Shown: positions 1 through 64,000 of the stretch, in pieces
How positions within the stretch are numbered: position 1 is the stretch's first letter
How the letters are laid out: each line of letters opens with the position of its first letter
Virus record (IMG/VR): IMGVR_UViG_3300025704_000015
Coordinates: 15,755-79,754 of that record
Strand: one strand, 5' to 3'
Length of the DNA stretch: 64,000 bases
Source: a virus
Notes under the pieces: generated by a model
The model's database searches: none
What the model was told of the DNA's origin: nothing
The model's input: the letters and a program-made list of their open reading frames with translations, nothing else
Made by a program: the position numbers and the translations under genes

Positions 1-2
1 CA

Positions 3-419
3 GTTGTTAAAATGGATTATCAAAGTGAAATTGCAACCATTGTTGAACACCCAAACCGAAATAAATTTATATCAAAGTTAGCGCTTGATCAAAATGGTAA
101 TACACTTGTTCTTTTTAATCTCGTTAAGAAACATGGTAAACCTTTGTTTAAAATGATTCAAGACAGCGCAGATGATAAAGATAATATCTTTTATGTTAGT
201 GGAGAAGTAAAAGCGGATGACAGAGAAAACATTCGAAGTATTGTTGATACTAATCCCTTAACAACAACAATGAAATTTGGTTTAAAAAAGATCACTGTCG
301 GGCAAAACGTAAAAGTTCCATTAACAGATGGATCTGAAAAATTAGCGTGTGAAATAACAATAGATGATGATGTATTAGAAAATTGGGTAATGGCTCGATG
401 GCGTGAAGCGGGAATATAA
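3..419 (+). CDS. uvsW: UvsW-like SF2 helicase, N-terminal part (5' end outside the window), ending in a ~55-aa non-helicase tail
   Basis: Frame is open from base 3. RNKFISKLA...NTLVLFNLVKKHGK...YVSGEVKADDRENIR matches the T4-like UvsW RecA2 region; similarity stops after IVDTN (~254). Confidence 0.85.
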   Translation, partial: VVKMDYQSEIATIVEHPNRNKFISKLALDQNGNTLVLFNLVKKHGKPLFKMIQDSADDKDNIFYVSGEVKADDRENIRSIVDTNPLTTTMKFGLKKITVGQNVKVPLTDGSEKLACEITIDDDVLENWVMARWREAGI

Positions 420-582
420 AAGTAAAAAGACTTGGATGTTCTGGTGTACCTGGGAGGGTTATAATAAGAAGGACATAGATTTTAATAATGAAGGAATGAA
501 TGATTTAGATAAGATAAGTTATTCAGAATATAGAAAAAGATTAATATTAAAAAAAGAAAACAATTCATATGAAACCAGATAA
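403..582 (+). CDS. small 59-aa ORF between the two uvsW halves (not in ORF track)
   Basis: GTG403-TAA582 reads VKREYKSKKTWMFWCTWEGYNKKDIDFNNEG...; alternative ATG at 436; overlaps both neighbours. Confidence 0.4.
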   Translation: MKREYKSKKTWMFWCTWEGYNKKDIDFNNEGMNDLDKISYSEYRKRLILKKENNSYETR

Positions 583-904
583 AGTAACAAATACCACCGG
601 AGCAATTATTGTGGCAAGTACTGGTGTGTTTTCAACAGGAATTAATATTAAGAACTTACATAATATTATATTCGCTAGTCCAACAAAATCTCAAATTAAA
701 GTTCTTCAAAGTATTGGTCGTGGATTGAGAAAATCAGATGATGGAAGAAAAACTACTGTATTTGATATTTCTGATAACCTTAGTTGGCGTAAAAAGAAAA
801 ACTATACGTTTAAACATGCTCAGGAAAGAATCCGTATATATAATAAAGAGGGATTCAAATACAAGATCTTCGAAATACCATTAAGTTTAGATGAAATACA
901 ATAA
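569..904 (+). CDS. uvsW: UvsW-like helicase, C-terminal part (motifs V/VI)
   Basis: AIIVASTGVFSTGINIKNLHNIIFASP...LQSIGRGLRK and the HAQERIRIY tail are typical of UvsW. Confidence 0.85.
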   Translation: MKPDKVTNTTGAIIVASTGVFSTGINIKNLHNIIFASPTKSQIKVLQSIGRGLRKSDDGRKTTVFDISDNLSWRKKKNYTFKHAQERIRIYNKEGFKYKIFEIPLSLDEIQ

Positions 905-1277
905 CGACATATCAAACAAACTTGATGTTAGAATCTTTACTACTATTTCTGGAAGAGTCTTAATTGGAGAACTTATTAATGTATCGGATATTGGAGTTGA
1001 ATTAGAAAATGTATTTTTAATGGACCCTTCTAATCCCGAAGGGATGGTTCCCATACATCAAGATTCAATAATGAATACATCAATAATAACTTTATATGAT
1101 AAGATTATTGAAACTGAAACATCAGTTAATAGTGAATCAACTTTAAGTAATTACATTCAACATTGTTTAGGTAATACTTTAATGGATATTGAATCTAACT
1201 TTCCAAAAAAAATCAATAAAAAAAATAAGGATACTAATGATGATACCTTATTTAATTGGAGGAATAGGTTTAATTGA
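891..1277 (+). CDS. hypothetical protein
   Basis: 128-aa ORF between uvsW and gp55. Confidence 0.6.
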   Translation: MKYNNDISNKLDVRIFTTISGRVLIGELINVSDIGVELENVFLMDPSNPEGMVPIHQDSIMNTSIITLYDKIIETETSVNSESTLSNYIQHCLGNTLMDIESNFPKKINKKNKDTNDDTLFNWRNRFN

Positions 1278-1377
1278 TTATTGTTTTTGTTATTCTATAG
1301 AATATTATACTATAAAATCAATAGTATGTAAATAATAAAATTCATAATAATAAAAAAAGATTGATAGCATTTTGTTA

Positions 1378-1406
1378 TATACATTAGACTAAATCTATGG
1401 TATAAT
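1378..1406 (+). promoter_or_regulatory. sigma70-type promoter (TATACA-17-TATAAT)
   Basis: -35 variant and -10 at 17-nt spacing just upstream of gp55. Confidence 0.6.
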
Positions 1407-1414
1407 ATATACAT

Positions 1415-2101
1415 ATGAAGGATAAAGATAAACCTACATCAGATGAAGTAGTCAATAAGAAAGCCGTTAAGAAGAAGACGGCAAAAAAGAAAACTGCTAA
1501 GAAGAAGACTGCGAAGAAACGTGGCCCACATTATATTGATAACGCTTTATTCGGGCAAGCCGTATCTGAACATGTTAAAGGTGTTAAAGAAGATATTGAA
1601 AACGGTATAGATCCAAGAGGTATTACTGATTATATTGGTAAATGTTTTTTGAATATTGCAGAAGGTCTTTCTCATAGTGGTAATTTTATTAACTATACAT
1701 ATCGAGAGGATATGGTTATGGATGCAGTTGAGAATTGTATTAAGTATGTTAATAATTATGATATTGATAAACCTACGCGAACAGGAAAGCCAAACGCGTT
1801 TAGTTACTTTACACAAATTAGTTGGTTTGCTTTTCTAAGAAGGATTGCCAAAGAAAAGAAACAAACTGAGATCAAACAAAAAATAATCAGTACATCTGCT
1901 GTTGATGTATTTGCTGACTTTAGTGGAGACTCTGCTCAAATTGGTGAAGGAGTAATTAATAGGATGAGAAATACAAACCCATTCTTTAAAGAAGAAAAGG
2001 GCCCAACTCCTGAAGAAGTTGAGTTACCGCCAAAGCGTAGAGGAAGACGTCCTGCTAAGAAAGCTAAGAACGGTCCTTTAACTGATTTTTTCGATAAGTA
2101 A
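1415..2101 (+). CDS. 55: late-transcription sigma factor gp55
   Basis: HYIDN...YIGKCFLNIAEGLSHSGNFINYTYREDMVMDAVENC...NAFSYFTQISWFAFLRRIAKEKKQ; precedes gp47/gp46. Confidence 0.92.
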   Translation: MKDKDKPTSDEVVNKKAVKKKTAKKKTAKKKTAKKRGPHYIDNALFGQAVSEHVKGVKEDIENGIDPRGITDYIGKCFLNIAEGLSHSGNFINYTYREDMVMDAVENCIKYVNNYDIDKPTRTGKPNAFSYFTQISWFAFLRRIAKEKKQTEIKQKIISTSAVDVFADFSGDSAQIGEGVINRMRNTNPFFKEEKGPTPEEVELPPKRRGRRPAKKAKNGPLTDFFDK

Positions 2102-2102
2102 T

Positions 2103-3185
2103 ATGAAGTTAGTTGTAATAACAGACACTCATGCGGGTGTTAAAAATGGTAGTGATATCTTCTTAGATTATTCTGAAAGATTTTATGATAAGGTTTTCTT
2201 TCCTTATTGTTTAGAAAATGGTATAACTAAGATACTTCATCTTGGTGATTATTTTGATCATCGAAGAGTGGTAAATTTTAAAGTTCTTAGTAGGAATAAG
2301 AAAATGTTTCTTGATAAGTTAAGAGAACATGGAATGACCATGGATCTTATTCCAGGAAACCACGACGTATTTTATAAAAATACAAATTCATTATCAAGTT
2401 GCGAAGAGATTCTTCAACATTATAAAGATGTTGTAAATCTACACATGGAACCAACCGTCGTGAGTTATGGTAGTTTGGATATTGCATTAATCCCTTGGAT
2501 AAATTCTGAGAATTACGATGAAGTAACTAACTTTGTTAAAAATGTAAAAGCTCCATTCTTAGGTGGGCATTTAGAACTTCAAGGATTTGATATGATGAAA
2601 GGAGTTCAAGCTAGTTCTGGAGCTATGAAGTCTGATATCTTTTCTCGATTTGAAATTGTAATGAGCGGCCACTTTCATACGAAAAGCAATAAAGGAAATA
2701 TTCATTATCTTGGAACTCCCTTTGAATTAACCTGGGCAGATTGTAATGATCCAAAGTTTTTCCATGTTATTGATACAGAGACACGTGAGCTAATGCCAAT
2801 TCGTAACCCGCTTACAATTTATAATAAACTAGTATATGATGATAGTAAAGCGTCTGATGATATTATCACAGAGATTAAGTCGTGTAATTTTAGTTGTGTA
2901 CCAGATTCATATGTAAAAGTAATTGTTATTAATAAGAAGAACCCGTTTCTTTTTGACAAATATATTGATGAGATAATTAATAAAGAGCCCTTTGATTTAA
3001 AGATTGTAGAAAACTTTGATGAATATCTTTCAGAAAATGTTGAAGATGAAAAGATTGAAATAACTGATACTGTCAGCTTATTGAATACATATGTTGATTC
3101 TGTTGAAACTGAATTAGACTCTGACCGAATAAAATTAAAACTACAAGAACTTTTTGTTGAAGCTCAATCTTCAGACGCACTATAA
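2103..3185 (+). CDS. 47: recombination endonuclease subunit gp47 (Mre11/SbcD-like)
   Basis: Metallophosphoesterase motifs DTH, LGDYFD, GNHD, SGHFH. Confidence 0.93.
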   Translation: MKLVVITDTHAGVKNGSDIFLDYSERFYDKVFFPYCLENGITKILHLGDYFDHRRVVNFKVLSRNKKMFLDKLREHGMTMDLIPGNHDVFYKNTNSLSSCEEILQHYKDVVNLHMEPTVVSYGSLDIALIPWINSENYDEVTNFVKNVKAPFLGGHLELQGFDMMKGVQASSGAMKSDIFSRFEIVMSGHFHTKSNKGNIHYLGTPFELTWADCNDPKFFHVIDTETRELMPIRNPLTIYNKLVYDDSKASDDIITEIKSCNFSCVPDSYVKVIVINKKNPFLFDKYIDEIINKEPFDLKIVENFDEYLSENVEDEKIEITDTVSLLNTYVDSVETELDSDRIKLKLQELFVEAQSSDAL

Positions 3186-3191
3186 AATATT

Positions 3192-4913
3192 ATGATAGAA
3201 TTCCATACCTTAACATATTCAAATTTTCTCTCAGTTGGAGATACACCAATCACTATTGATTTTGAAGCAACTAAATCAACATTAATTGTTGGCCATAATG
3301 GATCTGGTAAGAGTTTAATGCTAGATGCTCTTAGCTTTGCTTTGTTTGGTAAACCACACCGAGCTATTAATAAGCCTCAATTAATTAATAGTATCAATGG
3401 TAAAAAGTGTTTAGTAGAAATAACCTTTTCGGTTGGTAATAAGAATTACAAAATCGTCCGAGGACTTAAACCAAACATTTTTGAGATATGGGTTAATGGT
3501 GAAATGATTAACCAAGAATCTCATTCCCGCGATTTTCAAAAGTTACTTGAGACAAACATTCTTAAATTAAACCATAAGAGTTTTCACCAAGTTGTTGTAT
3601 TAGGTAATGGCAATTTTGTTCCATTCATGCAGATGCGCCAATATGAAAGGCGCAATGTTATTGAAGATCTTTTGGATATTAGTATATTTTCTAAGATGAA
3701 TACTATTCTTAAAGATAATAATGCTAAGCTGAAAGATCAAATTAAAGATAATGAATATCAGTGGAAGTTGATTAAAGAAAAGATTATTTTACAGCGTAAG
3801 CATATTGATAAGTTATCAGATATCAGTGAATCTAATCGAGTTAAATATGAATCAGAGATTGCAGATATTCAATCAGAACAAAACGTTTTAATTGAAAGTA
3901 ACGAAAAAATCTTGGTTCGTTACAAAGCAGAGCATAGTGATACTGAAAAGAAGCTTAATACTTTAAATCGTAGTTTGAATAAAATGAAATCATTTGAATC
4001 TCAGATTAAAAGTAAAATGAATGCTATTGAAAAGGAAGCCGAGTTTTACAAGTCTAACTCAGCTTGCCCAACATGTAGCCAAACTATTGATACGGTTATA
4101 CGCGATAACAAACTAGAATCTTGTGGATGTAAACAAGAAGAACTAACTGATGGTTTTGAAAAATTACAGAACAACATTAAATCTACCGGCGAACAACTAC
4201 AAACCACTAATCAGGAAATGCAAGAGTTGTTTAAACTTAATAATGAAATGACTAGTAATAATGTTTTGATTAAAAACTTTTCAAAGCGGATATCTGAATT
4301 AAGTGCTCAAAAGAATGAAACCGCAGATGATAACGATTTAAAGAAATCGCAGAATGAATTACTTGATATGCAAACTACTAGGGATGACCTTAGCGATTTA
4401 AAATCAAAGCAAATTGAAGAAAAACATTATAATGATGTTATTGGTGAACTGCTAAAGGATACTGGTATTAAAACGAAGATCATTCGTCAATACCTTCCCC
4501 CGATGAATAAGTTAATTAATAATTATCTGCAGTTGCTTGACTTCTTTGTTAGTTTTGAATTGGATGAAAACTTTAATGAAACTATTAGAAGCCGCCATCG
4601 TGATGACTTTAGTTATGCATCATTCAGTGAAGGAGAGAAACAACGAATTGACTTAAGTCTTTTATTTGCATGGCGACAAATTGCCAAAATGAAAAACTCA
4701 GCAAATACAAACCTTCTTATATTGGACGAAGTGTTTGATGCTAGTCTTGATTTTGACGGCATTGATAATTTGTTAAAGATAATGCATTCGCTTGATGATG
4801 AAACTCGTGTTTTTGTTATTAGCCATAAGCAAGACCTCCTTGAAGGAAAATTTGATCGTAAGATTGAGTTTCAAAGACGCCAAAACTTCACAAGCATAAA
4901 ATCTATCACGTAA
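3192..4913 (+). CDS. 46: recombination ATPase gp46 (Rad50/SbcC-like)
   Basis: Walker A GHNGSGKS, coiled coil with CPTC hook, FSEGEKQR signature, LILDE Walker B. Confidence 0.95.
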   Translation: MIEFHTLTYSNFLSVGDTPITIDFEATKSTLIVGHNGSGKSLMLDALSFALFGKPHRAINKPQLINSINGKKCLVEITFSVGNKNYKIVRGLKPNIFEIWVNGEMINQESHSRDFQKLLETNILKLNHKSFHQVVVLGNGNFVPFMQMRQYERRNVIEDLLDISIFSKMNTILKDNNAKLKDQIKDNEYQWKLIKEKIILQRKHIDKLSDISESNRVKYESEIADIQSEQNVLIESNEKILVRYKAEHSDTEKKLNTLNRSLNKMKSFESQIKSKMNAIEKEAEFYKSNSACPTCSQTIDTVIRDNKLESCGCKQEELTDGFEKLQNNIKSTGEQLQTTNQEMQELFKLNNEMTSNNVLIKNFSKRISELSAQKNETADDNDLKKSQNELLDMQTTRDDLSDLKSKQIEEKHYNDVIGELLKDTGIKTKIIRQYLPPMNKLINNYLQLLDFFVSFELDENFNETIRSRHRDDFSYASFSEGEKQRIDLSLLFAWRQIAKMKNSANTNLLILDEVFDASLDFDGIDNLLKIMHSLDDETRVFVISHKQDLLEGKFDRKIEFQRRQNFTSIKSIT

Positions 4914-5052
4914 CTCGTTAATGGTTAATAGGTTAAAATGCATAAAACGTGATAATAACGTAAAAAGGGCATTAGAGAGCAATTCTTCTTATTTCCTATA
5001 ATATATACGTCAAACAGTTTTAAAATGGCTCTTTAAACGGTCTTTTTTACGA

Positions 5053-5115
5053 CAAACCCTTATTCTACGGGGGTTCCAGAACAAAATGTGCATTTTGTGA
5101 ATTATTTTATTTACA
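5053..5115 (+). repeat. 63-bp promoter-proximal repeat, copy 1 (copy 2 at 43976-44038)
   Basis: 61/63 identical to copy 2; contains the palindrome ACAAAATG-TG-CATTTTGT and ends in the -35 box TTTACA. Confidence 0.9.
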
Positions 5116-5138
5116 TTCTATGCTTTTTAGAGTATAAT
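5110..5138 (+). promoter_or_regulatory. early promoter TTTACA-17-TATAAT
   Basis: Near-consensus sigma70 boxes; shares TATAATATATCTACAAGGA with the promoter at 7585. Confidence 0.8.
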
Positions 5139-5182
5139 ATATCTACAAGGACGGCACGAGAATAGCCAACCACCACTATATC

Positions 5183-7540
5183 ATGATTAAAGAACCACAC
5201 GTTATTAAACCAAAGCCTGACCGCACTATTATTAATATAGACGCTCAGAAACAGCTTGCCAAATTATTAGCCACTGAAGATATTCAAGTGACTGTTGGCA
5301 ATTTTAAGACAGCCTATTTTGATGTTAAAAATCGAGTTCTTGGATTGCCTGCGTGGAATACCGATACTAAAGAGGTTTCCGACCTGCTGGTTGGCCATGA
5401 AGTTGGTCATGCTCTATTTACTCCTGAGGATGGAATTACTAAATTTAAAGAGCGTTATCCAAAACTCCCTTTTGACATTGCCAACATTGTTGAAGATATT
5501 AGGATTGAAAAGATGATCCAATTTAAATATCCTGGCCTTATTAAATCCTTTAATGATGGATACTCCTATTTTAAAGAAAACGATCTTTTTGAAATTAAAG
5601 ATAAGGATGTGAATGCTTTAGGATTCATTGATCGTATTAACCTTAAAGGTAAATTAAGAGATCTTATTGATGTCCAATTCTCCGATGAGGAAACCGTATT
5701 ATTTGATAAGGTTAACCGGTGTAAAACCTATGATGATGTATTGGACGTTATTCAAGAGCTTGCTGATTTTATTGAGAAAGAGGAAGAGAAAAACCCCAAA
5801 GAAAAGGCAAAACAGCCTTCTGATGACGGCGAGGATAACCAAATGTCTAACGATTCAGAATCAGGTGACGATGATTTAGAATCAGAAGATGATGATGGCG
5901 ATTCCTCTTCAAAATCCTCAGAAGATAAAAACTCATCTCCAGATACTAATACATCACATGGTGGAAACTCTGGAGGACAGCTTCACAGTAAAGAAGAAGA
6001 AACCTCAGAAGCGTTTAAATCAGAAACTCAAGATTCATTAGATAAACACCTTGAGGATCTTGGTGAAATGGCATCCAATGAAACTATCCTAAATAAATTT
6101 CCTGAAAAAAATGTGGGAAATTTAGTACACTCCCTCGATGACGTTCGCACGGCGCGTAAAGCCAGTATTCATTATGATACTATTATGAATGATCCAATGG
6201 TTCACGAAAAGTGGGCCTTGTTTAAGAATTCTACAAAGAAAAATGTAAATATCCTTTGTAAAGAATTTGAAAGGCGAAAAGCCGCACATTCATATTCAAG
6301 ATCTACACAAGCTAGAACCGGAGCCATCAATGTAAACAAATTGCATAGTTACCAATATGATGATCAGATTTTTAAATCGGTAACCAACCTTGCTGATTCT
6401 AAAAACCACGGAATGAATATTTTTATTGATAACTCAGGAAGCATGGGTAATTGCATCAGCGATGTTATTAAACAGACTATTCAATTGGTTATGTTTTGTA
6501 AGACGGTTGATATTCCGTTCTCTGTTTATAGTTTCACCAGTAAATCCGGTAGAGCCTTTTTGGAAAATGGTAAGTATATTAGAAAATACGAAAATAAAAA
6601 CGACTTCTTTAGAAATAATTTCCAATACGGAAATAACCTTGATATCTTTACTACCGAGGTTTGTGAGTTAATGAATTCCTCTTTAAAGAAATCTAAATAT
6701 GAAACTGCTTTAAAAGAATTATATATTCAAAGCGGTGCAATATTTTCAGATGGAGATAAATATGATAAGCTATCCATTCAAATAAATCAACCGTATGGCA
6801 CTAGAACATATCAGACTAACCTATATTTGGAACATAACTGTATGAATTCTGAATTAGAAGAGATGGGCGGCACTCCTCTTATTGAAACTTTAATCATGGC
6901 TCACGGCCTTATCAAAAATTTCAGGAAAACGCATAATGTTGAAAAAATGACAACTGTATTTTTAACAGATGGCGAAGGCCAAACTCCTCACTCTCATTCT
7001 ACCGAGCCAAAAGTAGAGGATGAAGAAAATCAAATGTATTCAAATTCTAAAGACCCTTGGGGAAATTACCGATATATTAAAATAGGAAAAGATACTGTTG
7101 ATATTAGTCGCCAAAACCCGAATGCATATTCTGATGTTGTAAAAAGTATTAAGAAGGACACCGGCTCTAAGATGATTGGATTCTTCTTAACTTCAAGTCC
7201 GGCAAATGGCAGAAATCATTCATTCGGCGCATTGGCTCATATTAAAAATCTACGTAAGTGGGAATATATTGACAAGTGTAAAAATGAAGCTAAGAAACTA
7301 AAAAGCAACTGTTATGCTATTGAAAATGGATATAACTATGATACCTATTTCGTTATTGATAACCTTAAATCCTTAAAAATAAATGATGAAGAAGAATTTC
7401 AAGTGCCAGACACCGTTGATACTGAAGATCTTAACAAAGCCGCGAATAGAAGTAAATTGGCAACCTCCTTTAAGAAGTTTAATACCACTAAACGACAGAG
7501 CCGAATTTTCCTTAATAAATTCATTGACACGGTGATTTAA
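5183..7540 (+). CDS. CobT-like metallopeptidase + VWA domain protein
   Basis: HEVGH and NIVED motifs, acidic linker, MIDAS DNSGS, GGTPL, FLTDGEG; paired with the downstream AAA ATPase. Confidence 0.8.
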   Translation: MIKEPHVIKPKPDRTIINIDAQKQLAKLLATEDIQVTVGNFKTAYFDVKNRVLGLPAWNTDTKEVSDLLVGHEVGHALFTPEDGITKFKERYPKLPFDIANIVEDIRIEKMIQFKYPGLIKSFNDGYSYFKENDLFEIKDKDVNALGFIDRINLKGKLRDLIDVQFSDEETVLFDKVNRCKTYDDVLDVIQELADFIEKEEEKNPKEKAKQPSDDGEDNQMSNDSESGDDDLESEDDDGDSSSKSSEDKNSSPDTNTSHGGNSGGQLHSKEEETSEAFKSETQDSLDKHLEDLGEMASNETILNKFPEKNVGNLVHSLDDVRTARKASIHYDTIMNDPMVHEKWALFKNSTKKNVNILCKEFERRKAAHSYSRSTQARTGAINVNKLHSYQYDDQIFKSVTNLADSKNHGMNIFIDNSGSMGNCISDVIKQTIQLVMFCKTVDIPFSVYSFTSKSGRAFLENGKYIRKYENKNDFFRNNFQYGNNLDIFTTEVCELMNSSLKKSKYETALKELYIQSGAIFSDGDKYDKLSIQINQPYGTRTYQTNLYLEHNCMNSELEEMGGTPLIETLIMAHGLIKNFRKTHNVEKMTTVFLTDGEGQTPHSHSTEPKVEDEENQMYSNSKDPWGNYRYIKIGKDTVDISRQNPNAYSDVVKSIKKDTGSKMIGFFLTSSPANGRNHSFGALAHIKNLRKWEYIDKCKNEAKKLKSNCYAIENGYNYDTYFVIDNLKSLKINDEEEFQVPDTVDTEDLNKAANRSKLATSFKKFNTTKRQSRIFLNKFIDTVI

Positions 7541-7584
7541 TAGGAAAAAATGTGAAAATAAATGCATTTTCTATCATTATTTTA

Positions 7585-7613
7585 TTTACATTCACTAAGA
7601 TTTAGTTTATAAT
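7585..7613 (+). promoter_or_regulatory. early promoter TTTACA-17-TATAAT
   Basis: Near-consensus boxes upstream of the CobS-like gene. Confidence 0.8.
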
Positions 7614-7674
7614 ATATCTACAAGGAAGGGAACGGATTCGCTAAGTACCTCCCATTACACCATCAAATTACATT

Positions 7675-8895
7675 ATGAAAAAAGACACCACAAATACGCA
7701 GAAGCCTGAGTCCAACTATGACACTGTAATGTCAGAATTAGAACAAGCAGTCTCAACATATCCAATCGTTAAAACGAAGGATATTTACACACACGCTAGA
7801 GCCCACGGTTATAGTTACAATAGTGCCAAAGAAACCTTTATGCACTCCGGCCCAAAGCGAGGTGAATGGGACATGCGCAATGTCTGCCTAACTAAGCCTA
7901 CGCAAAAGAAAGCTTCGGTGGCTCAACCTCAGCAAAGTAACTCTGCTGATGAGAATTTCAAATTTGCCACTTCGGTCCAATCGGTTTCCAATGACGATGT
8001 TTATATCCCAGAGGTAGATCCTAACTTTATTTCATGGGGCGACTTCTCAAAGATTAAGAAGATTATCGACTCAAAACAATTTTTCCCTCTGTACATTAGT
8101 GGAATGTCAGGAAACGGGAAAACAATGATGGTTGAACAAGCCTGCGCAAAGGCAAAGCGCGAATATGTTCGAGTACAGATATCACCAGAAACTGATGAAG
8201 ACGATCTGATTGGTGGTTTTCGTCTCATCAATGGTGAGACTGTATTCCAAAAAGGACCGGTACTAAAAGCCATGGAAGCTGGATGTATACTATTGATCGA
8301 CGAAATGGACCGAGGTTCAAATAAGATCATGTGTCTCCAAGGCGTCTTGGAAGGTAAGCCGGTGATGGTGAAAAAAACGGGTGGCGTAGTTCACCCCGCT
8401 CCTGGGTTCAACGTTATTGCAACGGCGAATACTAAGGGGCGGGGTGCCGATGATGGACGATACTCTGCCGCACAAATCATTGATGATGCTTTCGTAGAAC
8501 GATTCGTAGCAAGTATCGATCAGCCCTTCCCCGCATATAATGTCGAACTAAAAATTATTAAGAAGCATATGACTTCATGCGATGTCAGAGGGCACGATGA
8601 TTTTGCTGATAAACTCGTCAGCTGGGGCGCAGTTATCCGTAAGACTTACGAAAGTGAAGGCGTTGACGAATTAATCTCAACTCGCCGACTATGCCACATT
8701 GTTAAAGCTCTTTCAATCTTTAACAATCGCCTTGAAGCAATTAAGATGTGTATCACCCGATTCGAAGATGAGACTAAGGAAGCTTTCCTCGATCTCTATA
8801 CCAAGATTGATACAAATCAAATTGACAAAGATATGAATTTCACGACTGACGAAAACTCGACTGACGAAAACTCTAGTGATACTAGCCAACACTAA
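7675..8895 (+). CDS. CobS/MoxR-like AAA+ ATPase
   Basis: GMSGNGKT, LLIDEMD, ATANTKGRG, ISTRRL. Confidence 0.85.
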   Translation: MKKDTTNTQKPESNYDTVMSELEQAVSTYPIVKTKDIYTHARAHGYSYNSAKETFMHSGPKRGEWDMRNVCLTKPTQKKASVAQPQQSNSADENFKFATSVQSVSNDDVYIPEVDPNFISWGDFSKIKKIIDSKQFFPLYISGMSGNGKTMMVEQACAKAKREYVRVQISPETDEDDLIGGFRLINGETVFQKGPVLKAMEAGCILLIDEMDRGSNKIMCLQGVLEGKPVMVKKTGGVVHPAPGFNVIATANTKGRGADDGRYSAAQIIDDAFVERFVASIDQPFPAYNVELKIIKKHMTSCDVRGHDDFADKLVSWGAVIRKTYESEGVDELISTRRLCHIVKALSIFNNRLEAIKMCITRFEDETKEAFLDLYTKIDTNQIDKDMNFTTDENSTDENSSDTSQH

Positions 8896-8938
8896 TAAAC
8901 AACAAACGGCTATAACAACAAAAACAAAAACAACAAAT

Positions 8939-9196
8939 ATGAATAAACAACAAATTGCTAAATTCCGCACGCTCGTTAAACGCAACACTCAATCAGACGC
9001 TGTTGCCGAATGTCTTAACCGAGGCGAAGAGTTCTCAGTTGAAGATGCAAAAATGGCTGGCATTGGCGATCCCCGCCGTGTCGTAAATCGCCTTCGCACA
9101 GAGCGAGGTGTTAAGATTTACTCTAACTCTCACCGCCTACGCGGCGGTACTACCGTTAAGCGATACACCCTAGTTAGTCCTAAGGCAAAACGTTAA
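8939..9196 (+). CDS. small basic protein, possible winged-HTH
   Basis: ATG8939 follows an A-rich leader; GIGDPRRVVNRLR suggests a helix-turn-helix pattern. Confidence 0.55.
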   Translation: MNKQQIAKFRTLVKRNTQSDAVAECLNRGEEFSVEDAKMAGIGDPRRVVNRLRTERGVKIYSNSHRLRGGTTVKRYTLVSPKAKR

Positions 9197-9211
9197 TAGA
9201 CGGTAATAATA

Positions 9212-9256
9212 GTGCCGTGTCAGGGTTGTGGTGGTCCTGACACGGTTACTTTTTTT
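9212..9256 (+). terminator. intrinsic terminator
   Basis: CCGTGTCAGG/CCTGACACGG stem followed by a T-run. Confidence 0.8.
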
Positions 9257-9257
9257 A

Positions 9258-9286
9258 TTTACAAATCACTACAATTAGAATATAAT
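9258..9286 (+). promoter_or_regulatory. promoter TTTACA-17-TATAAT
   Basis: Upstream of the gp45 ATG at 9293. Confidence 0.8.
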
Positions 9287-9292
9287 ATCATT

Positions 9293-9964
9293 ATGACAAC
9301 GTTATCAAACGACACCTTAAACATCCTAAAGAACTTCTCAGATATCAATCCAAATTTGGTTGTTAAGCCTGGGAATTCTCTAAGCACAATCGCCGAAGCA
9401 AAGAATATTTTTGCAGTAGCTGAAATTACAGAAACCTTTGAATCTCAATTTGGAATCTATGATCTTAACGAATTTATCAATGTAGTTAACTTGGTAGATG
9501 AACCTGAGCTTTCCTTTAACGGCGAATCAGTAACTCTACAAAATGGAAAAGCTAAAGCATCTTATCGCTTCGCCGATGAAAGCATTCTCACTTCGCCTCA
9601 AAACGAAATCACAATGCCATCAACTGAAGTAAGTGTATCAATCAGTGGTAATACTTTAACTCAAATTAGGAGTGCGGCTCGTGTTATGAACCATGCTATC
9701 GTCTCGCTAAAAGGTGAAGATGGCGTAGTTACTTTAGCCGTAGTTGATCCAAAGAACCCAACAGCAAACACATTTTCAATCATTCTCGATGAAGACAACG
9801 AATGCAAATCATCCTTTGATCTGCAGTTCCTCATCGCGAATTTAAAAGTTCTTAGCGGAGACTATAATGTAAAAATTAGTTCAAAGCTAATCAGTGAGTG
9901 GATAAATACATCAGTGCCTGTAAAATATTACATCGCTCTTGAAAAAACATCAACTTACAACTAA
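9293..9964 (+). CDS. 45: sliding clamp gp45
   Basis: LSNDTLNILKNFSDINP...FGIYDLNEF...YYIALE. The GTG at 9212 lies inside the terminator, so ATG9293 is the likely start. Confidence 0.93.
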   Translation: MTTLSNDTLNILKNFSDINPNLVVKPGNSLSTIAEAKNIFAVAEITETFESQFGIYDLNEFINVVNLVDEPELSFNGESVTLQNGKAKASYRFADESILTSPQNEITMPSTEVSVSISGNTLTQIRSAARVMNHAIVSLKGEDGVVTLAVVDPKNPTANTFSIILDEDNECKSSFDLQFLIANLKVLSGDYNVKISSKLISEWINTSVPVKYYIALEKTSTYN

Positions 9965-10003
9965 ACTAGTAAAGTAAAAACAACAAAACAACAAAACATA
10001 ATT

Positions 10004-10279
10004 ATGGAAAACGAAGAAAATACCGCAACGGAAACCCCTGAAACTGTCGAAATTAACCTTGGAGCAGTAGCAATGGTATGTAGAGTAATCGCAGCATGTA
10101 CAGAGCGTGGCGCGATTAAAGCAGAAGAAATGTCAACCGTTGGTCAAGTATTTGATTATATGCGCGCATTCCTTCCCGCACCAGAAGCTAAAGCTGAAGG
10201 CGAAGAAGCTGAAGGCGAAGAAGCTGAAGGCGAAGAAGCAACCGCTGAATCCGATATTCTTGAGCCGGTAGAAGCCTAA
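10004..10279 (+). CDS. acidic hypothetical protein
   Basis: ERGAIKAEEMSTVG core; acidic tail encoded by a tandem repeat. Confidence 0.65.
   Translation: MENEENTATETPETVEINLGAVAMVCRVIAACTERGAIKAEEMSTVGQVFDYMRAFLPAPEAKAEGEEAEGEEAEGEEATAESDILEPVEA
10193..10237 (+). repeat. 15-bp tandem repeat x3 (GCTGAAGGCGAAGAA = AEGEE)
   Basis: Three perfect copies read directly. Confidence 0.9.
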
Positions 10280-10304
10280 ACAAAAATTGACTTAAATTTA
10301 TATT

Positions 10305-11240
10305 ATGACTGAAACACTTTGGTGCGAAAAGTATCGCCCAACCACGATTGACGATTGTATCCTTCCTAACGAATTAAAGAAAACATTTAATTCTATTGTT
10401 AAATCAGGAGAGGTTCACAACATGTTATTGACCGGCTCAGCTGGTCTTGGAAAAACAACTGTAGCAAAAGCATTATGCAATCAACTTAATCTTGACTATA
10501 TGTTAATCAACGGTTCGGAAGAATCCGGTATTGATGTATTAAGAAATAAGATTAAGCAGTTTGCTAGTAGCGTTAGTCTTGGCGGCGGTTTAAAGGTAAT
10601 CATTCTTGATGAGGCTGATTATCTTAACGCCCAAAGTACACAGCCTGCTTTGCGCGGTTTCATTGAGGAGTTTTCTAATAACTGTAGGTTTATCTTAACT
10701 TGCAATTTTAAGAATCGAATCATTGAGCCGTTGCATAGCAGGTGTTCAGTCATTGAGTTTAATACAAATAAAAAGGATCTTGCCACACTTGCTGGTAAGT
10801 TCCTATCGCGTTTAAAAACTATATTAGATAAGGAAGGCATTAAGTATGAAGATAAAATACTAGCCGAACTTATTATTAGATATGCTCCAGATTGGAGAAG
10901 GATTATTGGTGAGTGCCAACGATATGGAGCAGGCGGTGAAATCCAGCCAACTGTTTTACTTGGAGTATCTGATTCTAATATTTCTGAGGTTATTACTTTC
11001 CTAAAGTCAAAAGACTTTAAAGGAATGCGAGGATGGGTATGCAATAATACATCTCTTGATAGTACTGTTGTATTTAGAAAGATATACGATTCATTATATG
11101 ATTATGCAGATCCTTCATCTATTCCTTCTGCAGTTTTAATCATTGCCGATTATAGTTACAAAGCAGCGTTCTGTGGTGATAAAGAAATCAACATGGTTGC
11201 CTGTTTAGTAGAGTTAATGGCAAACATTAAATGGAAGTAA
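10305..11240 (+). CDS. 44: clamp loader large subunit gp44
   Basis: WCEKYRP, GSAGLGKT, ILDEAD, SRC motif. Confidence 0.95.
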   Translation: MTETLWCEKYRPTTIDDCILPNELKKTFNSIVKSGEVHNMLLTGSAGLGKTTVAKALCNQLNLDYMLINGSEESGIDVLRNKIKQFASSVSLGGGLKVIILDEADYLNAQSTQPALRGFIEEFSNNCRFILTCNFKNRIIEPLHSRCSVIEFNTNKKDLATLAGKFLSRLKTILDKEGIKYEDKILAELIIRYAPDWRRIIGECQRYGAGGEIQPTVLLGVSDSNISEVITFLKSKDFKGMRGWVCNNTSLDSTVVFRKIYDSLYDYADPSSIPSAVLIIADYSYKAAFCGDKEINMVACLVELMANIKWK

Positions 11241-11680
11241 TGAGCAAAGTTAAAAAACTTTCCTTCTTTGATATTTTAAATAATATTAATGCTGGTTCTA
11301 AAGCTCCGGATATTCTTAAAGGTGTAACTGCTGATTCTAGTGAAACCTTACCAGACCCTGATAGTCCTGAGAAAGCTTATACTCCATTTATGATTAACCG
11401 AGGGTTATCTCAGTTTAATGATACTATTCTATTTGCTAATGAGATGAATATGAATTATCATCTCCCTGCTAGAATGCAATATGATTTTTATAAGAACGTA
11501 TTACGTCCTCGTAAAAGATTTAGTAAATGGTTTAAAGCAATTCCTGACAGTAATGATATTAAAATTATCATGGATCACTATGGATATAGTTCTGAGAAAG
11601 CGCGCGATGTATTGGATTTATTTAATAAAGAAGAGTTAAAAGCTTTACATCGTCATCATGACAAAGGTGGAAAAGCATAA
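11240..11680 (+). CDS. 62: clamp loader small subunit gp62
   Basis: YTPFMINRGLS...ANEMN...RKRFSKW; sits between gp44 and regA. Confidence 0.9.
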   Translation: MSKVKKLSFFDILNNINAGSKAPDILKGVTADSSETLPDPDSPEKAYTPFMINRGLSQFNDTILFANEMNMNYHLPARMQYDFYKNVLRPRKRFSKWFKAIPDSNDIKIIMDHYGYSSEKARDVLDLFNKEELKALHRHHDKGGKA

Positions 11681-11692
11681 TAAATAATTATA

Positions 11693-12124
11693 ATGAACAT
11701 TGATAATGAAAAAATAAAAAGTTGGTCTCCTGATGAAATGCTTGAGATCTATTTGTCTGAGCCAGACGATTTTCTTAAGGTAAAAGAAACCCTTACTCGA
11801 ATTGGAGTCTCTTCTCAAAGGGAAGAAAACACTTTATTTCAAAGTTGCCATATTCTTCATAAGCAAGGGCGATACTTTATTCTACACTTTAAAGAACTAT
11901 TTTTACTTGATGGTAAACCTTCTAATTTTACTGAAGAAGATTTTAAAAGAAGGAACACTATAACAACTCTCTTATCTGATTGGGGTTTGCTAGAATTAGT
12001 AAACTATACTCATGCTAGTGAAAAGACCAACTTAAAACAAATTAAAATTGTACCATTCAAAGAGAAGAAGAATTGGACTCTTAATTCCAAATATAATATT
12101 GGTAATGTAAAGAAAAAATCTTAG
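11693..12124 (+). CDS. regA: translational repressor RegA
   Basis: DDFLKVKETLTRIG...LFQSCHILHKQGRYFILHFKELF. Confidence 0.95.
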   Translation: MNIDNEKIKSWSPDEMLEIYLSEPDDFLKVKETLTRIGVSSQREENTLFQSCHILHKQGRYFILHFKELFLLDGKPSNFTEEDFKRRNTITTLLSDWGLLELVNYTHASEKTNLKQIKIVPFKEKKNWTLNSKYNIGNVKKKS

Positions 12125-12127
12125 TAT

Positions 12128-12135
12128 TATAAATA
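12128..12135 (+). promoter_or_regulatory. T4 late promoter TATAAATA
   Basis: Exact gp55 consensus 5 nt before ATG12141. Other exact copies on +: 13106, 13627, 19080, 29085, 34204, 39951, 52082, 55311, 61702; on -: 33751-33758, 47656-47663, 48048-48055. Confidence 0.85.
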
Positions 12136-12140
12136 AAAAC

Positions 12141-12467
12141 ATGAGTACTGAGAAATATTTGTTACCAAACGAGAAGAAGCGTTTATACGAATCTATTACA
12201 ATTCCAAAGAAAAAAGAAGAGGTTCTGAAACTAATTAAGGATGCTCCTAAAACAAAAGCAACTTCTAAAGATACCAATAATCTATGGAACAAAATATCCA
12301 CTTCTTTAGTAGGTCCACTTGAAGATTTAATGTATGAAAAACCATATGATAAAGCATATAGTGCTGGATATAATGGTGATAAAGAACCAAAGAATCCATT
12401 TAAAAAAGATACATTAGCTTACTGGTTCTTTACTAATTTATATACTCAAGGGAGTAACGATAATTAA
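12141..12467 (+). CDS. putative internal head protein, MSTEKY-leader family 1
   Basis: Leader MSTEKYLLPNEKKRLYE with a unique payload; late promoter. Confidence 0.6.
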   Translation: MSTEKYLLPNEKKRLYESITIPKKKEEVLKLIKDAPKTKATSKDTNNLWNKISTSLVGPLEDLMYEKPYDKAYSAGYNGDKEPKNPFKKDTLAYWFFTNLYTQGSNDN

Positions 12468-12484
12468 TTTTTAAAAATAAAACC

Positions 12485-12838
12485 ATGAGTACTGAGAAAT
12501 ATTTGTTACCAAACGAGAAGAAGCGTTTAGATGAAGAAACATTATCTGAAGCTAAAGTGCCATCTGACTATTTAGATTTCCAAAGCGATGATAAAAGTTA
12601 TAAAGTTTATCAAGCAGATAATAATGGAGAATCTTCTGTAAGACCCGCCGAAAAGGCAAGTAAAAATTGGCCGACTGGTGCTCCAGTAACTAAGACTTTT
12701 AAAAAAGTTTCATCTGCTCCAATTCCAAAAGGTGAGTTCTGGGTTTTAGAATCTGATAAAAGTTTTTATTGGATGGTTAACGGCACTTGGTATTCGATCA
12801 GTAAAAAAGACCATCCCCGCCCACCATTTGATTATTAA
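12485..12838 (+). CDS. putative internal head protein, MSTEKY-leader family 2
   Basis: First 45 nt identical to the 12141 gene; LDE/LSEA candidate cleavage sites. Confidence 0.6.
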   Translation: MSTEKYLLPNEKKRLDEETLSEAKVPSDYLDFQSDDKSYKVYQADNNGESSVRPAEKASKNWPTGAPVTKTFKKVSSAPIPKGEFWVLESDKSFYWMVNGTWYSISKKDHPRPPFDY

Positions 12839-13093
12839 ATGAAAAGCTTTAAACAATATTTAGAGGGATTGCGTATTGCTTATACTCCAGCTCAACAAAA
12901 AGCGATGGATAAAAGGACAAATGCGATGAATTCAGATCTTAAGAAAAAGTTTAAAGCTGGAAAGATTTCAATTAAATGGTCTCAGACAAGAGGCGGTCAC
13001 GCTATCTTTGTTAAAGGTAGAATGGAAGGTCCTCTCTTTGATTCTGAAGATGACGCTGAAAAATATTTAAAAAAACTCGGTATTCGAGTATAA
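12839..13093 (+). CDS. putative internal head protein with T4 IP-type leader
   Basis: MKSFKQYLE resembles the T4 capsid-targeting sequence MKTYQEFIAE. Confidence 0.6.
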   Translation: MKSFKQYLEGLRIAYTPAQQKAMDKRTNAMNSDLKKKFKAGKISIKWSQTRGGHAIFVKGRMEGPLFDSEDDAEKYLKKLGIRV

Positions 13094-13095
13094 AT
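13055..13095 (+). repeat. 41-bp direct repeat, copy 1 (copy 2 at 13593-13633)
   Basis: GCTGAAAAATATTTAAAAAAACTCGG(T/A)ATTCGAGTATAAAT, 40/41 identical; the copies flank ORF 13119-13571. Confidence 0.9.
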
Positions 13096-13118
13096 TAAAT
13101 TAAAATATAAATAAAATC

Positions 13119-13571
13119 ATGAGTACTGAGAAATATTTGTTGCCAAACGAGAAGAAGTGTCTGGATGAAGCAAAACTTGCAGGTAAAAATAGAGAACGGC
13201 TTGATAGTTTAATCTCTTTATATGTCACGGCAACAGATCCCGAGGCAGATTATTATTATGATGGAGATGTTCCTGATGCTGAAAAGATTTTAAATGATAT
13301 TAAAAAAGAATTTGGATCAAAAATTGCCAAAGATGTTGGTAATGGAACAAATATTTTCCATTATGGTAGAGATAATAATCAAGGAGGTCGCTTAACATAC
13401 GGGGATGCGACAAAACAGCGTGGCGCAAGACGTATCACAAAAGGTGGTAAAATTAATAAGCAGGACGCAGCAAAACTTAAAAAGGATATTAAAGATATTT
13501 TAAAGAATACAAAATTAAATACTGCTTATCGATCACATAAGTTAAAAGGAAAATTACCAGAGAGTAATTAA
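13119..13571 (+). CDS. putative internal head protein, MSTEKY-leader family 3
   Basis: MSTEKYLLPNEKKCLDEA leader; TATAAATA at 13106. Confidence 0.6.
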   Translation: MSTEKYLLPNEKKCLDEAKLAGKNRERLDSLISLYVTATDPEADYYYDGDVPDAEKILNDIKKEFGSKIAKDVGNGTNIFHYGRDNNQGGRLTYGDATKQRGARRITKGGKINKQDAAKLKKDIKDILKNTKLNTAYRSHKLKGKLPESN

Positions 13572-13592
13572 TAAAAAACCTTTGACACTGAA

Positions 13593-13633
13593 GCTGAAAA
13601 ATATTTAAAAAAACTCGGAATTCGAGTATAAAT
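13593..13633 (+). repeat. 41-bp direct repeat, copy 2
   Basis: Matches 13055-13095; overlaps the late promoter of hsp20. Confidence 0.9.
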
Positions 13634-13640
13634 AGATTTG

Positions 13641-13720
13641 TAATACGATACGTTTTCGTATTATAAAGAGGTGCCGAAAGGATCTCAATTAATAAAAAAT
13701 AACTCGCTTAATAAGGAGTT
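13641..13720 (+). promoter_or_regulatory. structured hsp20 5' UTR with ROSE-like RNA thermometer
   Basis: Two upstream hairpins, then AACTC-G-CTT/AAGGAGTT pairing the SD with a bulged G. Confidence 0.6.
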
Positions 13721-13726
13721 CAAAAT

Positions 13727-14158
13727 ATGACAATAACAAATACACTAAATTCGTTGCCGCGTTCTTTCGCGGTTGGGTTCGATTCAATCTTTGATAGATT
13801 AGAATCAAGAGAGAAAGCATCTTATCCTCCTCACAATATTGTGAAGCATAATGAGGATGAGTTTGAAATCGCACTAGCAGTCGCAGGCTTCAGTGATAAA
13901 GATCTTTCCGTCAAACAAGACGGAGATCAACTTATCGTTGAATCTGATTGCGTTGAGCTTAATGGAGATAAAGAATATCTTCATAAAGGAATTGCTACTC
14001 GAAGTTTCATCAAGAAGTTTACATTAGCCGATCACATTCGTGTCGAGCAAGTAGCGCTTGTTGATGGTATACTTTCAGTTCTACTAAAGAAAGAAATTCC
14101 TGAAGAAATGAAACCTAAGAAGTTTACTATTCTTCCAGAGTTTATTAACGAAGATTAA
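13727..14158 (+). CDS. hsp20: small heat-shock protein Hsp20 (IbpA-like)
   Basis: YPPHNI...IALAVAGF...YLHKGIATRSF...DGILSV alpha-crystallin domain. Confidence 0.93.
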   Translation: MTITNTLNSLPRSFAVGFDSIFDRLESREKASYPPHNIVKHNEDEFEIALAVAGFSDKDLSVKQDGDQLIVESDCVELNGDKEYLHKGIATRSFIKKFTLADHIRVEQVALVDGILSVLLKKEIPEEMKPKKFTILPEFINED

Positions 14159-14179
14159 ACTTTGCAGTTAAAACATAAT

Positions 14180-14213
14180 AAAAGGGTTCTTCAGAAATGA
14201 GGAGCCCTTTTTT
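14180..14213 (+). terminator. intrinsic terminator
   Basis: AAAAGGGTTCTTCA-GAAA-TGAGGAGCCCTTTTTT. Confidence 0.8.
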
Positions 14214-14226
14214 ATTAACTTTAGTA

Positions 14227-14255
14227 TTTACATCTATAATAAAAGATGATATAAT
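14227..14255 (+). promoter_or_regulatory. promoter TTTACA-17-TATAAT
   Basis: Upstream of gp43. The same architecture occurs at 17545, 19381, 20925, 26252, 40942 (16-nt spacer), 44033 and 48522. Confidence 0.8.
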
Positions 14256-14261
14256 ATATAC

Positions 14262-16790
14262 ATGAAGAACAGCATTAGTGGATTCTACACCAGCGTCGAT
14301 AGACACATGAACATGATTAAGTATCGAGGATACGATCATGATGGCAAAAAAATATATGATTCATTTAAATATCGGCCAACGCTTTATGTAAATAGCAAAG
14401 ACCGTAACTCAGAATGGAAAGCGATTGATGGAACTCCTGTAGGCCCAATGCAGTTTGGCACTATGAGCGAATGCCGCCAGTTCTGTAAACATTATGAAGA
14501 TGTTCCTTCGTTTAAAATATATGGAAATGAAAAGCATGTTCCAGCATTTATCCAAAGCCAGTGGCCTGGCGAAATTGAGTATGATAAAAAGATGGTCGAC
14601 ATTCTTTACATCGATATTGAAACTGCTATTGGTACAGGCTTTCCAGAACCAATGCGAGCAGAACAAGAGATTCTTACAATCGCAGTAAAGAGTAGCCGTT
14701 GTGATACTTATATCATCTGGGGACTAAAGGATTATGACCTTTCTAAAAGTGAAGTGCCACATCTTAGAAAAGAGTATCGCCAGTTTGATACTGAAACCGA
14801 ACTCTTAAATGATTTTCTAGATTGGTGGAGTGATCCTATTAATACTCCAGATGTTATCACTGGTTGGAATACAGAGTTCTTTGATATTCCTTACATCGTT
14901 AATAGAATAGCTCGTATGTTGGGCAACGATGCAACCAAGCGATTATCTCCTTGGAAAAAAATTACAGATAGAACCGTAAATGTATTTGGCCGTGAGCAAA
15001 CCAGCTATAACATTATGGGTATTCAACAACTCGATTACCTTGACTTATTTAAAAAGTTTACTCTTAATACTTATGGCCAACAAGAATCATATAAGCTAGA
15101 TAATATTGCCGAGGTTGTTCTTGAACAAAAGAAGCTAGCTTTTGAAGGCGATCTAAAAGAATTATATGAACAAGATTTTCAGAAGTTTGTTGATTATAAT
15201 ATCGTTGATGTTGAATTGATTGAACTGTTTGAAAAGAAACTTGGCTTAATTGATTTGGTATTTACTCTAGCATATTTTGGCGGAGTTAATTATACAGATA
15301 CGCTCGGTACTGTTTCTATATGGGATAGTATAATCTTTAGGAATCTTGCTAAAAAGAAAATAGCGATTCCTCCATCAAAACCAAGTGCTAAAGCAGAATA
15401 TGCTGGAGGGTTTGTTAAGCCAGTTGTGCCAGGGATGTATGATTGGGTAATGAGCTTCGATTTGAACAGCTTGTATCCTAACCTTATTATACAATATAAT
15501 ATGAGTCCTGAGACCCTCGTAAGGCATTCTACAGTGCCTAATATTACACCTGATCGAGTACTCGAAGATCAAACAAACATATCCCCTGACAGTAATTTGG
15601 CGGTTGCCGCAAATGGCGCAACATTTAGTAGACATAAGCAAGGGTTTCTACCAGAGATTATTGAAGAGCTTTATAATAAGCGTAAGAAGATTAAAGCAGA
15701 AATGCTAGATAAAAAGAAAGAGAATGAAAAGCAAAAAAGTAAGATATTAGACTCAGAAATCGCCAGACTTGAAACTGAACAAATGGCGATCAAGATTCTA
15801 ATGAACAGCCTGTATGGAGCTTTGGCTAACAGATGGTTCCGTTACTTTGATCTTCTTGTTGCTGAAGGAATTACTCTTACAGGTCAACTTGTTATTCGTT
15901 GGGCAGAACAACATGCAAACAAATGGTTATCTTCATTCCTTAAAGATGAGAAGCCAGTTGATAGAGTTATAGCAGCAGACACTGACTCCATTTACGTTAA
16001 TGTTCAAGATGTAATTGATAAGCTTAATCCAAAAAGTCCAGTTGAGTTTCTTGATAAGTTTGGTGAAGAAGGTATGGTTCCTGCATTGGAAAAAGCTTTT
16101 AATAAGTTAGGCGGTATTACAAATTCATATAAGAATACGATGGTGATGGCGCGAGAAGCTATTGCTGATAAAGCTATATGGACTGCAAAGAAACGATATA
16201 TTTTAAATGTTCTTAACAATGAAGGTGTTCAATATGCTGAGCCGAAAATTAAGATCATGGGTATTGAAGCTATTAAGAGTTCTACTCCAAAAGTATGTCG
16301 AGGCGCTATGAAGGAAATGTTTAAAGTAATGATGAGCGGGGATGAAGATAAAACTCAAAAAGCGATCGCTTTCTTTCATAACCACTTTAATTCTTTGCCG
16401 GCCCATGAAATCGCAAGTCCTCGTGGAATTAATAATGTTACAAAATATTATGATTCACAAACTCTATATTGTAAAGGAACACCAATGCATTGCCGCGCGG
16501 CCTTAGTATATAACGATCAGTTAAAGAAGTTTAACTTAACTAATAAGTATAGGGAAATCCAAGGCGGCAATAAAATTAAGTTTGTATTTCTTAAAAAGCA
16601 TAACCCAACTGGAGAAAACGTAATTGGGTTTATTGATAAGTTGCCACACGAATTTGGTTTAGATAAGTTCATTGATTATGAAACTCAATTCCAAAAAGCT
16701 TTCCTTGATCCAATTAATCTTATCTTACATGCTATTAGTTGGTCGGCAGAACCTCAAGCTAGTTTGGAAGACTTCTTTGGGCAAGTATAG
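14262..16790 (+). CDS. 43: family B DNA polymerase gp43
   Basis: Exonuclease DIET and YNIVD; polymerase SFDLNSLYP, KILMNSLYG, DTDS; C-terminal clamp-binding SLEDFF. Confidence 0.97.
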   Translation: MKNSISGFYTSVDRHMNMIKYRGYDHDGKKIYDSFKYRPTLYVNSKDRNSEWKAIDGTPVGPMQFGTMSECRQFCKHYEDVPSFKIYGNEKHVPAFIQSQWPGEIEYDKKMVDILYIDIETAIGTGFPEPMRAEQEILTIAVKSSRCDTYIIWGLKDYDLSKSEVPHLRKEYRQFDTETELLNDFLDWWSDPINTPDVITGWNTEFFDIPYIVNRIARMLGNDATKRLSPWKKITDRTVNVFGREQTSYNIMGIQQLDYLDLFKKFTLNTYGQQESYKLDNIAEVVLEQKKLAFEGDLKELYEQDFQKFVDYNIVDVELIELFEKKLGLIDLVFTLAYFGGVNYTDTLGTVSIWDSIIFRNLAKKKIAIPPSKPSAKAEYAGGFVKPVVPGMYDWVMSFDLNSLYPNLIIQYNMSPETLVRHSTVPNITPDRVLEDQTNISPDSNLAVAANGATFSRHKQGFLPEIIEELYNKRKKIKAEMLDKKKENEKQKSKILDSEIARLETEQMAIKILMNSLYGALANRWFRYFDLLVAEGITLTGQLVIRWAEQHANKWLSSFLKDEKPVDRVIAADTDSIYVNVQDVIDKLNPKSPVEFLDKFGEEGMVPALEKAFNKLGGITNSYKNTMVMAREAIADKAIWTAKKRYILNVLNNEGVQYAEPKIKIMGIEAIKSSTPKVCRGAMKEMFKVMMSGDEDKTQKAIAFFHNHFNSLPAHEIASPRGINNVTKYYDSQTLYCKGTPMHCRAALVYNDQLKKFNLTNKYREIQGGNKIKFVFLKKHNPTGENVIGFIDKLPHEFGLDKFIDYETQFQKAFLDPINLILHAISWSAEPQASLEDFFGQV

Positions 16791-16828
16791 ATAAAACAAA
16801 GGTATGACACTCACACAATAAAAAACAA

Positions 16829-17020
16829 ATGAACCAACTAAACAGAAACCTGACAAACGTTATTAACGAATTACAACAAGACTATTTAAAGTTTGATGAT
16901 ACCGTAAGAACCATCGAAGTTCTTAATGCGATTAACAATTACTTTCACACGACAGAGGAAACTCCTTTGTCTAATAAAAGCAGAGACATTCTAAAAGAAA
17001 TTAAAATATATGGAAAATAA
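16829..17020 (+). CDS. hypothetical protein
   Basis: 63-aa ORF coupled to the next gene. Confidence 0.5.
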   Translation: MNQLNRNLTNVINELQQDYLKFDDTVRTIEVLNAINNYFHTTEETPLSNKSRDILKEIKIYGK

Positions 17021-17540
17021 TAAAACAGTAGAAGACGTGATAAAACTAATTCCAGAAACACTTGATGATTGGGTAACGCTTGTTCCTAAAAATGACTCTC
17101 TAACATGGCAAGCATCATCTACCGATTGGCCAAGCGATATTGATAACATGCATAATAAGTATGGTGTTCATTGCGCGCTTAAAAAGTTAGATAGTAAAGA
17201 CCTAAGAGAATTTCTAAACTTTCGTTTAGACTTCCTAGAAGAAGAACTTACTGAAACAAAAAATGCAGTTGGTAAACTACATTGTGATGACGTTGATTGC
17301 GAAGAAGTGGTTGATGGTTTAATTGATCTTTGCGTTGTCGCTATTGGAACGTTAAATGCGTTTGGAGTTGACGAACATAAAGCGTGGGAAGCAGTTCATA
17401 ACGCTAATATGAATAAGGAAGTCGGCGTTAAAGAAGGTCGAGACAATCCACTAGGTCTTCCAGATTTAGTAAAGCCTAAAGGGTGGGTCGCGCCAGATCA
17501 TTCTGATAATCACGGGTTTCTTCCTAAATTAAACGAATAA
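17010..17540 (+). CDS. all-alpha NTP pyrophosphatase (MazG/dimeric dUTPase-like)
   Basis: LEEELTE...EEVVDGLIDL...VHNANMNK...KPKGW. Confidence 0.8.
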   Translation: MENNKTVEDVIKLIPETLDDWVTLVPKNDSLTWQASSTDWPSDIDNMHNKYGVHCALKKLDSKDLREFLNFRLDFLEEELTETKNAVGKLHCDDVDCEEVVDGLIDLCVVAIGTLNAFGVDEHKAWEAVHNANMNKEVGVKEGRDNPLGLPDLVKPKGWVAPDHSDNHGFLPKLNE

Positions 17541-17580
17541 AAGATTTACATTTTAGTAAATATAGTATATAATATTAATT

Positions 17581-17784
17581 ATGGATTTACTTCTATTCAT
17601 CATGCTTTTAATAGTGGCAAGCCTTTGCTACTTAATACCCACTTTTGTGGCGGTCGTAAATAAACATAAATACGCTCTTCCTATTTTTATAGCTAACCTA
17701 TTCTTTGGCGTTACGGTTGTGGGATGGGCCGCTCTATTAATCTTTGCTATACTTAAAGAGTTTAGAGCAGAAAATAAAGTATGA
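17581..17784 (+). CDS. superinfection immunity (Imm-like) membrane protein
   Basis: YLIPTFVA...IFIANLFFGVTVVGWAALLIFA pattern of the T4 Imm family. Confidence 0.75.
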   Translation: MDLLLFIMLLIVASLCYLIPTFVAVVNKHKYALPIFIANLFFGVTVVGWAALLIFAILKEFRAENKV

Positions 17785-18719
17785 AATATTCATTAACTAT
17801 ATTTAAATCAATCTTTGATAATTCGACTCATCGTAAGATGTCCTTTGACGGTTGGGATGAGTTTAAAGAACTTCTTTTAAACCTTAGTAAAGAAGATGGT
17901 TATAAACCAAAGAAAGACGAAAGAAAAGATGGTTCACCTCTTATCAGCCCAGCAGTATATGATAAAGATGAAAAGCGAAGAAATGTAAATGTTTTATGTT
18001 GGGGTGGTTGGGCTGCAATTGACGTTGACGATTATGAGTGTAATTTCGAACAAGCGTTGGTTGTTTTTAAAGATATCAAATGTGTTGTTTATAATAGCGC
18101 AAGCTCGACAAAAGAAAAGCCAAAGTTCAGAGTTATTATACCATTCACAAAGACTATAGAAAAGGATGATATAAAGCATTTATGGTTTGCTCTGAATAAA
18201 GAGTTTAATTCATTAGGCGATCCACAAACGAAGGATCTATCAAGGATGTATTACGTCCCAGCACAATATCCAGGTGCTTATTCATTCATTCATTGTAACG
18301 ATGACGCCGACTTTTTAGATGTTGATTTAATAATGAAAAAGCATCCGTTTATAGTACCTCAAGAAAATTCATTTAAAAGTAAACTAAGTGAAGAAATGAA
18401 AATTAAGCTGATGAAGTATAAATCTAATCAACTTAACAACACCTCTATTACTTGGTCTTCATATAGAGATTGCCCATTTGTAAATAAACAATTAGTAAAT
18501 GAATATCGTGTTATTTCAGAAACTGGTTGGTATTCTAAATTATATTCAATTATGGTTAGTATTGCCGGATCCGCAATACATAAAGGATACCCAATTACTG
18601 TTAATGAAATTGTAAAGCTTGCTAAAGATATTGATATGGATACTGGATGCTGGTATAAAAATAGGCCATTAGATATTGAAGCAGAACGCGCATTAACCTT
18701 TGCACTTCAAAATGCGTAA
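17781..18719 (+). CDS. AEP/prim-pol-like protein
   Basis: AIDVDD acidic motif, SST...PKFRVIIP, KDLSRMYYVP. Confidence 0.65.
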   Translation: MKYSLTIFKSIFDNSTHRKMSFDGWDEFKELLLNLSKEDGYKPKKDERKDGSPLISPAVYDKDEKRRNVNVLCWGGWAAIDVDDYECNFEQALVVFKDIKCVVYNSASSTKEKPKFRVIIPFTKTIEKDDIKHLWFALNKEFNSLGDPQTKDLSRMYYVPAQYPGAYSFIHCNDDADFLDVDLIMKKHPFIVPQENSFKSKLSEEMKIKLMKYKSNQLNNTSITWSSYRDCPFVNKQLVNEYRVISETGWYSKLYSIMVSIAGSAIHKGYPITVNEIVKLAKDIDMDTGCWYKNRPLDIEAERALTFALQNA

Positions 18720-18734
18720 TTAATAAATAATATT

Positions 18735-19067
18735 ATGAAGATTGAAACCAAACTGAAACGCCAGTTTAATAAAATACAAAAGGATACTGGTGTAAAACTT
18801 CCAGCTGACTATGAGTATTATTGTGGTTTATATAAATGGCCAAAAGGTTTGCGTAAGATTCTTAGTAAACGATTCAATAGCAGTTGTATGCTACATGATA
18901 TTCAACATGTTTCAGGTGTTATTGATTATAAAGAAGCCGATCGCATGTTCCTTAAAAACGCTAAAGAACAAGCGGGGCGCAACGATTTTTGGATATTAAT
19001 GGCATATGTATTTTACGGCGCCGTTCGTATATTAACAAAAACAAAAGCAATACGAAACAAGAAATAA
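18735..19067 (+). CDS. CxxHD-motif protein (PLA2/DUF1353-like)
   Basis: CG...SCMLHD...EADRMFL...FYGAVR. Confidence 0.55.
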   Translation: MKIETKLKRQFNKIQKDTGVKLPADYEYYCGLYKWPKGLRKILSKRFNSSCMLHDIQHVSGVIDYKEADRMFLKNAKEQAGRNDFWILMAYVFYGAVRILTKTKAIRNKK

Positions 19068-19094
19068 AACTCTAAACATTATAAATAAATTTAT

Positions 19095-19316
19095 ATGAAA
19101 AAGAAAAACAAAAGAGCTCGTGACGAAGAAGGCCAGTTTGTTGGAGATGATCCAAGCACTCCTGATATTAATGAAGCCTTTGCAGAAGATGCTCAACCAC
19201 CTAAAGAAGCACCAGCTAAAGCGTCAGGCCCTAAAAAACTAACTCCGGGCCAGATTAAGAAATTAAAAGGCGAATGGGGTAGCCAGTTTAAAAATAAATT
19301 TAAAGGACGTTATTAA
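19095..19316 (+). CDS. hypothetical late protein
   Basis: RARDEEGQFVGDDPSTPDINEAF motif; TATAAATA at 19080. Confidence 0.6.
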   Translation: MKKKNKRARDEEGQFVGDDPSTPDINEAFAEDAQPPKEAPAKASGPKKLTPGQIKKLKGEWGSQFKNKFKGRY

Positions 19317-19341
19317 TATTCACGTAAATAATTAAACCATG

Positions 19342-19378
19342 ATATGGCTTCTAGTATTTTTCTAGAAGCCATATTTGT
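19342..19378 (+). terminator. 13-bp perfect hairpin, probable terminator
   Basis: ATATGGCTTCTAG-N7-CTAGAAGCCATAT. Confidence 0.7.
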
Positions 19379-19441
19379 TATTTACAAACTTGGTAAAATA
19401 TGGTATAATATCTTTATACATAATTATACTAACATTACAAT

Positions 19442-20140
19442 ATGAACATTAAATCCGTAAGAGACACCTTAGCAAATCTCCATAAAAATAAAGAATATGT
19501 CATAGTTAATAAACAATTAACTGTTGAAATTATTGGAGCATCTTTCATAGCAAATACTGATTCTATATTTGGTTTGGCCAATGAAGATTATATTGATCGA
19601 GAATTAATGTGGTATAGAAGTATGTCTCGTAATGTAAATGATATTAAAGGTAAGGTTCCAAAGATCTGGGAAATTGTTTCATCGCCAAAAGGAGAGATAA
19701 ATTCAAATTATGGATATCTAATAAATCACAAAGATAACTATTACCAATACAAGAATGTATTAGAAACTCTTAAGAAGGATCCTAACTCGCGCAGAGCAAT
19801 AATGATTTATACAAATCCTAAAATGCATACTCAATTTAAAAGGAAAGGTATGACAGATTTTGTTTGTACAAATACTGTTCAATATGTTATTCGTAAAAAC
19901 AAATTGTCTGCAATTGTCCAAATGAGATCAAACGATGCTTGGGCCGGTTATAGAAACGATTACGCTTGGCAGAAATATGTTCTTAACAAGTTAGCAAAAG
20001 ACCTAAATTGCAAAGAAGGTAACATTCATTGGAATGCTGGTAGCTTACACGTATATGAAAATCAATTCTACCTACTAGACCATTATTTAAAAACAGGAGA
20101 ACACGAGATTACTAAAAAACAATATAATAACAACCTCTAA
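19442..20140 (+). CDS. 42: dCMP hydroxymethylase-type thymidylate-synthase homolog (gp42-like)
   Basis: NSNYG, SRRA, DFVCTNTVQ, MRSND...RNDYAWQ (Asp as in dCMP-specific T4 gp42), GSLHVYE. Confidence 0.8.
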   Translation: MNIKSVRDTLANLHKNKEYVIVNKQLTVEIIGASFIANTDSIFGLANEDYIDRELMWYRSMSRNVNDIKGKVPKIWEIVSSPKGEINSNYGYLINHKDNYYQYKNVLETLKKDPNSRRAIMIYTNPKMHTQFKRKGMTDFVCTNTVQYVIRKNKLSAIVQMRSNDAWAGYRNDYAWQKYVLNKLAKDLNCKEGNIHWNAGSLHVYENQFYLLDHYLKTGEHEITKKQYNNNL

Positions 20141-20156
20141 AAACCCACCACCCAAT

Positions 20157-20906
20157 ATGTACAGTATTAAAAAACTAGGATATGACGATTGGAATGACGC
20201 GCTTGATGCTTTCTTAGAATATAAAACCAGAGATGTGGAAAAAAACAATTTATCATTTGATGAATGGTATTCTTTTAAAACAAGAATCAAAAAAATTAAT
20301 GAAAAAATTAAAAATGGGGAAGCATCTTCTAATGTTAATAAACATATAAAAAAAGATATCAAAAAACATAGCGATGACTCTGAAAATTTAACATTAGCAG
20401 AAAATGAAATTTTGGAAATGCTGAATAACTTAAATTTAGATGTAAGCATTTCGCCTAGATATAAAGAAGAATCATACTCTGAAAGAATATGCAGAGAAGC
20501 GGAAGAGCTAGCTCGCCGCGCCCATATTGGTCAAACTCGCCATAATGGAAACCCTTACATTCATCATATTGAAGATGTTGTTAACATAATTAAATCTAAT
20601 AGTAATAGCAACACCGCTGAAGCAATTATTGTTGCATGGTTACACGACGTTATTTCAACCACTTCTTACACAAGTGAATTTTTATTAGAGCAATCTTGGG
20701 TAACTAAAAGAATGCTTAATGCTATTGAAGAAATTGAAATTGGTTATTTTGAAACATATCAACAGTATGTTAACAGATTAAAAGAAAATAATTTAGCTTG
20801 GGTCGTTAAGTTAGCAAAGCTTATGTCTCTTATGGATAATAATCCGACACAAGATGAGCAATTTGAGATTGAAACATTTTGCGATTATCTTGAAGATGAG
20901 CCGTAA
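20157..20906 (+). CDS. RelA/SpoT-type HD hydrolase-like protein (degenerate)
   Basis: AHIGQTRHNGNPYIHH...AWLHDV; the ED and KLAD residues are replaced. Confidence 0.65.
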   Translation: MYSIKKLGYDDWNDALDAFLEYKTRDVEKNNLSFDEWYSFKTRIKKINEKIKNGEASSNVNKHIKKDIKKHSDDSENLTLAENEILEMLNNLNLDVSISPRYKEESYSERICREAEELARRAHIGQTRHNGNPYIHHIEDVVNIIKSNSNSNTAEAIIVAWLHDVISTTSYTSEFLLEQSWVTKRMLNAIEEIEIGYFETYQQYVNRLKENNLAWVVKLAKLMSLMDNNPTQDEQFEIETFCDYLEDEP

Positions 20907-20960
20907 AATAACTAAATAAAAAGATTTACATTCTTATTAATATGTGGTATAATTAATCAT

Positions 20961-21308
20961 ATGAATAAGGAAGCTAAAGAAAGTATTAAGGTATTACGAG
21001 AGTGTGCCGAATTACAAACTGCTAAATCAAGAGATTATCAAAATCCTAACAGCCGAATTAAACAAGCTGATTATTATCCACGAGGCATCGCATCTATCTT
21101 AGATATTATTTACGCCAAAACTCTTAGAATGTATTCGGTTCTAGAAGCTATGGAATCTGATACTGGATATGAGCCAAACTTTGAATCTCTTGAAGATTCT
21201 GGTAAAGATCTTATTAACTATGCGTCGTTCTTAGTAGCTTATATGAGACATGGCGTAGATGGCCAAGATGTTAATAAAGATTTTTTAAATCGAAACGGAA
21301 ACAAATAG
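20961..21308 (+). CDS. nucleotide-modification-associated domain protein (DUF1599-like)
   Basis: KSRDY...K.LR...ESLEDSGKDLINYASF. Confidence 0.7.
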   Translation: MNKEAKESIKVLRECAELQTAKSRDYQNPNSRIKQADYYPRGIASILDIIYAKTLRMYSVLEAMESDTGYEPNFESLEDSGKDLINYASFLVAYMRHGVDGQDVNKDFLNRNGNK

Positions 21309-21315
21309 ATATATT

Positions 21316-22593
21316 ATGAGAATCGGCATCGGCAAGATTGGTAAGTCTGTATTATTCAATAGTAAAAATTGGGGCGCTGTTGGCGGTGACAATGAAGCTC
21401 CTATTTTATATGAACACCTAATAACACAAAACCCTGAGCATACTTTTGTTATGCTTGGCGCTAGTGACTTTGATAGATTATCTATTGCCGAGCAAGAACG
21501 GATTAACGTTCATGGTAATTTCATATATGCTTTCTCTGGGTTTTCCGAATGGCGAAAAAATCAATGGGATAAATCTAAAGCTCAACACCCTTCAAATGAT
21601 AGGCAAGAGTTTATGGAAAACATTATTATTCCAAATCCAAAATTTGAAATTGATGCTGGTGTTTTTATGTGCGGTCAAGTTGCAACTTCTAATGTTGGGG
21701 GTTGGGCTCGTAAACAAACAGATCATACTCAATTAGCAAAGCCACTTGATGTTCAACGAAAGTACGCAGGACCAACAATTCATTATCTTAATAAGTATAA
21801 AGAAGTACCTTGGTTAATGTTATTAAACGATCCTCGCCTTTATCCTGGGAAGATGAGAGACCTAATGAATCCTCCTAGGAAGATCTTTTCACAATATAAT
21901 CAAAAGTGTTTACACCGTAATAGTATTGAATATGATAGCCCTGTTAGGGAAATAACAGAAATAGAACAATTATATAAAGGTATTGAAACTACATTTTTAA
22001 TTGGAAAAGAAAAGGGTAAATCTATTCAAGAAGCACCAAACACATTAGATAGTTTCTTTGGTGAGCCTGAAGAAAAGACAACTGAAAAAGATATTAACTT
22101 TATGATTGTTTGTAATGAGGGCAAACCATCGCGTTATCCTGATTTGAAAAAATATATTTTAGAACATGTCGATGATGTTGATATTTACGGACAATGGAAC
22201 TCCGATACAATTGGAGATGACTCTCGATTCAAAGGACCTAAGAAGTTTAACGATTTAATGAGAATGTTGCCACGAGTTAAATATACTTTTTGTATTCCAA
22301 TTAAAAAGGGTTGGGTTACCGCAAAGTTTTGGGAAATGGCTCATTATGGAATTATACCATTCCTGCATCCAACCTATGATCAACAAAAACATTTGGATGT
22401 ACCTGATTTTATTAGAGTAAAAGATTCTAAAGATCTTTTTAATAAAATTAAATTCCTTGAAGAAAACCCTAAAGCTTATCAGCAACTTCGCGATCAGTTA
22501 GATGATATTCTTAAAGAAGAGTATTATGATGGGAGTTATCTCAATGATTTGATCCTAGGTAAATTAACTGAACTAAATAAAAGTAATGCATAA
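21316..22593 (+). CDS. GT-B glycosyltransferase, putative DNA base glycosyltransferase
   Basis: GGDNEA, NDPR, DIYGQW, WVTAKFWE...GIIPF; beta-glucosyltransferase-like layout in the gp42 cluster. Confidence 0.65.
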   Translation: MRIGIGKIGKSVLFNSKNWGAVGGDNEAPILYEHLITQNPEHTFVMLGASDFDRLSIAEQERINVHGNFIYAFSGFSEWRKNQWDKSKAQHPSNDRQEFMENIIIPNPKFEIDAGVFMCGQVATSNVGGWARKQTDHTQLAKPLDVQRKYAGPTIHYLNKYKEVPWLMLLNDPRLYPGKMRDLMNPPRKIFSQYNQKCLHRNSIEYDSPVREITEIEQLYKGIETTFLIGKEKGKSIQEAPNTLDSFFGEPEEKTTEKDINFMIVCNEGKPSRYPDLKKYILEHVDDVDIYGQWNSDTIGDDSRFKGPKKFNDLMRMLPRVKYTFCIPIKKGWVTAKFWEMAHYGIIPFLHPTYDQQKHLDVPDFIRVKDSKDLFNKIKFLEENPKAYQQLRDQLDDILKEEYYDGSYLNDLILGKLTELNKSNA

Positions 22594-23608
22594 CAAAAGA
22601 ATAGTTTTAGACTTTGATGATACACTCGCTTTAACAACAAATCGCGATTGGGAACATGCTGAACCAAACATAGAGTTAATTCAAAAGGTTAATTCTTTAT
22701 ATGACGATGGGTGGGAGGTTGATATTTTTACGGCACGAGGATCTATCTCTTGTAAAACTCGAGAAGAAGCTAAAGAAAAGTATGCCGGCCAAATCAAAAA
22801 GTGGCTAAAGAAAAACGGAGTCAAGTATAGGTCTCTAAGTTTTGACAAACCACTCGCTGCATACTATATTGACGATAAAGGTATCTCTCCTGAACTTTTC
22901 CTTAAGACTGATATTAGACAACTCGATGGAGGTTTGTCTGGTGCTGATATTTTTACTGATGGAACATATGTTCATAAAACAGATAAGAATGCTCACAAAG
23001 TTAATGAATGGTATTCACAAGTAAAGAACTATATTAATACACCTGAAGTTCTAAGACTTGTTGGTGAAACTTTAACAATTGAGTATATACAACATGACAA
23101 AAGTTTCTTCAAGAATAATTTCCACCGTGCAATCGGAATTATTCAAGAAAGTCTTGAAGATTTAAAGGAGATTGATTCGCCTGAAGATTCTCTTGAATTT
23201 TCTGATTATGTTGCGCGGATTTATTCGCACTCTGATATTTCTGGTGAGTCATATTTTAATACCATATGTGATTCTCTTAAGTATTTAAATCTTAAACGTT
23301 CATTTTCTCATGGCGACTTTGGAGTTACAAATATGTTATTTAAGAGTGAGACTCTTTACTTAATTGACCCTATTCCCGATGTGTTTGGCTGTACCGAAAT
23401 TGATGCAGCTAAATTCTGTGCGAGCCTTATCGTGAATCAATATGATAACGACATAGTCAATAACTCGATCTCAACATTATCTATGTTTAATTCTATTAAT
23501 CAGACCGACTTTAAAATTCTTATTGCGGCTGAACTCATTCGAGTTTTTAAATATCATCCTAATAACCAAATCATTTCTAAAGCAGTTAAAAACATATGTG
23601 TATTATGA
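22586..23608 (+). CDS. HAD phosphatase fused to APH/choline-kinase-like domain
   Basis: N-terminal DFDDTL, FTARG, KP..YYIDDK; C-terminal GGLSGA, HGDF, LIDP. Confidence 0.75.
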   Translation: MHNKRIVLDFDDTLALTTNRDWEHAEPNIELIQKVNSLYDDGWEVDIFTARGSISCKTREEAKEKYAGQIKKWLKKNGVKYRSLSFDKPLAAYYIDDKGISPELFLKTDIRQLDGGLSGADIFTDGTYVHKTDKNAHKVNEWYSQVKNYINTPEVLRLVGETLTIEYIQHDKSFFKNNFHRAIGIIQESLEDLKEIDSPEDSLEFSDYVARIYSHSDISGESYFNTICDSLKYLNLKRSFSHGDFGVTNMLFKSETLYLIDPIPDVFGCTEIDAAKFCASLIVNQYDNDIVNNSISTLSMFNSINQTDFKILIAAELIRVFKYHPNNQIISKAVKNICVL

Positions 23609-24513
23609 ACAACATTTTAATAATAAGTAACAAACCTGAACGGCTCGAATCGTTCATTAAATATTACAACATTTTCAATGAACCGACTGATATAGTTCTA
23701 AATGTAATACTCGATGATCGTTATCAAACATATGATCTTAGTGATACTATTAAGGATAATTATAACATCTATTATGCGTCTGATGCGGTTAAGCAATTGG
23801 TTCCAAGATTATCTGATCCTGAGACCGCGGAGATTATCCTTGACAAATTCCGTTTGTCAATTAAGCTTCTTGTTATTTTATATGCTCATGAAGTACTAGG
23901 TATGGAAAAGGTTTGTATGATGGACGATGACACGTTCCTTATTCAACCTATTGATAGTTACTTCGAAAATGATTATGTTTTCTATAATGAAAGAGTACTT
24001 GGTCGCATGTCTGTTGCTGTCGAGAATCTTATGACAGGAATCTACAGTGATCTTGTGGATGTTCATAAAATGAATACTAAGCCCCACTTTACTTTAAACT
24101 CAGGTCAGGTAATACATACAAAAAATCCAAATCTATTCAAGTTTATTGATAGAGCGTTCTGTTCAGACTTACTTAATGTCGTATGTGGAGCTATCGAGAA
24201 GTATAAATCAAAGAAGAACTACCTGGGTAATATTCATCATCGACCAATTGGTGGAAAGTATTGGATCATGGAACAAAACGTCTATGCTGTTTACTTCAGG
24301 TGGTTAACCGAGAATGGTTATGCTGTAAAAGAGTTTCCAAGAAATGAGTTTAAGCTATACGAAGGCCTTCTTAAACCAAATTATACAATGGACAGAATTA
24401 GAAAACTTCCAAAATTTTTACATTACCTTCCTACAGATAAGTCACCGTTATATGATACGGTCGCAAAGCAGCTTGACAGAATCATAAATAAAGAAATACA
24501 TGTTCCTAGATAA
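23605..24513 (+). CDS. GT-A-fold nucleotide-sugar transferase-like protein
   Basis: MMDDDTF (DxD), LNSGQV, MEQ motifs. Confidence 0.55.
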   Translation: MNNILIISNKPERLESFIKYYNIFNEPTDIVLNVILDDRYQTYDLSDTIKDNYNIYYASDAVKQLVPRLSDPETAEIILDKFRLSIKLLVILYAHEVLGMEKVCMMDDDTFLIQPIDSYFENDYVFYNERVLGRMSVAVENLMTGIYSDLVDVHKMNTKPHFTLNSGQVIHTKNPNLFKFIDRAFCSDLLNVVCGAIEKYKSKKNYLGNIHHRPIGGKYWIMEQNVYAVYFRWLTENGYAVKEFPRNEFKLYEGLLKPNYTMDRIRKLPKFLHYLPTDKSPLYDTVAKQLDRIINKEIHVPR

Positions 24514-24934
24514 AAATAAACTACCAAATGATGCTAAGATTGGCTTCACCTGTTCAACCTTCGATTTATTACACGCCGGTCATATTGTGATGTTGCAAGA
24601 AGCAAAATCATTATGCGACTATCTTGTATGTGGTCTATTAATTGATCCAACTGTTGACCGCCCTGATTCTAAAAACAAACCGATCCAATCTCCATTTGAA
24701 AGGTACGTACAATTATCGTCATGCCGATATGTCGATGAAGTTATACCTTTCACGACTGAGCAAGAAATAGTTGACATCATATTAACTATAAATCCTGACA
24801 TCAGAATTGTTGGCGAAGAATATCGAGACACGGATCACACAGGAAAGGGCTTATGCCCTGTACATTATAATAAAAGAAAACATTCATTCTCTTCGTCAGA
24901 TCTTAGAGACCGAGTAATAAAATCAAATATATAA
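24500..24934 (+). CDS. glycerol-3-phosphate cytidylyltransferase-like (TagD family)
   Basis: STFDLLHAGH (HIGH), YVDEV, FSSSDLR. Confidence 0.85.
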   Translation: MFLDKNKLPNDAKIGFTCSTFDLLHAGHIVMLQEAKSLCDYLVCGLLIDPTVDRPDSKNKPIQSPFERYVQLSSCRYVDEVIPFTTEQEIVDIILTINPDIRIVGEEYRDTDHTGKGLCPVHYNKRKHSFSSSDLRDRVIKSNI

Positions 24935-25020
24935 TTATATAAAACACACGCCTATTACATCATGATGATCATGATAGGCAAAGCATAATAAAAATTTAAG
25001 TAAAAAAATATTAAAATAAA

Positions 25021-26235
25021 ATGAAAAGTGAAATAACATATGGCAGTATCGTGCCTTTAATCGGAGGAGAAAGTTTAGGAATTCAAAATGTTCTTGATGG
25101 TAAACATCCTGAATGGGTAATGTCATATCGAGCTTTTGAAGCTAATGATGCCCATTATATGAATCATATTAGAAACCAAGGGTATGAAGGAGATTATGTA
25201 TTTCTTGATGAAACTCATGGTTATAAAGCAAAACAAGTAGATGTAGTAAATACGGTTTGCCCTTGCGCAGGTTTATCATCCTTATCACCAACATCAAATG
25301 CTAAGAGTGCTACAAACGATTGGATGTATCATACGGCCGAGCATGTTCTTGAAAATATTAAACCAAAAGTATTTTGGGGAGAGAACGCGCCAAGACTAGC
25401 GATGTCAACAGGAGCTCCGGTTGTCGATAAATTAAAAGAAATTGCTAAGAAATTTAATTATACATTTAGCATTTACAAAACAAAAAGTCTGGTGCAAGGT
25501 TTTTCTCAAGTTCGTGATAGGACGTTCTATTTCTTTTGGAAAGACGATTCTGTTCCACTCTTTGATTATATCCATCGACCAAATCAAAAAATTGAAGATT
25601 TATTAAACGCCGTTGTAAATGATCCGGAAGATCCTATGAGCGAAGTTCTTAATAAAGATATTCCTTCAGAGTTTTGTTTATATAATTATATTCTCAATGA
25701 AATTCATGGCGGTATTTCTCATGCTGAGTTTGTAGATAAGCATTTAGAAAAATCATCAAATGCGTTTCATTATATTGAAAATAACGATTCATATGATAAA
25801 CTAATCCCATGGCTACAAGAAAAGGGAGAAGATCGTTGGGCTGCTACAATTGGTCGAATGAATGAAAAAATTAAAAATGGCAAAGGAGTAATGAGAAGAA
25901 CTGTTACATGGCCCAAGGATTATATTGGTGCTTTTGTTGGCCACCTCCCACAATGGCTTACTCATCCAACTGAAGATCGTTATTTAACGGTTCGCGAGTG
26001 TATGGAAATTATGTATTTGCCTAAAGACTTTCAATTACTTAATACTAAACAATGGAATCATATTTGTCAAAATGTTCCTGTTAAGACAGCCGAAGATATG
26101 ATGGGCCAAATTGTAAAATATTTACAAGGTGATCTTGATAAAGTAAATACCACATATATCTTACAAGATAATAAAAGGCAGAGGTGGGAAGCTGAACAAG
26201 AATGTGAAACCGCTTCATTAGAAGACTTCACATAA
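25021..26235 (+). CDS. C5 cytosine DNA methyltransferase-like protein
   Basis: Catalytic PC (CPCAGLS), GENAP, QVRDR, RYLTVRE; motif I is atypical (SIVPLIGG). Confidence 0.75.
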   Translation: MKSEITYGSIVPLIGGESLGIQNVLDGKHPEWVMSYRAFEANDAHYMNHIRNQGYEGDYVFLDETHGYKAKQVDVVNTVCPCAGLSSLSPTSNAKSATNDWMYHTAEHVLENIKPKVFWGENAPRLAMSTGAPVVDKLKEIAKKFNYTFSIYKTKSLVQGFSQVRDRTFYFFWKDDSVPLFDYIHRPNQKIEDLLNAVVNDPEDPMSEVLNKDIPSEFCLYNYILNEIHGGISHAEFVDKHLEKSSNAFHYIENNDSYDKLIPWLQEKGEDRWAATIGRMNEKIKNGKGVMRRTVTWPKDYIGAFVGHLPQWLTHPTEDRYLTVRECMEIMYLPKDFQLLNTKQWNHICQNVPVKTAEDMMGQIVKYLQGDLDKVNTTYILQDNKRQRWEAEQECETASLEDFT

Positions 26236-26305
26236 TAATAATATTTAATGATTTACATTCATTAAAAAATAGATTATAATATTAACAGCAACAAAATAAA
26301 ACTAT

Positions 26306-27394
26306 ATGTCATTACTAGATAAACTAAAAAAGAACTGCCGAGTAAAAGAAGCCGACGTCCTAGCCGATAGCCAATTTTACGCGGAGAAGGATATGATTCC
26401 AACACCAGTGCCGATGATTAACGTCGCGCTTAGTGGAAAAATGGATGGGGGTTTAACAAGCGGGTTAACCGTATTGGCTGGGCCTTCTAAACACTTTAAA
26501 ACTTCATTTGCTCTACTAATGGCAAGTGCTTATTTAAAACAACATAAGGACGCGGTTCTAATGTTTTATGATTCAGAGTTTGGTTCTCCGCAAGCATACT
26601 TTGAAAGCTTTGGTATTGATATTAACCGAGTACTTCATATTCCTATTAAGAATGTCGAAGAACTGAAGTTCGATATGATTAACCAATTTGAAGATCTAGA
26701 TCGCAAAGATAAAGTTATTGTTATTATTGATTCGATTGGTAACCTTGCATCTAAGAAGGAGATGGACGACGCTATTAACGAAAAGAGTGTCGCTGATATG
26801 AGCCGAGCAAAATCCATTAAGGGTTTATTCCGAATGGCTACTCCTTACTTAACAATGAAAGACATTCCTCTGATTGCAGTTAACCATACATATCAAGAGA
26901 TGGGGCTGTTTCCAAGAGCGGTTGTATCAGGAGGAACTGGAATTTATTATTCAGCAGATACCATTTGGATTATTGGTCGTTCACAAGATAAAAAAGGAAC
27001 AGAGATTCAAGGTTATCACTTTAACGTTGTAGTTGAGAAAAGCAGATTTGTTAAAGAGAAAAGCCGTATTCCAATTACAGTGAGTTGGGAAGGTGGAATT
27101 CAAAAATGGAGTGGCCTGCTTGATGTTGCGATTGACGGAGGTTATGCTACAAAACCAAAGAACGGATGGTACATGGCAAATAACCCAGAGACGGGTGAAG
27201 AACTGCATCCTGTTAACCGTCGTGCCGCCGACACTCTTAATAAAGAGTTTTGGGAACCTATCTTTGAGAAAACTGACTTTGCCGATTTTATTAAAAACAA
27301 ATTTACGATTGGTTTACATGATATGTCAGGTGATGAAGCTGAAGTGGTTGTAGATGCCGCTCTTGAAACTGAAACTATTGAAGAAGATGCTTGA
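26306..27394 (+). CDS. uvsX: RecA-like recombinase UvsX
   Basis: AGPSKHFKT, YDSEFG, DSIGNLAS, VSGGTG. Confidence 0.95.
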   Translation: MSLLDKLKKNCRVKEADVLADSQFYAEKDMIPTPVPMINVALSGKMDGGLTSGLTVLAGPSKHFKTSFALLMASAYLKQHKDAVLMFYDSEFGSPQAYFESFGIDINRVLHIPIKNVEELKFDMINQFEDLDRKDKVIVIIDSIGNLASKKEMDDAINEKSVADMSRAKSIKGLFRMATPYLTMKDIPLIAVNHTYQEMGLFPRAVVSGGTGIYYSADTIWIIGRSQDKKGTEIQGYHFNVVVEKSRFVKEKSRIPITVSWEGGIQKWSGLLDVAIDGGYATKPKNGWYMANNPETGEELHPVNRRAADTLNKEFWEPIFEKTDFADFIKNKFTIGLHDMSGDEAEVVVDAALETETIEEDA

Positions 27395-27689
27395 AGAAGG
27401 ATCAGACTATGAAATTGTTTCCCATGGTAAAATTAAAGACCATGCTTCAATTAAAATTCTTAAAGGAGAATATGAAGGCGTCCAATATAGTTATGGGAAA
27501 ATCTCATTTGAATTAAAGGACGTTGATGGTATGGAACTGCCAGTATTAAAGTTCATTTATGAAATTGATAAACATCCTGAAACAATAGAAAAAGAAACCT
27601 TAGAAAAAGACCAATATTTTACATCTTATATTGGAACTATATTAGATAAAATATTAATAGAACAAGGTCAAACAGATAAGCATGAATAA
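27387..27689 (+). CDS. gp40-like protein
   Basis: Lies between uvsX and gp41; IKILKGEYEGVQYSYGKI. Confidence 0.55.
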   Translation: MLEEGSDYEIVSHGKIKDHASIKILKGEYEGVQYSYGKISFELKDVDGMELPVLKFIYEIDKHPETIEKETLEKDQYFTSYIGTILDKILIEQGQTDKHE

Positions 27690-29079
27690 ATCTTTCGAGG
27701 AAATTATATTAACAAATTTAATTAATAATGAGAAGTTTTGTAGAAAATCATTACCTCATATTAAATCAGAATATTTTGATAACCAAGAAAAAGCAGTTTA
27801 TGATTTAATCGTTAACTTTATTTCTAAGTATAACAAACTGCCAACAAGTAACGTTCTTTTAATTGAACTTCAGAATTCTGAATATAGTAATCGTAGCGAT
27901 GTAAATGAAATATATCAAACAATTACTAATTTAGAACAAGCTGATAATAGCGATGAAGATTGGTTGTTAGAAAGTACTGAAACATGGTGTAAAGATCGAG
28001 CAGTTCATAATGCAGTAATGGAAAGTATTTCTATTATTGATGGAAAGAGCCCAGATAAAAACGAAGGTATTATTCCAGAGATTTTAAGTAAAGCTCTTTC
28101 CGTAACATTTGATACGGCGGTTGGCCATGATTATATTGGCGATGCTGAATCTCGATTTGATTTTTATAATAGAGATGAAGAGAAGTTACCATTTGATTTA
28201 ACAATGTTTAATGAAATCACCGGCGGTGGTTTACCTAATAAAACATTAAACATTATCCTTGCAGGAACTGGTGTTGGTAAGAGTTTGGCTATGTGCCACC
28301 TTGCTGCAGATGGAATTTCTCAAGGAAAGAATGTTCTTTATATAACAATGGAAATGGCTGAAGAGCGTATCGCTGAACGTATTGATGCTAATTTGTTTGA
28401 TGTAAGGATTGATCAACTTGATACGCTTTCCCGTGAAAACTTTAATTCTAAAATAAAGAAAGTTTCTGATAAAGTTAAAGGTCAGTTGATTATTAAGGAA
28501 TACCCAACTGCTGGAGCTCATGTTGGTCACTTCAGAGCTTTGATAACAGAGCTTAAAATGAAGAAACAATTTGTACCAGATGTTATCTTTATTGATTATC
28601 TAAACATTTGTGCTAGTAGCAGAATTAAAGGTTTAAGCGGAGGCGTTAACACCTATTCTTTAATTAAAAGTATTGCTGAAGAAGTTAGAGGATTGGCCGT
28701 TGAGTGTAATGTTCCAATTTGGAGTGCTACTCAGGTTACTCGTTCTGGATTTAATAATTCCGATGTTGACTTAACTGATACATCAGAAAGTTTCGGCTTA
28801 CCTGCCACAGCTGACTTAATGATTGCTTTAATTAGTAATGAACAGTTAGAAGGAATGAATCAAATAATGGTAAAGCAATTGAAGAATCGTTATAATGATC
28901 CAAGTAATAATAAACGGTTTGTCGTTGGAGTAGATAAATCTAAGATGCGTTTATATGATGTTGCTGACCCAACTCAAGATATATTAGATGATTCTAAAAT
29001 AGCAGGAGCACAAGTGGGTAATAGTGATGCCATGCATAACATTGGTAAGAACGTAGACTTCTCTGGTTTTAAAGTTTGA
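27682..29079 (+). CDS. 41: replicative helicase gp41
   Basis: AGTGVGKS, IKEYPT, IDYLNI, SATQVTR, SESFGLP, KQLKNRY. Confidence 0.95.
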   Translation: MNKSFEEIILTNLINNEKFCRKSLPHIKSEYFDNQEKAVYDLIVNFISKYNKLPTSNVLLIELQNSEYSNRSDVNEIYQTITNLEQADNSDEDWLLESTETWCKDRAVHNAVMESISIIDGKSPDKNEGIIPEILSKALSVTFDTAVGHDYIGDAESRFDFYNRDEEKLPFDLTMFNEITGGGLPNKTLNIILAGTGVGKSLAMCHLAADGISQGKNVLYITMEMAEERIAERIDANLFDVRIDQLDTLSRENFNSKIKKVSDKVKGQLIIKEYPTAGAHVGHFRALITELKMKKQFVPDVIFIDYLNICASSRIKGLSGGVNTYSLIKSIAEEVRGLAVECNVPIWSATQVTRSGFNNSDVDLTDTSESFGLPATADLMIALISNEQLEGMNQIMVKQLKNRYNDPSNNKRFVVGVDKSKMRLYDVADPTQDILDDSKIAGAQVGNSDAMHNIGKNVDFSGFKV

Positions 29080-29114
29080 AACTTTATAAATAACTAAAAT
29101 TACTATTACACTAA

Positions 29115-30671
29115 ATGGATATTAACAAACTAAGATTTAAGGATTTCGTATTAACTGAAGGTATTTCATCAGGCTCTATTGAGAAAGCTACCTTTTTAAT
29201 GATTAAGTATTTAAAAAAGAAGACGGGTTTAAACCTTTTCGCAATGCCAGAGCTAGAGCAATATAAAGGATCTGCTGGTAAAGGATTTGGTTTACGTTTG
29301 TTCGCTAATAAGAATGGTATATCCGTTCGATTAAACTTCTCTTCAACAAGAGCTCAAACGAATGCATTAACCGGATTTGATGTTTGGTTAGGAGACGGTA
29401 AACCATCAACACGAGTTGAGTTTGCTAATATGACAAGCGTTGTTAAAATCCTTCCTATTGTTGCTGAAATCATTAATAACAAAGGTTCAAACAGTAAAGT
29501 AGTTTATACTATTCCAGATGGAGTTCCTTTAAATGAAGGATACGCATATGGAACAGATTCCATTCTTTTAAAAGAAGCAGCGGGAGCTGGTGATGTTCCA
29601 GCAATGTTTGATGATATTGTTGATATGATTGTATCTCCTAACTTTTCAAAAGGGAAGATCTATAGGAAATATAAAAGTGCTGGAGTTAAAGTATTCGAAG
29701 CTCTTGAAGAAGTATATCCAAAGAACATTACCAAGCAAGGCGTTAAATATGTATTTGACGGTAAGCCTGCAGTAGTACAAAAGATCAAGAAAGATAAATC
29801 TAAAATTCTTGAAATGATTGGCGCTAACGAAGGTAAAGTAACTAAAGGGAGTGCTAAAGAAACATATGCTGATAATTCAAATGCAGATGAGCTTTTAAAT
29901 GATAGAGAACGATTAAGTTTTGAAGCTCAGTTAGAAGATCTTGAGAATCTATTGAAACTAACCGTTAATGGCGCAGCGAACGCAATCTTTATTGCTGGGC
30001 GTGGCGGAGTTGGTAAAACGTTTACTACAGAAAAGATTCTTGGTGAAATGGGTTATAGAGATGGAGCTGGTTACTTTAAGAACACTGGTTCTGCTAGTGC
30101 GGCTGGAATGTATTCTCTATTATTTAAATATAAGAATGAAATTATCTTCTTCGATGATAGTGACGATGCTCTTAAAGACCAAGAAAGCCGTAACCTTTTA
30201 AAAGCTGCAACCGATACCAAAAAGATTCGTAAACTCGTTTGGAACAAGATGGGTAAGAATGTTGCAGAGCCTGATGAAATGACTGACGATGAAATCCTTG
30301 ATGCTGGATTAATTCCACGTTACTTTGAATTCACGGGCAAGATCATCTTTATCTCTAACCTTAAGATGAACAAGCTTGATCCTGATGGCGCACTAAGAAC
30401 TCGAGCATTTATTATTGATATTGATCCAACCGAAGGCGAAATTTACGACTTTATGGATAAGATTGTCGGTAAGATTTCTTTAGAAGAAGGTTTAACTCTT
30501 GATTTAACAGAACGTAAACGAGTAGTTGATCTATTAAGAAAAGGAAAAAGTAAGCAATCATCAAACCTTCGTAAGCTATCCCGTGGTTTAAATATGGCCG
30601 CTGGAGCTTTAAAAGCAGGTGTTGCCGTTGCCGATAAAGAGTTGGCTCGTATGATTGAAATTTACGCTTAA
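29115..30671 (+). CDS. AAA+ ATPase with N-terminal domain and capsid-targeting-like leader
   Basis: GRGGVGKT, FFDDSD, ALRTR; leader RFKDFVLTE; late promoter at 29085. Confidence 0.75.
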   Translation: MDINKLRFKDFVLTEGISSGSIEKATFLMIKYLKKKTGLNLFAMPELEQYKGSAGKGFGLRLFANKNGISVRLNFSSTRAQTNALTGFDVWLGDGKPSTRVEFANMTSVVKILPIVAEIINNKGSNSKVVYTIPDGVPLNEGYAYGTDSILLKEAAGAGDVPAMFDDIVDMIVSPNFSKGKIYRKYKSAGVKVFEALEEVYPKNITKQGVKYVFDGKPAVVQKIKKDKSKILEMIGANEGKVTKGSAKETYADNSNADELLNDRERLSFEAQLEDLENLLKLTVNGAANAIFIAGRGGVGKTFTTEKILGEMGYRDGAGYFKNTGSASAAGMYSLLFKYKNEIIFFDDSDDALKDQESRNLLKAATDTKKIRKLVWNKMGKNVAEPDEMTDDEILDAGLIPRYFEFTGKIIFISNLKMNKLDPDGALRTRAFIIDIDPTEGEIYDFMDKIVGKISLEEGLTLDLTERKRVVDLLRKGKSKQSSNLRKLSRGLNMAAGALKAGVAVADKELARMIEIYA

Positions 30672-30682
30672 TAAATAATAAT

Positions 30683-32065
30683 ATGAAATCATTTCAAACT
30701 TTCTTAATTGAGGGAACCAAGTTAACTCCCCGTGAATTAAAAAAACCAGCTACTGGAGGGCCGAACTCTGGAGTTTCTCGCCTTGAAATTCTTTCTAATA
30801 AAATTAGAAAACAAGAACCTTTAACTTTAGCAAATGGTAAAACGTTTATTGTGACTGATACTGCTGGAGCTTTATCTTCTATTGAACAATTTAGAAAAGA
30901 CGGAATGGCTTTTAAACTAATTGGAAAAAGCGGATCGGAAATTTCATCGTCGGATCTATTAAAAACGCTTGAGTTTGGTGGTGGTACTGGAGCTGGTGGT
31001 GGAACAAAAAATACAGCAATTGGAGAATCTGCTCAATGTGTATGGATGGCCGCAATGGTTGAAATTGGATATGATAAACCAATTGAAAGTTTTACTGATG
31101 AAGTATTAACTAAAGCGTTTAAAAAGGTAAGTGTTGGAAAAACTTCGTTAAAAGATATTTTAAGTATTGATGAGAGTTGGAAAACATCCTCATATTTAAC
31201 AGCACACTTCGCAATTAAAGAGCGTCTTATTGAAAGAGGTATGACTTTTCATAGAGATGATTCTCTTATGAAAGAAATTTATAAAGCTAAAAACACAGCT
31301 TTTAAAAATAACGATTTTAAACCACTTACAGATGATAAATGGAACCCAGGCGATATTTGGGTGGCTGATTCTGACTTTAAATTATCAGAATTAAAAACTG
31401 ATACACTAGAAGGATTTAATGATGATATACTCGACTTATATTTACAAAAGAGACTTGTTGGTATTTCATTAAAGAAAGTTTCTAAAGCAGTAAAAGGAGT
31501 TGAAAAAAATGTTACTCGTCCACCAGAAACTGAAGATTACAAATTTGTAGCAGGCCATATTAAAGCGTTAACACGAGGAGAATGGTATACAAGTAAAACT
31601 AATTATATTACTTATATGGGCGGGCAACTAGATATTAGAGCAAACACCGGTTTTGGTTCTCATAAAGTAGAAATTAAAGGTAAAGGCGCCAGAGGAGGCG
31701 GAGCTTCTTGGGGCGTTATGTCTGATGCTGCTAAAAGAATTTATCGAAAAGAACTTCCAAAAAATAATAAAATGAAAAAAGATGCTAAACTAATAGCATC
31801 TGGTGATAAAAGAGCAGTTCAAAATTTTACTAAGTTATTACAAACCGTGGATAAAAAAATATCCAATGCAGAAGTAATAGAAAAATTAGCAAGTCTTGGC
31901 AAAAACGCTGATATATGGGTTCACGGTAAACTAGGTGGCCTTTATGTATTACAATTAATATCAAAAGGTGGCCAAAAGGCAAATAAGTTTATTACTCAGA
32001 TAATTAACTATGCTGGTAGTTCTACTTCAGACTCAAGCGCATATATTATTCTAAAAGAGAAATAA
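30683..32065 (+). CDS. PD-(D/E)XK restriction-like nuclease with capsid-targeting-like leader
   Basis: GESAQC, KWNPGDIW, LVGISLKK; leader MKSFQTFLIE. Confidence 0.6.
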   Translation: MKSFQTFLIEGTKLTPRELKKPATGGPNSGVSRLEILSNKIRKQEPLTLANGKTFIVTDTAGALSSIEQFRKDGMAFKLIGKSGSEISSSDLLKTLEFGGGTGAGGGTKNTAIGESAQCVWMAAMVEIGYDKPIESFTDEVLTKAFKKVSVGKTSLKDILSIDESWKTSSYLTAHFAIKERLIERGMTFHRDDSLMKEIYKAKNTAFKNNDFKPLTDDKWNPGDIWVADSDFKLSELKTDTLEGFNDDILDLYLQKRLVGISLKKVSKAVKGVEKNVTRPPETEDYKFVAGHIKALTRGEWYTSKTNYITYMGGQLDIRANTGFGSHKVEIKGKGARGGGASWGVMSDAAKRIYRKELPKNNKMKKDAKLIASGDKRAVQNFTKLLQTVDKKISNAEVIEKLASLGKNADIWVHGKLGGLYVLQLISKGGQKANKFITQIINYAGSSTSDSSAYIILKEK

Positions 32066-32080
32066 TATTATTAGTATCAA

Positions 32081-32164
32081 ATGAAGATATTAACATTCAT
32101 ACTAATAGTTATAGTACTAACCTCATGTGGCATTGCGCCTCCTGAGTGTATGATTGGGCATTAA
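32081..32164 (+). CDS. 27-aa putative lipoprotein (not in ORF track)
   Basis: MKILTFILIVIVLTSCGIAPPECMIGH; lipobox LTSC. Confidence 0.45.
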   Translation: MKILTFILIVIVLTSCGIAPPECMIGH

Positions 32165-33745
32165 TTAATCTTCGACCCAAACCGCGGCCAAAGATACTCG
32201 AGCAAGACTTTCAGTTGATTGCACAATAAATGAAATGCTGCTATTTGGTGGAACTACAATTCTTAGATCCCCAAGATTAATCGAAGAACTTCCCCCGCCA
32301 GGTACTTCAAACATGTAAATTGGCAGATTGTTGTCAACTGTTGTGCTTACATCTCCTATAGTATCTGAATAATATACAGATGAATTTTCCTCGCTTCTTG
32401 TGTTATACTCAAGCTCAGGTAATCCATTAAAATTATAATATACTGATACAAGTACAGGCGTTCCAGCTGGATTTGTTAAGAATGCCGAATTAATATTTTT
32501 TAATAAAACTTCTCTAGTATTAATTTTATTCTTATAAATTAATCTATTATGTAAAGTTAATACATGATGATAATCATCTGCAGATAAGTTAGGGTTTTCA
32601 TCATATGTAATTGATGTAGCAGTTGGCAGTTTTGTATTTTCTATTAAACCTTCAATTGCGCCTAACATAGAACCACCTGATACATAAATATCAGTTCCAG
32701 TTCCACCTAAACTTGCAGCAATCCATCCAACCTTTAACGATGGGTTATCAACGTGAACATCATCATAATTATTTGCATATTTTATTTCATGGAAAACAAT
32801 CATGTCTCCATTTAACGGGTTTTCAATAGAGAATCTAATTTGCCCAGCACCAAGCCATCTAAAATTAATTTGGAAAACGTTTAATTTAGTTGGATTTAAT
32901 ATTGCTCTACTATAACCATTACCATCAAGAGTATCACCATTAAAGTCTTCTTGGTATGTCCAATTATTAGTATGATTTACACCACCTTGAAGAACTGAAA
33001 GAGTAGCAGTAACGCCAGTTGAATCTGTATCAGAAAAAGAAAATGTTCCGGTTTTAGGCCCAACCCCAGTTGATAAAAAACAAACTTTATCAGCAACATA
33101 TTCTAAAATCCAAAAATCACTTATAATACCATGATGTATTTTTCTTGCCACATCATTGGCAGTATCTCCTGCTAAGACTGCAATAACAAAATCTTCATCA
33201 TTTAATGTTACGGTAATATTTCCAGATGTTGTGGCTGAATTACTAATAACAATATTATGAATATGGGCTTTACCTTTATTCTGTAAAAGAACTCCAAATT
33301 TATCACCATCAAAGCCAACCTGTATAGCTTGCTCTTGCGCAAAGAATCCCGCTCTTTGAGTATAACCGATGGCTCCTTCTGTAAATTGAGCAGTGAACCG
33401 TGTTAACGCGCCCTGCCCTGGTCTATATCTTACTGCTCTTTTTGATCTAATAACGCCATAACCACCCAATGAAGTTCCGGTTCTACATTCTAGTAAAGTG
33501 TTTGAGGCTATTGCAGATCCACTCTCAGATTCATAAGACTCAAATAGTCTTTCATCTAAACCATATAAACCATCCAATTGAAATACCGGCGTAATAGGAA
33601 CACTCACATGTTCTCCAAATACGCTTACTGCTGAAGCGCTTGATGTTTTAACTGGATTACCATATTCATCAACCGCTAATGACGCCTCAAAAAGCGAGGT
33701 ATTATCATTAAGATAATTTTGAGAGGTTCTATTCCACTGGGCCAT
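32165..33745 (-). CDS. putative virion structural protein (beta-rich)
   Basis: Start reassigned to ATG33745, 5 nt after a minus-strand TATAAATA; RYRPGQG and WLGAGQIRF motifs. Confidence 0.65.
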   Translation of the reverse strand: MAQWNRTSQNYLNDNTSLFEASLAVDEYGNPVKTSSASAVSVFGEHVSVPITPVFQLDGLYGLDERLFESYESESGSAIASNTLLECRTGTSLGGYGVIRSKRAVRYRPGQGALTRFTAQFTEGAIGYTQRAGFFAQEQAIQVGFDGDKFGVLLQNKGKAHIHNIVISNSATTSGNITVTLNDEDFVIAVLAGDTANDVARKIHHGIISDFWILEYVADKVCFLSTGVGPKTGTFSFSDTDSTGVTATLSVLQGGVNHTNNWTYQEDFNGDTLDGNGYSRAILNPTKLNVFQINFRWLGAGQIRFSIENPLNGDMIVFHEIKYANNYDDVHVDNPSLKVGWIAASLGGTGTDIYVSGGSMLGAIEGLIENTKLPTATSITYDENPNLSADDYHHVLTLHNRLIYKNKINTREVLLKNINSAFLTNPAGTPVLVSVYYNFNGLPELEYNTRSEENSSVYYSDTIGDVSTTVDNNLPIYMFEVPGGGSSSINLGDLRIVVPPNSSISFIVQSTESLARVSLAAVWVED

Positions 33746-33773
33746 ACTTTTATTTATACAAATAAATAACTTT

Positions 33774-34208
33774 ATGAAGAGGATACGGGTATATGGTTGT
33801 TTGGACAAACCTAAGTTAAAAAAAGAAATACGTGAAGCTGCGTCTCTTTTTATTCAAGATCTTTTACCACGTAAACGCAAGTATGATATAACAATAACAA
33901 TATCTTCAGGTTTATCTAAAAAAGTAGGATCCTTTGGAGAATGCTGGTCATGGTCTCGTAATGAATATACAGTTAAGATCGACGGATCTCAAACAAAGGA
34001 AAATATTTTTAAAACACTTGCTCATGAATTTGTACACGTTAAACAATTCTCAGTTGGAGAATTAAAATTCTTAACTAAATTTGATGTTTGGCAAGGAACC
34101 GTATATTACCATGGAGCTAAATACGAAACTCTTCCATGGGAAAGGGAAGCAACTCAATATGAAAAAATTCTATATAACAAACATATTGTCAATAAAAGAC
34201 AATTATAA
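33774..34208 (+). CDS. HExxH zincin-like metallopeptidase
   Basis: TLAHEFVHVKQ...PWEREA. Confidence 0.7.
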   Translation: MKRIRVYGCLDKPKLKKEIREAASLFIQDLLPRKRKYDITITISSGLSKKVGSFGECWSWSRNEYTVKIDGSQTKENIFKTLAHEFVHVKQFSVGELKFLTKFDVWQGTVYYHGAKYETLPWEREATQYEKILYNKHIVNKRQL

Positions 34209-34219
34209 ATACTAAATAA

Positions 34220-35143
34220 ATGAAGTCCTTTAAAGAATATATTGGTGAAGCTGCTAAAACACAAAAGCAGTTCATTGCTCACCTTGATAAAATGCCACCA
34301 CTCAAATTTCTTGAACTTGCAAAACGTCTTGATAAAGAAATGGGCGGAGTTCTTTCAAAGGATAATGCTGAGATCAGAGAGAAGATGGATGGTTCAGCTC
34401 TTCGTATTGGTTTAGATGAGAAGGGGCGATTCTTTGCTCAAACTTCTACATCGCCTTCATTTTTTAACTTTGGCGATTTTAGAAAGCGTTTTTCTAAGCA
34501 TGGTGAAGAAGCCGCACTTATGGGAGACAAGTGGGATGATATTTTTAAAATGATAAAGAGTGACTCCAAGGTTAATGCCATTCTTAAAAAGTATAATACT
34601 AAAAACGGTATTAAGGTTGTTGGAGAGATTATGTATCCTCCGCTTGGTATTGATTTACTTGATAAAATGCGATTTATTCGTATTGATTATGAGAAGAAAA
34701 AACTTGGTTCTGATTATACCTTCGTTCCTTTTTACGTTATGGATAATGAAAATAACATACATCCAAAAGAAAAAGAAATCTTTAAAGAACTATACAAGAT
34801 ATCAAATTCTAAACGTAAATATGTCAATACCGTTGTTTTAAAGGATAAAGACATTAATATTAAAACGGATTTGAGTATTGTAAACAACGATCTTGTTAAG
34901 AAATATAAAAATTTAAATGATATATTGGTATCAAGGAAGCATATAGATCGTGAGTTAAAGGAAAAAATTAAAAACGAAATTTTACTTCTACAGCGTAAAC
35001 TGGCCGCTAAAATTCTTTCATATGTTGATGGTGGTTTATTAGGAAAAGATTTTGAAGGTATTGTAATTAAACTCAGTGACGGATCACTAATCAAAATTAT
35101 TTCTGATAAGTTTAAGAACACCACCTTTGATAAAAACCGCTAA
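34220..35143 (+). CDS. KxDG ligase/covalent nucleotidyltransferase-like protein with capsid-targeting-like leader
   Basis: EKMDGS (motif I), VGE, FEGIVI, KII..KF; leader MKSFKEYIGE; late promoter at 34204. Confidence 0.65.
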   Translation: MKSFKEYIGEAAKTQKQFIAHLDKMPPLKFLELAKRLDKEMGGVLSKDNAEIREKMDGSALRIGLDEKGRFFAQTSTSPSFFNFGDFRKRFSKHGEEAALMGDKWDDIFKMIKSDSKVNAILKKYNTKNGIKVVGEIMYPPLGIDLLDKMRFIRIDYEKKKLGSDYTFVPFYVMDNENNIHPKEKEIFKELYKISNSKRKYVNTVVLKDKDINIKTDLSIVNNDLVKKYKNLNDILVSRKHIDRELKEKIKNEILLLQRKLAAKILSYVDGGLLGKDFEGIVIKLSDGSLIKIISDKFKNTTFDKNR

Positions 35144-35157
35144 TAAATAATAATATA

Positions 35158-36063
35158 ATGCTAGCATATAAACAATTTTTAGAAAATAAACGGCAGCTGT
35201 CTGAAGGTGGTAACGCTGTTAAAGGAGTCGGACCGATTAATCAAGAGAATTCTATTCCTACATATAATAAAATTCTTAGTGAGTTTTTGCCAAAGCTTAA
35301 ACTTAAAGATAAGCATGTAGCGAGTCTTGGCTCTACTGGTAAAAAAGGACCAAAGCAAACCTCAGGCGATATTGATATTGCTCTTGATGCTACCGAGCTT
35401 TTAAAATCAAATAAGATTGACACATATGCAGATCTAATGGATTTTATTGTTGTTACAGTTAAATCTTTAGGATATGATTATAAAGATATGCGTAGTATTG
35501 GTATTGTTAGTATTGCATATCCAATTGTTAATGACGATAAGTTACAAGCAGATAAACTTGTTCAAGTAGACTTTATGGTTGTTGAAAATCTTAAACATGC
35601 AACATGGGCTTTTCACAGTCCTTCATATCTTGAGTCCAATCTAAAGGGTTTATATAGAAACGAATTAAACTTTGCTGTCGCTAAATATGCTGGATTTAAA
35701 GTAACTGAAAGAGACAAAGAAAGCAAAGAAGCCGTTACATGGCAGCGCTTTTGGTGGGATATTAAACGAGGCTTAAGTAAAGGAACACAAACTCGATTAA
35801 GTGCAAAGACTGGTAAAATTGTAAAAGGCACTAGACCGTTAACAAAAAACGATATTTCTGATGAGCCTGATGATATTGTTAAGTTCCTATATGGAGAGAA
35901 ATATAAAGCAAGAGATATTTTAACTTTTGATGATGCTCTTAATGCTATTATGAGTAATGATTTTCCTTATAAGAAACAAAGGAAGACTATTTTAAAAGCT
36001 GCATCCGAATCTATACAAAAGAAAGGCTTCCCTATTCCGAAGCAAATGGCCAAATATATATAA
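35158..36063 (+). CDS. Pol-beta-superfamily nucleotidyltransferase with capsid-targeting-like leader
   Basis: LGSTGKK...SGDIDIA...VQVDFM; leader MLAYKQFLE..LSEG. Confidence 0.75.
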   Translation: MLAYKQFLENKRQLSEGGNAVKGVGPINQENSIPTYNKILSEFLPKLKLKDKHVASLGSTGKKGPKQTSGDIDIALDATELLKSNKIDTYADLMDFIVVTVKSLGYDYKDMRSIGIVSIAYPIVNDDKLQADKLVQVDFMVVENLKHATWAFHSPSYLESNLKGLYRNELNFAVAKYAGFKVTERDKESKEAVTWQRFWWDIKRGLSKGTQTRLSAKTGKIVKGTRPLTKNDISDEPDDIVKFLYGEKYKARDILTFDDALNAIMSNDFPYKKQRKTILKAASESIQKKGFPIPKQMAKYI

Positions 36064-36076
36064 CATATAACAAACG

Positions 36077-36772
36077 ATGGAAGAATTTCAAAAAAACGAT
36101 ATGGCTGAAGGCCGCTCATGGAAATCTATAGGACACTATACCGCAGATGGTAAAGAGTGGGCTGGAGATCAACATGCGCATAATGGTCAAATAATGACTG
36201 GTAAGACGCATGATAAAAATAGTGTTTACTTATATCATTATAAAGAATTATCTGCTGAAGTGAGAAAAAAAATCGATGCAGAAATTGAAGAAGCAGAAAA
36301 GGATTTACGCTTACGTGACCTTGAAGTTGTTGATCCAACCGATGGCAGTTGGGGCGATGAAATGGGCTTCTTAAATCGTCGATATATGAAACGTCATAAT
36401 TCGTATGTTACTGAAGATTCCGAAGACGAATGCTATAGTGAAGCGTTAACCGCTATTCAACGAATTAAGCGTAGAGCGATAATGCGTAAAAGCAAAGCGG
36501 CTATTGCTCGTGGCCGACGTCGTTCTGAAAAGAAAAAACCAACACTTAAGGTAATGAAGAATAGAGCTTTGAAAGCTGCTAGGAACCTTTTATTTAAAAA
36601 GTTGGCGGGTCAACGATCAAAAGATGAGTTGAGCTTTTCTGAAAGATCTAGAATTGAAAAGGTTCTATCAAAAAAACAAGGGAAGATCAAAGCGATTGCT
36701 AAAAAGATTTTACCAAAATTAATCCAAAAGGAAAAAGCGAAGCGTGCTAAAAAAGCAGCAGAAAAGAAATAA
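36077..36772 (+). CDS. two-domain protein with a very basic C-terminus (putative head-internal)
   Basis: His-rich N-terminal domain, EIEEA/YSEA linkers, K/R-rich helical tail. Confidence 0.55.
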   Translation: MEEFQKNDMAEGRSWKSIGHYTADGKEWAGDQHAHNGQIMTGKTHDKNSVYLYHYKELSAEVRKKIDAEIEEAEKDLRLRDLEVVDPTDGSWGDEMGFLNRRYMKRHNSYVTEDSEDECYSEALTAIQRIKRRAIMRKSKAAIARGRRRSEKKKPTLKVMKNRALKAARNLLFKKLAGQRSKDELSFSERSRIEKVLSKKQGKIKAIAKKILPKLIQKEKAKRAKKAAEKK

Positions 36773-37575
36773 TGAAATCATTTAAAACATTTATTAAAGA
36801 AAAGGAAGTCAAAACATTGGTGACTACCTTTGGCCGTTTTAACCCGCCACATGTTGGACACGCCGTAAACTTTAAAGAGTTAGCAGCAGCAGCTAAAAAA
36901 GAAAAAGCGGATTATAGAATTTACTCTTCGCAGTCGCAGGACGCTAAAAGGAATCCATTAGGATATGAAGAAAAAATTAAATTTCTTAGAAAGCTTTTTC
37001 CTCAACACGCTCGTAGTATTTACTTAGACAAAAAGGTTAAAAACCCATTTGATGTTGCTAAACAAGCTTATGCAGATGGTTATGAGAAACTTGTTATTGC
37101 GGTTGGGCCAGATCGTGCGAACGAATTTAAAGATATGTTATTGAAATATAACAAAGAAGGTGGTATATTTTATTTTCCTGCCGGTATTGAAATTGTTGAT
37201 ACTGGAAAGGGTAAAAGGATTTCAAGCGCCACTCTTATGAGAAAGTCTGCAGAAAATAATGACCTTGCAACCTTTGCTAAAAATCTTCCTAAAACCTTTA
37301 AAGAAGTTGAAAAGTTATTTAATGCAGTAAGGAAAGGAATGGGTTTAAAAGAATCTACCAACTTCCGCAAACATATTGATATAAATCCAAATGAAGCGCG
37401 TGAGCGTTTTTTCAATAAGGAAATCTTTAATGAAAATGATAAAGTTATAAGTATAAAGGATAATAAAACTTATACTATTAAAGAGCGCTTTAGTAATTAC
37501 GTTAGCGCAGCTGATGGCACCACTATTAAAAAGTTTTTTATAACAGATATAATCCCTATTAATGAAAACCCTTAA
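36772..37575 (+). CDS. HIGH-family cytidyltransferase-like protein with capsid-targeting-like leader
   Basis: TFGRFNPPHVGH, NPL, GPDR, ISSATLMR; leader MKSFKTFIKE. Confidence 0.8.
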   Translation: MKSFKTFIKEKEVKTLVTTFGRFNPPHVGHAVNFKELAAAAKKEKADYRIYSSQSQDAKRNPLGYEEKIKFLRKLFPQHARSIYLDKKVKNPFDVAKQAYADGYEKLVIAVGPDRANEFKDMLLKYNKEGGIFYFPAGIEIVDTGKGKRISSATLMRKSAENNDLATFAKNLPKTFKEVEKLFNAVRKGMGLKESTNFRKHIDINPNEARERFFNKEIFNENDKVISIKDNKTYTIKERFSNYVSAADGTTIKKFFITDIIPINENP

Positions 37576-37705
37576 ACTTATAATTTTATCTAGCTATATT
37601 TTTATTGGGACGTCGTGTGTTCGTCCTCACTCAATAAACCTGCAAATGGAACAACTTCCAGCCGAAGAATTAGAAACAACTTTAAACCTTAAATGGAAAC
37701 TTTAA
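37562..37705 (+). CDS. 47-aa putative lipoprotein (not in ORF track)
   Basis: MKTLKLIILSSYIFIGTSCVRPHS...; signal-like N-terminus followed by Cys. Confidence 0.4.
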   Translation: MKTLKLIILSSYIFIGTSCVRPHSINLQMEQLPAEELETTLNLKWKL

Positions 37706-37717
37706 CAAACAAATAAA

Positions 37718-39592
37718 ATGAAAAAACTAACAGATATTTTAGAAAACAAAAATGTTATCTTAGACGAGAATAGCGACGCTAGCTTAGAAATCCTATTAAA
37801 CGAAGCCGAGGCAAAACCGCCAGAAAATACTGACGTTGGTATTGTTCTTTCAAGACTATCAGATATGATTTCAATGTCAGATGATTTGTATGATACTGCA
37901 TCTTCCCTTGAAGAAATTGATAAGGAAACCGCCGATACTGTTGAATCCACATATAATTCTATTGATGAGTTATACGCGATGTTTGATGATAAGTATGATA
38001 TCTTTAGATCTGATTTTGATATGGGAGATATTGAAATGGATGAAGATTTCCGTATTAGTTTAGATGATCTATTAAATGAAGCAACTGATGAGTTATCAGA
38101 AGCATTTTTACGTTTGCCTGGCCATTTTATTAATAATGAATTATATGGAGTAGAACGAGATCTTAATACTTTTATTAAGGGTTTGCAAAATGGTAATGAT
38201 GTTAATATGAAAGAGCTTAATAAAATCATTAAGATATTACAAAGCGCTAAGAAGGAAGTTAAGAAATTCAATAAGCCTGAAGATGTTCCTGTTAGTTTTC
38301 AATATAAAAAAGAATCTATTGACATTAATGAGTATTTCTCTAAAGCTGACTTGAAACTTATTGATAAGATGTATGACAAGAAGGGTAACCTTACTCCATT
38401 CGGAAGAAAGGTAATGAATCATGGTAAGAAGCCAGGTGATAAAGGTTATATCGAAGAAGCAACCCGTCGAAACCAAGGGCTTACTGATTTATTCCATAAC
38501 CTTGCTGCAGTTGAAAGACAACTACGTCCTAACAGCCCTATTCACAGGTTAGTTGAAAAGACTGCTGAGGGTAATTATACTGCAGAATTTAAGAAGATGC
38601 AAAAATTGGTTGCTCCTCTTGTTAAAATGTGGGATGACATTGAAGCGGACTTAGACACAGACTACCCTCGTGAATCTATTGAAGAAGCTGGAGGTGATTG
38701 GGTTGTCGTTGATTTAAATACTAAGAAGGTTACGTATGTTAAATCATATGACGCTGCTTCAAAGTATGTGAAGAAGAACGGTGGAGTAATTGCAAGCGCT
38801 GAATATTATGTTGATAACAAAAAGAAGTTTGAAGATACCTCGTTTGAAGGAGAGCCTCTTGATGAAGCAAAACAAAAAACAATTGAGGAAGACAAGTATA
38901 CTGATCTTGGTTTAAGCGTATCCCATACTCTAAACATGGCTCAAACCTTTTGGTATAAGTTAGGCGGTAAAGCTCAAATTGATCAAAAGAAATATGCTAA
39001 GCTTGAAGCTGATTATGTTAAAAGAGGTAAAGTAAAAGTAAAGCTTGATGATATTGGTAAAGTTACATTCAAGAATGTAACACACCATCTGACATTTAAA
39101 GATAAGAGTAAAGCAATGTTCCACGTTTCTGATAAACCTGGCACACCAACCGTAATCGGAAACTTCGATGCTCTTGGTGTTAACGGTAAGCGCGGTAATA
39201 TGTTCCATTCTGCTATTAAAGATAGAGATCTTGATTTAACATTTACAGAATCCATCGAAGAAGCCGTTTCTAGTTCAGCACTTTCCATTCTAAAGAAGGT
39301 CGGTTTTAAAGAAGCTCCAGTAGATAAGACAACAACAAAGGTCGTTAATTCTCTTTCTGGTAAAAAACTTAAACTGACTCAACTGTTTGGTATATCAATG
39401 CGAGCTGGTAAGTGGGCCGATATCTTTGTCGGGACTACCGAAGATGGCAAATATTTTGTGGTTGATCCATCTGGAACTACTATCTTTAATAAAGAATCTG
39501 AGTTAGTAACTGCTTTAAAGTCTGCCGCACTTGGTGAATCTATCAACCATTTTTTAAAGGGTGGTAAAGACCTTAATGACATCGTTGGTTAA
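37718..39592 (+). CDS. multi-domain putative internal protein with repeated L/I-x-E sites
   Basis: LNEA x2, YIEEA, ESIEEA x2, LDEA and LGES separate unrelated segments. Confidence 0.55.
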   Translation: MKKLTDILENKNVILDENSDASLEILLNEAEAKPPENTDVGIVLSRLSDMISMSDDLYDTASSLEEIDKETADTVESTYNSIDELYAMFDDKYDIFRSDFDMGDIEMDEDFRISLDDLLNEATDELSEAFLRLPGHFINNELYGVERDLNTFIKGLQNGNDVNMKELNKIIKILQSAKKEVKKFNKPEDVPVSFQYKKESIDINEYFSKADLKLIDKMYDKKGNLTPFGRKVMNHGKKPGDKGYIEEATRRNQGLTDLFHNLAAVERQLRPNSPIHRLVEKTAEGNYTAEFKKMQKLVAPLVKMWDDIEADLDTDYPRESIEEAGGDWVVVDLNTKKVTYVKSYDAASKYVKKNGGVIASAEYYVDNKKKFEDTSFEGEPLDEAKQKTIEEDKYTDLGLSVSHTLNMAQTFWYKLGGKAQIDQKKYAKLEADYVKRGKVKVKLDDIGKVTFKNVTHHLTFKDKSKAMFHVSDKPGTPTVIGNFDALGVNGKRGNMFHSAIKDRDLDLTFTESIEEAVSSSALSILKKVGFKEAPVDKTTTKVVNSLSGKKLKLTQLFGISMRAGKWADIFVGTTEDGKYFVVDPSGTTIFNKESELVTALKSAALGESINHFLKGGKDLNDIVG

Positions 39593-39630
39593 TCTCTAAT
39601 AAGCCTTATATATAATTATATAAGGTTAAT

Positions 39631-40002
39631 ATGACAAAGGAAAATAAAAAATTAAATTTAAACAATTTCTCATTATACGCAGCTCAACATTATACTAATC
39701 CAAGAGTATTAAACGTTGACGAATTTTATGAAGATTTGAATAAATTTAAATATGTAAAAAAATTATTTACCAAATATAAAACTTCTGGCGACTTAAAAGA
39801 AAGATTAATATTAAATCATATAATTTCAATATATAATGTTTTTAACATTGAGGCGGCAACTAAAATGTGCTTTTTTAAAATGGATGAAGAATCTTATCCT
39901 GCGTTAAAAACATTCTTGTTATACTTAAACTATATTCAAGAGCATGAATTTATAAATATTCAATGTGATCTATACGTTGTAAAAAAACTAAATAAAATAT
40001 AA
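39631..40002 (+). CDS. conserved T4-like hypothetical protein
   Basis: YAAQHYTNP...EFYEDL..FKYVKKL...ERLILNH. Confidence 0.7.
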   Translation: MTKENKKLNLNNFSLYAAQHYTNPRVLNVDEFYEDLNKFKYVKKLFTKYKTSGDLKERLILNHIISIYNVFNIEAATKMCFFKMDEESYPALKTFLLYLNYIQEHEFINIQCDLYVVKKLNKI

Positions 40003-40007
40003 AACTA

Positions 40008-40589
40008 GTGGGATTCTTATTCAAAGCAGCCGATACATTTTTTGCCTTACGATTTTTAAGGTTATTAACCATGCCCTGGACAAAAACTGGAGCGTTTCAA
40101 AATGGTATTATAGACAAAGATGGTCGGGTAATTAAAAAGCCAGAGACTCCTAAGGAAAAGGAAGTGTATAACTTGTTTCATAAATTAGTTTTTAATATTA
40201 AACGGTTATTAAATAAACTTCCATTTGGAAAATCAACTATTGCCAGTTATGCAGCCGGATTATATTTGATTAAGGAACATACCGGAATGTCAGAGCTATT
40301 AATGGGAGAGCTTCTAGAAGAAGCGTTTGGTTATAATCCAACAACCAATATTGATTTAAACGAAACCATTGAAGACTGCCAAATTCAATCTGGTAATTAT
40401 ATTTTAAATGAAAATTTGTTTTTTGCCAATGGCGATATGCTTGCTCCAATGGGAAATGCAACGCTGACAATTAATGAAAGCTCTACTAATATGATTGGAA
40501 CTATATTTAATATTCCAATTTATAAAGCAAAGGATAATAAAACCGACCAATTCGTTTTGGTTACCACTAACAACATAACAAAAATATAA
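40008..40589 (+). CDS. conserved T4-like hypothetical protein
   Basis: RFLRLLTMPW...GIIDKDG...FHKLVFNIKRL...SYAAGLYLIKE. Confidence 0.7.
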   Translation: MGFLFKAADTFFALRFLRLLTMPWTKTGAFQNGIIDKDGRVIKKPETPKEKEVYNLFHKLVFNIKRLLNKLPFGKSTIASYAAGLYLIKEHTGMSELLMGELLEEAFGYNPTTNIDLNETIEDCQIQSGNYILNENLFFANGDMLAPMGNATLTINESSTNMIGTIFNIPIYKAKDNKTDQFVLVTTNNITKI

Positions 40590-40591
40590 AA

Positions 40592-40924
40592 ATGAATATT
40601 AACGAGACAAACGAAGATACGCCAAGTATGACGACATCTACTACAGCAACCACCGATGGAGGACCTTCTAAGAAAGGCTCATATAATCAATATAACCAAG
40701 GTGATAATTGGAAAATTTTTGATGTTGATACGGATTGCTTTGAAAAATTTAGAAGTGGACGTAAGAAGTTCGAAAGATGGGCCCGATTTTTAAACATGGA
40801 CAATGAAACACATAAATCAATTTATGACTATGCTTCAAAGCATTCAAAAAATACTATAGTTTTGCGTTGTTCAGAATCAGGCGCTCTTCGTGCAATCAGG
40901 CGTCGTTCTAGCAACGGTCTGTAA
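40592..40924 (+). CDS. hypothetical protein
   Basis: 110-aa ORF in the operon; GRKKFERW motif. Confidence 0.6.
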   Translation: MNINETNEDTPSMTTSTTATTDGGPSKKGSYNQYNQGDNWKIFDVDTDCFEKFRSGRKKFERWARFLNMDNETHKSIYDYASKHSKNTIVLRCSESGALRAIRRRSSNGL

Positions 40925-41037
40925 ATAACTACAGTTTGTTATTTACAAATCGCTCAGTTATGATATAATTATACTATCATAACGAAATCAACCCGTGCCT
41001 GTAATAAGCACAAAACCACAAAACTATAGTAACCTAA

Positions 41038-42021
41038 ATGAGCAATCCCACAATCTTTGATGAGCAGGTAAGCAGAAAGCCTAATCATTATCCATGGACC
41101 GAAGCCTTTATTGAAAGCATGCACAATGGCTTTTGGACTGATAAAGAATTTAGTTTTAAAAGCGATATCCATCAATTTAAAACGGTCCTAACCGAACAAG
41201 AACAAGAGATTATTATTCGTGATCTAAGCGCGATTGGTCAAATTGAAGTTGCTGTAAAAACATTTTGGGCTAAGCTTGGAGAGAACCTTCCACACCCATC
41301 TCTACAGGATCTTGGTTATGTTATGGCCAATACTGAGGTTATTCATAACAATGCTTATGAACGTCTTATTTCTATTTTAGATATGGAGGATGTGTTTGAA
41401 GAAAATCTTAAATTAGATTTTATTCAAGGACGAGTTAATTATCTTAAGAAGTATACTCACCGGTTCTATAAAGATAGTAAAAAACAATACTTATATGCTA
41501 TTACCTTATTTACTTTGTTTGTTGAGAACGTTTCGTTGTTTAGTCAATTCTACGTTATTAACTGGTTTGCTCGTTATAGAAACGTTTTAAAAGACACTGA
41601 TCAACAAGTAAAATATACTCGTAACGAAGAGCGTATTCACGCAATGGTTGGCATAAAAATCATTAATACTATTCGTGAAGAACTTCCTGAGTTATTTGAT
41701 GAAGAACTTGAAGAGCGTATTGTTGCTGCAGCGCATGAAGCATTTAAAGCTGAATCTAAAATTATTGATTGGGTTGTTAATGGTATTGACGAAGAAGGTT
41801 TATCTGCTCCACTTCTAAAAGAGTTTATTAAGAATAGAATTAATGCAAGCATGGGTGATATTGGTTTTCAAAAGCCATTTGAAATTGACGAAAAATTGCT
41901 TGAATCTACTATGTGGTTTGAAGAAGAACTTCATGGTAATAATATGACTGACTTCTTCCATAGCAGACCTGTTGAATATTCTAAAAAGAGCCAATCTTTT
42001 GATGAAAGCGACTTGTTTTAA
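41038..42021 (+). CDS. nrdB: class I ribonucleotide reductase beta subunit
   Basis: Di-metal ligands EVIH, VENVSLF, EERIH; DFF tail. Confidence 0.93.
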   Translation: MSNPTIFDEQVSRKPNHYPWTEAFIESMHNGFWTDKEFSFKSDIHQFKTVLTEQEQEIIIRDLSAIGQIEVAVKTFWAKLGENLPHPSLQDLGYVMANTEVIHNNAYERLISILDMEDVFEENLKLDFIQGRVNYLKKYTHRFYKDSKKQYLYAITLFTLFVENVSLFSQFYVINWFARYRNVLKDTDQQVKYTRNEERIHAMVGIKIINTIREELPELFDEELEERIVAAAHEAFKAESKIIDWVVNGIDEEGLSAPLLKEFIKNRINASMGDIGFQKPFEIDEKLLESTMWFEEELHGNNMTDFFHSRPVEYSKKSQSFDESDLF

Positions 42022-42042
42022 TATGTATATATAATTTAACAA

Positions 42043-43707
42043 ATGATTGATAACGAATTAAACATTGAATGGCTAAATCGCGATTCTCGTAAATTTCTTG
42101 AAAGAGGTTACTTAATTGAAGGCGAAACACCAGAACAAAGGATGCGTGATATTTCTACTCACGCTGAAACACTTTTAGGTATTAAAGGGTTTGCTCTTAA
42201 ATTTGAAGATTACTTACATAAAGGCTTTTATTCTCTTTCCAGCCCTATTTGGAGTAACTTTGGTAGAACTCGTGGTTTACCTATTAGTTGTTTTGGATCT
42301 TATATTGAAGATACTCTTGAATCTATAACAGGCCATAAGCTTGCTGAAATTTCAATGATGACAAAACATGGCGGAGGTACATCTGCTTACTTTGGCGCAT
42401 TACGTGGACGAGGCGCAAAGATTGGCGAAGATCAAGGGACAAGCACAGGCGCTGTTCACTTCATGGAACTATATGATAAGTTGATGAATGTCGTATCACA
42501 AGGGAATGTCCGCCGTGGATCCTTTGCAGCATATCTTCCAATTGATCATCCAGATGTTGAAGAGTTTCTTAAGATCAGAGGAGACGGCCATGAGATTCAA
42601 GATATGTCAATTGGCGTTTGTGTATCAGACGACTTTATGAAAACAATGGTCGAAGGCGACAAAGAGAAACGTCGTATCTGGGGATTGGTTATCAAGAAAC
42701 GTTTTGAAAGTGGTTATCCATATATCTTCTTTACGGATAACGTAGAAAATCAAAAGCCACAAGTTTATAAAGATAAAGATAAACACATCCATGCAAGTAA
42801 CCTTTGTAATGAAATTTACTTAAGTGCTGATAAAGATGAAAGTTTTGTATGTAACCTCAGTTCATTGAACTTAGAAAAATGGGATGAGATTCAAGAGACT
42901 GATGCTATCGAAACATTGATTTATTTCCTTGACGCAGTAATGACAGAGTTCATTGATAAAACCGAAGGAATGCCATTTATGGATTGCGCCAGAAGATTTG
43001 CTAAAAACCAACGAGCTCTTGGATTGGGTGTATTGGGATGGCATAGTTATCTTCAATCTAAAATGATTGCATTTGAAAGTCTTGAAGCTCAGTTACACAA
43101 TACTCAGGTATGGTCAACGATTCGAACAAAGGCTGATAAAGCAACTGCCGAACTTGCTGAGATATTTGGTGAACCTAAACTACTTGAAGGTTATGGTAAA
43201 AGAAACTCAACGACATTGGCGGTTGCTCCAACGACTTCTTCTAGCTTTATTCTTGGGCAAACCAGTCCAAGCATTGAACCACTTAATAGTAATTACTTTA
43301 CAAAGGATTTGGCCAAGGGTAAATTCACATTTAAGAATTCACATCTAAAAGAATTACTAAGACAAAAGGGTATGGATACTCTTCAGGTTTGGAAAGACAT
43401 CTTAGAGCACGGCGGATCTGTTCAACATATTGAAGGATTAACCGAAGAAGAAAAGGACGTATTTAAAACGTTCGGAGAAATAAGCCAAAGAGAGATTGTT
43501 CTTCAGGCAGCTCAACGCCAACAATTTATAGATCAAGGACAAAGTTTAAATATTATGATTCACCCTAAAGCGAAACCAAAGGACGTAAACGAACTAATGA
43601 TATTTGCATGGGAGAATGGGATTAAAGGTATGTACTATCAACGAAGTGCAAACCCTGCTCAGGAACTGGCTAGATCGTTAATGACATGCAAAACGTGCGA
43701 AGGATAA
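42043..43707 (+). CDS. nrdA: class I ribonucleotide reductase alpha subunit (compact, no ATP cone)
   Basis: PISCF, SNLCNE, CNLSS, APTTSSS, YY, C-terminal CKTC. Confidence 0.93.
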   Translation: MIDNELNIEWLNRDSRKFLERGYLIEGETPEQRMRDISTHAETLLGIKGFALKFEDYLHKGFYSLSSPIWSNFGRTRGLPISCFGSYIEDTLESITGHKLAEISMMTKHGGGTSAYFGALRGRGAKIGEDQGTSTGAVHFMELYDKLMNVVSQGNVRRGSFAAYLPIDHPDVEEFLKIRGDGHEIQDMSIGVCVSDDFMKTMVEGDKEKRRIWGLVIKKRFESGYPYIFFTDNVENQKPQVYKDKDKHIHASNLCNEIYLSADKDESFVCNLSSLNLEKWDEIQETDAIETLIYFLDAVMTEFIDKTEGMPFMDCARRFAKNQRALGLGVLGWHSYLQSKMIAFESLEAQLHNTQVWSTIRTKADKATAELAEIFGEPKLLEGYGKRNSTTLAVAPTTSSSFILGQTSPSIEPLNSNYFTKDLAKGKFTFKNSHLKELLRQKGMDTLQVWKDILEHGGSVQHIEGLTEEEKDVFKTFGEISQREIVLQAAQRQQFIDQGQSLNIMIHPKAKPKDVNELMIFAWENGIKGMYYQRSANPAQELARSLMTCKTCEG

Positions 43708-43713
43708 AATAAA

Positions 43714-43914
43714 ATGACAACAGACAAATATAGATGTATTAAGTGTAAAATTTCTTACGACGTCTTTTGGGACGATCATGTTGAGATTTATTATTCAGGA
43801 GTAGAAGACACTGACGAAGACATCAGTGACTTAACTGAATGCCACGAACCTGAGCATTGCCCATTCTGCGGATCTCACCTTCATGACGATATGGTTAGTG
43901 ATTTTGATGAATAA
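43714..43914 (+). CDS. small zinc-ribbon protein
   Basis: CIKC...CPFCG. Confidence 0.65.
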   Translation: MTTDKYRCIKCKISYDVFWDDHVEIYYSGVEDTDEDISDLTECHEPEHCPFCGSHLHDDMVSDFDE

Positions 43915-43975
43915 ATGCATTTTCCTCTTATTTTAAGGAAAGCTGGGGTATAATATCCCATTATTATTTGGTCTT

Positions 43976-44038
43976 CAAACCCTTATTCTACGGGGGTTCC
44001 AGAACAAAATGCACATTTTGTGAATTATTTTATTTACA
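43976..44038 (+). repeat. 63-bp promoter-proximal repeat, copy 2
   Basis: Matches 5053-5115 except that the central TG is CA. Confidence 0.9.
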
Positions 44039-44061
44039 AATGTGCCTTTTTATGGTATAAT
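44033..44061 (+). promoter_or_regulatory. early promoter TTTACA-17-TATAAT
   Basis: Heads the small-ORF operon 44108-45695. Confidence 0.8.
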
Positions 44062-44107
44062 ATAACTACAGAGAGGGACACCAACCAACCCGATCAACCA
44101 CCACAAA

Positions 44108-44332
44108 ATGTACAAATACACTTATACCGAACACCAGCAGAATCCCCCTTCACTTGGAGGCGATTGGGAATGCGGCACCGAGACCACGATCTGCTTCTCA
44201 AGAAGCCCAAAGAAGGCATGCAGCCTTAAGGGTATCGTTTCCCGCAAATTCGAGGGCGCTGACGGGTGTCCAATCATGAGCTCCGAAAAGCTCGAGTTTA
44301 ACGGTAAGGTCATTTTCGATCGCACTCACTAA
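44108..44332 (+). CDS. early hypothetical protein
   Basis: ATG after an A/C-rich leader; first gene after the promoter. Confidence 0.55.
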   Translation: MYKYTYTEHQQNPPSLGGDWECGTETTICFSRSPKKACSLKGIVSRKFEGADGCPIMSSEKLEFNGKVIFDRTH

Positions 44333-44347
44333 TAACCAAAAACGACC

Positions 44348-44428
44348 ATGATTCATATAGCCGAACTTTTTACCGCCATTCTCATCCTCGCCGCATCATT
44401 CATTACTTTGATCGCTTTCACGGCCTAA
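44348..44428 (+). CDS. 26-aa hydrophobic peptide
   Basis: MIHIAELFTAILILAASFITLIAFTA; fills an operon gap. Confidence 0.4.
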   Translation: MIHIAELFTAILILAASFITLIAFTA

Positions 44429-44448
44429 CCACAACCAACTAATATATT

Positions 44449-44697
44449 ATGACAATAAAACCAAATCGCACTCACTGCTACAGATTTACTGTAGAGATGG
44501 ACAATGAAGAAGATATGAAATCTCTGGCCACGTTCAGAAAATCATTCTATGGGACTAACCAATATGTAAAATGTCAAGGCCGTTGGGGTGAGAATAACCC
44601 CAATTATAAAAGAAGCCACAACTTCCTAGGACATTCGAGATCGTTCTGCCCAGTTTCACTCGCCAAATATTGCGACGTTTATGTTTACTTTCGATAA
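44449..44697 (+). CDS. early hypothetical protein
   Basis: 82-aa ORF in a tightly packed operon. Confidence 0.6.
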   Translation: MTIKPNRTHCYRFTVEMDNEEDMKSLATFRKSFYGTNQYVKCQGRWGENNPNYKRSHNFLGHSRSFCPVSLAKYCDVYVYFR

Positions 44698-44700
44698 GAT

Positions 44701-44787
44701 ATGAATTTAATAAGAATCACTCTTATGATGTTAGCCTGTACCGTCTGTTGGTACTGGTCAGTGAGATTAGTTTTAATAATTTTTTAA
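44701..44787 (+). CDS. 28-aa hydrophobic peptide
   Basis: MNLIRITLMMLACTVCWYWSVRLVLIIF; fills the gap almost exactly. Confidence 0.4.
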   Translation: MNLIRITLMMLACTVCWYWSVRLVLIIF

Positions 44788-44788
44788 G

Positions 44789-45004
44789 ATGAAACCAAAC
44801 CTATTACAAAAACTATTAACCCAATTTCCTAACACTCAAAATGTTGAAATTCGTGGTGAGATTCAAAGTGTTCCAGAACTAACCGAGGAAAACTTTTGGA
44901 CCTTAATTAAAAGCCACAACGAACTTGTTGAAAAGTTCAATTACGCCATTCACAACCTAAATGCAGAGTGCGAAGAACTAAGAAATAAACTAAATCAAAA
45001 ATAA
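44789..45004 (+). CDS. early hypothetical protein
   Basis: 71 aa with a coiled-coil-like tail. Confidence 0.55.
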   Translation: MKPNLLQKLLTQFPNTQNVEIRGEIQSVPELTEENFWTLIKSHNELVEKFNYAIHNLNAECEELRNKLNQK

Positions 45005-45021
45005 AAACCATTAATTATATT

Positions 45022-45240
45022 ATGAAAAAAACAACCAGCGCTAAATTCGAAAAACTGAAAGCCAATATTGCTAAACTTGAACTTCAAAAGGGAGATAAAA
45101 CTAACTTTGGCTCAGTTGTTAAAGTAGGCGAAACAGGAATCACTTTTAAGAATACATACTCACCAAAGACAAGAATCCTGTTTATCCAACGCAAGTTTGG
45201 AAGAAACGAATATGTATTGAATGACCTAATTAAACTTTAA
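45022..45240 (+). CDS. early hypothetical protein
   Basis: 72-aa ORF. Confidence 0.55.
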   Translation: MKKTTSAKFEKLKANIAKLELQKGDKTNFGSVVKVGETGITFKNTYSPKTRILFIQRKFGRNEYVLNDLIKL

Positions 45241-45242
45241 TT

Positions 45243-45416
45243 ATGAAAGAAACAAATTACACTACAAACATTAAGGCCGGTGATTCTGTGATGGTTAACG
45301 GTATGCAAATTATCGTTAATGAGAATTGCGGAAACGGCTGCTTTTATGGAACAGATTGTGATGGCGATGAGATCGAATTCGCCACCGAAGAAATCTTAGC
45401 AGTTGTTCCAGATTAA
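45243..45416 (+). CDS. 57-aa early hypothetical protein (not in ORF track)
   Basis: MKETNYTTNIKAGDSVMVNG...; fills an operon gap. Confidence 0.55.
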   Translation: MKETNYTTNIKAGDSVMVNGMQIIVNENCGNGCFYGTDCDGDEIEFATEEILAVVPD

Positions 45417-45425
45417 TATAATAAT

Positions 45426-45623
45426 ATGGAAAAGATAGAAGAGCTAAAACAAAAGTATATTTTTGACCGTTTGGAATGCCTTAAGTGGGATTCAAAATAT
45501 TACAAATATAAAAACACAAAGCTATCATCAGAGCTTGAAAAGAGCGAAGCTAAGCTCGTTGATATTTTAAAAGAGATTCGTGAACTTGAAAGTCTCCGTG
45601 TTAGACCAAAGAAAAATAAATAA
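45426..45623 (+). CDS. early hypothetical protein
   Basis: 65-aa ORF ending just before the RNA gene. Confidence 0.5.
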   Translation: MEKIEELKQKYIFDRLECLKWDSKYYKYKNTKLSSELEKSEAKLVDILKEIRELESLRVRPKKNK

Positions 45624-45626
45624 AAC

Positions 45627-45695
45627 GGGGGTGTAAAAGAATTCGACGCTAGTTTCGGCTAACGGACCCGGGCGCGATACCCGGCACCTCCACCA
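45627..45695 (+). ncRNA. minimal tmRNA-like RNA (tRNA-like domain only, 69 nt)
   Basis: Acceptor stem GGGGGTG/CACCTCC with G3:U70 and an ACCA end; 5' loop ending ATTCGAC; GGAC before the T-stem CCGGG/CCCGG; central stem closed by TTCG. Confidence 0.8.
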
Positions 45696-45704
45696 TTTAA
45701 AATA

Positions 45705-45742
45705 AAAAACCCGCTCTGAATTAAACCAGGGCGGGTGTTTTT
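45705..45742. terminator. bidirectional intrinsic terminator
   Basis: A6-CCCGCTCTG...CAGGGCGGG-TGTTTTT between converging transcription units. Confidence 0.85.
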
Positions 45743-45759
45743 CTAAATATATATATATC

Positions 45760-46113
45760 TTACTTAACGTTTGGCTCGTCTTTTTCTGTTGAGTATTCTG
45801 CTAAAAACTCTCTTAATTCATTAATGTCATTTGCGTTTAAGCTCATAAATGTTCTTCGGGCCGCACCAGATGTGCGGCTTTCACTAACCTTTTCAATCTC
45901 TAAACATTTACGAGTGCCTAACTTTGATTCCAATTCATCAGGGCCAATAAATTCAAGAAGCTTAAACGTGGAATTTGCATGTGTTCCTCCATCTTCCCAT
46001 CCAGCCAATTCGGTTTTTTCAAGCAGAACCTTTGCTTCTTCTTTAATGGGTTTACCCTCAAGAATCGCCTTCGCGGCATCTTCAAGTTCTTTATTTTTGT
46101 TTGATAGATTCAT
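45760..46113 (-). CDS. MNLSN-leader family protein 4
   Basis: MNLSNKNKELEDAAKAILEG leader. Confidence 0.65.
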   Translation of the reverse strand: MNLSNKNKELEDAAKAILEGKPIKEEAKVLLEKTELAGWEDGGTHANSTFKLLEFIGPDELESKLGTRKCLEIEKVSESRTSGAARRTFMSLNANDINELREFLAEYSTEKDEPNVK

Positions 46114-46116
46114 ATA

Positions 46117-46455
46117 TTAAATTTTTTCTATTGAAGTAATGTTTGGATAGTTTGGTTTATTACTTAGAACTACTTTAACTTTATCTCCTGCTTTATACTT
46201 CTTACTAAGCTTTGGATCAAACCCAAATTCAGCTTTCATGCCGCTCTTGTTTTTCTTGTCATGACCTTTGAAAGTCATAACCCATGCTTTGCCAAACTTA
46301 CCAGGCGATCTTTGAACTTGTGAAACGCTAGAAATTGTAAGATCCAATTCCTTTCCGAGATTCTTATTAAGAAAATCATCGTGAATAATTGCATTCTCAC
46401 TCATAATTGCCTTTGCCGCTTCTTCAAGGCTGTTATTTCTATTTGATAAATTCAT
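46117..46455 (-). CDS. MNLSN-leader family protein 3 (possible OB-fold payload)
   Basis: MNLSNRNNSLEEAAKAIMSE leader; beta-rich payload ending YKAGDKVKV...NITSIEKI. Confidence 0.65.
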   Translation of the reverse strand: MNLSNRNNSLEEAAKAIMSENAIIHDDFLNKNLGKELDLTISSVSQVQRSPGKFGKAWVMTFKGHDKKNKSGMKAEFGFDPKLSKKYKAGDKVKVVLSNKPNYPNITSIEKI

Positions 46456-46988
46456 TATTTTCCAAAGTACTGGGTTTGTAGAATTTTACCAATTGCTTTG
46501 ATAAGATCTTTACCGTCAGCATTAGCTTCCCAGTCTTTAATAGCATCTTTGTATGTGGAATGGTTCATGGCATCTTTTAAATATTCAACATCATTAGCAA
46601 GACCTTCAAACATCTTTGCAGCTTGGGTTTTTACCGTGCCTTTTAATTTTGCTTCATCAAGTTCAATGCTTTCAACAATTTTACCTTTACTTAAATCTAA
46701 GATGGTTGGATAACCAATTTCCTTTGAAGTGCTTCTGTTAAACTCTGCTGCATGTTGCCTCGCTTTCTCAAGGGTTGGCGCAGTATGATAAATCTGACCT
46801 TTGTTATTAAATATATAGAAATTGTTTTTTGATTTAGTTGTCTTGGCAGTATCAATCATTTTATCAAGACTTGCAGAGCCATTTCGAACTGCCTTCCAGT
46901 TTGATCCTCTAGTAGCACCGTAACCATATCCTTCAAGGATTCCCCTTGCAGCATCCTCTAATGCTTGACTTTTATTTGATAAGTTCAT
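46455..46988 (-). CDS. MNLSN-leader family protein 2
   Basis: MNLSNKSQALEDAARGILEG; internal VESIELDEA. Confidence 0.65.
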   Translation of the reverse strand: MNLSNKSQALEDAARGILEGYGYGATRGSNWKAVRNGSASLDKMIDTAKTTKSKNNFYIFNNKGQIYHTAPTLEKARQHAAEFNRSTSKEIGYPTILDLSKGKIVESIELDEAKLKGTVKTQAAKMFEGLANDVEYLKDAMNHSTYKDAIKDWEANADGKDLIKAIGKILQTQYFGK

Positions 46989-47290
46989 TTTAAAGAAATC
47001 TTCTTTAGATTTTTAATAAGAATTTCAAGATCACGCGCATTCAATTCAATATATTTTTTACCAATCGTGATTTGTACCATTTTACGATTTCCAATCTGAC
47101 CATGCCCAAGCTCGGCGGGTCCAGTAAATTGTGTTAATTCGGCATATTCTTTACCACTTTTACCCGCGCTTGTCCAAGCTTTAATTTTAGTAGCTTCACT
47201 CAGCTCTTCGGTTTCAAGCTCCTCATAAGTTCCTTCAAGGATTCCCCTTGCAGCATCCTCTATCGTTTTACTTTTATTTGATAAGTTCAT
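46985..47290 (-). CDS. MNLSN-leader family protein 1
   Basis: MNLSNKSKTIEDAARGILEG...LSEA. Confidence 0.65.
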   Translation of the reverse strand: MNLSNKSKTIEDAARGILEGTYEELETEELSEATKIKAWTSAGKSGKEYAELTQFTGPAELGHGQIGNRKMVQITIGKKYIELNARDLEILIKNLKKISLK

Positions 47291-47296
47291 TGTGTT

Positions 47297-47638
47297 TTAT
47301 TTTTTTAAATATGAAGACCATGAACTCCATTCTGGAGCATCGTTGGTATTTGAATATTGATTTGATTTTAATTTGTCTTGTTGATCTAATTGAGATTTTT
47401 TACCGTTGGTTACCATAAACGCGAATTTTTCTTTGGTATTAACAGCGAATAAACCGGCGGGTAATGAAACTAAAAAGGTTCCTTTTGGTAATTCAACATA
47501 CCCTTGAGATGAGAATTGTAAACCATTGCTTGATTGGCCATCACGAAAACTCGCTGGTTTTTTATTATATTTTACTTCGGCACTTTTGGTTAATACAAAC
47601 CCTGTTGCTTCTGAAATAAAGTGTTTAAATGAAATCAT
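47297..47638 (-). CDS. putative internal head protein with T4 IP-type leader
   Basis: MISFKHFISEA; late promoter at 47656-47663 (-). Confidence 0.65.
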   Translation of the reverse strand: MISFKHFISEATGFVLTKSAEVKYNKKPASFRDGQSSNGLQFSSQGYVELPKGTFLVSLPAGLFAVNTKEKFAFMVTNGKKSQLDQQDKLKSNQYSNTNDAPEWSSWSSYLKK

Positions 47639-47667
47639 AATTTTAGTTGTATTGTTATTTATAAAAG

Positions 47668-48039
47668 TTAATCCTTTTCCAAATCCGCTTCACGTGTTTT
47701 CTTAGACATCTTAATAGCCCAATCGACACCAGCATCGCCACCCCAACCTAGCCAGGCCATATATCCATTATCTGTCCATGGGCGGTCTTTCTTTTCAGGG
47801 GAAATTTTAGAGTTTTTTCTATGCCTATTAAATGATGCCATTCTTTTTAATATATCATAAGAGATCTCATCTCCATCAGCAAGTTGGCGAGCTCTTACCC
47901 ATCCAGTGCGAGTCATTGCTTTAACTTCATTAGGGTATTGCTCTTTCCATTTAATAGCTTTTTTCGCTGCGGCAACCGCACCAGCAGGAGGCTGAAACTT
48001 TCTTTCTTCCTCTTTAATAAAATCTTTAAACGGGATCAT
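47668..48039 (-). CDS. putative internal head protein with T4 IP-type leader
   Basis: MIPFKDFIKEE; RARQLA...RMASF...GYMAWLGWGGDAG domain; late promoter at 48048-48055 (-). Confidence 0.65.
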   Translation of the reverse strand: MIPFKDFIKEEERKFQPPAGAVAAAKKAIKWKEQYPNEVKAMTRTGWVRARQLADGDEISYDILKRMASFNRHRKNSKISPEKKDRPWTDNGYMAWLGWGGDAGVDWAIKMSKKTREADLEKD

Positions 48040-48078
48040 ATTAATGTTATTTATAATGTTGTATATATAAATTAGAAA

Positions 48079-48501
48079 ATGAAGAGTGATTGGACATATG
48101 AAGGTAAAGAGTTTACAACTGAGATGATCGAGGATTATGTTGGATTTGTTTACTTGGTAACTTTTGATGATGGAATGAAATACATCGGAAAAAAACGGTT
48201 TTGGAGTAAGGTGACTCGCCCTCCGTTAAAAGGAAAGAAAAGAAAGCGCAGATCTTTAAAGGAATCTGATTGGAAAACTTACTGTGGATCAAGTGAAGCT
48301 GTTAAAGAATTGATAGAAGAGAATGGCTTAGATTCTGTCAAACGAGAGATATTACACTTATGTAAAGGAGCAGGAGAACTCTCCTACATGGAAACAAAGG
48401 AACAATTTGATAGAGAAGTTTTATTACGCGAGGATTATCACAATGGCATTATCGGCTGTCGTATTCATCATTCTCATGTAAAGCGGCTTAAAAAACAATG
48501 A
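48079..48501 (+). CDS. GIY-YIG-like nuclease domain protein
   Basis: GFVYLVT...KYIGKK...YCGSS...REIL...E...YHNG. Confidence 0.7.
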   Translation: MKSDWTYEGKEFTTEMIEDYVGFVYLVTFDDGMKYIGKKRFWSKVTRPPLKGKKRKRRSLKESDWKTYCGSSEAVKELIEENGLDSVKREILHLCKGAGELSYMETKEQFDREVLLREDYHNGIIGCRIHHSHVKRLKKQ

Positions 48502-48573
48502 AATATAATGCAATAATAGTATTTACAAACCCTCAATTTTAGTATATAATATTAATAACAAAGTAAACAATAT

Positions 48574-49443
48574 ATGATAATTATCGACTTCTCAGCAATA
48601 TCAATCGCATCAGTATTTTCTCAACCAGCAAATACTTTAGATGAATCCATGATTCGCCACTTTATTCTTAATTCATTAAGGATGTATAATGTAAAATACA
48701 GATCAGAATATGGCGAGATGGTTATCGCCTGCGACCATAAAAGTTGGCGCAAATCCGTTTATCCAGAATATAAAGCGTCTCGTAAAAAAACCCGAGAGAA
48801 AAGTAATATTGATTGGACAGAAGTTTTTGGTATGATTGATAAAGTAAAACAAGAGCTTATGGAGTTTTTCCCTTATCCTGTGGTTCATGTTAATGGTGCA
48901 GAAGCAGATGATATTATTGCTACACTTGTTGAAAGCACTCAGGAGTTTGGTAAACATGAAAAGGTAATGATTGTTAGTTCTGATAAAGACTTTATTCAAT
49001 TGCAGAAATATTCAAATGTTAAACAGTTTAGCCCAGGCCAAAAGAAAGCAGTTACCGATCCTTCTCCTGCGATGTATTTGTTCGAGCATGTTCTTAGAGG
49101 CGACGCTGGTGACGGCGTTCCAAACGTTCTATCAAGCGATGATACTTTTGTTACAGCAAAACGCCAAACTCCTTTAAGTAAAGTTAAGATTAAAAAATGG
49201 CATGAAGAATCAAAGACTAAAGATCTAAAAGATGTCCTTGACGAAAATACATATAGGAATTACATACGTAACCAAACTATGATTGACCTATCAAAGATTC
49301 CCAGCGAAGTAGTGCAAGATATCCAAGCCGAGTATCAAAAAGAAGAAAACCAAAAAAATGATAATTCAAAGATACTGAATTATCTAATTCAAAATAGATG
49401 CAACCAGCTCGTAAATTGTGCTGATGAATTCTTTATAAAATAA
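48574..49443 (+). CDS. rnh: RNase H / 5'-3' flap exonuclease
   Basis: IIIDFS, YKASR, EADDII, SSDKDF, GDAGDGVPN. Confidence 0.92.
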   Translation: MIIIDFSAISIASVFSQPANTLDESMIRHFILNSLRMYNVKYRSEYGEMVIACDHKSWRKSVYPEYKASRKKTREKSNIDWTEVFGMIDKVKQELMEFFPYPVVHVNGAEADDIIATLVESTQEFGKHEKVMIVSSDKDFIQLQKYSNVKQFSPGQKKAVTDPSPAMYLFEHVLRGDAGDGVPNVLSSDDTFVTAKRQTPLSKVKIKKWHEESKTKDLKDVLDENTYRNYIRNQTMIDLSKIPSEVVQDIQAEYQKEENQKNDNSKILNYLIQNRCNQLVNCADEFFIK

Positions 49444-49453
49444 TATAACAACT

Positions 49454-49915
49454 ATGAAAAACCAAACATCGAAAAAATTTGTAACGCGTTTACCGCATGA
49501 AACTCTTGAAAAAGTTCAGGCGTCCAATAATGTTAAAGATCGAGTAAAAATCCTACAAGAGGATGCTACCTTTGCTTTGAAGACAATTCTTCAAGTTAAC
49601 TTTAGAGAGGATATTACTTTTGATTTTCCAGAAGGAGCACCTCCTTATAAGAAAGATGAAAGCAATGTCCCTGGGCAACAATATAGATCTATTGAAAAAT
49701 CAATTTCATCATTAAAAAATCTAGTAGCACAAAATAAAGCAGTTCCTACTTTTAAAAAAGAAGCAGGCCTTATTAGATTGCTAGAATCAGTTCATCCAAA
49801 AGATGCAGAGATTCTAATTGCAATGAAAGATAAAGATCTTAAAAGTCTATATAAAGGTATTACTTTGTCAACCGTTCAAAAGGCATTTCCTAATTTAAAG
49901 TTAGTTGCAGAATAA
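49454..49915 (+). CDS. conserved T4-like hypothetical protein
   Basis: PEGAPPY...LLESVHPKDAEILIAMKDK. Confidence 0.7.
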   Translation: MKNQTSKKFVTRLPHETLEKVQASNNVKDRVKILQEDATFALKTILQVNFREDITFDFPEGAPPYKKDESNVPGQQYRSIEKSISSLKNLVAQNKAVPTFKKEAGLIRLLESVHPKDAEILIAMKDKDLKSLYKGITLSTVQKAFPNLKLVAE

Positions 49916-49916
49916 T

Positions 49917-50174
49917 ATGACATATGAATATACATGTTTAAGCTGTGAAGAACGATGGGATGGCCGTTATCCTGTAGATGATAGAGATATACCTTTAAGT
50001 GAGCCTTGCCCAAAATGCGGAGTTGAAGGACAGGTTAAAAGAGTTCCAACCGCGGTTCGAGTTTCATATGAAGGTTTTCAAAGCCCTATTACAAGAGCTG
50101 GTGGAGAATGGAATGACGTGCTTAAATCTATTAAAAAGGGAGCAGGTAAAAAATCCACTATTGAAACTAAATAA
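49917..50174 (+). CDS. FmdB-like zinc-ribbon protein
   Basis: MTYEYTCLSC...PCPKCG. Confidence 0.7.
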   Translation: MTYEYTCLSCEERWDGRYPVDDRDIPLSEPCPKCGVEGQVKRVPTAVRVSYEGFQSPITRAGGEWNDVLKSIKKGAGKKSTIETK

Positions 50175-50887
50175 TGTCTCTACGATCTTTATTATCAAAA
50201 CCAATTAGAGGGACTACTTTTAATCATTTACCTACTTCAATTGGTTATGATGATTTGATTTGCGAAACTAAAACATCTGGCAGAAAATATATAACTCCAG
50301 AAGGAACCGCATATCCAAGTATTACAACTGTTCTCGGTTCTTTAAGTAAAGAAGGAATCGAAGCTTGGAAGAAACGAGTGGGCGAAGAAGAAGCTAATCG
50401 AATTTGTCAACATGCATGCACTCGTGGAACAGCTATGCATGAAGCTATTGAGAGATATCTTAATAATGAAGAAGACTGGTTTACTCCAAATGAGATGCCA
50501 AACGTTAAAGCGCTGTTTAATGCGGTTCGCCCGATTCTTGATGAAAGAGTAACTAATATATATTTACAGGAAGGCGCTCTTTATTCTGATCATTTAAAAC
50601 TTGCGGGCCGTGTTGATTGTATCGCTGAGTTTGATGGAAAGCTTTCAATCATTGATTTTAAAACCGCAAGACAAGCTAAGAAGAAAGAATATATTAGTAG
50701 TTACTTTATGCAAGCTTCTGCATATGCTATTATGTTTGAAGAAAGAACTGGTATACCAATAACACAAACAGTAATTCTAATGGCTGTTGATGATTCGCCC
50801 ACACCAATCGTATTTAAAGAGAAACGCGATAACTATACAAAACAATTAATTGAAACTATACAAAACTACTATGACACAACCCGATAA
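50174..50887 (+). CDS. PD-(D/E)XK exonuclease
   Basis: YPSITTVL, RGTAMH, AGRVDC, IIDFKT, QASAY. Confidence 0.85.
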   Translation: MSLRSLLSKPIRGTTFNHLPTSIGYDDLICETKTSGRKYITPEGTAYPSITTVLGSLSKEGIEAWKKRVGEEEANRICQHACTRGTAMHEAIERYLNNEEDWFTPNEMPNVKALFNAVRPILDERVTNIYLQEGALYSDHLKLAGRVDCIAEFDGKLSIIDFKTARQAKKKEYISSYFMQASAYAIMFEERTGIPITQTVILMAVDDSPTPIVFKEKRDNYTKQLIETIQNYYDTTR

Positions 50888-51536
50888 CAATAAAAGAAAT
50901 GAAAGTGAACCATCATTAAAAGAAATAATATCGCCACGCCGTAACGATCCATTCGTTACTGACTATGGTACAATTTCTGATTTTTATATTTCATCTCAGA
51001 TCGGTCCAGCTTCAGATTATATTGATTGGTTTCAAAGGATTCGTGCATCTCGTGAATCGGATATTCTTCGCTTCCATATTAATTGCACCGGTGGGGATTT
51101 ATTTACAACCATTCAATTTATACAAGTTCTTTCAGAGACTAAAGCAACAGTTGTTATGTGTGTTGAAGGTTCGTGTATGTCAGCCGCAACTCTTCTATTT
51201 TTAATGGGAGACGAATTTACAGTATCTGATCATAGTGTATTTCTTTTCCATAACTACTCAGGTGGTGTTGTTGGAAAGGGCGCAGAAATTTATCATGGAG
51301 TAATGCATGAAAGAAAATGGACTGAAAAGCTATTACGTGAAGCTTATGAAAACTTTCTTACTGAGGAAGAAATTTCCCAACTTCTTGAAGATAAAGATAT
51401 TTGGATGGATGCTCAAACCGTCGTTACCAGGTTAAAAGAAAAAGGAACAAAGAGTGATGATACACTAGTCAAGCCAAAAAAGAAAACGTCTAAAAAGAAA
51501 ACCACTAAGAGAAAAACAATTAAAAAGAAATCATAA
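50871..51536 (+). CDS. ClpP-like serine protease
   Basis: INCTGGD, CMSAAT (Ser), FLFHN (His), DIW. Confidence 0.8.
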   Translation: MTQPDNNKRNESEPSLKEIISPRRNDPFVTDYGTISDFYISSQIGPASDYIDWFQRIRASRESDILRFHINCTGGDLFTTIQFIQVLSETKATVVMCVEGSCMSAATLLFLMGDEFTVSDHSVFLFHNYSGGVVGKGAEIYHGVMHERKWTEKLLREAYENFLTEEEISQLLEDKDIWMDAQTVVTRLKEKGTKSDDTLVKPKKKTSKKKTTKRKTIKKKS

Positions 51537-51805
51537 TGAAACATACAAATATTAATAAACCAGATTACCACTTTAAACGGCGCTTAGCTTTTGGTATATT
51601 GGATGCAGTTGGCAAAGAAGAGTTAGATGAATTTCAAAAGGAGATTATGATTGATATTTCGGCTGAGTATGAATTTATTAAAAACAAAACTAGCAATTTA
51701 TCAAAAATGCAACGCGATCAAATTGAACAAGCATATGTGGGTATTCAAAATACTTTAGCAAATCAAGAAGAAGACCAATTAAAAGAGGTGGAGGAAGAAG
51801 AGTAA
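51536..51805 (+). CDS. hypothetical protein
   Basis: 89-aa translationally coupled ORF. Confidence 0.55.
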   Translation: MKHTNINKPDYHFKRRLAFGILDAVGKEELDEFQKEIMIDISAEYEFIKNKTSNLSKMQRDQIEQAYVGIQNTLANQEEDQLKEVEEEE

Positions 51806-52032
51806 TGAAAACTTTAATATTAGCAACAAGTAAATTTTGCGGTCCTTGTAAACTTTTAAAAAGTGAGTTTGAAAAGAAAGGTATCGATATAGAATATAAA
51901 GATTCTATTGAAGATGTAAACTTTTTTATTGAAAATAAAATTAAAAGTGTGCCGACATTAGTGTTAATAAACGGTGATAAAATTATTGGAGCTGAAGCTA
52001 TTATGAAAAGTTTGAAGGAACATTATATTTGA
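51805..52032 (+). CDS. thioredoxin/glutaredoxin
   Basis: FCGPCK, IKSVPTL. Confidence 0.85.
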   Translation: MKTLILATSKFCGPCKLLKSEFEKKGIDIEYKDSIEDVNFFIENKIKSVPTLVLINGDKIIGAEAIMKSLKEHYI

Positions 52033-52094
52033 TAAATAATATTATATCAAAGGTGACGTTGATATATTAATTCACTTATAATATAAATAATACT

Positions 52095-55000
52095 ATGTCA
52101 ACCAATATCGATTTGCATGCCGACAAAGGCAGCACTTTTTCTGTGGCCGTCAATGTTGAAAACAAAGACGGCTCTGCTTTTGATTGTACCGGCTACAATG
52201 TTAGAGGACAAGTTAGGAAAACTTATAAATCCGAATATGGAGTAAACCTTTCATGTGATTATATTGATCAAGCTGATGGTCTTATAGGTTTATCATTGAC
52301 CTCAGAAGAAACCGCTGCTATGAAGGCCGGGCGGTATTATTATGATGCTGAGATTTTTAGTGACAGCGGCACAGTAATTAGAGTTTTAGAAGGTATCTTC
52401 GAAGTTAGCCCACGTGTTATTAGTGAGACTTCGGACTTGGGGCTGGGCGATAATACCGATCCAGTACCCGATTCGCATGCACTTAGGAGAGACAATCCTC
52501 ATCAAGTTGCTCCCGATCAAATTGGACTAGGCAACGTAGATAATACAGCCGATGCAACCAAACCCGTATCTGGACCAACACAAGCTGCTTTAAATTTAAA
52601 AGCAGATCAATTAACTACATATACTAAAACAGAAGTTGATACAAAAGTTACTAATTTAATTGATTCCGCGCCCGGTGCATTAAATACTCTTAATGAATTG
52701 GCTGAGGCTCTTGGCGATGACGAGAATTTTGCATCTACTGTCAACTCGGCTATTGCTAGTAATTCAAGTGGAATAACAGCTTTAAACAGTCATGCCTTAA
52801 GTAAAACCAATCCGCATGATGTTTCTTTAGAACAGTTAACTGATGTTGATTTTCTTTCAAATCCGCCGGCGCAGGGCCAAGGTATTCTCTATGATACAGA
52901 TTCTCAAACATGGGTAGCTGCAGATATTGAGGGTGGTACAGGAACAGGTGGCCCAGTAGAATTAACTGACCAAACTCATTCTATATATGTTTCTAAGACT
53001 GGTAATAATATTAACCAGGGTTTAAATATTGATGATGCAAAATTAACAATAACCAGTGCTGTGAATGCAGCGCAAACTTTAATAGCTGAACCAGGGTTTG
53101 TAGGAAGTGTAAGAATTGATGTTTTAGATGGTGGCAGATACTTTGAAGGAAATGTAAACATTTCAGATAACATTCACGTGTTTGCGCCAACATCAACATT
53201 TATTGGAAACCTTACTATTGGTAATAATTCATCCTGTGTTATTGATACTCATTATGCCGACACAAACACACCTGGCTCCACTTTAGTTAATTTTGTTAAT
53301 GCAACAAATTCTTACTATACTGCTAATACTTTAGATATGCGAGGTGAAGCCGGTTCACAAACCGGTGGCATTGGTATTAGGTCTGAACAGAGTATTAACA
53401 GGTGTAAAGTAAATATTGGCGAGATTTATATTCCAACTGACGCAAAAGGATATCAAAGTGATGAAGACGGTAATTTAACTTTCGGCAGAGTAAATCTTAC
53501 AGGCGATAACTCATTCGCGTTTTACTTATTTGGCGTAGATGGAAATGCAAAAACTGATATAACATGCGGGGAAATTATTGCATCTCCAATAGGCAGTAAT
53601 ACTATGGCCGTTTACTGTAATACTGATAATTCAAAAACAACTTTAATATGTGGCCAGATAGATGTAGCTAAAGTTTATTCTATACCAAAGGCAACAGCTG
53701 AACTTTATATAATTTGCCCTAAAATTAGTGGTGATAGAACTCAAAATATTATTGGAGTTGTAAAAGAAATTTCAGATATTACTTTTGATTTAAAAGCAGA
53801 TCAAACCGCGTTGACCGCACACGTTTCTGATGCAACCAATCCTCATAGCGTAACTGCTACTCAAGTTGGTTTAGGCAACGTAGATAATACATCTGATGCA
53901 ACCAAACCCGTATCTGGACCAACTCAAAATGTTTTAAGTTTAAAGGCAAATTTATCTGATTTATCTAATCACATTAATGATTTAACCAATCCTCATAGCG
54001 TAACTGCTGCTCAAGTTGGACTTGGTAACGTAGATAATACATCTGATATTAATAAACCAGTTAGTACAGCAACACAAACTGCTTTAAATTCAAAGGCCAA
54101 TTCATCTGATTTAACAACTCACATTAATGATTTAACCAATCCTCATAGCGTAACTGCTACTCAAGTTGGACTTGGTAACGTAGATAATACATCTGATGCA
54201 ACCAAACCCGTATCTGGACCAACTCAAACTGCTTTAAATTTAAAGGCCAATTCATCTGATTTAACAACTCACATTAATGATTTAACTAATCCTCATAGCG
54301 TAACTGCTGCTCAAGTTGGTTTAGGAAATGTTAATAATACATCTGATATTAATAAACCAGTTAGTACAGCAACACAAACTGCTTTAAATTTAAAAGCAGA
54401 TCAATTAACTACATATACTAAAACAGAAGTTGATGCTGCTATAGGTGATGGGGGTGGAGGTGATTTAACCGCTGATGTTACATCTGATGTTAATGTTGGA
54501 AGTATTTCAACGGCTGATGTTGTTACAAGCGGCACGACTTTGCAAGAGTTTGTAGAGCAGTTATTGAAACAAACATATTTTCCAACTTTCGTAAACCCCT
54601 CTGCATCCCTTACTGATAATCTAGCCTCATCAGTAGAAGCTGGTACAACGGGAATTAATCTATCGGCCGGCTTTAATGCAGGCGCAATTAACGGAGCTCT
54701 CACTGATAATATTTGGGATCCAGGCCTAAAGCAAGCAAACAGAGCCGGGGCAGCAAACTCATACGAATTTAGTGGAACTTCTATAATTACAACAACACAG
54801 GGCGGATCTACTTTAAGTCAACCCGCTGTTGTAATTACAGATGGTGCTAATACTTTTAATGTTTCTATTGATTACGCAGAAGGCCCGCAACCACTTGACA
54901 GCGTGGGCAGCAATTATTTAAGCCCACTGCCAGCTGGAAGCGTGGTGAAGTCGCTAACTGTAAATGGAAGACGAAGAGCTTTTTATGGAACTAACCTCAG

Positions 55001-55310
55001 TGATAATACTAGTGCTGGTATAAGAGCTTTATCTAATAGTGTTTTAAACCCAGGGAATGGCTCGTCTTTCACAATTAACATTCCTGCTGGTGCAGTAAGT
55101 GTTAATTTCTCTTACCCAAATACTCTTCGAAATGTTACTAGTGTTCTTTATGCAGAAGGTCTTAATGCAGATGTTAAGGGATCTTTTGGATCACCCACTC
55201 TGGTTGATGTAGAAGGAGCCAATGGATTTAGTGCCATATCTTATAAAGTATATTCATTCACACCACCTTCACCATTTGAAGCTAGCGCAACTTACACCGT
55301 AACAATTTAA
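52095..55310 (+). CDS. tail fibre/baseplate-attached protein
   Basis: N-terminal adaptor (GQVRK...GRYYYD..RVLEG), APGALNTLNELAEALGDD, NPH-VT-QVGLGNVDNTSD repeats; late promoter at 52082. Confidence 0.8.
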   Translation: MSTNIDLHADKGSTFSVAVNVENKDGSAFDCTGYNVRGQVRKTYKSEYGVNLSCDYIDQADGLIGLSLTSEETAAMKAGRYYYDAEIFSDSGTVIRVLEGIFEVSPRVISETSDLGLGDNTDPVPDSHALRRDNPHQVAPDQIGLGNVDNTADATKPVSGPTQAALNLKADQLTTYTKTEVDTKVTNLIDSAPGALNTLNELAEALGDDENFASTVNSAIASNSSGITALNSHALSKTNPHDVSLEQLTDVDFLSNPPAQGQGILYDTDSQTWVAADIEGGTGTGGPVELTDQTHSIYVSKTGNNINQGLNIDDAKLTITSAVNAAQTLIAEPGFVGSVRIDVLDGGRYFEGNVNISDNIHVFAPTSTFIGNLTIGNNSSCVIDTHYADTNTPGSTLVNFVNATNSYYTANTLDMRGEAGSQTGGIGIRSEQSINRCKVNIGEIYIPTDAKGYQSDEDGNLTFGRVNLTGDNSFAFYLFGVDGNAKTDITCGEIIASPIGSNTMAVYCNTDNSKTTLICGQIDVAKVYSIPKATAELYIICPKISGDRTQNIIGVVKEISDITFDLKADQTALTAHVSDATNPHSVTATQVGLGNVDNTSDATKPVSGPTQNVLSLKANLSDLSNHINDLTNPHSVTAAQVGLGNVDNTSDINKPVSTATQTALNSKANSSDLTTHINDLTNPHSVTATQVGLGNVDNTSDATKPVSGPTQTALNLKANSSDLTTHINDLTNPHSVTAAQVGLGNVNNTSDINKPVSTATQTALNLKADQLTTYTKTEVDAAIGDGGGGDLTADVTSDVNVGSISTADVVTSGTTLQEFVEQLLKQTYFPTFVNPSASLTDNLASSVEAGTTGINLSAGFNAGAINGALTDNIWDPGLKQANRAGAANSYEFSGTSIITTTQGGSTLSQPAVVITDGANTFNVSIDYAEGPQPLDSVGSNYLSPLPAGSVVKSLTVNGRRRAFYGTNLSDNTSAGIRALSNSVLNPGNGSSFTINIPAGAVSVNFSYPNTLRNVTSVLYAEGLNADVKGSFGSPTLVDVEGANGFSAISYKVYSFTPPSPFEASATYTVTI
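53838..54433 (+). repeat. 150-bp (50-aa) tandem repeat x4, alternating A/B
   Basis: AATCCTCATAGCG at 53838, 53988, 54138 and 54288. Confidence 0.9.
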
Positions 55311-55323
55311 TATAAATAGCAAT

Positions 55324-58300
55324 ATGGCATCCATAGAATTTCCTCTTTCATTCACACGACAATTTGTCGGGCCACTTGATACATCATCAGTATATGATTC
55401 ATTAATAGATCTTCAAGACTATGTTAATAATAATCCTATTGCATATCTTGGTCAAGTTCTTAGTATAGCCAGTGGTGATGACGCTGGCATTTACATCGTT
55501 GGTGATGATGGTGCTGGCGGTTTTAATGTTGAAAAATATAGTAACGAAACAGATCTTAGTTCTAAAGCTAATTCATCTGATTTAACAACTCACATTAATG
55601 ATGCAACAAATCCTCATAGCGTAACTGCTACTCAAGTTGGTTTAGGTAGCGTAGAAAATACCGCTTTATCAACCTGGCCTGGAAGCGGTGCAATTACTAC
55701 AGTGGGAACACTTGGTAGTTTAACTGTATCTGGCCAAACTACATTTACTAACAATTTCCCGTTCTTACCTTCTGGTCCTCCAACAGACTCAAATCATGCA
55801 GTACCTAAAAGTTACGTTGATACTTTATCAGAGGGTTTACATACACACGATCAAGTTCATGCTTTAGCGCTCAGTGAATTAAGCGGTTTAATTGATGGAA
55901 ATGCTGGGCCTTCTACAGTGAGTTATGATAATGGAACCAATGGCGTTGGTGCCACACTTACTATTGTTTCTGCCGGTGAATTTAACTTTTTATCACCAAT
56001 CGTATGGGACAATGACCCTGATATTTTACTTACAAATAGAGTATTGGTTATTAATCAGGGAAATACTTTTGAGAATGGAATATATGAGATAACATCATCC
56101 ACCGTTTTAACTAGAGCGAGTGACTTTGATACCCCAGCAGAAATGGCAGGTGGTGATTTTGTATTTGTTACTCACGGCGATACTTACAATAATACTGGGT
56201 GGGTTCTTTCTGAACCTGTTAATACAGTTGGAACTGACGAAGTTCACTTCATTCAATTCTCTGGTGCGGGTTCATTTATTGGCGGGCATGGTATTACAAT
56301 CAATGGTAACGAAGTTTCTATTCCAAAGAACGAATTAATAGAACTTCAAGATCTAACTATATCCGGTGATTTTAAATTAATAAGCGATCCATTACCACAG
56401 GCAAATTATATATTAACAACTGATGCCGCTGGTATTGGTACATGGCAAGAACCGTTTCAATCGACTCTTAATTCAGTCACAACAAACGGAGCAACTACCC
56501 TCAACGATATTAGTGTAGGCAGGATTGTAACATTACATCCAACTAATCCAGTCAACAACAACATAGCCTCTGGTAATAGCAGTGCGTCTATTGGAGGAGT
56601 TGCAAATGTAGTAAGCGGGAATGGCTCAGTCAGTTATGGAGGTATCGGCCAAGAAGTTAAAGGGCTAGAGTCTTCGGCAATAGGTGGAATAAACACAATT
56701 CTAAACACTAGATACACCTCTGCTATTGGAGGAACTGGCAGTGTGGTTGGTTTAGGAACGTCGCCAATAGATGATATAGATGCACAAAATTCGATTGCAT
56801 TAGGGGGCAACGGTAATATAATTGAATCCGCACAAGCAGCGGCAACAGTAGGTGGAGACACAAATAGGATTTTAACAACTCATCACAGATCCGTTATTTT
56901 AGGAGGTCAAAACATTATAACAGATGCCGCGGATACTGCATACGTTCCCAATTTAAATGTCGGCGCAGGATTCAAAATGCCAACAGGCGCAATTGATACC
57001 TACGTGCTGACCACTGATGCAACTGGTGTAGGCACATGGCAAGAAGCGGCGGGAGGCGCTGTATCGGATTTAGAGTATTCAGGTGATTGGGATAGTGCTA
57101 CGAACCCCGCTTCTGCTACTACGGCACCAAGTAAAAATGCTGTATATGATAAGATTGAATTATTAGTAGCTGCTAGCACAGGTACAACAGATTTAAGTAT
57201 TGGTAATGTAACTGCGTCTTCTTTAGATATACAATCTAACACAGGAAACAATGCGACAATTCCAGCAGCAACAACAGTATCTGCTGGATTATTAACAAAC
57301 GCTCAATTTGATAAGTTGTCCAGCATTACTGTAACAAGTGCGATTAACCTTGATACCTTAACATCTAACATACAATCAAATTTATCCTATACATCAAGTG
57401 CAACAAACGGAGTTGTAACAAATAGTGATGGAAGCGGTTTTATAATTCCTGCGGCAACAGCAGTAGCTGGCACTAACATCGCTGGATTATTAACTCCAAC
57501 TCAATTTGATAAATTAGATTTAATTAGTATTGTTACTGATCCGGTTGATCTTAATGCTTTATCGAGCGATCTTAATACTTTATCGGGTGATCTTACTACT
57601 TTATCAACCGGCGTTTCAACAATTGCGGGGCGGGTTGATAATTTAGAAATAAACGTTAGTGCAATAACATCTAACGTATCGACAGATTTAGGTATTGGTA
57701 CTCATAATGATATATCTTTACATATAACAAGCAGCGATGGAGAAAATGCGATACTTCCTTTAGCAACAGCGTCAACTGACACTAACCTCGCTGGATTATT
57801 AAGCCCAACTCAATTTGATAAGTTGGACAACATTACAGTTGCATCGCCCGTTAATCTTGATACCTTATCATCCACAGTTGGCGGAATAACATCTAACATA
57901 CAATCAAATTTATCCTATACATCAAGTGCAATACAAGGCGTTATAGCAAATAGTGATGGAAGTGGTTTTATAATTCCTGCAGCGGATACCAACCTTGCTG
58001 GATTATTAACGAACGCTCAATTTGATAAGTTGGACAACATTACTGTAACAAGTCCGATTAATCTTAATACCTTATCATCCACCGTTGATGGAATAACATC
58101 TAACATACAATCAAATTTATCCTATACATCAAGTGCAATAGACGGAGTTATAGCAAATAGTGATGGAAGTGGTTTTATAATTCCTTTAGCAACAGCAGTG
58201 GAGGATACCAACATTGCTGGATTATTAAGCCCAACTCAATTTAATAAATTAAATTTAATTAGTATTGTTACTGATTCGGTTGATCTTAATGCTTTATCAA

Positions 58301-61206
58301 CCACCGTTGATGGAATAACATCTAACGTATCGACAGATTTAGGTATTGGTACTCATAATGCAACATCTTTACATATAACAAGCAGCGATGGAGACAACGC
58401 AATACTTCCTTTAGCAACGGCGTCAACTGACACTAACCTTGCTGGATTATTAAGCCCAACTCAATTTGATAAATTAGATTTAATTAGTGTAACAAACACA
58501 ATTGACCTTGATAACATTGTTGGGTCTGGTGACATAACAACAGATGATGCATGGGTAGCTGCTGGAGACTTGATTGTTGGCTCTGGAACAAACACGGCAT
58601 CAATATTACCCAAATCAGATAACAATTTTCTACATACGACAGCAGCAGGAGTTGTGCAATGGAAGTCGGCTATAGATGGAATTTCTAAGAATGGCACAGG
58701 TGCATTTAATAGCCGTAGAACTATTAATCTCATAGAGGGAACTAACATAACCCTAACGTTTGTCGATGATCCTTTGGGCAAGGTAGATGTTACTATAGAT
58801 GCCGCTGGTGGTGGAGGAGTTACAGATTTAGGTATTGGTACTCGTAATGATATATCATTACAGATAACGAGTAGCGATGGAGAAAATGCGACAATTCCTT
58901 TAGCAACGGCGTCAACTGATACTAACCTTGCTGGATTATTAAGCCCAACGCAATTTGATAAGTTGGACAACATTACTGTAACAGGTCCGATTGACCTTGA
59001 CAATCTCCCAACCGGTAGCGGTGATATGTTAAAGGCTGATTATGACCCAAATAATACAGCTCAAGATATCTATGATATTCGGTGGATGGTAGAGCACACA
59101 GACCCCTTGGCAACACCCAATAGAATTTTTACTAAATTAGAAAGAGACAAAGTTAATAATCTTTGGGTTGGAATTAATGAATTGGCCGCCAACGTAGCGC
59201 CAGTTGTTACTAATGACTCATCCCAAGGTTATTCGGTTGGTTCACTTTGGATAGACATCACTTCTGGAGAAGTATATAGGTGCGTTGATAATACCGTTGG
59301 AGCCGCGGTATGGGCCGAAACTTCACTATCAGGGCTAGCGCCAGTTGCTACTAGTGGCAGTGCTACTGACTTAACTACTGGAACTCTTTCAATCCTTAGG
59401 ATTGGTGATGAATCAATAACAAGCGGTAAGCTAGAAAGTACTATTACTACTTCGTTAGGAAAAGCCGATACCGCATTACAACCGGTGGATGTTGGAATTA
59501 GCGTCCAAGGGTGGTCTTCGGTATTATCTGCAACCACAGCTAGTTTCTTAGTAGCAGATAAAGATAAACTTGACAACATTATATTTGATGATCCTCGGGA
59601 TCCTGATATTCCAATTAACCTTGATACATTATTAAGTAACGTTACAACGAACAACAGTAAAGTATCTGCTGATGGTAGTGTAACAACGCATTCTGATATT
59701 AACGATGCGGGTTCTGGTAGTATCATTACTTTAAATGAAAGAGAGAAACTTTCATTAATCGCGTTTAATGCGGGACAAACTGCTCCTGATGATACTATAA
59801 ATTTAACTGATTTAGCATCAGCCGTTGCTGTTAATACGACAAAAGTATCTAACATACAATCAAATTTATCCTATACATCAAGTGCAATACAAGGCGTTAT
59901 AGTTAATTCTGATGGAAACGATGCTGTAATTCCTTTAGCAACAGCGTCAACTGGCACTAACATCGCTGGATTATTAACTCCAACTCAATTTGATAAATTA
60001 GGTAACATTACAATAAATCAGGCCGTTGATCTAGACGATCTAGAGACTAGGGTTAATAATATCGATGCTTCCGTTGTTCTAAAAGGAATTTGGGATCCTA
60101 ATAGTGGAAGTTTCCCAGCAAGTACCTTAGCAGGATTTAGTTACATCGTTGAAGCTGATGGAACAGTTGATAATATAACATTCAATGTTAATGACAGACT
60201 TATAGCATTAGTTGATGCTGCTTCAACTACTACTTATAGTCCTGATTGGTATAAAGCTGACTATACAGACCAAGTTTTATCGGTTAATGGTTTTACTGGA
60301 ACCGTTGTTTTAAATACAGATAATATAAGTGCAGCCGGCACCAATAAGTATGTAACTGCTGATGATGTTACTAAGTTGTCCAGCATTACTGTAACAAGTG
60401 CGATTAACCTTGATACCTTATTAAGTAACGTTACAACGAACAATAGTAAAGTATCTAACGTATCGACAGATTTATCCTATACATCAAGTGCAATACAAGG
60501 CGTTATAGTTAGTTCTGATGGAAACAATGCTATAATTCCTACGGCGGATACCAACATTGCTGGATTATTAAGCCCAGCTCAATTTGATAAGTTGGGTAAC
60601 ATTACAGTTACATCGCCAGTTAATCTTAACGATGTAATAGCAGCCCAAATAATTAACAATTCAAAGGAAGGAAACGCTACACACACTGGAGAAGTTACTG
60701 GCAATCTTGATCTGACGCTGCAGCCTTCGGCGATAAGTAATAGAGGCACCGTGACTGCATTAGCTGATAATGACTTTATTTTGATTGGTGATACAGATGA
60801 TAATGCCAGTCTTAAGAAAACGACCGCTCAATCTATTGCAGATTTGGCAACTCAAACTCCTGGTTTAAATACAGATGTTCAAACTATAACTTCTAGTGCA
60901 AATGCTGTTTCCTTTGATACTTCTAACGGGTGTAATGCTAGAATTATATTAACAGAAGATGTTTTATCGCTAGCAATAACTAAAGGCGGCGGAGCTTTAG
61001 ATAATGGAGATACTGGAATTATATTCATAAAGCAAAATGACCCAGGTGGCCACACATTTGCAGTTTCCACTCCTTCTACAATTAGAGTATATTCTGGTGA
61101 CTTGGCCAAGATCCCAGATATAACGATAAATAGTGTTGGCTCGGCTACTATCGGGTATGCATTTGATAGCGGCGAATTACATTTATATGTAAGTGAAACA
61201 ACTTAA
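55324..61206 (+). CDS. long tail-fibre-like protein (1960 aa)
   Basis: Thr/Ser/Gly-rich; RVLV..Q....ENGIY...RASD module; nine AGLLxxxQFxKL repeats; late promoter at 55311. Confidence 0.8.
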   Translation: MASIEFPLSFTRQFVGPLDTSSVYDSLIDLQDYVNNNPIAYLGQVLSIASGDDAGIYIVGDDGAGGFNVEKYSNETDLSSKANSSDLTTHINDATNPHSVTATQVGLGSVENTALSTWPGSGAITTVGTLGSLTVSGQTTFTNNFPFLPSGPPTDSNHAVPKSYVDTLSEGLHTHDQVHALALSELSGLIDGNAGPSTVSYDNGTNGVGATLTIVSAGEFNFLSPIVWDNDPDILLTNRVLVINQGNTFENGIYEITSSTVLTRASDFDTPAEMAGGDFVFVTHGDTYNNTGWVLSEPVNTVGTDEVHFIQFSGAGSFIGGHGITINGNEVSIPKNELIELQDLTISGDFKLISDPLPQANYILTTDAAGIGTWQEPFQSTLNSVTTNGATTLNDISVGRIVTLHPTNPVNNNIASGNSSASIGGVANVVSGNGSVSYGGIGQEVKGLESSAIGGINTILNTRYTSAIGGTGSVVGLGTSPIDDIDAQNSIALGGNGNIIESAQAAATVGGDTNRILTTHHRSVILGGQNIITDAADTAYVPNLNVGAGFKMPTGAIDTYVLTTDATGVGTWQEAAGGAVSDLEYSGDWDSATNPASATTAPSKNAVYDKIELLVAASTGTTDLSIGNVTASSLDIQSNTGNNATIPAATTVSAGLLTNAQFDKLSSITVTSAINLDTLTSNIQSNLSYTSSATNGVVTNSDGSGFIIPAATAVAGTNIAGLLTPTQFDKLDLISIVTDPVDLNALSSDLNTLSGDLTTLSTGVSTIAGRVDNLEINVSAITSNVSTDLGIGTHNDISLHITSSDGENAILPLATASTDTNLAGLLSPTQFDKLDNITVASPVNLDTLSSTVGGITSNIQSNLSYTSSAIQGVIANSDGSGFIIPAADTNLAGLLTNAQFDKLDNITVTSPINLNTLSSTVDGITSNIQSNLSYTSSAIDGVIANSDGSGFIIPLATAVEDTNIAGLLSPTQFNKLNLISIVTDSVDLNALSTTVDGITSNVSTDLGIGTHNATSLHITSSDGDNAILPLATASTDTNLAGLLSPTQFDKLDLISVTNTIDLDNIVGSGDITTDDAWVAAGDLIVGSGTNTASILPKSDNNFLHTTAAGVVQWKSAIDGISKNGTGAFNSRRTINLIEGTNITLTFVDDPLGKVDVTIDAAGGGGVTDLGIGTRNDISLQITSSDGENATIPLATASTDTNLAGLLSPTQFDKLDNITVTGPIDLDNLPTGSGDMLKADYDPNNTAQDIYDIRWMVEHTDPLATPNRIFTKLERDKVNNLWVGINELAANVAPVVTNDSSQGYSVGSLWIDITSGEVYRCVDNTVGAAVWAETSLSGLAPVATSGSATDLTTGTLSILRIGDESITSGKLESTITTSLGKADTALQPVDVGISVQGWSSVLSATTASFLVADKDKLDNIIFDDPRDPDIPINLDTLLSNVTTNNSKVSADGSVTTHSDINDAGSGSIITLNEREKLSLIAFNAGQTAPDDTINLTDLASAVAVNTTKVSNIQSNLSYTSSAIQGVIVNSDGNDAVIPLATASTGTNIAGLLTPTQFDKLGNITINQAVDLDDLETRVNNIDASVVLKGIWDPNSGSFPASTLAGFSYIVEADGTVDNITFNVNDRLIALVDAASTTTYSPDWYKADYTDQVLSVNGFTGTVVLNTDNISAAGTNKYVTADDVTKLSSITVTSAINLDTLLSNVTTNNSKVSNVSTDLSYTSSAIQGVIVSSDGNNAIIPTADTNIAGLLSPAQFDKLGNITVTSPVNLNDVIAAQIINNSKEGNATHTGEVTGNLDLTLQPSAISNRGTVTALADNDFILIGDTDDNASLKKTTAQSIADLATQTPGLNTDVQTITSSANAVSFDTSNGCNARIILTEDVLSLAITKGGGALDNGDTGIIFIKQNDPGGHTFAVSTPSTIRVYSGDLAKIPDITINSVGSATIGYAFDSGELHLYVSETT
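57190..60630 (+). repeat. dispersed/tandem ~55-60-aa fibre repeats (nine AGLLxxxQFxKL units)
   Basis: GCTGGATTATTAA...CAATTTGATAA recurs with near-identical DNA blocks. Confidence 0.85.
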
Positions 61207-61216
61207 AATAAAAATA

Positions 61217-61720
61217 ATGAAAAAATATAGATTAATAAAAAAATCTCCTTTAGAACTTTATAATAGAAACCTTGGTGGGTTCCCTTGGACATTAACAAGA
61301 AATACATCACCGCCTGAGACATTAGATGGATTTAAATATGTTGAAGAATTACCATACCCAGGAAATAATCTACTGGCTGAAGGAAAGGTTTGGGTAAGAG
61401 AATTAACAGAAGACGCTTACATATGGGTTCAAGCCGATGAACCAACGCTTGATGTAGATAACCGAACCGTTGAAGCTTGGAGAATTAGAGCTATAGCTAA
61501 AACTACTCCATTTTTAGATGAAATGCTAATTGATAAAATCAACAAAGAAATCTCTCTCATACAAGATCCATTAAATAAAGCCGTGGCCGAAGAAGTATTT
61601 TTCGGGGGAAATACGATAGACAGAGAATCTACATTATTAAATACTATGGCAAATAGTATTGGGTTAACGAGCAGTCAAATTGATGACCTGTTTATACAGG
61701 CTATAAATATAACTGTATAA
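61217..61720 (+). CDS. tail-fibre-associated protein (possible chaperone)
   Basis: Follows the fibre gene; C-terminal R.S.LL..MA..IGLT..QIDDLF..A motif. Confidence 0.6.
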   Translation: MKKYRLIKKSPLELYNRNLGGFPWTLTRNTSPPETLDGFKYVEELPYPGNNLLAEGKVWVRELTEDAYIWVQADEPTLDVDNRTVEAWRIRAIAKTTPFLDEMLIDKINKEISLIQDPLNKAVAEEVFFGGNTIDRESTLLNTMANSIGLTSSQIDDLFIQAINITV

Positions 61721-61727
61721 ATTAACT

Positions 61728-64000
61728 ATGAGTGTAAATTTTCCATTAGAATTAATTGGAGTAGGTGACGCCCCGTCTTCATCTGCTGAGACGGTAATAA
61801 GAAGAATAGATATTGGTACTAAGTTCGCTGAACTCCCCATTACCGTTGATGGTCTAGGGAACACTATAACTAACCCGCAGGAATATTGGTATAGATGCGG
61901 TGGTGGCTCTACTCAAACGGGCAATAGTATATGGTATGTTAATACAGGGGGCTCGCAAGTTTATGAAGGCAAAACCACTGCGTTCACTCCTGGTAATATA
62001 CCTAGTTATGTTCCAGCCGTGGTCCAACAAACCGAGAGATATAGACAATCCGGTACCAACCTTGAATATACAATTCCAAACCTTGCATCAGAATCGCCCC
62101 TGCCTAGTGGAACATATAGAGTGAATCTTATTTTTAGTGATAACTATAGAAACTTTAGAGTTGTAAATATTTTTATTAATAATATTTTTGTAGGTGAGCT
62201 TAGAGAGGAAAGCACCGATGGAACGACATTTGTAGGTGAATTTCAATCATATGATGTTGAAGTATCAACTGGTGTCATAGAGATACGGTTTGAAAAAGTG
62301 CAAGAAAACCCCAAAATCCATGGAATTGAAATCATAAAGTTAGGTACTACTGATGAGACTGCTTTTGTTACAATAGGAAATATTAATAACACTAATGATA
62401 ATACCGGCTTCGGTTCAGTTCCATATGTATATGAAATTGCAAAATATGAAACGTTTAGAAGAAAGATAGATGATTATAATGCAGATCCTGTAAATGTAAA
62501 TAGACAAATAACTGCAGGCGATCCTAGATTTACAGATGATCTGCATCCTGCATATAGTGTATTTGGAAACAGAGCTTTTCGCTTTGTTAACTGGTTAAAT
62601 GAAAGAGAAGGCTACCAGCCAGCATATAAAATTTTAGGTGGCGGTTCAAATGATCCTATTTCTCTTTGGAGTAGTGCTGAAGCGTGGCAACTCGGTGGTG
62701 AAAACAGATTTAGACATAAGGCCGCAAAATATTTCTTACCATCTTATAATGAATGGTATAAAGCAGCTTATTATGATCCTATTAATACTGTTTATTACGA
62801 TTATGCAACTGGAAGTGACACTCCTCCAATTTCTACACCTGGTGGTAAAGTTGAAGGAACCGCGGTGTATAATCAAGACATCAATACTGGTCTTGCGGTT
62901 GTAACTAATGCGGGTGGGGAAAGTCCTTATGGTATAGTTGGAGGAAACGGCAATGTTAGTGAGTTTTTAGAAACGGCGGTAGGGCTGGTTAATGATGACC
63001 CTTTGGAAAATAGAATATCTGTTGGTGGTACTTATTCTGATACTACTATTCAACCAGCTACGGCGACTCCTCCTGGAGCTTCAACCACTTTATTTACCGT
63101 TGATGATGCTATTACATTTAGACTCGCTCGTAATCCTAATGCATTTTTCTATACATCATATTTTGAAGAGTTCGTACCTATTAACAATCCTGGTAACGAT
63201 GCAGATACTGTAAATGGTGGTTATGGTGATGTTAGTTATACATATCAAATTGCAAAATATAGTGTTGCTGAAGAACAGATCGCTGCTTACAATACAGCCA
63301 ACCCTTCATTACAAATATCAATAGATTCTCGTGGTGAAAGTAAACCAGCTACAAGTGTATCGTGGAATGAAGCTGCTCGTTATATTAATTGGCTTAATAT
63401 AAGAGAAGGGTTTCAACCCGCTTATAAATTTACTACAAACGGAGTTAATGATAACATTACTCTTTGGAGTAGTGCTGAAGCTTGGCAAACCGACGGCGAG
63501 AATCTTTATCGCCATAAAGATGCAAAATACTTCTTACCTTCAGAAGATGAGTGGTATAAGGCAGCTTATTATGATAGTCAAGCAGATGTTTATTACACTT
63601 ATCCAACAGGAAGCGATACTACTCCAGTAAAAACAGCTGGTAGTACAATAACAGGAGAGGCTGTTTATGACGGTCAAAGTGGTCCTGCTGATGTTAATAA
63701 TGCTGGTGGTCTTAGTCCTTATGGAACGATGGGTCAAGGAGGTAATACATATGAATGGACTGAAAATGCCCTTGATGGTACAAATGATTCTACTACTGAG
63801 TTGCGGGGGTTCCGCGGCGGCAGCTGGTTCAGCGGCTCCAGCGGCTTGCAGTCGTCCTCCCGCGACGGCGACTTCCCGTTCGGCGGGGACATCGCCCTCG
63901 GTTTTCGTGTCGCCTGTAACGTGAATGCTAATCCTATATCAGCCTCGCTCATCACCATTGGCGATGCTAGTAATAATCCCGATGGTGCCACCCCCTTTGG
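61728..64000 (+). CDS. malectin + tandem FGE-type C-lectin domain protein (3' end outside the window; absent from ORF track); candidate DGR target and receptor-binding protein
   Basis: I translated the frame from ATG61728 to the window end without a stop. Malectin-like QTERY...GTYRVNLIF...NPKIHGIEI, two LPS..EWYKAAYY...SPYG...GN..E domains and the start of a third; TATAAATA at 61702. Confidence 0.85.
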   Translation, partial: MSVNFPLELIGVGDAPSSSAETVIRRIDIGTKFAELPITVDGLGNTITNPQEYWYRCGGGSTQTGNSIWYVNTGGSQVYEGKTTAFTPGNIPSYVPAVVQQTERYRQSGTNLEYTIPNLASESPLPSGTYRVNLIFSDNYRNFRVVNIFINNIFVGELREESTDGTTFVGEFQSYDVEVSTGVIEIRFEKVQENPKIHGIEIIKLGTTDETAFVTIGNINNTNDNTGFGSVPYVYEIAKYETFRRKIDDYNADPVNVNRQITAGDPRFTDDLHPAYSVFGNRAFRFVNWLNEREGYQPAYKILGGGSNDPISLWSSAEAWQLGGENRFRHKAAKYFLPSYNEWYKAAYYDPINTVYYDYATGSDTPPISTPGGKVEGTAVYNQDINTGLAVVTNAGGESPYGIVGGNGNVSEFLETAVGLVNDDPLENRISVGGTYSDTTIQPATATPPGASTTLFTVDDAITFRLARNPNAFFYTSYFEEFVPINNPGNDADTVNGGYGDVSYTYQIAKYSVAEEQIAAYNTANPSLQISIDSRGESKPATSVSWNEAARYINWLNIREGFQPAYKFTTNGVNDNITLWSSAEAWQTDGENLYRHKDAKYFLPSEDEWYKAAYYDSQADVYYTYPTGSDTTPVKTAGSTITGEAVYDGQSGPADVNNAGGLSPYGTMGQGGNTYEWTENALDGTNDSTTELRGFRGGSWFSGSSGLQSSSRDGDFPFGGDIALGFRVACNVNANPISASLITIGDASNNPDGATPF
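63798..63914 (+). other. candidate DGR variable region (VR)
   Basis: 81/114 GC and only 8 A over 63801-63914; encodes LRGFRGGSW...SSSR...P...LGFRVA with 26 of 38 codons ending in C. Confidence 0.75.

Follow-up and report, generated by a model that had tools for sequence, protein, structure and literature searches.

A phage-encoded 69-nt tmRNA homolog reduced to its tRNA-like domain, and its viral relatives

The stretch of viral DNA analysed here (the window; 64,000 nt, positions 15,755 to 79,754 of IMG/VR record IMGVR_UViG_3300025704_000015, a 79.7-kb contig with a CheckV completeness of about 44%) carries, at positions 45627-45695 of its plus strand, a complete 69-nt gene for a mini-tmRNA that consists of the tRNA-like domain (TLD) only. 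We regard it as close to certain that this RNA is a TLD-only homolog of tmRNA, and it is a new, unusually reduced representative of a known but barely described class. As to its role, we favour, with a probability of roughly 0.55, the view that it would act as an alanine-charged ligand of host SmpB and EF-Tu, competing with the host tmRNA and suppressing SsrA tagging.

Trans-translation is the main bacterial ribosome-rescue pathway and a drug target. The occurrence, in phages of many lineages, of an RNA of about 70 nt that strictly retains the alanine identity set suggests routine manipulation of this pathway by phages. As ARAGORN is blind to the family and the variant found in the window lies just under the Rfam cut-off, the RNA escapes annotation.

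The 69-nt element, its fold and its conservation

The preliminary description of this locus, made from the letters of the DNA alone, had read 45627-45695 as the tRNA-like domain of a tmRNA without its message, and on re-reading the sequence and the list of parts given there proved exact. The acceptor stem is 7 bp long (GGGGGUG/CACCUCC). Its 5' strand occupies positions 45627-45633 and contributes G3 to a G3:U70 wobble pair, while the 3' strand, followed by the discriminator A73 and an encoded CCA, occupies 45685-45695 (U70 at 45689, A73 at 45692, CCA at 45693-45695). The 5' strand is followed by a stemless D-region of 14 nt (45634-45647), equal in length to that of E. coli and ending in UUCGAC at its 3' end. 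Next come a helix-2a-like hairpin, GCUAGU/UUCG/GCUAAC (45648-45663), which stands in place of the pseudoknots and the tag frame, the GGAC junction (45664-45667) and the T-arm CCGGG/CGCGAUA/CCCGG with a 5-bp stem and a 7-nt loop (45668-45684), all on the plus strand. In the Rfam consensus structure, the GGA of the junction lies opposite the GAC of the D-region and forms G.A, A.G and C-G pairs with it. The central stem counts 6-7 positions, including one C.A mismatch and one U.G pair, under its UUCG cap. Just 16 nt separate GAC from GGAC, and these form the hairpin; the mRNA-like domain (resume codon, tag frame with stop codon) is missing from the element.

With permissive filters, the Rfam tmRNA model RF00023 aligns to the element end to end (model positions 1-374) at 46.2 bits, which is 0.8 bit below the curated cut-off of 47 bits, with E values of 2.5e-16 to 4e-15, the latter in the scan of the whole window. 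In this alignment 2 nt stand in for 308 model positions, and the deleted part comprises the pseudoknots PK1-PK4 and the long helix 2. The element was the sole Rfam match with E <0.5 in the permissive scan of the whole window; it is real, far beyond chance. At gathering thresholds Rfam reports nothing for the 69 nt, and ARAGORN, whose use together with tmRNA models had been proposed at the outset, gave neither a match nor a tag at this site. The end-to-end alignment with RF00023 and the covariation seen in the family (see below) bear out the reading of the element as a tRNA-like domain without a message.

By thermodynamic folding alone, the TLD fold of the 69-nt sequence does not stand out (z = -1.56). 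When the acceptor stem and the T-arm are enforced, the predicted fold is the one drawn in the preliminary description, at -22.1 kcal/mol, while the unconstrained MFE structure is a different fold at -25.8 kcal/mol, i.e. 3.7 kcal/mol lower. Among the matches listed, the TLD fold is the MFE structure in 70 of the 89 unique family sequences. Further support for it comes from a relative of the locus, L028, in which the nucleotide changes back the tRNA-like fold and break the alternative one. The T-loop CGCGAUA is non-canonical, having C54 and G55 instead of U54 and U55, and only C56, R57 and A58 of the canonical set (U54, U55, C56, purine 57, A58) are found in it. As U54 and U55 are lacking, the geometry of the elbow and its fit to the ribosome are uncertain.

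Three further viral contigs, 94-97% identical to the window in this region, carry exactly the same 69 nt. As these three close relatives are also identical over the 226 nt upstream, a comparison of the element with its flanks is informative only for the fourth relative, L028, which is about 80% identical in the region and has an unrelated ORF in place of the last one upstream of the element. There, the conserved stretch sets in with the 5' G of the RNA and extends through the terminator, the stem of which shows compensatory changes among the relatives. The element of L028 differs at three positions: at two of them a C-G pair of the T-stem has become U-A, a compensatory change, and the remaining one coincides with the mismatch position of the hairpin. 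The earlier impression that the hairpin is selected rather than decayed agrees with these changes, with the RF00023 match and with the covariation in the family.

The locus is present in at least 14 marine metagenome runs, and an independent run yielded a 1,232-nt DNA contig that is collinear with the window across the element. Given this contig and the four other viral contigs, an assembly deletion of a full tmRNA, a concern raised in the preliminary description, is excluded.

A family of viral mini-tmRNAs

IMG/VR was scanned with a motif made of fixed GGGG, UUCGAC, GGAC and CUCCACCA, with 6-36 nt allowed between GAC and GGAC. Not counting the locus of the window itself, at least 117 loci were found, and at least 115 of the 118 that include it have 11 or all 12 of the acceptor and T-stem pairs, although the motif had left these positions free. 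The family comprises at least 89 unique sequences of 64-85 nt. In these 89 sequences, among the matches listed, 711 of the 712 cells at the eight free stem positions are paired, as compared with a mean of 467 and a maximum of 495 of 712 in the shuffle control, and each of these positions shows three to five types of pair.

The elbow covaries as well. Among the matches listed, GG in the D-loop goes with UC in the T-loop in 40 sequences, AG with GC in 26 and GA with UU in 10, which is how the tertiary contacts 18:55 and 19:56 should show up in a tRNA-like, L-shaped fold. The search for TLD-only phage homologs with covariation, which the preliminary description had suggested as a check, was thus rewarded in both the stems and the elbow of the folding viral loci. 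T-loop positions 54-56 read UUC in only 44 of the 89 sequences, and the other 45 have UGC, GGC, CGC, AGC, UUU or UCC with matching changes in the D-loop (again among the matches listed); in the window, the elbow sites are 45639-45640 in the D-loop and 45673-45679 in the T-loop. The elbow of the family is rebuilt rather than lost.

The family members fall into a short and a long class. The short class, to which the element of the window belongs, has a plain hairpin, and the relatives in this class carry unrelated perfect hairpins with GNRA or UNCG caps at the helix-2a site. The long class has a closing helix, an A-rich internal loop that often reads UAAR, CAAR or AAAR, a small GC hairpin and an A-rich 3' strand; examples are L027, L047, L066, L086 and the element of phage DS6A (L244:1501-1583). 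The idea of a 'zero-length tag' in the long class was rejected, as a stop triplet comes right after the closing helix in 8 of 65 cases only; within three offsets of the helix one is found in 26 of 65 (among the matches listed). The loop is A-rich and internal and does not represent a conserved stop codon.

Among the matches listed, the element exceeds the RF00023 cut-off in 42 of 48 viral records, scoring 51-81 bits, and a full-length tmRNA is found in none of these 48. In 596 Gb of bacterial genomes the motif gave 80 matches, of which 36 fold, mostly on MAG contigs and often within tRNA arrays. As the 44 non-folding bacterial matches calibrate the rate of chance hits, the family can be considered mainly viral. 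At about 14 of the listed family loci, the element is placed 2-15 nt from tRNAs of the same strand, in tRNA arrays; the elements of the family are probably processed like tRNAs.

BLAST is too insensitive for RNAs as short as these: the locus gave no match among cultured phages, and for a consensus-like family member only an unrelated full two-piece tmRNA was returned. Our literature search found no paper describing the breadth of the phage mini-tmRNA family, and as the scan motif could not catch the element of DS6A, the family must be larger than counted here.

Two further observations concern related sequences. About 13 MAG contigs of Victivallales/Lentisphaeria (L128, L151-L153, L155, L158, L170, L177, L178, L185, L187, L202 and L203) carry a distinct subtype of mini-tmRNA with the T-loop AUCGUUA, and one of them, L151, has two copies about 700 nt apart. 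Moreover, in L011 (2976-3318), L051 and L086, in oriented coordinates, ARAGORN calls 'tmRNAs' of 324-343 nt, the 3' ends of which are mini-tmRNAs. Their tags are implausible (e.g. 30 aa rich in Gly and Asp), and the calls probably arise from a GGGG further upstream having been wrongly joined to a real 3' end.

Genomic context and possible function

The DNA polymerase encoded on the contig shares 49% identity with that of Phage C48C1 (Kyanoviridae) and about 46% with those of cyanomyoviruses; judging from such genes, the source phage is a distant T4-like marine myovirus, and it is lytic. DnaB, NrdAB, an SbcCD-like nuclease and tail fibres are also encoded, an integrase is found nowhere on the 79.7-kb contig, and the GC content is 35%, as in the relatives.

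Five small ORFs of 57-82 aa, taken from the ORF list, lie upstream of the RNA gene on the plus strand (44449-45623), and none of them has a PHROG match. At 44033-44061 (+), 5' of this small-ORF unit that ends in the RNA, there is a strong sigma-70-like site, a candidate promoter with TTTACA, a 17-nt spacer and a TG-extended TATAAT, proposed from its match to the consensus only (11 of 12 hexamer positions). From its layout, the operon might be an early one. The terminator noticed earlier after the element is an intrinsic hairpin at 45709-45736, situated between the convergent plus-strand and minus-strand units; it starts 13 nt past the 3' end of the element, facing the minus-strand genes, and, with an A-run on one side and a T-run on the other, may be bidirectional. 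The minus-strand unit converging on it consists of five small ORFs of 101-177 aa (45760-47638), none with a PHROG match either. At 44038-44104 and 45243-45334, DNA and RNA contigs of several runs end or diverge, which suggests that the small-ORF region contains hot spots of strain-level replacement.

No conserved promoter was detected directly upstream of the element among the relatives compared, so the RNA would have to be cut out of a longer transcript in the way tRNAs are. Contigs from RNA libraries cover the locus, and the ends, strand and level of the RNA are not readable from them; one of these contigs crosses the convergent terminator and may for this reason derive from carried-over DNA.

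In one RNA run, X16, contigs matching only 45662-45695 were traced to a standard tmRNA of 372 nt with the tag AKKTQSADAYALAA, which is found at L212:8781-9152 and also in L214, L219, L226 and L240, from saline and marine metagenomes. This tmRNA shares the acceptor stem, the T-stem and the AC-GGAC junction with the phage element, and its elbow is canonical. It was considered as the tmRNA of the host and rejected, its contigs having 60-63% GC as against 35% for the phage and its relatives. The common stems are probably a coincidence, because the acceptor stem in question is the commonest one in the family (among the matches listed).

In the cryo-EM structure, the pocket for SmpB Trp122 on the TLD is made up of A15, U17 and A334, while C18 and G19 stack on SmpB and the G19C change abolishes function (PMC8363625). 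A15, U17, C18 and G19 (E. coli numbering) are all present in the D-region of the phage RNA (45634-45647), and the A of GGAC (45664-45667) corresponds to A334; SmpB binding by the 69-nt RNA seems plausible. An SmpB gene is present neither on the 79.7-kb contig, which is about 44% complete, nor in any of the 48 related records among the matches listed, 12 of which are at least 90% complete, so the RNA must use host factors. The same contig, to the extent of its 44% completeness, contains no full-length tmRNA, no tag-coding piece and no tRNA.

The scan motif itself required G3:U70 and A73, and two otherwise identical control scans of IMG/VR were made with these features changed. The scan for G3:C70 gave no loci, and that for G73 gave six, all with one identical, non-folding sequence. 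Since neither control yielded a folding element, and since acceptor positions 5-7 vary freely and covary in the family (among the matches listed), G3:U70 and A73 are selected for, an argument that charging by AlaRS is important.

Based on these observations, we propose the following course of events. The RNA would be transcribed as the last element of the small-ORF unit, RNase P would cleave at its 5' G, and the 13 nt that precede the terminator would be trimmed back to the encoded CCA. Host AlaRS would alanylate the RNA, which in this form would bind host SmpB and EF-Tu. Having no resume codon, tag frame or pseudoknots, the mini-tmRNA cannot direct tagging, and for that reason it is expected to compete with the host tmRNA for SmpB and stalled ribosomes. 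During infection, SsrA tagging, with its follow-up by RNase R and proteases, would then be suppressed.

By analogy, the 'TLD only' tmRNA of phage DS6A and a similar, synthetic molecule may be seen as precedents for inhibition. According to the accounts of Mao et al. 2009 given in PMC4131195 and PMC11915505, the synthetic molecule strongly inhibits tmRNA in E. coli; in the former account the effect is ascribed, with a 'perhaps', to SmpB titration and is seen 'whether or not chargeable'. As inhibition so described needs no charging, a pure SmpB sponge would not need G3:U70, A73 and CCA. These features are invariant, though, which points to an action on the ribosome and fits a tag-less form of rescue equally well. 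The invariance of the alanine set thus speaks more for an RNA acting on the ribosome than for a passive sponge, and does not separate competition from tag-less rescue. It should be added that a ribosome holding a template-less peptidyl-Ala-TLD could hurt the phage too.

An SmpB/EF-Tu decoy and a tag-less rescue RNA were the two functions put forward in the preliminary description, and they are the two leading readings here. We see the second as a real but minor possibility. The rescue would serve the phage: Ala-TLD and SmpB would enter non-stop ribosomes, one alanine would be added and the mRNA ejected, release of the chain would fall to host ArfB, ArfA/RF2 or Pth, or to further rounds, and the ribosomes would be recycled with their products untagged, which would be useful while phage nucleases generate many truncated mRNAs. 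Phage lambda-immP22 requires alanine-charged tmRNA and not the tag, which bears in favour of such a role. G3:U70, A73 and CCA are kept while adjacent stem pairs turn over, which implies selection for charging and hence for entry into the ribosome; in addition, the similar CDS-less forms of mitochondria and plastids are thought to aid rescue (PMC11915505). On the other hand, the host already possesses a tmRNA, and the sole experimental precedent, in the accounts of it cited above, is one of inhibition. Nor is a release mechanism encoded, an RF-1/ArfB domain occurring in 1 of 49 records, and no protein neighbour recurs, as no cluster is found at more than 15 of the 115 loci (both among the matches listed).

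A more tentative suggestion, which we consider rather doubtful, is that the template-less Ala-RNA is no passive SmpB sponge and acts in the ribosome, turning host trans-translation during infection into tag-less rescue or repeated addition of alanine. In this view, the rebuilt elbow seen in about half of the viral family would be an adaptation, by which the RNA could evade host enzymes modifying the T-loop or a defence factor directed at the elbow of tmRNA or tRNA.

It is quite unlikely that the element is a mere processing or punctuation signal, the fold of which recruits RNase P and 3' trimming enzymes while the excised RNA has no role. Its position at the 3' end of the operon, directly 5' of the terminator, would suit this purpose. 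However, RNase P needs neither G3:U70 and A73 nor UUCGAC and GGAC, motifs that are tmRNA-specific, the family shows no variation in the alanine identity pair, and many of the copies lie in tRNA arrays, where there is no mRNA to punctuate.

We consider it very improbable that the RNA is one half of a split tmRNA, whose tag-coding piece would be located elsewhere in the phage genome, even though two-piece tmRNAs exist in marine phages (PMC9004378), a weak RF04321 match (24-26 bits) was obtained at the element, and only about 44% of the genome is in hand, with 56% unseen. Helix 2a is closed by the UUCG loop, so that neither of its strands is available for pairing with a coding piece, and the 'partner' strand in the RF04321 match is the stem of the terminator. 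Furthermore, the permissive Rfam scan revealed no second tmRNA-like piece on the whole 79.7-kb contig, and a coding piece occurs in none of the 48 related records among the matches listed.

Readings in which there is no functional mini-tmRNA are already contradicted and can be given next to no weight: a tRNA-Ala, canonical or D-stem-less, was rejected on account of the central loop, which is a 4-nt UUCG and not a 7-nt NGC anticodon loop (a 7-nt loop with an alanine anticodon is found in none of the 89 unique family sequences among the matches listed); a decayed or att-site ssrA fragment, favoured by the fact that temperate phages often carry 3' pieces of ssrA, is at odds with the presence of both the 5' and the 3' half, covarying with each other, and with a T4-like, lytic phage whose contig has no integrase; and an assembly artefact is at odds with the four other assemblies and the collinear contig of the independent run.

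Competition of an alanylated mini-tmRNA with the host tmRNA remains the explanation that we prefer. The RNA of the window might constitute a compact test object for studies of whether inhibition is exerted through SmpB binding alone or through charging and ribosome entry.

Comparison with known systems

Our literature search brought up one phage example and one synthetic inhibitor as already known. The statement in the preliminary description that no tag-less tmRNA was known from phages does not hold, as Mycobacterium phage DS6A was listed as having a 'TLD only' tmRNA in 2014 (Hudson, Lau & Williams 2014, PMC4131195; also PMC11915505). The DS6A element, located at 28478-28560 of its record, is 83 nt long, belongs to the long class and matches RF00023 end to end at 43.2 bits, just under the cut-off. 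Like the RNA of the window, it is a phage-encoded TLD with G3:U70 and A73, and without a tag frame or pseudoknots. Being a stand-alone TLD gene within the range of about 60-85 nt, without a tag frame and in a phage with no SmpB gene on its 79.7-kb contig, the element of the window fits the DS6A-type class.

The two RNAs differ in several respects. The DS6A element has a helix, an A-rich internal loop and a second hairpin, whereas the 69-nt RNA has a plain UUCG hairpin; the former has GGUCGAC and GCAC where the latter has UUCGAC and GGAC; and the former combines a canonical T-loop, UUCGAUU, with the lack of an encoded CCA, whereas the latter has a non-canonical T-loop and an encoded CCA. DS6A is a temperate actinophage, while the RNA of the window belongs to a T4-like marine phage.

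With the bacterial one-piece tmRNA (RF00023) the window RNA shares the acceptor stem, G3:U70, A73, CCA, UUCGAC, the GAC/GGA contact and the T-arm. It lacks helix 2 beyond 2a, PK1-PK4, the resume codon, the tag frame and helix 5, and its T-loop reads CGCGAUA in contrast to UUCGANU in RF00023.

Marine phages, e.g. Melnitz, are known to carry two-piece (permuted) tmRNAs (PMC9004378). These RNAs (RF04321) are, like that of the window, borne by marine phages and have similar 3' acceptor and T-arm sequences. However, they are complete, with a coding piece and a tag, whereas the window RNA is unpermuted, self-closed and devoid of a coding piece. A complete two-piece tmRNA of the beta type, also permuted, was observed in a cultured phage, Alcaligenes phage vB_Af_QDWS595 (L247:1436-1783, ~55000-55350), at 93.8 bits with RF01850 and 111 bits with RF04321; it lies within a tRNA array, and the record leaves both the tmRNA and the tRNAs unannotated.

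CDS-less tmRNAs have been described from jakobid and oomycete mitochondria, and forms of about 65 bp from the plastids of Mallomonadaceae (PMC11915505). They resemble the RNA of the window in being TLDs without a tag frame, in their similar size and in having their SmpB encoded elsewhere. The organellar forms, most of the mitochondrial ones being two-piece, descend from a resident tmRNA and are the sole tmRNA of their compartment, whereas the phage RNA is an extra copy entering a cell that already has a full tmRNA.

The closest likeness in layout is to an artificial molecule. Bessho et al. 2007 (PDB 2CZJ; account in PMC3985003) crystallised SmpB together with an engineered RNA in which UUCG joins the 5' 25 nt of tmRNA to its 3' 34 nt, and this 25 + UUCG + 34 nt TLD architecture, according to the same account, binds the SmpB body. 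The phage RNA, with 27 + UUCG + 35 nt plus CCA, has a near-identical layout. The construct was derived from Thermus thermophilus tmRNA and has no CCA, whereas the phage RNA is natural and differs in the mismatch of its hairpin, in its T-loop and in the D-loop side of the elbow. The RNA of the window is thus the most reduced form, a natural version, with an unusual elbow, of the minimal SmpB-binding RNA designed by crystallographers.

Follow-up and report, generated by a model that had tools for sequence, protein, structure and literature searches.

A variable region in the adhesin of a marine T4-like phage that matches the template of a bacterial DGR cassette

A GC-rich patch in a phage adhesin gene

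The DNA analysed here is a 64,000-nt stretch (the window) of a 79,754-bp contig from a marine T4-like phage. Close to its end, 116 bases within an adhesin gene (63798-63913, + strand) form a GC-rich patch, and the window stops 86 nt past this patch because the contig ends there. The adhesin gene lies downstream of tail-fibre genes at 52095-55310 and 55324-61206 and encodes, in order, a Malectin domain, a first FGE domain, a second FGE domain that contains the patch, and the start of a further module. Pfam matched Malectin at 5e-5 and FGE-sulfatase at 3.8e-23, the latter in two stretches. Neither Rfam (no match in the window) nor ARAGORN (no tRNA) provided an additional clue to the host. The features of the locus are as follows.

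61728..63998, + strand: multidomain adhesin ORF, open at its 3' end, 757 aa in the window (ORF list, Pfam)
61983..62327, + strand: Malectin-like carbohydrate-binding domain, aa 86-200 (PF11721, E = 5.2e-5, 23.7 bits at a cut-off of 23)
63010..63130, + strand: segment of FGE domain 1 equivalent to the variable region (composition, scaffold scan)
63270..63914, + strand: FGE-type C-type-lectin domain 2, aa 515-729 (PF03781, AlphaFold2, Foldseek)
63798..63913, + strand: variable region (VR), homologous to an Oceaniferula-type template repeat (TR) (alignment to the TR of contig L077, TR_L077; composition)
63900..63913, + strand: invariant 3' block GGTTTTCGTGTCGC, an IMH-like end of the VR (alignments)
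63915..64000, + strand: start of the next module in the same ORF (~97% identical to phage contigs G001 and G002; overlaps the start of contig G004, 137/139)

Between 63801 and 63914 the GC content was 71.1% (41 G, 40 C, 25 T and 8 A), against 35.0% across the contig, and this was the sole site of the contig at which a 114-nt segment exceeded 60% GC. The A count of 8 was also the lowest of the contig, where the mean was 39.9. The patch is in frame with the adhesin ORF, and the third positions of its 38 codons are C in 26, G in 9, T in 3 and A in none. These counts bear out a sequence-only reading of the window, which had described a GC-rich, A-poor segment (71% GC, 8 A) with 26 of 38 codons ending in C and none in A; the peptide that it quoted was also correct.

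The best PF03781 stretch, aa 515-729, covered profile positions 67-254 of 255 and stopped exactly at the patch, and the VR forms the C-terminal end of FGE domain 2. An AlphaFold2 model of this domain (pLDDT 90.3, pTM 0.88) was matched by Foldseek to CarF (5aoh), to the DGR variable protein TvpA (2y3c, E = 1e-11) and to FGEs, and a profile search also matched TvpA (2e-5). Both the Pfam boundary and the structural matches support the earlier placement of the VR in an FGE-type C-lectin domain. The internal position of the VR, which had been deduced from an ORF running beyond the patch, holds as well, because a full-length homologue (L006:8567-13273, from G002, a phage contig 95-99% identical to ours) is 1568 aa long and ends, downstream of the patch, in BspA-type LRRs (LRR_5, 4.7e-140).

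The equivalent segment of FGE domain 1 (~63010-63130) had been called AT-rich, and indeed it has ~40% GC and no GC-rich patch. A scan of the whole contig with the TR scaffold gave no match at this segment, which is either unwritten or wholly decayed. Such AT-rich, seemingly unwritten versions of the motif, in domain 1 and in a paralogue on G004 (RGGGY), indicate that the protein itself does not force GC-rich codons.

The template repeat and its bacterial cassette

An AAC-rich template was inferred beforehand from the alignment of phage VRs, and the template search matched two bacterial sequences that both hold this copy, namely a metagenome contig (L077) and a MAG of Oceaniferula sp., Verrucomicrobiaceae (L078). 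The template predicted by the sequence-only reading was thus found nearly verbatim, in a bAvd-RT-TR cassette of the Oceaniferula MAG and of the related bacterial contig. The complete TR alignment spans 124 nt (63790-63913), of which the first 8 nt do not resemble the template in this phage. The window VR differed from TR_L077 at 26 of the 35 template A positions and at only 8 of the 89 other positions (Fisher p = 1.5e-12), and four of these eight non-A mismatches fell in the 5'-most 8 nt of the alignment. Two other phage VRs, G002a and G003b, differed from the template at 21/35 and 24/35 A positions and at 1/89 and 5/89 non-A positions, respectively. The block GGTTTTCGTGTCGC is the same in the TR, the bacterial VR and nearly all phage VRs, and has drifted in G003a and L009. 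By this alignment, the patch is confirmed as a genuine DGR variable region.

The cassette consists of an FGE/PEP-CTERM target gene with its own VR, followed by bAvd, RT and the AAC-rich TR, the last three lying within L078:700-2420. L078 encodes the FGE and PEP-CTERM target, bAvd (PF22296, 2.7e-14) and an RT at L078:1067-2155 (RVT_1, 4.4e-25), and the cassette is followed by genes for GNAT, UbiE, an aminotransferase and MnmE, at 50-59% GC. L077 is 88% identical to L078, likewise continues into the aminotransferase gene, and has its RT at L077:516-1604 (RVT_1, 1.8e-23), also preceded by bAvd (2.6e-14). Both RTs carry the motifs IGNLTSQ and YVDD. Further genomes of this family hold related TRs, one of them at 2.7 Mb of a chromosome-sized contig, and housekeeping genes of bacterial type flank the cassette. 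As read from the assembled sequences, these comparisons show both the VR/TR relationship and the position of the cassette in bacterial chromosomes. We infer that an Oceaniferula-like member of the Verrucomicrobiaceae is the probable host; this assignment rests on the TR match and a soft protein-level affinity to Verrucomicrobiales, with no CRISPR or culture link.

A T4-like genome with the target only

The T4-type order of gp13 to gp23 followed by UvsW is present in the phage. PHROG matches included gp13, gp14, gp15, TerL, sheath, portal, scaffold, MCP and UvsW and, further, a gp46-like protein, a family B DNA polymerase, a gp41-like helicase and a baseplate wedge protein, and the DNA polymerase is 46-49% identical to those of T4-like cyanophages. 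This core gene set in T4 order, as in myoviruses of the Straboviridae/Kyanoviridae type, upholds the earlier classification as T4-like. No integrase was found in the parts of the genome examined.

The window's contig (G000) and G004 overlap by 137 of 139 nt inside the same VR allele, which merges them into 170,585 bp. This VR junction is bridged by G001 and G002, and the other junction by L137 and L138 with ~70 nt between them, so that the phage genome closes as a circle of ~170.6 kb, a composite of contigs from different samples. In this composite we found no RT (PF00078, and a custom DGR-RT HMM with --max, best E = 1.2), no Avd and no TR. The absence of an RT and a template repeat from the window, which had been noted before, accordingly extends to the remainder of the contig. 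No copies that differ only at adenines turned up in an ungapped scan of the contig itself and of six related contigs, and an RT search of 41 (5 + 36) related IMG/VR records, including four complete but distant phages, gave no match.

Pattern searches of IMG/VR gave the same picture. The VR scaffold pattern occurred at five places in four phage contigs, whereas the TR was absent from 2.9 million contigs; the first two template patterns found either nothing or known VRs only. A generic RGGNWNNN template motif found 40 viral contigs, all rejected as unrelated (≤60% identity to the TR, ≥44% GC). Close relatives of the RT were not found in IMG/VR, and the best relative in GenBank phages, in phages of 32-60 kb, was 36% identical. 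Separately, two unrelated phages (L034 and L035) showed a weak A-biased repeat of 52 nt with 73% identity.

The contigs are each a fragment (17-46% complete by CheckV). Since G000 and G004 are each broken at the VR and at a variable tail-fibre gene, islands specific to some strains remain possible. Cassettes of DGRs are also described in the literature as moving between phages and cells. A cassette owned by the phage lineage or by some of its strains, recently exchanged with the host and located in an unassembled region or a strain variant, would fit these points. We nevertheless consider it very improbable, because the circle lacks RT, Avd and TR and each of its junctions is spanned by independent contigs, contigs of 147-172 kb that encode related tandem-FGE proteins are of a size that fits, none of the 41 related records has an RT, and the TR pattern is unmatched in IMG/VR while the VR scaffold is not. 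Furthermore, the sole contig with the TR in a single-pattern metagenome scan is bacterial, and at non-A sites the 71% GC patch departs from the bacterial TR by no more than 5%, also where the flanking domains of the phage lineages share only 52-66% identity. The downstream phage cassette envisaged by the sequence-only reading is thus not borne out. The reading had also remarked on a T4-like phage as an unusual DGR carrier; the phage is T4-like, but it bears only the target and carries no DGR. VR and cassette are not on the same replicon.

Origin of the phage alleles

At least seven mutually independent VR alleles occur on the same scaffold in several genes and lineages, and their agreement at template-A sites does not exceed chance, as expected of independent draws. 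Two paralogues on one contig (L076) differ from each other at 19 of 35 A sites (54%), 8 of 89 non-A sites and 15 of 517 flank sites (~3%), a pattern that shows divergence specific to adenines and later than their duplication on a phage-type backbone. For the window and G002a, the alleles are embedded in 500 nt of only 70-85% identity, which keeps this pair from being a clean adenine-only contrast. Most VR scaffolds are 94-99% identical to the bacterial TR, synonymous sites included, while the adjacent DNA is AT-rich and 70-85% identical between strains. Markers in the 5' block differ among the VRs (GCTC or GATC), and these differing TR-allele markers imply several donors. Decay was visible in G003a, where 16/89 non-A positions mismatch and the 3' block is degraded, and in L009, with drifted codons.

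Several other candidates for variation were rejected. GC-rich, A-poor patches in L031, L036, L038/40/42 and L044 are low-complexity Pro/Thr/Val/Gly repeats and not VRs, and the presence or absence of the VR between G004 and G006 reflects a swapped allelic module and no clean insertion. A depth drop over the VR unitig in one run (X3), a candidate sign of coexisting alleles, was explained by a paralogous FGE gene with common flanking words.

Logan contigs from four marine metagenome runs contained no alternative letters in 63798-63914, and identical alleles were found in contigs from different metagenomes for G004 (3' half) and for the G001/G002 pair. The phage reaches 150-450x in some runs (X1, X3 and their series). 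Contigs drop rare variants, so an unchanged allele limits the rate of writing and does not exclude the process. The bacterial VR is immediately followed by GCAGCT-CTTG-AGCTGC, a hairpin with a 6-bp stem and a 4-nt loop. In contrast, phage VRs (window, L006, L003 and L076) fold no better than shuffled sequences (z = 0.07-0.35; 0.07 for window:63895-63975) and have no downstream hairpin. In BPP-1, efficient homing needs a hairpin/cruciform after the VR (PMC3240598). The active or recent DGR proposed by the sequence-only reading therefore stands only in part; the scaffold shows hardly any decay, but no change of the allele was seen in contigs from four runs, and the hairpin is lacking.

One reading of the stable allele, the absent hairpin and the decay in G003a and L009 is an inert relic, in which patches were brought in by one or a few past transfers, are no longer renewed and are drifting. 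We regard this as improbable, since it does not accommodate at least seven independent alleles over several genes and lineages, scaffolds still 94-99% identical to the TR at synonymous sites too, the adenine-specific divergence since the L076 duplication, or the implied plurality of donors.

With a cassette in the chromosome of the probable host and none in the phage, the virus appears to draw the diversity of its binding site from a mutator of the host. We lean slightly towards a host DGR that writes into phage DNA in trans, and does so rarely. Of the two sources left open before, a phage cassette and a host DGR in trans, the second is thus favoured and the first, absent from the closed genome, is unsupported. 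In an infected cell that expresses the DGR, TR RNA would be reverse-transcribed with random misincorporation at adenines, and the cDNA would be incorporated into the homologous tract of replicating phage DNA, guided by the common 3' block GGTTTTCGTGTCGC and 20-30 nt of 5' homology, to give a re-tipped phage lectin. Writing would be rare because the phage VRs have no downstream hairpin, and we propose that this rarity is why alleles look fixed within strains and differ between strains, genes and paralogues. That cDNA acts directly on phage DNA is inferred, as is the continued operation of the process, of which there is no direct sign in this phage.

Both VRs of L076 retain 13 nt of 3' flank of the bacterial target-gene type (AGCGGTNCCTGAG, encoding AAVPE, the PEP-CTERM start), which is absent from the TR, and this bacterial-type flank indicates that the founding event there at least was capture of DNA from a host target gene. 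On balance it could go either way whether the phage maintains host-captured VR scaffolds as landing pads in several lectin domains of the tail cluster, with the host DGR rewriting them in trans during infection.

The main rival takes this capture further. In that account, the host DGR diversifies only its own target and the phage swaps the patch by recombination with a finished bacterial VR; the conserved patch ends would be homology arms, and no cDNA would ever act on phage DNA. T4-like phages actively recombine. Besides the L076 flank, the 36-55% identity of the phage FGE domains to Verrucomicrobial FGE/PEP-CTERM proteins, the stability of alleles within strains and the lack of a hairpin at phage VRs all agree with such a pick-up. 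However, the 3' arm would be merely 14-15 nt and the interior homology is interrupted every few bases. The patch ends ≤1 nt from the end of TR homology, without a bacterial flank, in G003b and in the genes of window/G002a and G002b/G006, and the L076 copies, in which 54% of template A positions diverged after duplication, would need two further precise replacements. The phage alleles also match neither bacterial allele, although only two bacterial alleles were compared. We therefore regard pick-up alone as unlikely, with writing in trans as the preferred reading.

Comparison with known DGRs and biological meaning

In Bordetella phage BPP-1, the prototype phage DGR (mtd VR - avd - TR - brt), transfer from TR to VR is likewise adenine-specific and uses an AAC-rich template, the VR forms the ligand-binding C-terminal end of a receptor-binding protein that has a C-type-lectin fold and is encoded in the tail-fibre region, and the cassette supplies an RT with the [ILV]GxxxSQ motif along with an accessory protein of the Avd type. 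In contrast to the present case, BPP-1 is a temperate phage with adjacent target and cassette, and an IMH and a GC-rich hairpin come after its VR. The present phage is T4-like, without cassette or hairpin; its VR is internal to a 1568-aa protein, and the cognate cassette is in a bacterial chromosome. Remote targets of cellular DGRs (the TvpA family of Treponema denticola, and Trichodesmium) are similar in that one TR serves several FGE-type CLec targets distant from the RT, and TvpA (2y3c) is among the best structural matches of the window domain. Those targets, however, share a genome with their cassette, whereas the present ones belong to a separate replicon that is virulent.

The prevailing view is that DGRs act on targets co-inherited with their cassette, and most known phage DGRs belong to temperate phages with their own RT. 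In their survey, Wu et al. (2018; PMC5758913) argue that remote targets should not span phage and cell, for want of joint inheritance. In laboratory trans-complementation (Guo et al., 2011, PMC3240598; reconstitution in E. coli, PMC12875486), as proposed here, VRs are rewritten across replicons; Avd, TR and RT on one replicon rewrite a VR on another, even that of a phage without them (PMC3240598; PMC12875486), and when supplied from plasmids they work on phage, chromosomal and plasmid targets (PMC3240598; PMC12875486; PMC5758913). The efficiency of such writing depends on cis elements and replication (PMC3240598; PMC12875486). Those systems were engineered, and our literature search found no published case in nature of a bacterial chromosomal DGR paired with the VRs of a virulent phage. 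This analysis contributes a phage genome closed without a cassette, the comparison of the L076 paralogues within one contig, a bacterial-type flank as evidence that the founding event was a capture, the lack of a hairpin, and an allele that stays stable at contig level across four runs.

In the present case a virulent T4-like phage holds the targets, and the machinery belongs to a bacterial chromosome. If writing is direct, abundant marine myoviruses would rely on a host-encoded mutator for the evolution of their host range. VR scaffolds would then serve as sequence-level host predictors for uncultured phages and, by naming the template of the host, as a built-in host tag. In this instance they point to Verrucomicrobia, a group with few cultured phage systems to our knowledge. 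Likewise, an entire class of targets would escape DGR surveys that demand an RT beside the VR, a point that Roux et al. (2021) also make for remote targets. Writing in trans, if true, would mean that a lytic virus makes use, in nature and across replicons, of a bacterial hypermutation machine, and even if the phage only picks up finished VRs, the host DGR would be the ultimate source of the diversity of its receptor binding.

The GC-rich patch and its adhesin gene

The window covers bases 15755-79754 of a 79,754-bp IMG/VR contig (G000; CheckV completeness 44%) that opens with genes in T4 order (gp13, gp14, gp15, TerL, sheath, portal, scaffold, MCP, and UvsW). The window itself encodes a gp46-like SbcC, a DnaB-like helicase, RNR, and a family B DNA polymerase 46-49% identical to T4-like cyanophage polymerases. 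The whole contig has 35.0% GC, and the patch at 63801-63914 (G41 C40 T25 A8, 71.1% GC; third codon positions C26, G9, T3, A0) is its sole 114-nt window above 60% GC and also its adenine minimum (8 per 114-nt window against a mean of 39.9). Our recount reproduced exactly the composition reported in the sequence-only reading. The contig ends 86 nt past the patch, which lies in the following gene.

61728-63998: adhesin ORF, open at its 3' end, with the patch in frame
aa 515-729 of this ORF: second FGE-sulfatase stretch (Pfam), whose end coincides exactly with the patch

Pfam assigned a Malectin domain and two FGE-sulfatase stretches to this ORF. Two tail-fibre genes (1071 and 1960 aa) lie upstream, and many copies of a ~60-90 aa motif (…NLAGLLSPTQFDKL…) recur throughout the 1960-aa protein (55324-61206). 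An AlphaFold2 model of the second FGE domain (pLDDT 90.3, pTM 0.88) matched FGE-type C-lectin folds, with the DGR variable protein TvpA (2y3c) ranked second (E=1e-11), and a sequence profile likewise reached TvpA. The homologue on a related contig (G002, 95-99% identical) has 1568 aa and continues after the variable region (VR) into BspA-type leucine-rich repeats; the VR is thus internal to the protein, as had been proposed from the ORF running on past it.

The template and its bacterial cassette

A protein-guided IMG/VR scan returned 50 loci, and the closest of them, all ~35% GC, have a GC-rich patch in the corresponding position. In the aligned patches, invariant blocks (CGCGGCGGC, CTGG, TTGCAGTCG, CCGC, CCCGG, GAG, and GGTTTTCGTGTCGC) are separated by freely varying positions, mostly bases 1-2 of NNC codons, and from this alignment we deduced a template whose variable codons read AAC. 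The deduced pattern had no match in IMG/VR; its two matches were L077, a 2151-bp metagenome contig, and L078, which is contig 12 in the MAG of an Oceaniferula sp. (Verrucomicrobiaceae). Both contain exactly the predicted AAC-rich copy, so that the template anticipated by the sequence-only reading was recovered almost letter for letter. L078 carries a DGR cassette in this order:

VR 383-508: end of the target gene, which encodes a PEP-CTERM-anchored FGE-sulfatase protein and contains its own VR
after the target gene: bAvd
after bAvd: reverse transcriptase (RT; RVT_1 4.4e-25; motifs IGNLTSQ and YVDD)
~2174-2321, after the RT: template repeat (TR)
downstream of the TR: GNAT, UbiE, aminotransferase, an unknown gene, and MnmE, at 50-59% GC

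L077 is 88% identical to L078 over the cassette and then enters the same aminotransferase gene, which indicates that L077 is bacterial too. GNAT and UbiE (L078:2520-3870) are missing at L077:1965-2017, an indel beside the cassette. At least 150 nt downstream of the TR are conserved between the two bacteria, including a short hairpin just after it (L077:1765-1800, ATCGTT...AACGAT; L078:2320-2345), and this region probably forms a structured spacer in the DGR RNA. Among 201 genomes sampled in Verrucomicrobiaceae, seven had any match and four bore a TR: the Oceaniferula MAG and three others, whose TRs belong to the same family but have diverged; one of these TRs lies 2.7 Mb into a chromosome-sized contig. 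The phage scaffold fits only the TR type of the MAG and L077.

Over 124 aligned bases, the window VR mismatches the L077 template at 26/35 template adenines and 8/89 other positions (Fisher p=1.5e-12); four of the eight non-adenine mismatches lie within the 5'-most 8 nt, which are not part of the converted tract. One G002 allele (G002a) differs at 21/35 adenines and 1/89 others. Of two VRs on another relative, G003b differs at 24/35 and 5/89, and G003a, with 16/89 non-adenine mismatches, is a decaying VR. Across six phage VRs, 34 of the 35 adenine columns vary. At template-adenine sites, agreement between any pair of alleles, phage or bacterial, is no better than chance, which makes every allele an independent draw. 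VR length also differs between two strains in one gene (119 nt at L003:10667-10785, i.e. G002:50262-50380; 98 nt at G006:41584-41487), the longer having 18 extra nt absent from the known TR, which points to TRs of other lengths in additional host strains or to post-writing indels. The adenine-restricted mismatches and the TvpA-like fold bear out the earlier proposal of a DGR-type VR in an FGE-type lectin domain, and we have little doubt that the patch is a genuine one. Its template very probably came from a chromosomal DGR of the Oceaniferula type, which is absent from the phage.

The merged phage genome

Positions 43688-79754 of G000 overlap G002 1-35343, and G002 35218-68784 overlaps a third contig, G004, in reverse. 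The last 139 nt of G000 match the start of reversed G004 at 137 positions (window 63860-64000; G004:90832-90970), an overlap that takes in the identical 3' half of the VR allele. G000 stops 86 nt after the VR and G004 starts within it, so two contigs break at one VR; this is consistent with graph branching, because the flanking words are common to a paralogous FGE gene and the G002-type allele. Two bridging contigs (L137 and L138) close the circle by linking G004 position 1 with G000 position 1 across ~70 nt, in T4 order (baseplate and fibres, then gp13). The merged phage is 170,585 bp long. Related tandem-FGE proteins (P0125, P0127, and P0129; 50-54% identity) lie on contigs of 168,102, 147,378, and 171,735 bp, which agree with this size and are probably complete genomes of sister phages.

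An RT search in G000 and 41 related viral records found none. Searching with a 122-sequence DGR-RT HMM (--max) recovered the two bacterial RTs alone (E about 1e-187), with a best phage ORF at only E=1.2; phmmer with Avd found nothing in the phage, and no template-like copy was present in G000, G002, G004, or the bridging contigs. An unseen phage-borne cassette is therefore very improbable. The sequence-only reading had offered a downstream phage cassette or a host DGR in trans; the former is absent from the merged genome, and the latter is best supported.

Proposed writing-in, capture, and level of activity

The evidence on whether the VR was written into the phage or picked up as finished host VR DNA by recombination points both ways. 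It is clearest on L076, a contig with two paralogous VR copies on a phage-type backbone.

L076:1-641 and L076:3159-3799: tandem paralogues, each with an FGE C-terminus, VR, AAVPE, stop codon, and a downstream stretch of ~200 nt common to both

On the 3' side of each VR stand 13 nt that match the flank of the bacterial target gene (AAVPE, where PEP-CTERM begins) and not the TR flank, and thus at least the founding event was DNA capture from a host target gene. Pick-up is also in keeping with the 36-55% identity of phage FGE domains to Verrucomicrobial FGE proteins. However, the two copies, with the captured flank in common and flanks ~97% identical (15 differences in 517 nt), differ at 19/35 template adenines (54%) and 8/89 other template positions; adenine-specific change therefore postdates the duplication, on an AT-rich phage-type backbone, which favors writing-in. 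In three other genes, moreover, no more than 1 nt separates the end of the patch from the point where TR homology ends, and the 3' arm for homologous recombination would be just 14-15 nt. The 5' tract boundary differs among VRs, and markers of two or more TR alleles (GCTC and GATC) occur in the 5' block, indicating several donors, which we also count for writing-in. AT-rich, unwritten versions of the motif provide a natural control on the same side, since they show that GC-rich codons are not demanded by the protein or fold. One is in FGE domain 1 of the window ORF, and the other is a G004 paralogue.

G004 ~74,900-75,500, minus strand: paralogous FGE domain, AT-rich RGGGY...TSSTNAT, with a GC-rich VR there in the G006 and G002 alleles

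Pick-up thus remains possible but unlikely, and we lean toward direct writing in trans by the host DGR as the best-supported mechanism. In laboratory systems, a VR carried by a phage, chromosome, or plasmid can be rewritten when Avd, TR, and RT are supplied from a different replicon (PMC3240598, PMC5758913, PMC12875486). In the literature, we found trans supply of DGR parts only for engineered systems; the remote DGR targets described there shared a genome with their cassette, and we met no natural example of a virulent phage paired with a host DGR.

Window positions 62000-64000 are present in twenty marine metagenome runs, and Logan assembled contigs of four runs, at depths up to about 270-450, contained no alternative letters inside 63798-63914, although assembly loses rare variants. 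Identical VR alleles occur in contigs from different metagenomes (G004 with G000 over the 3' half of the VR, and G001 with G002). The bacterial VR has a 6-bp GC-rich hairpin directly 3', and no hairpin follows the phage VRs; in BPP-1, homing becomes inefficient once this hairpin is lost (PMC3240598). We consider an inert relic improbable; the stable alleles and missing hairpin imply that rewriting, if it still occurs, is rare and that the alleles act as strain markers. Comparison of window 63400-63890 with G002:34460-35260 revealed that the second FGE domain as a whole forms a ~500-nt mosaic block with 70-85% identity, containing both the window and G002a alleles, inside otherwise 99% identical genes. 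Exchange of domain-level alleles between co-occurring phage strains thus also shuffles the FGE domains.
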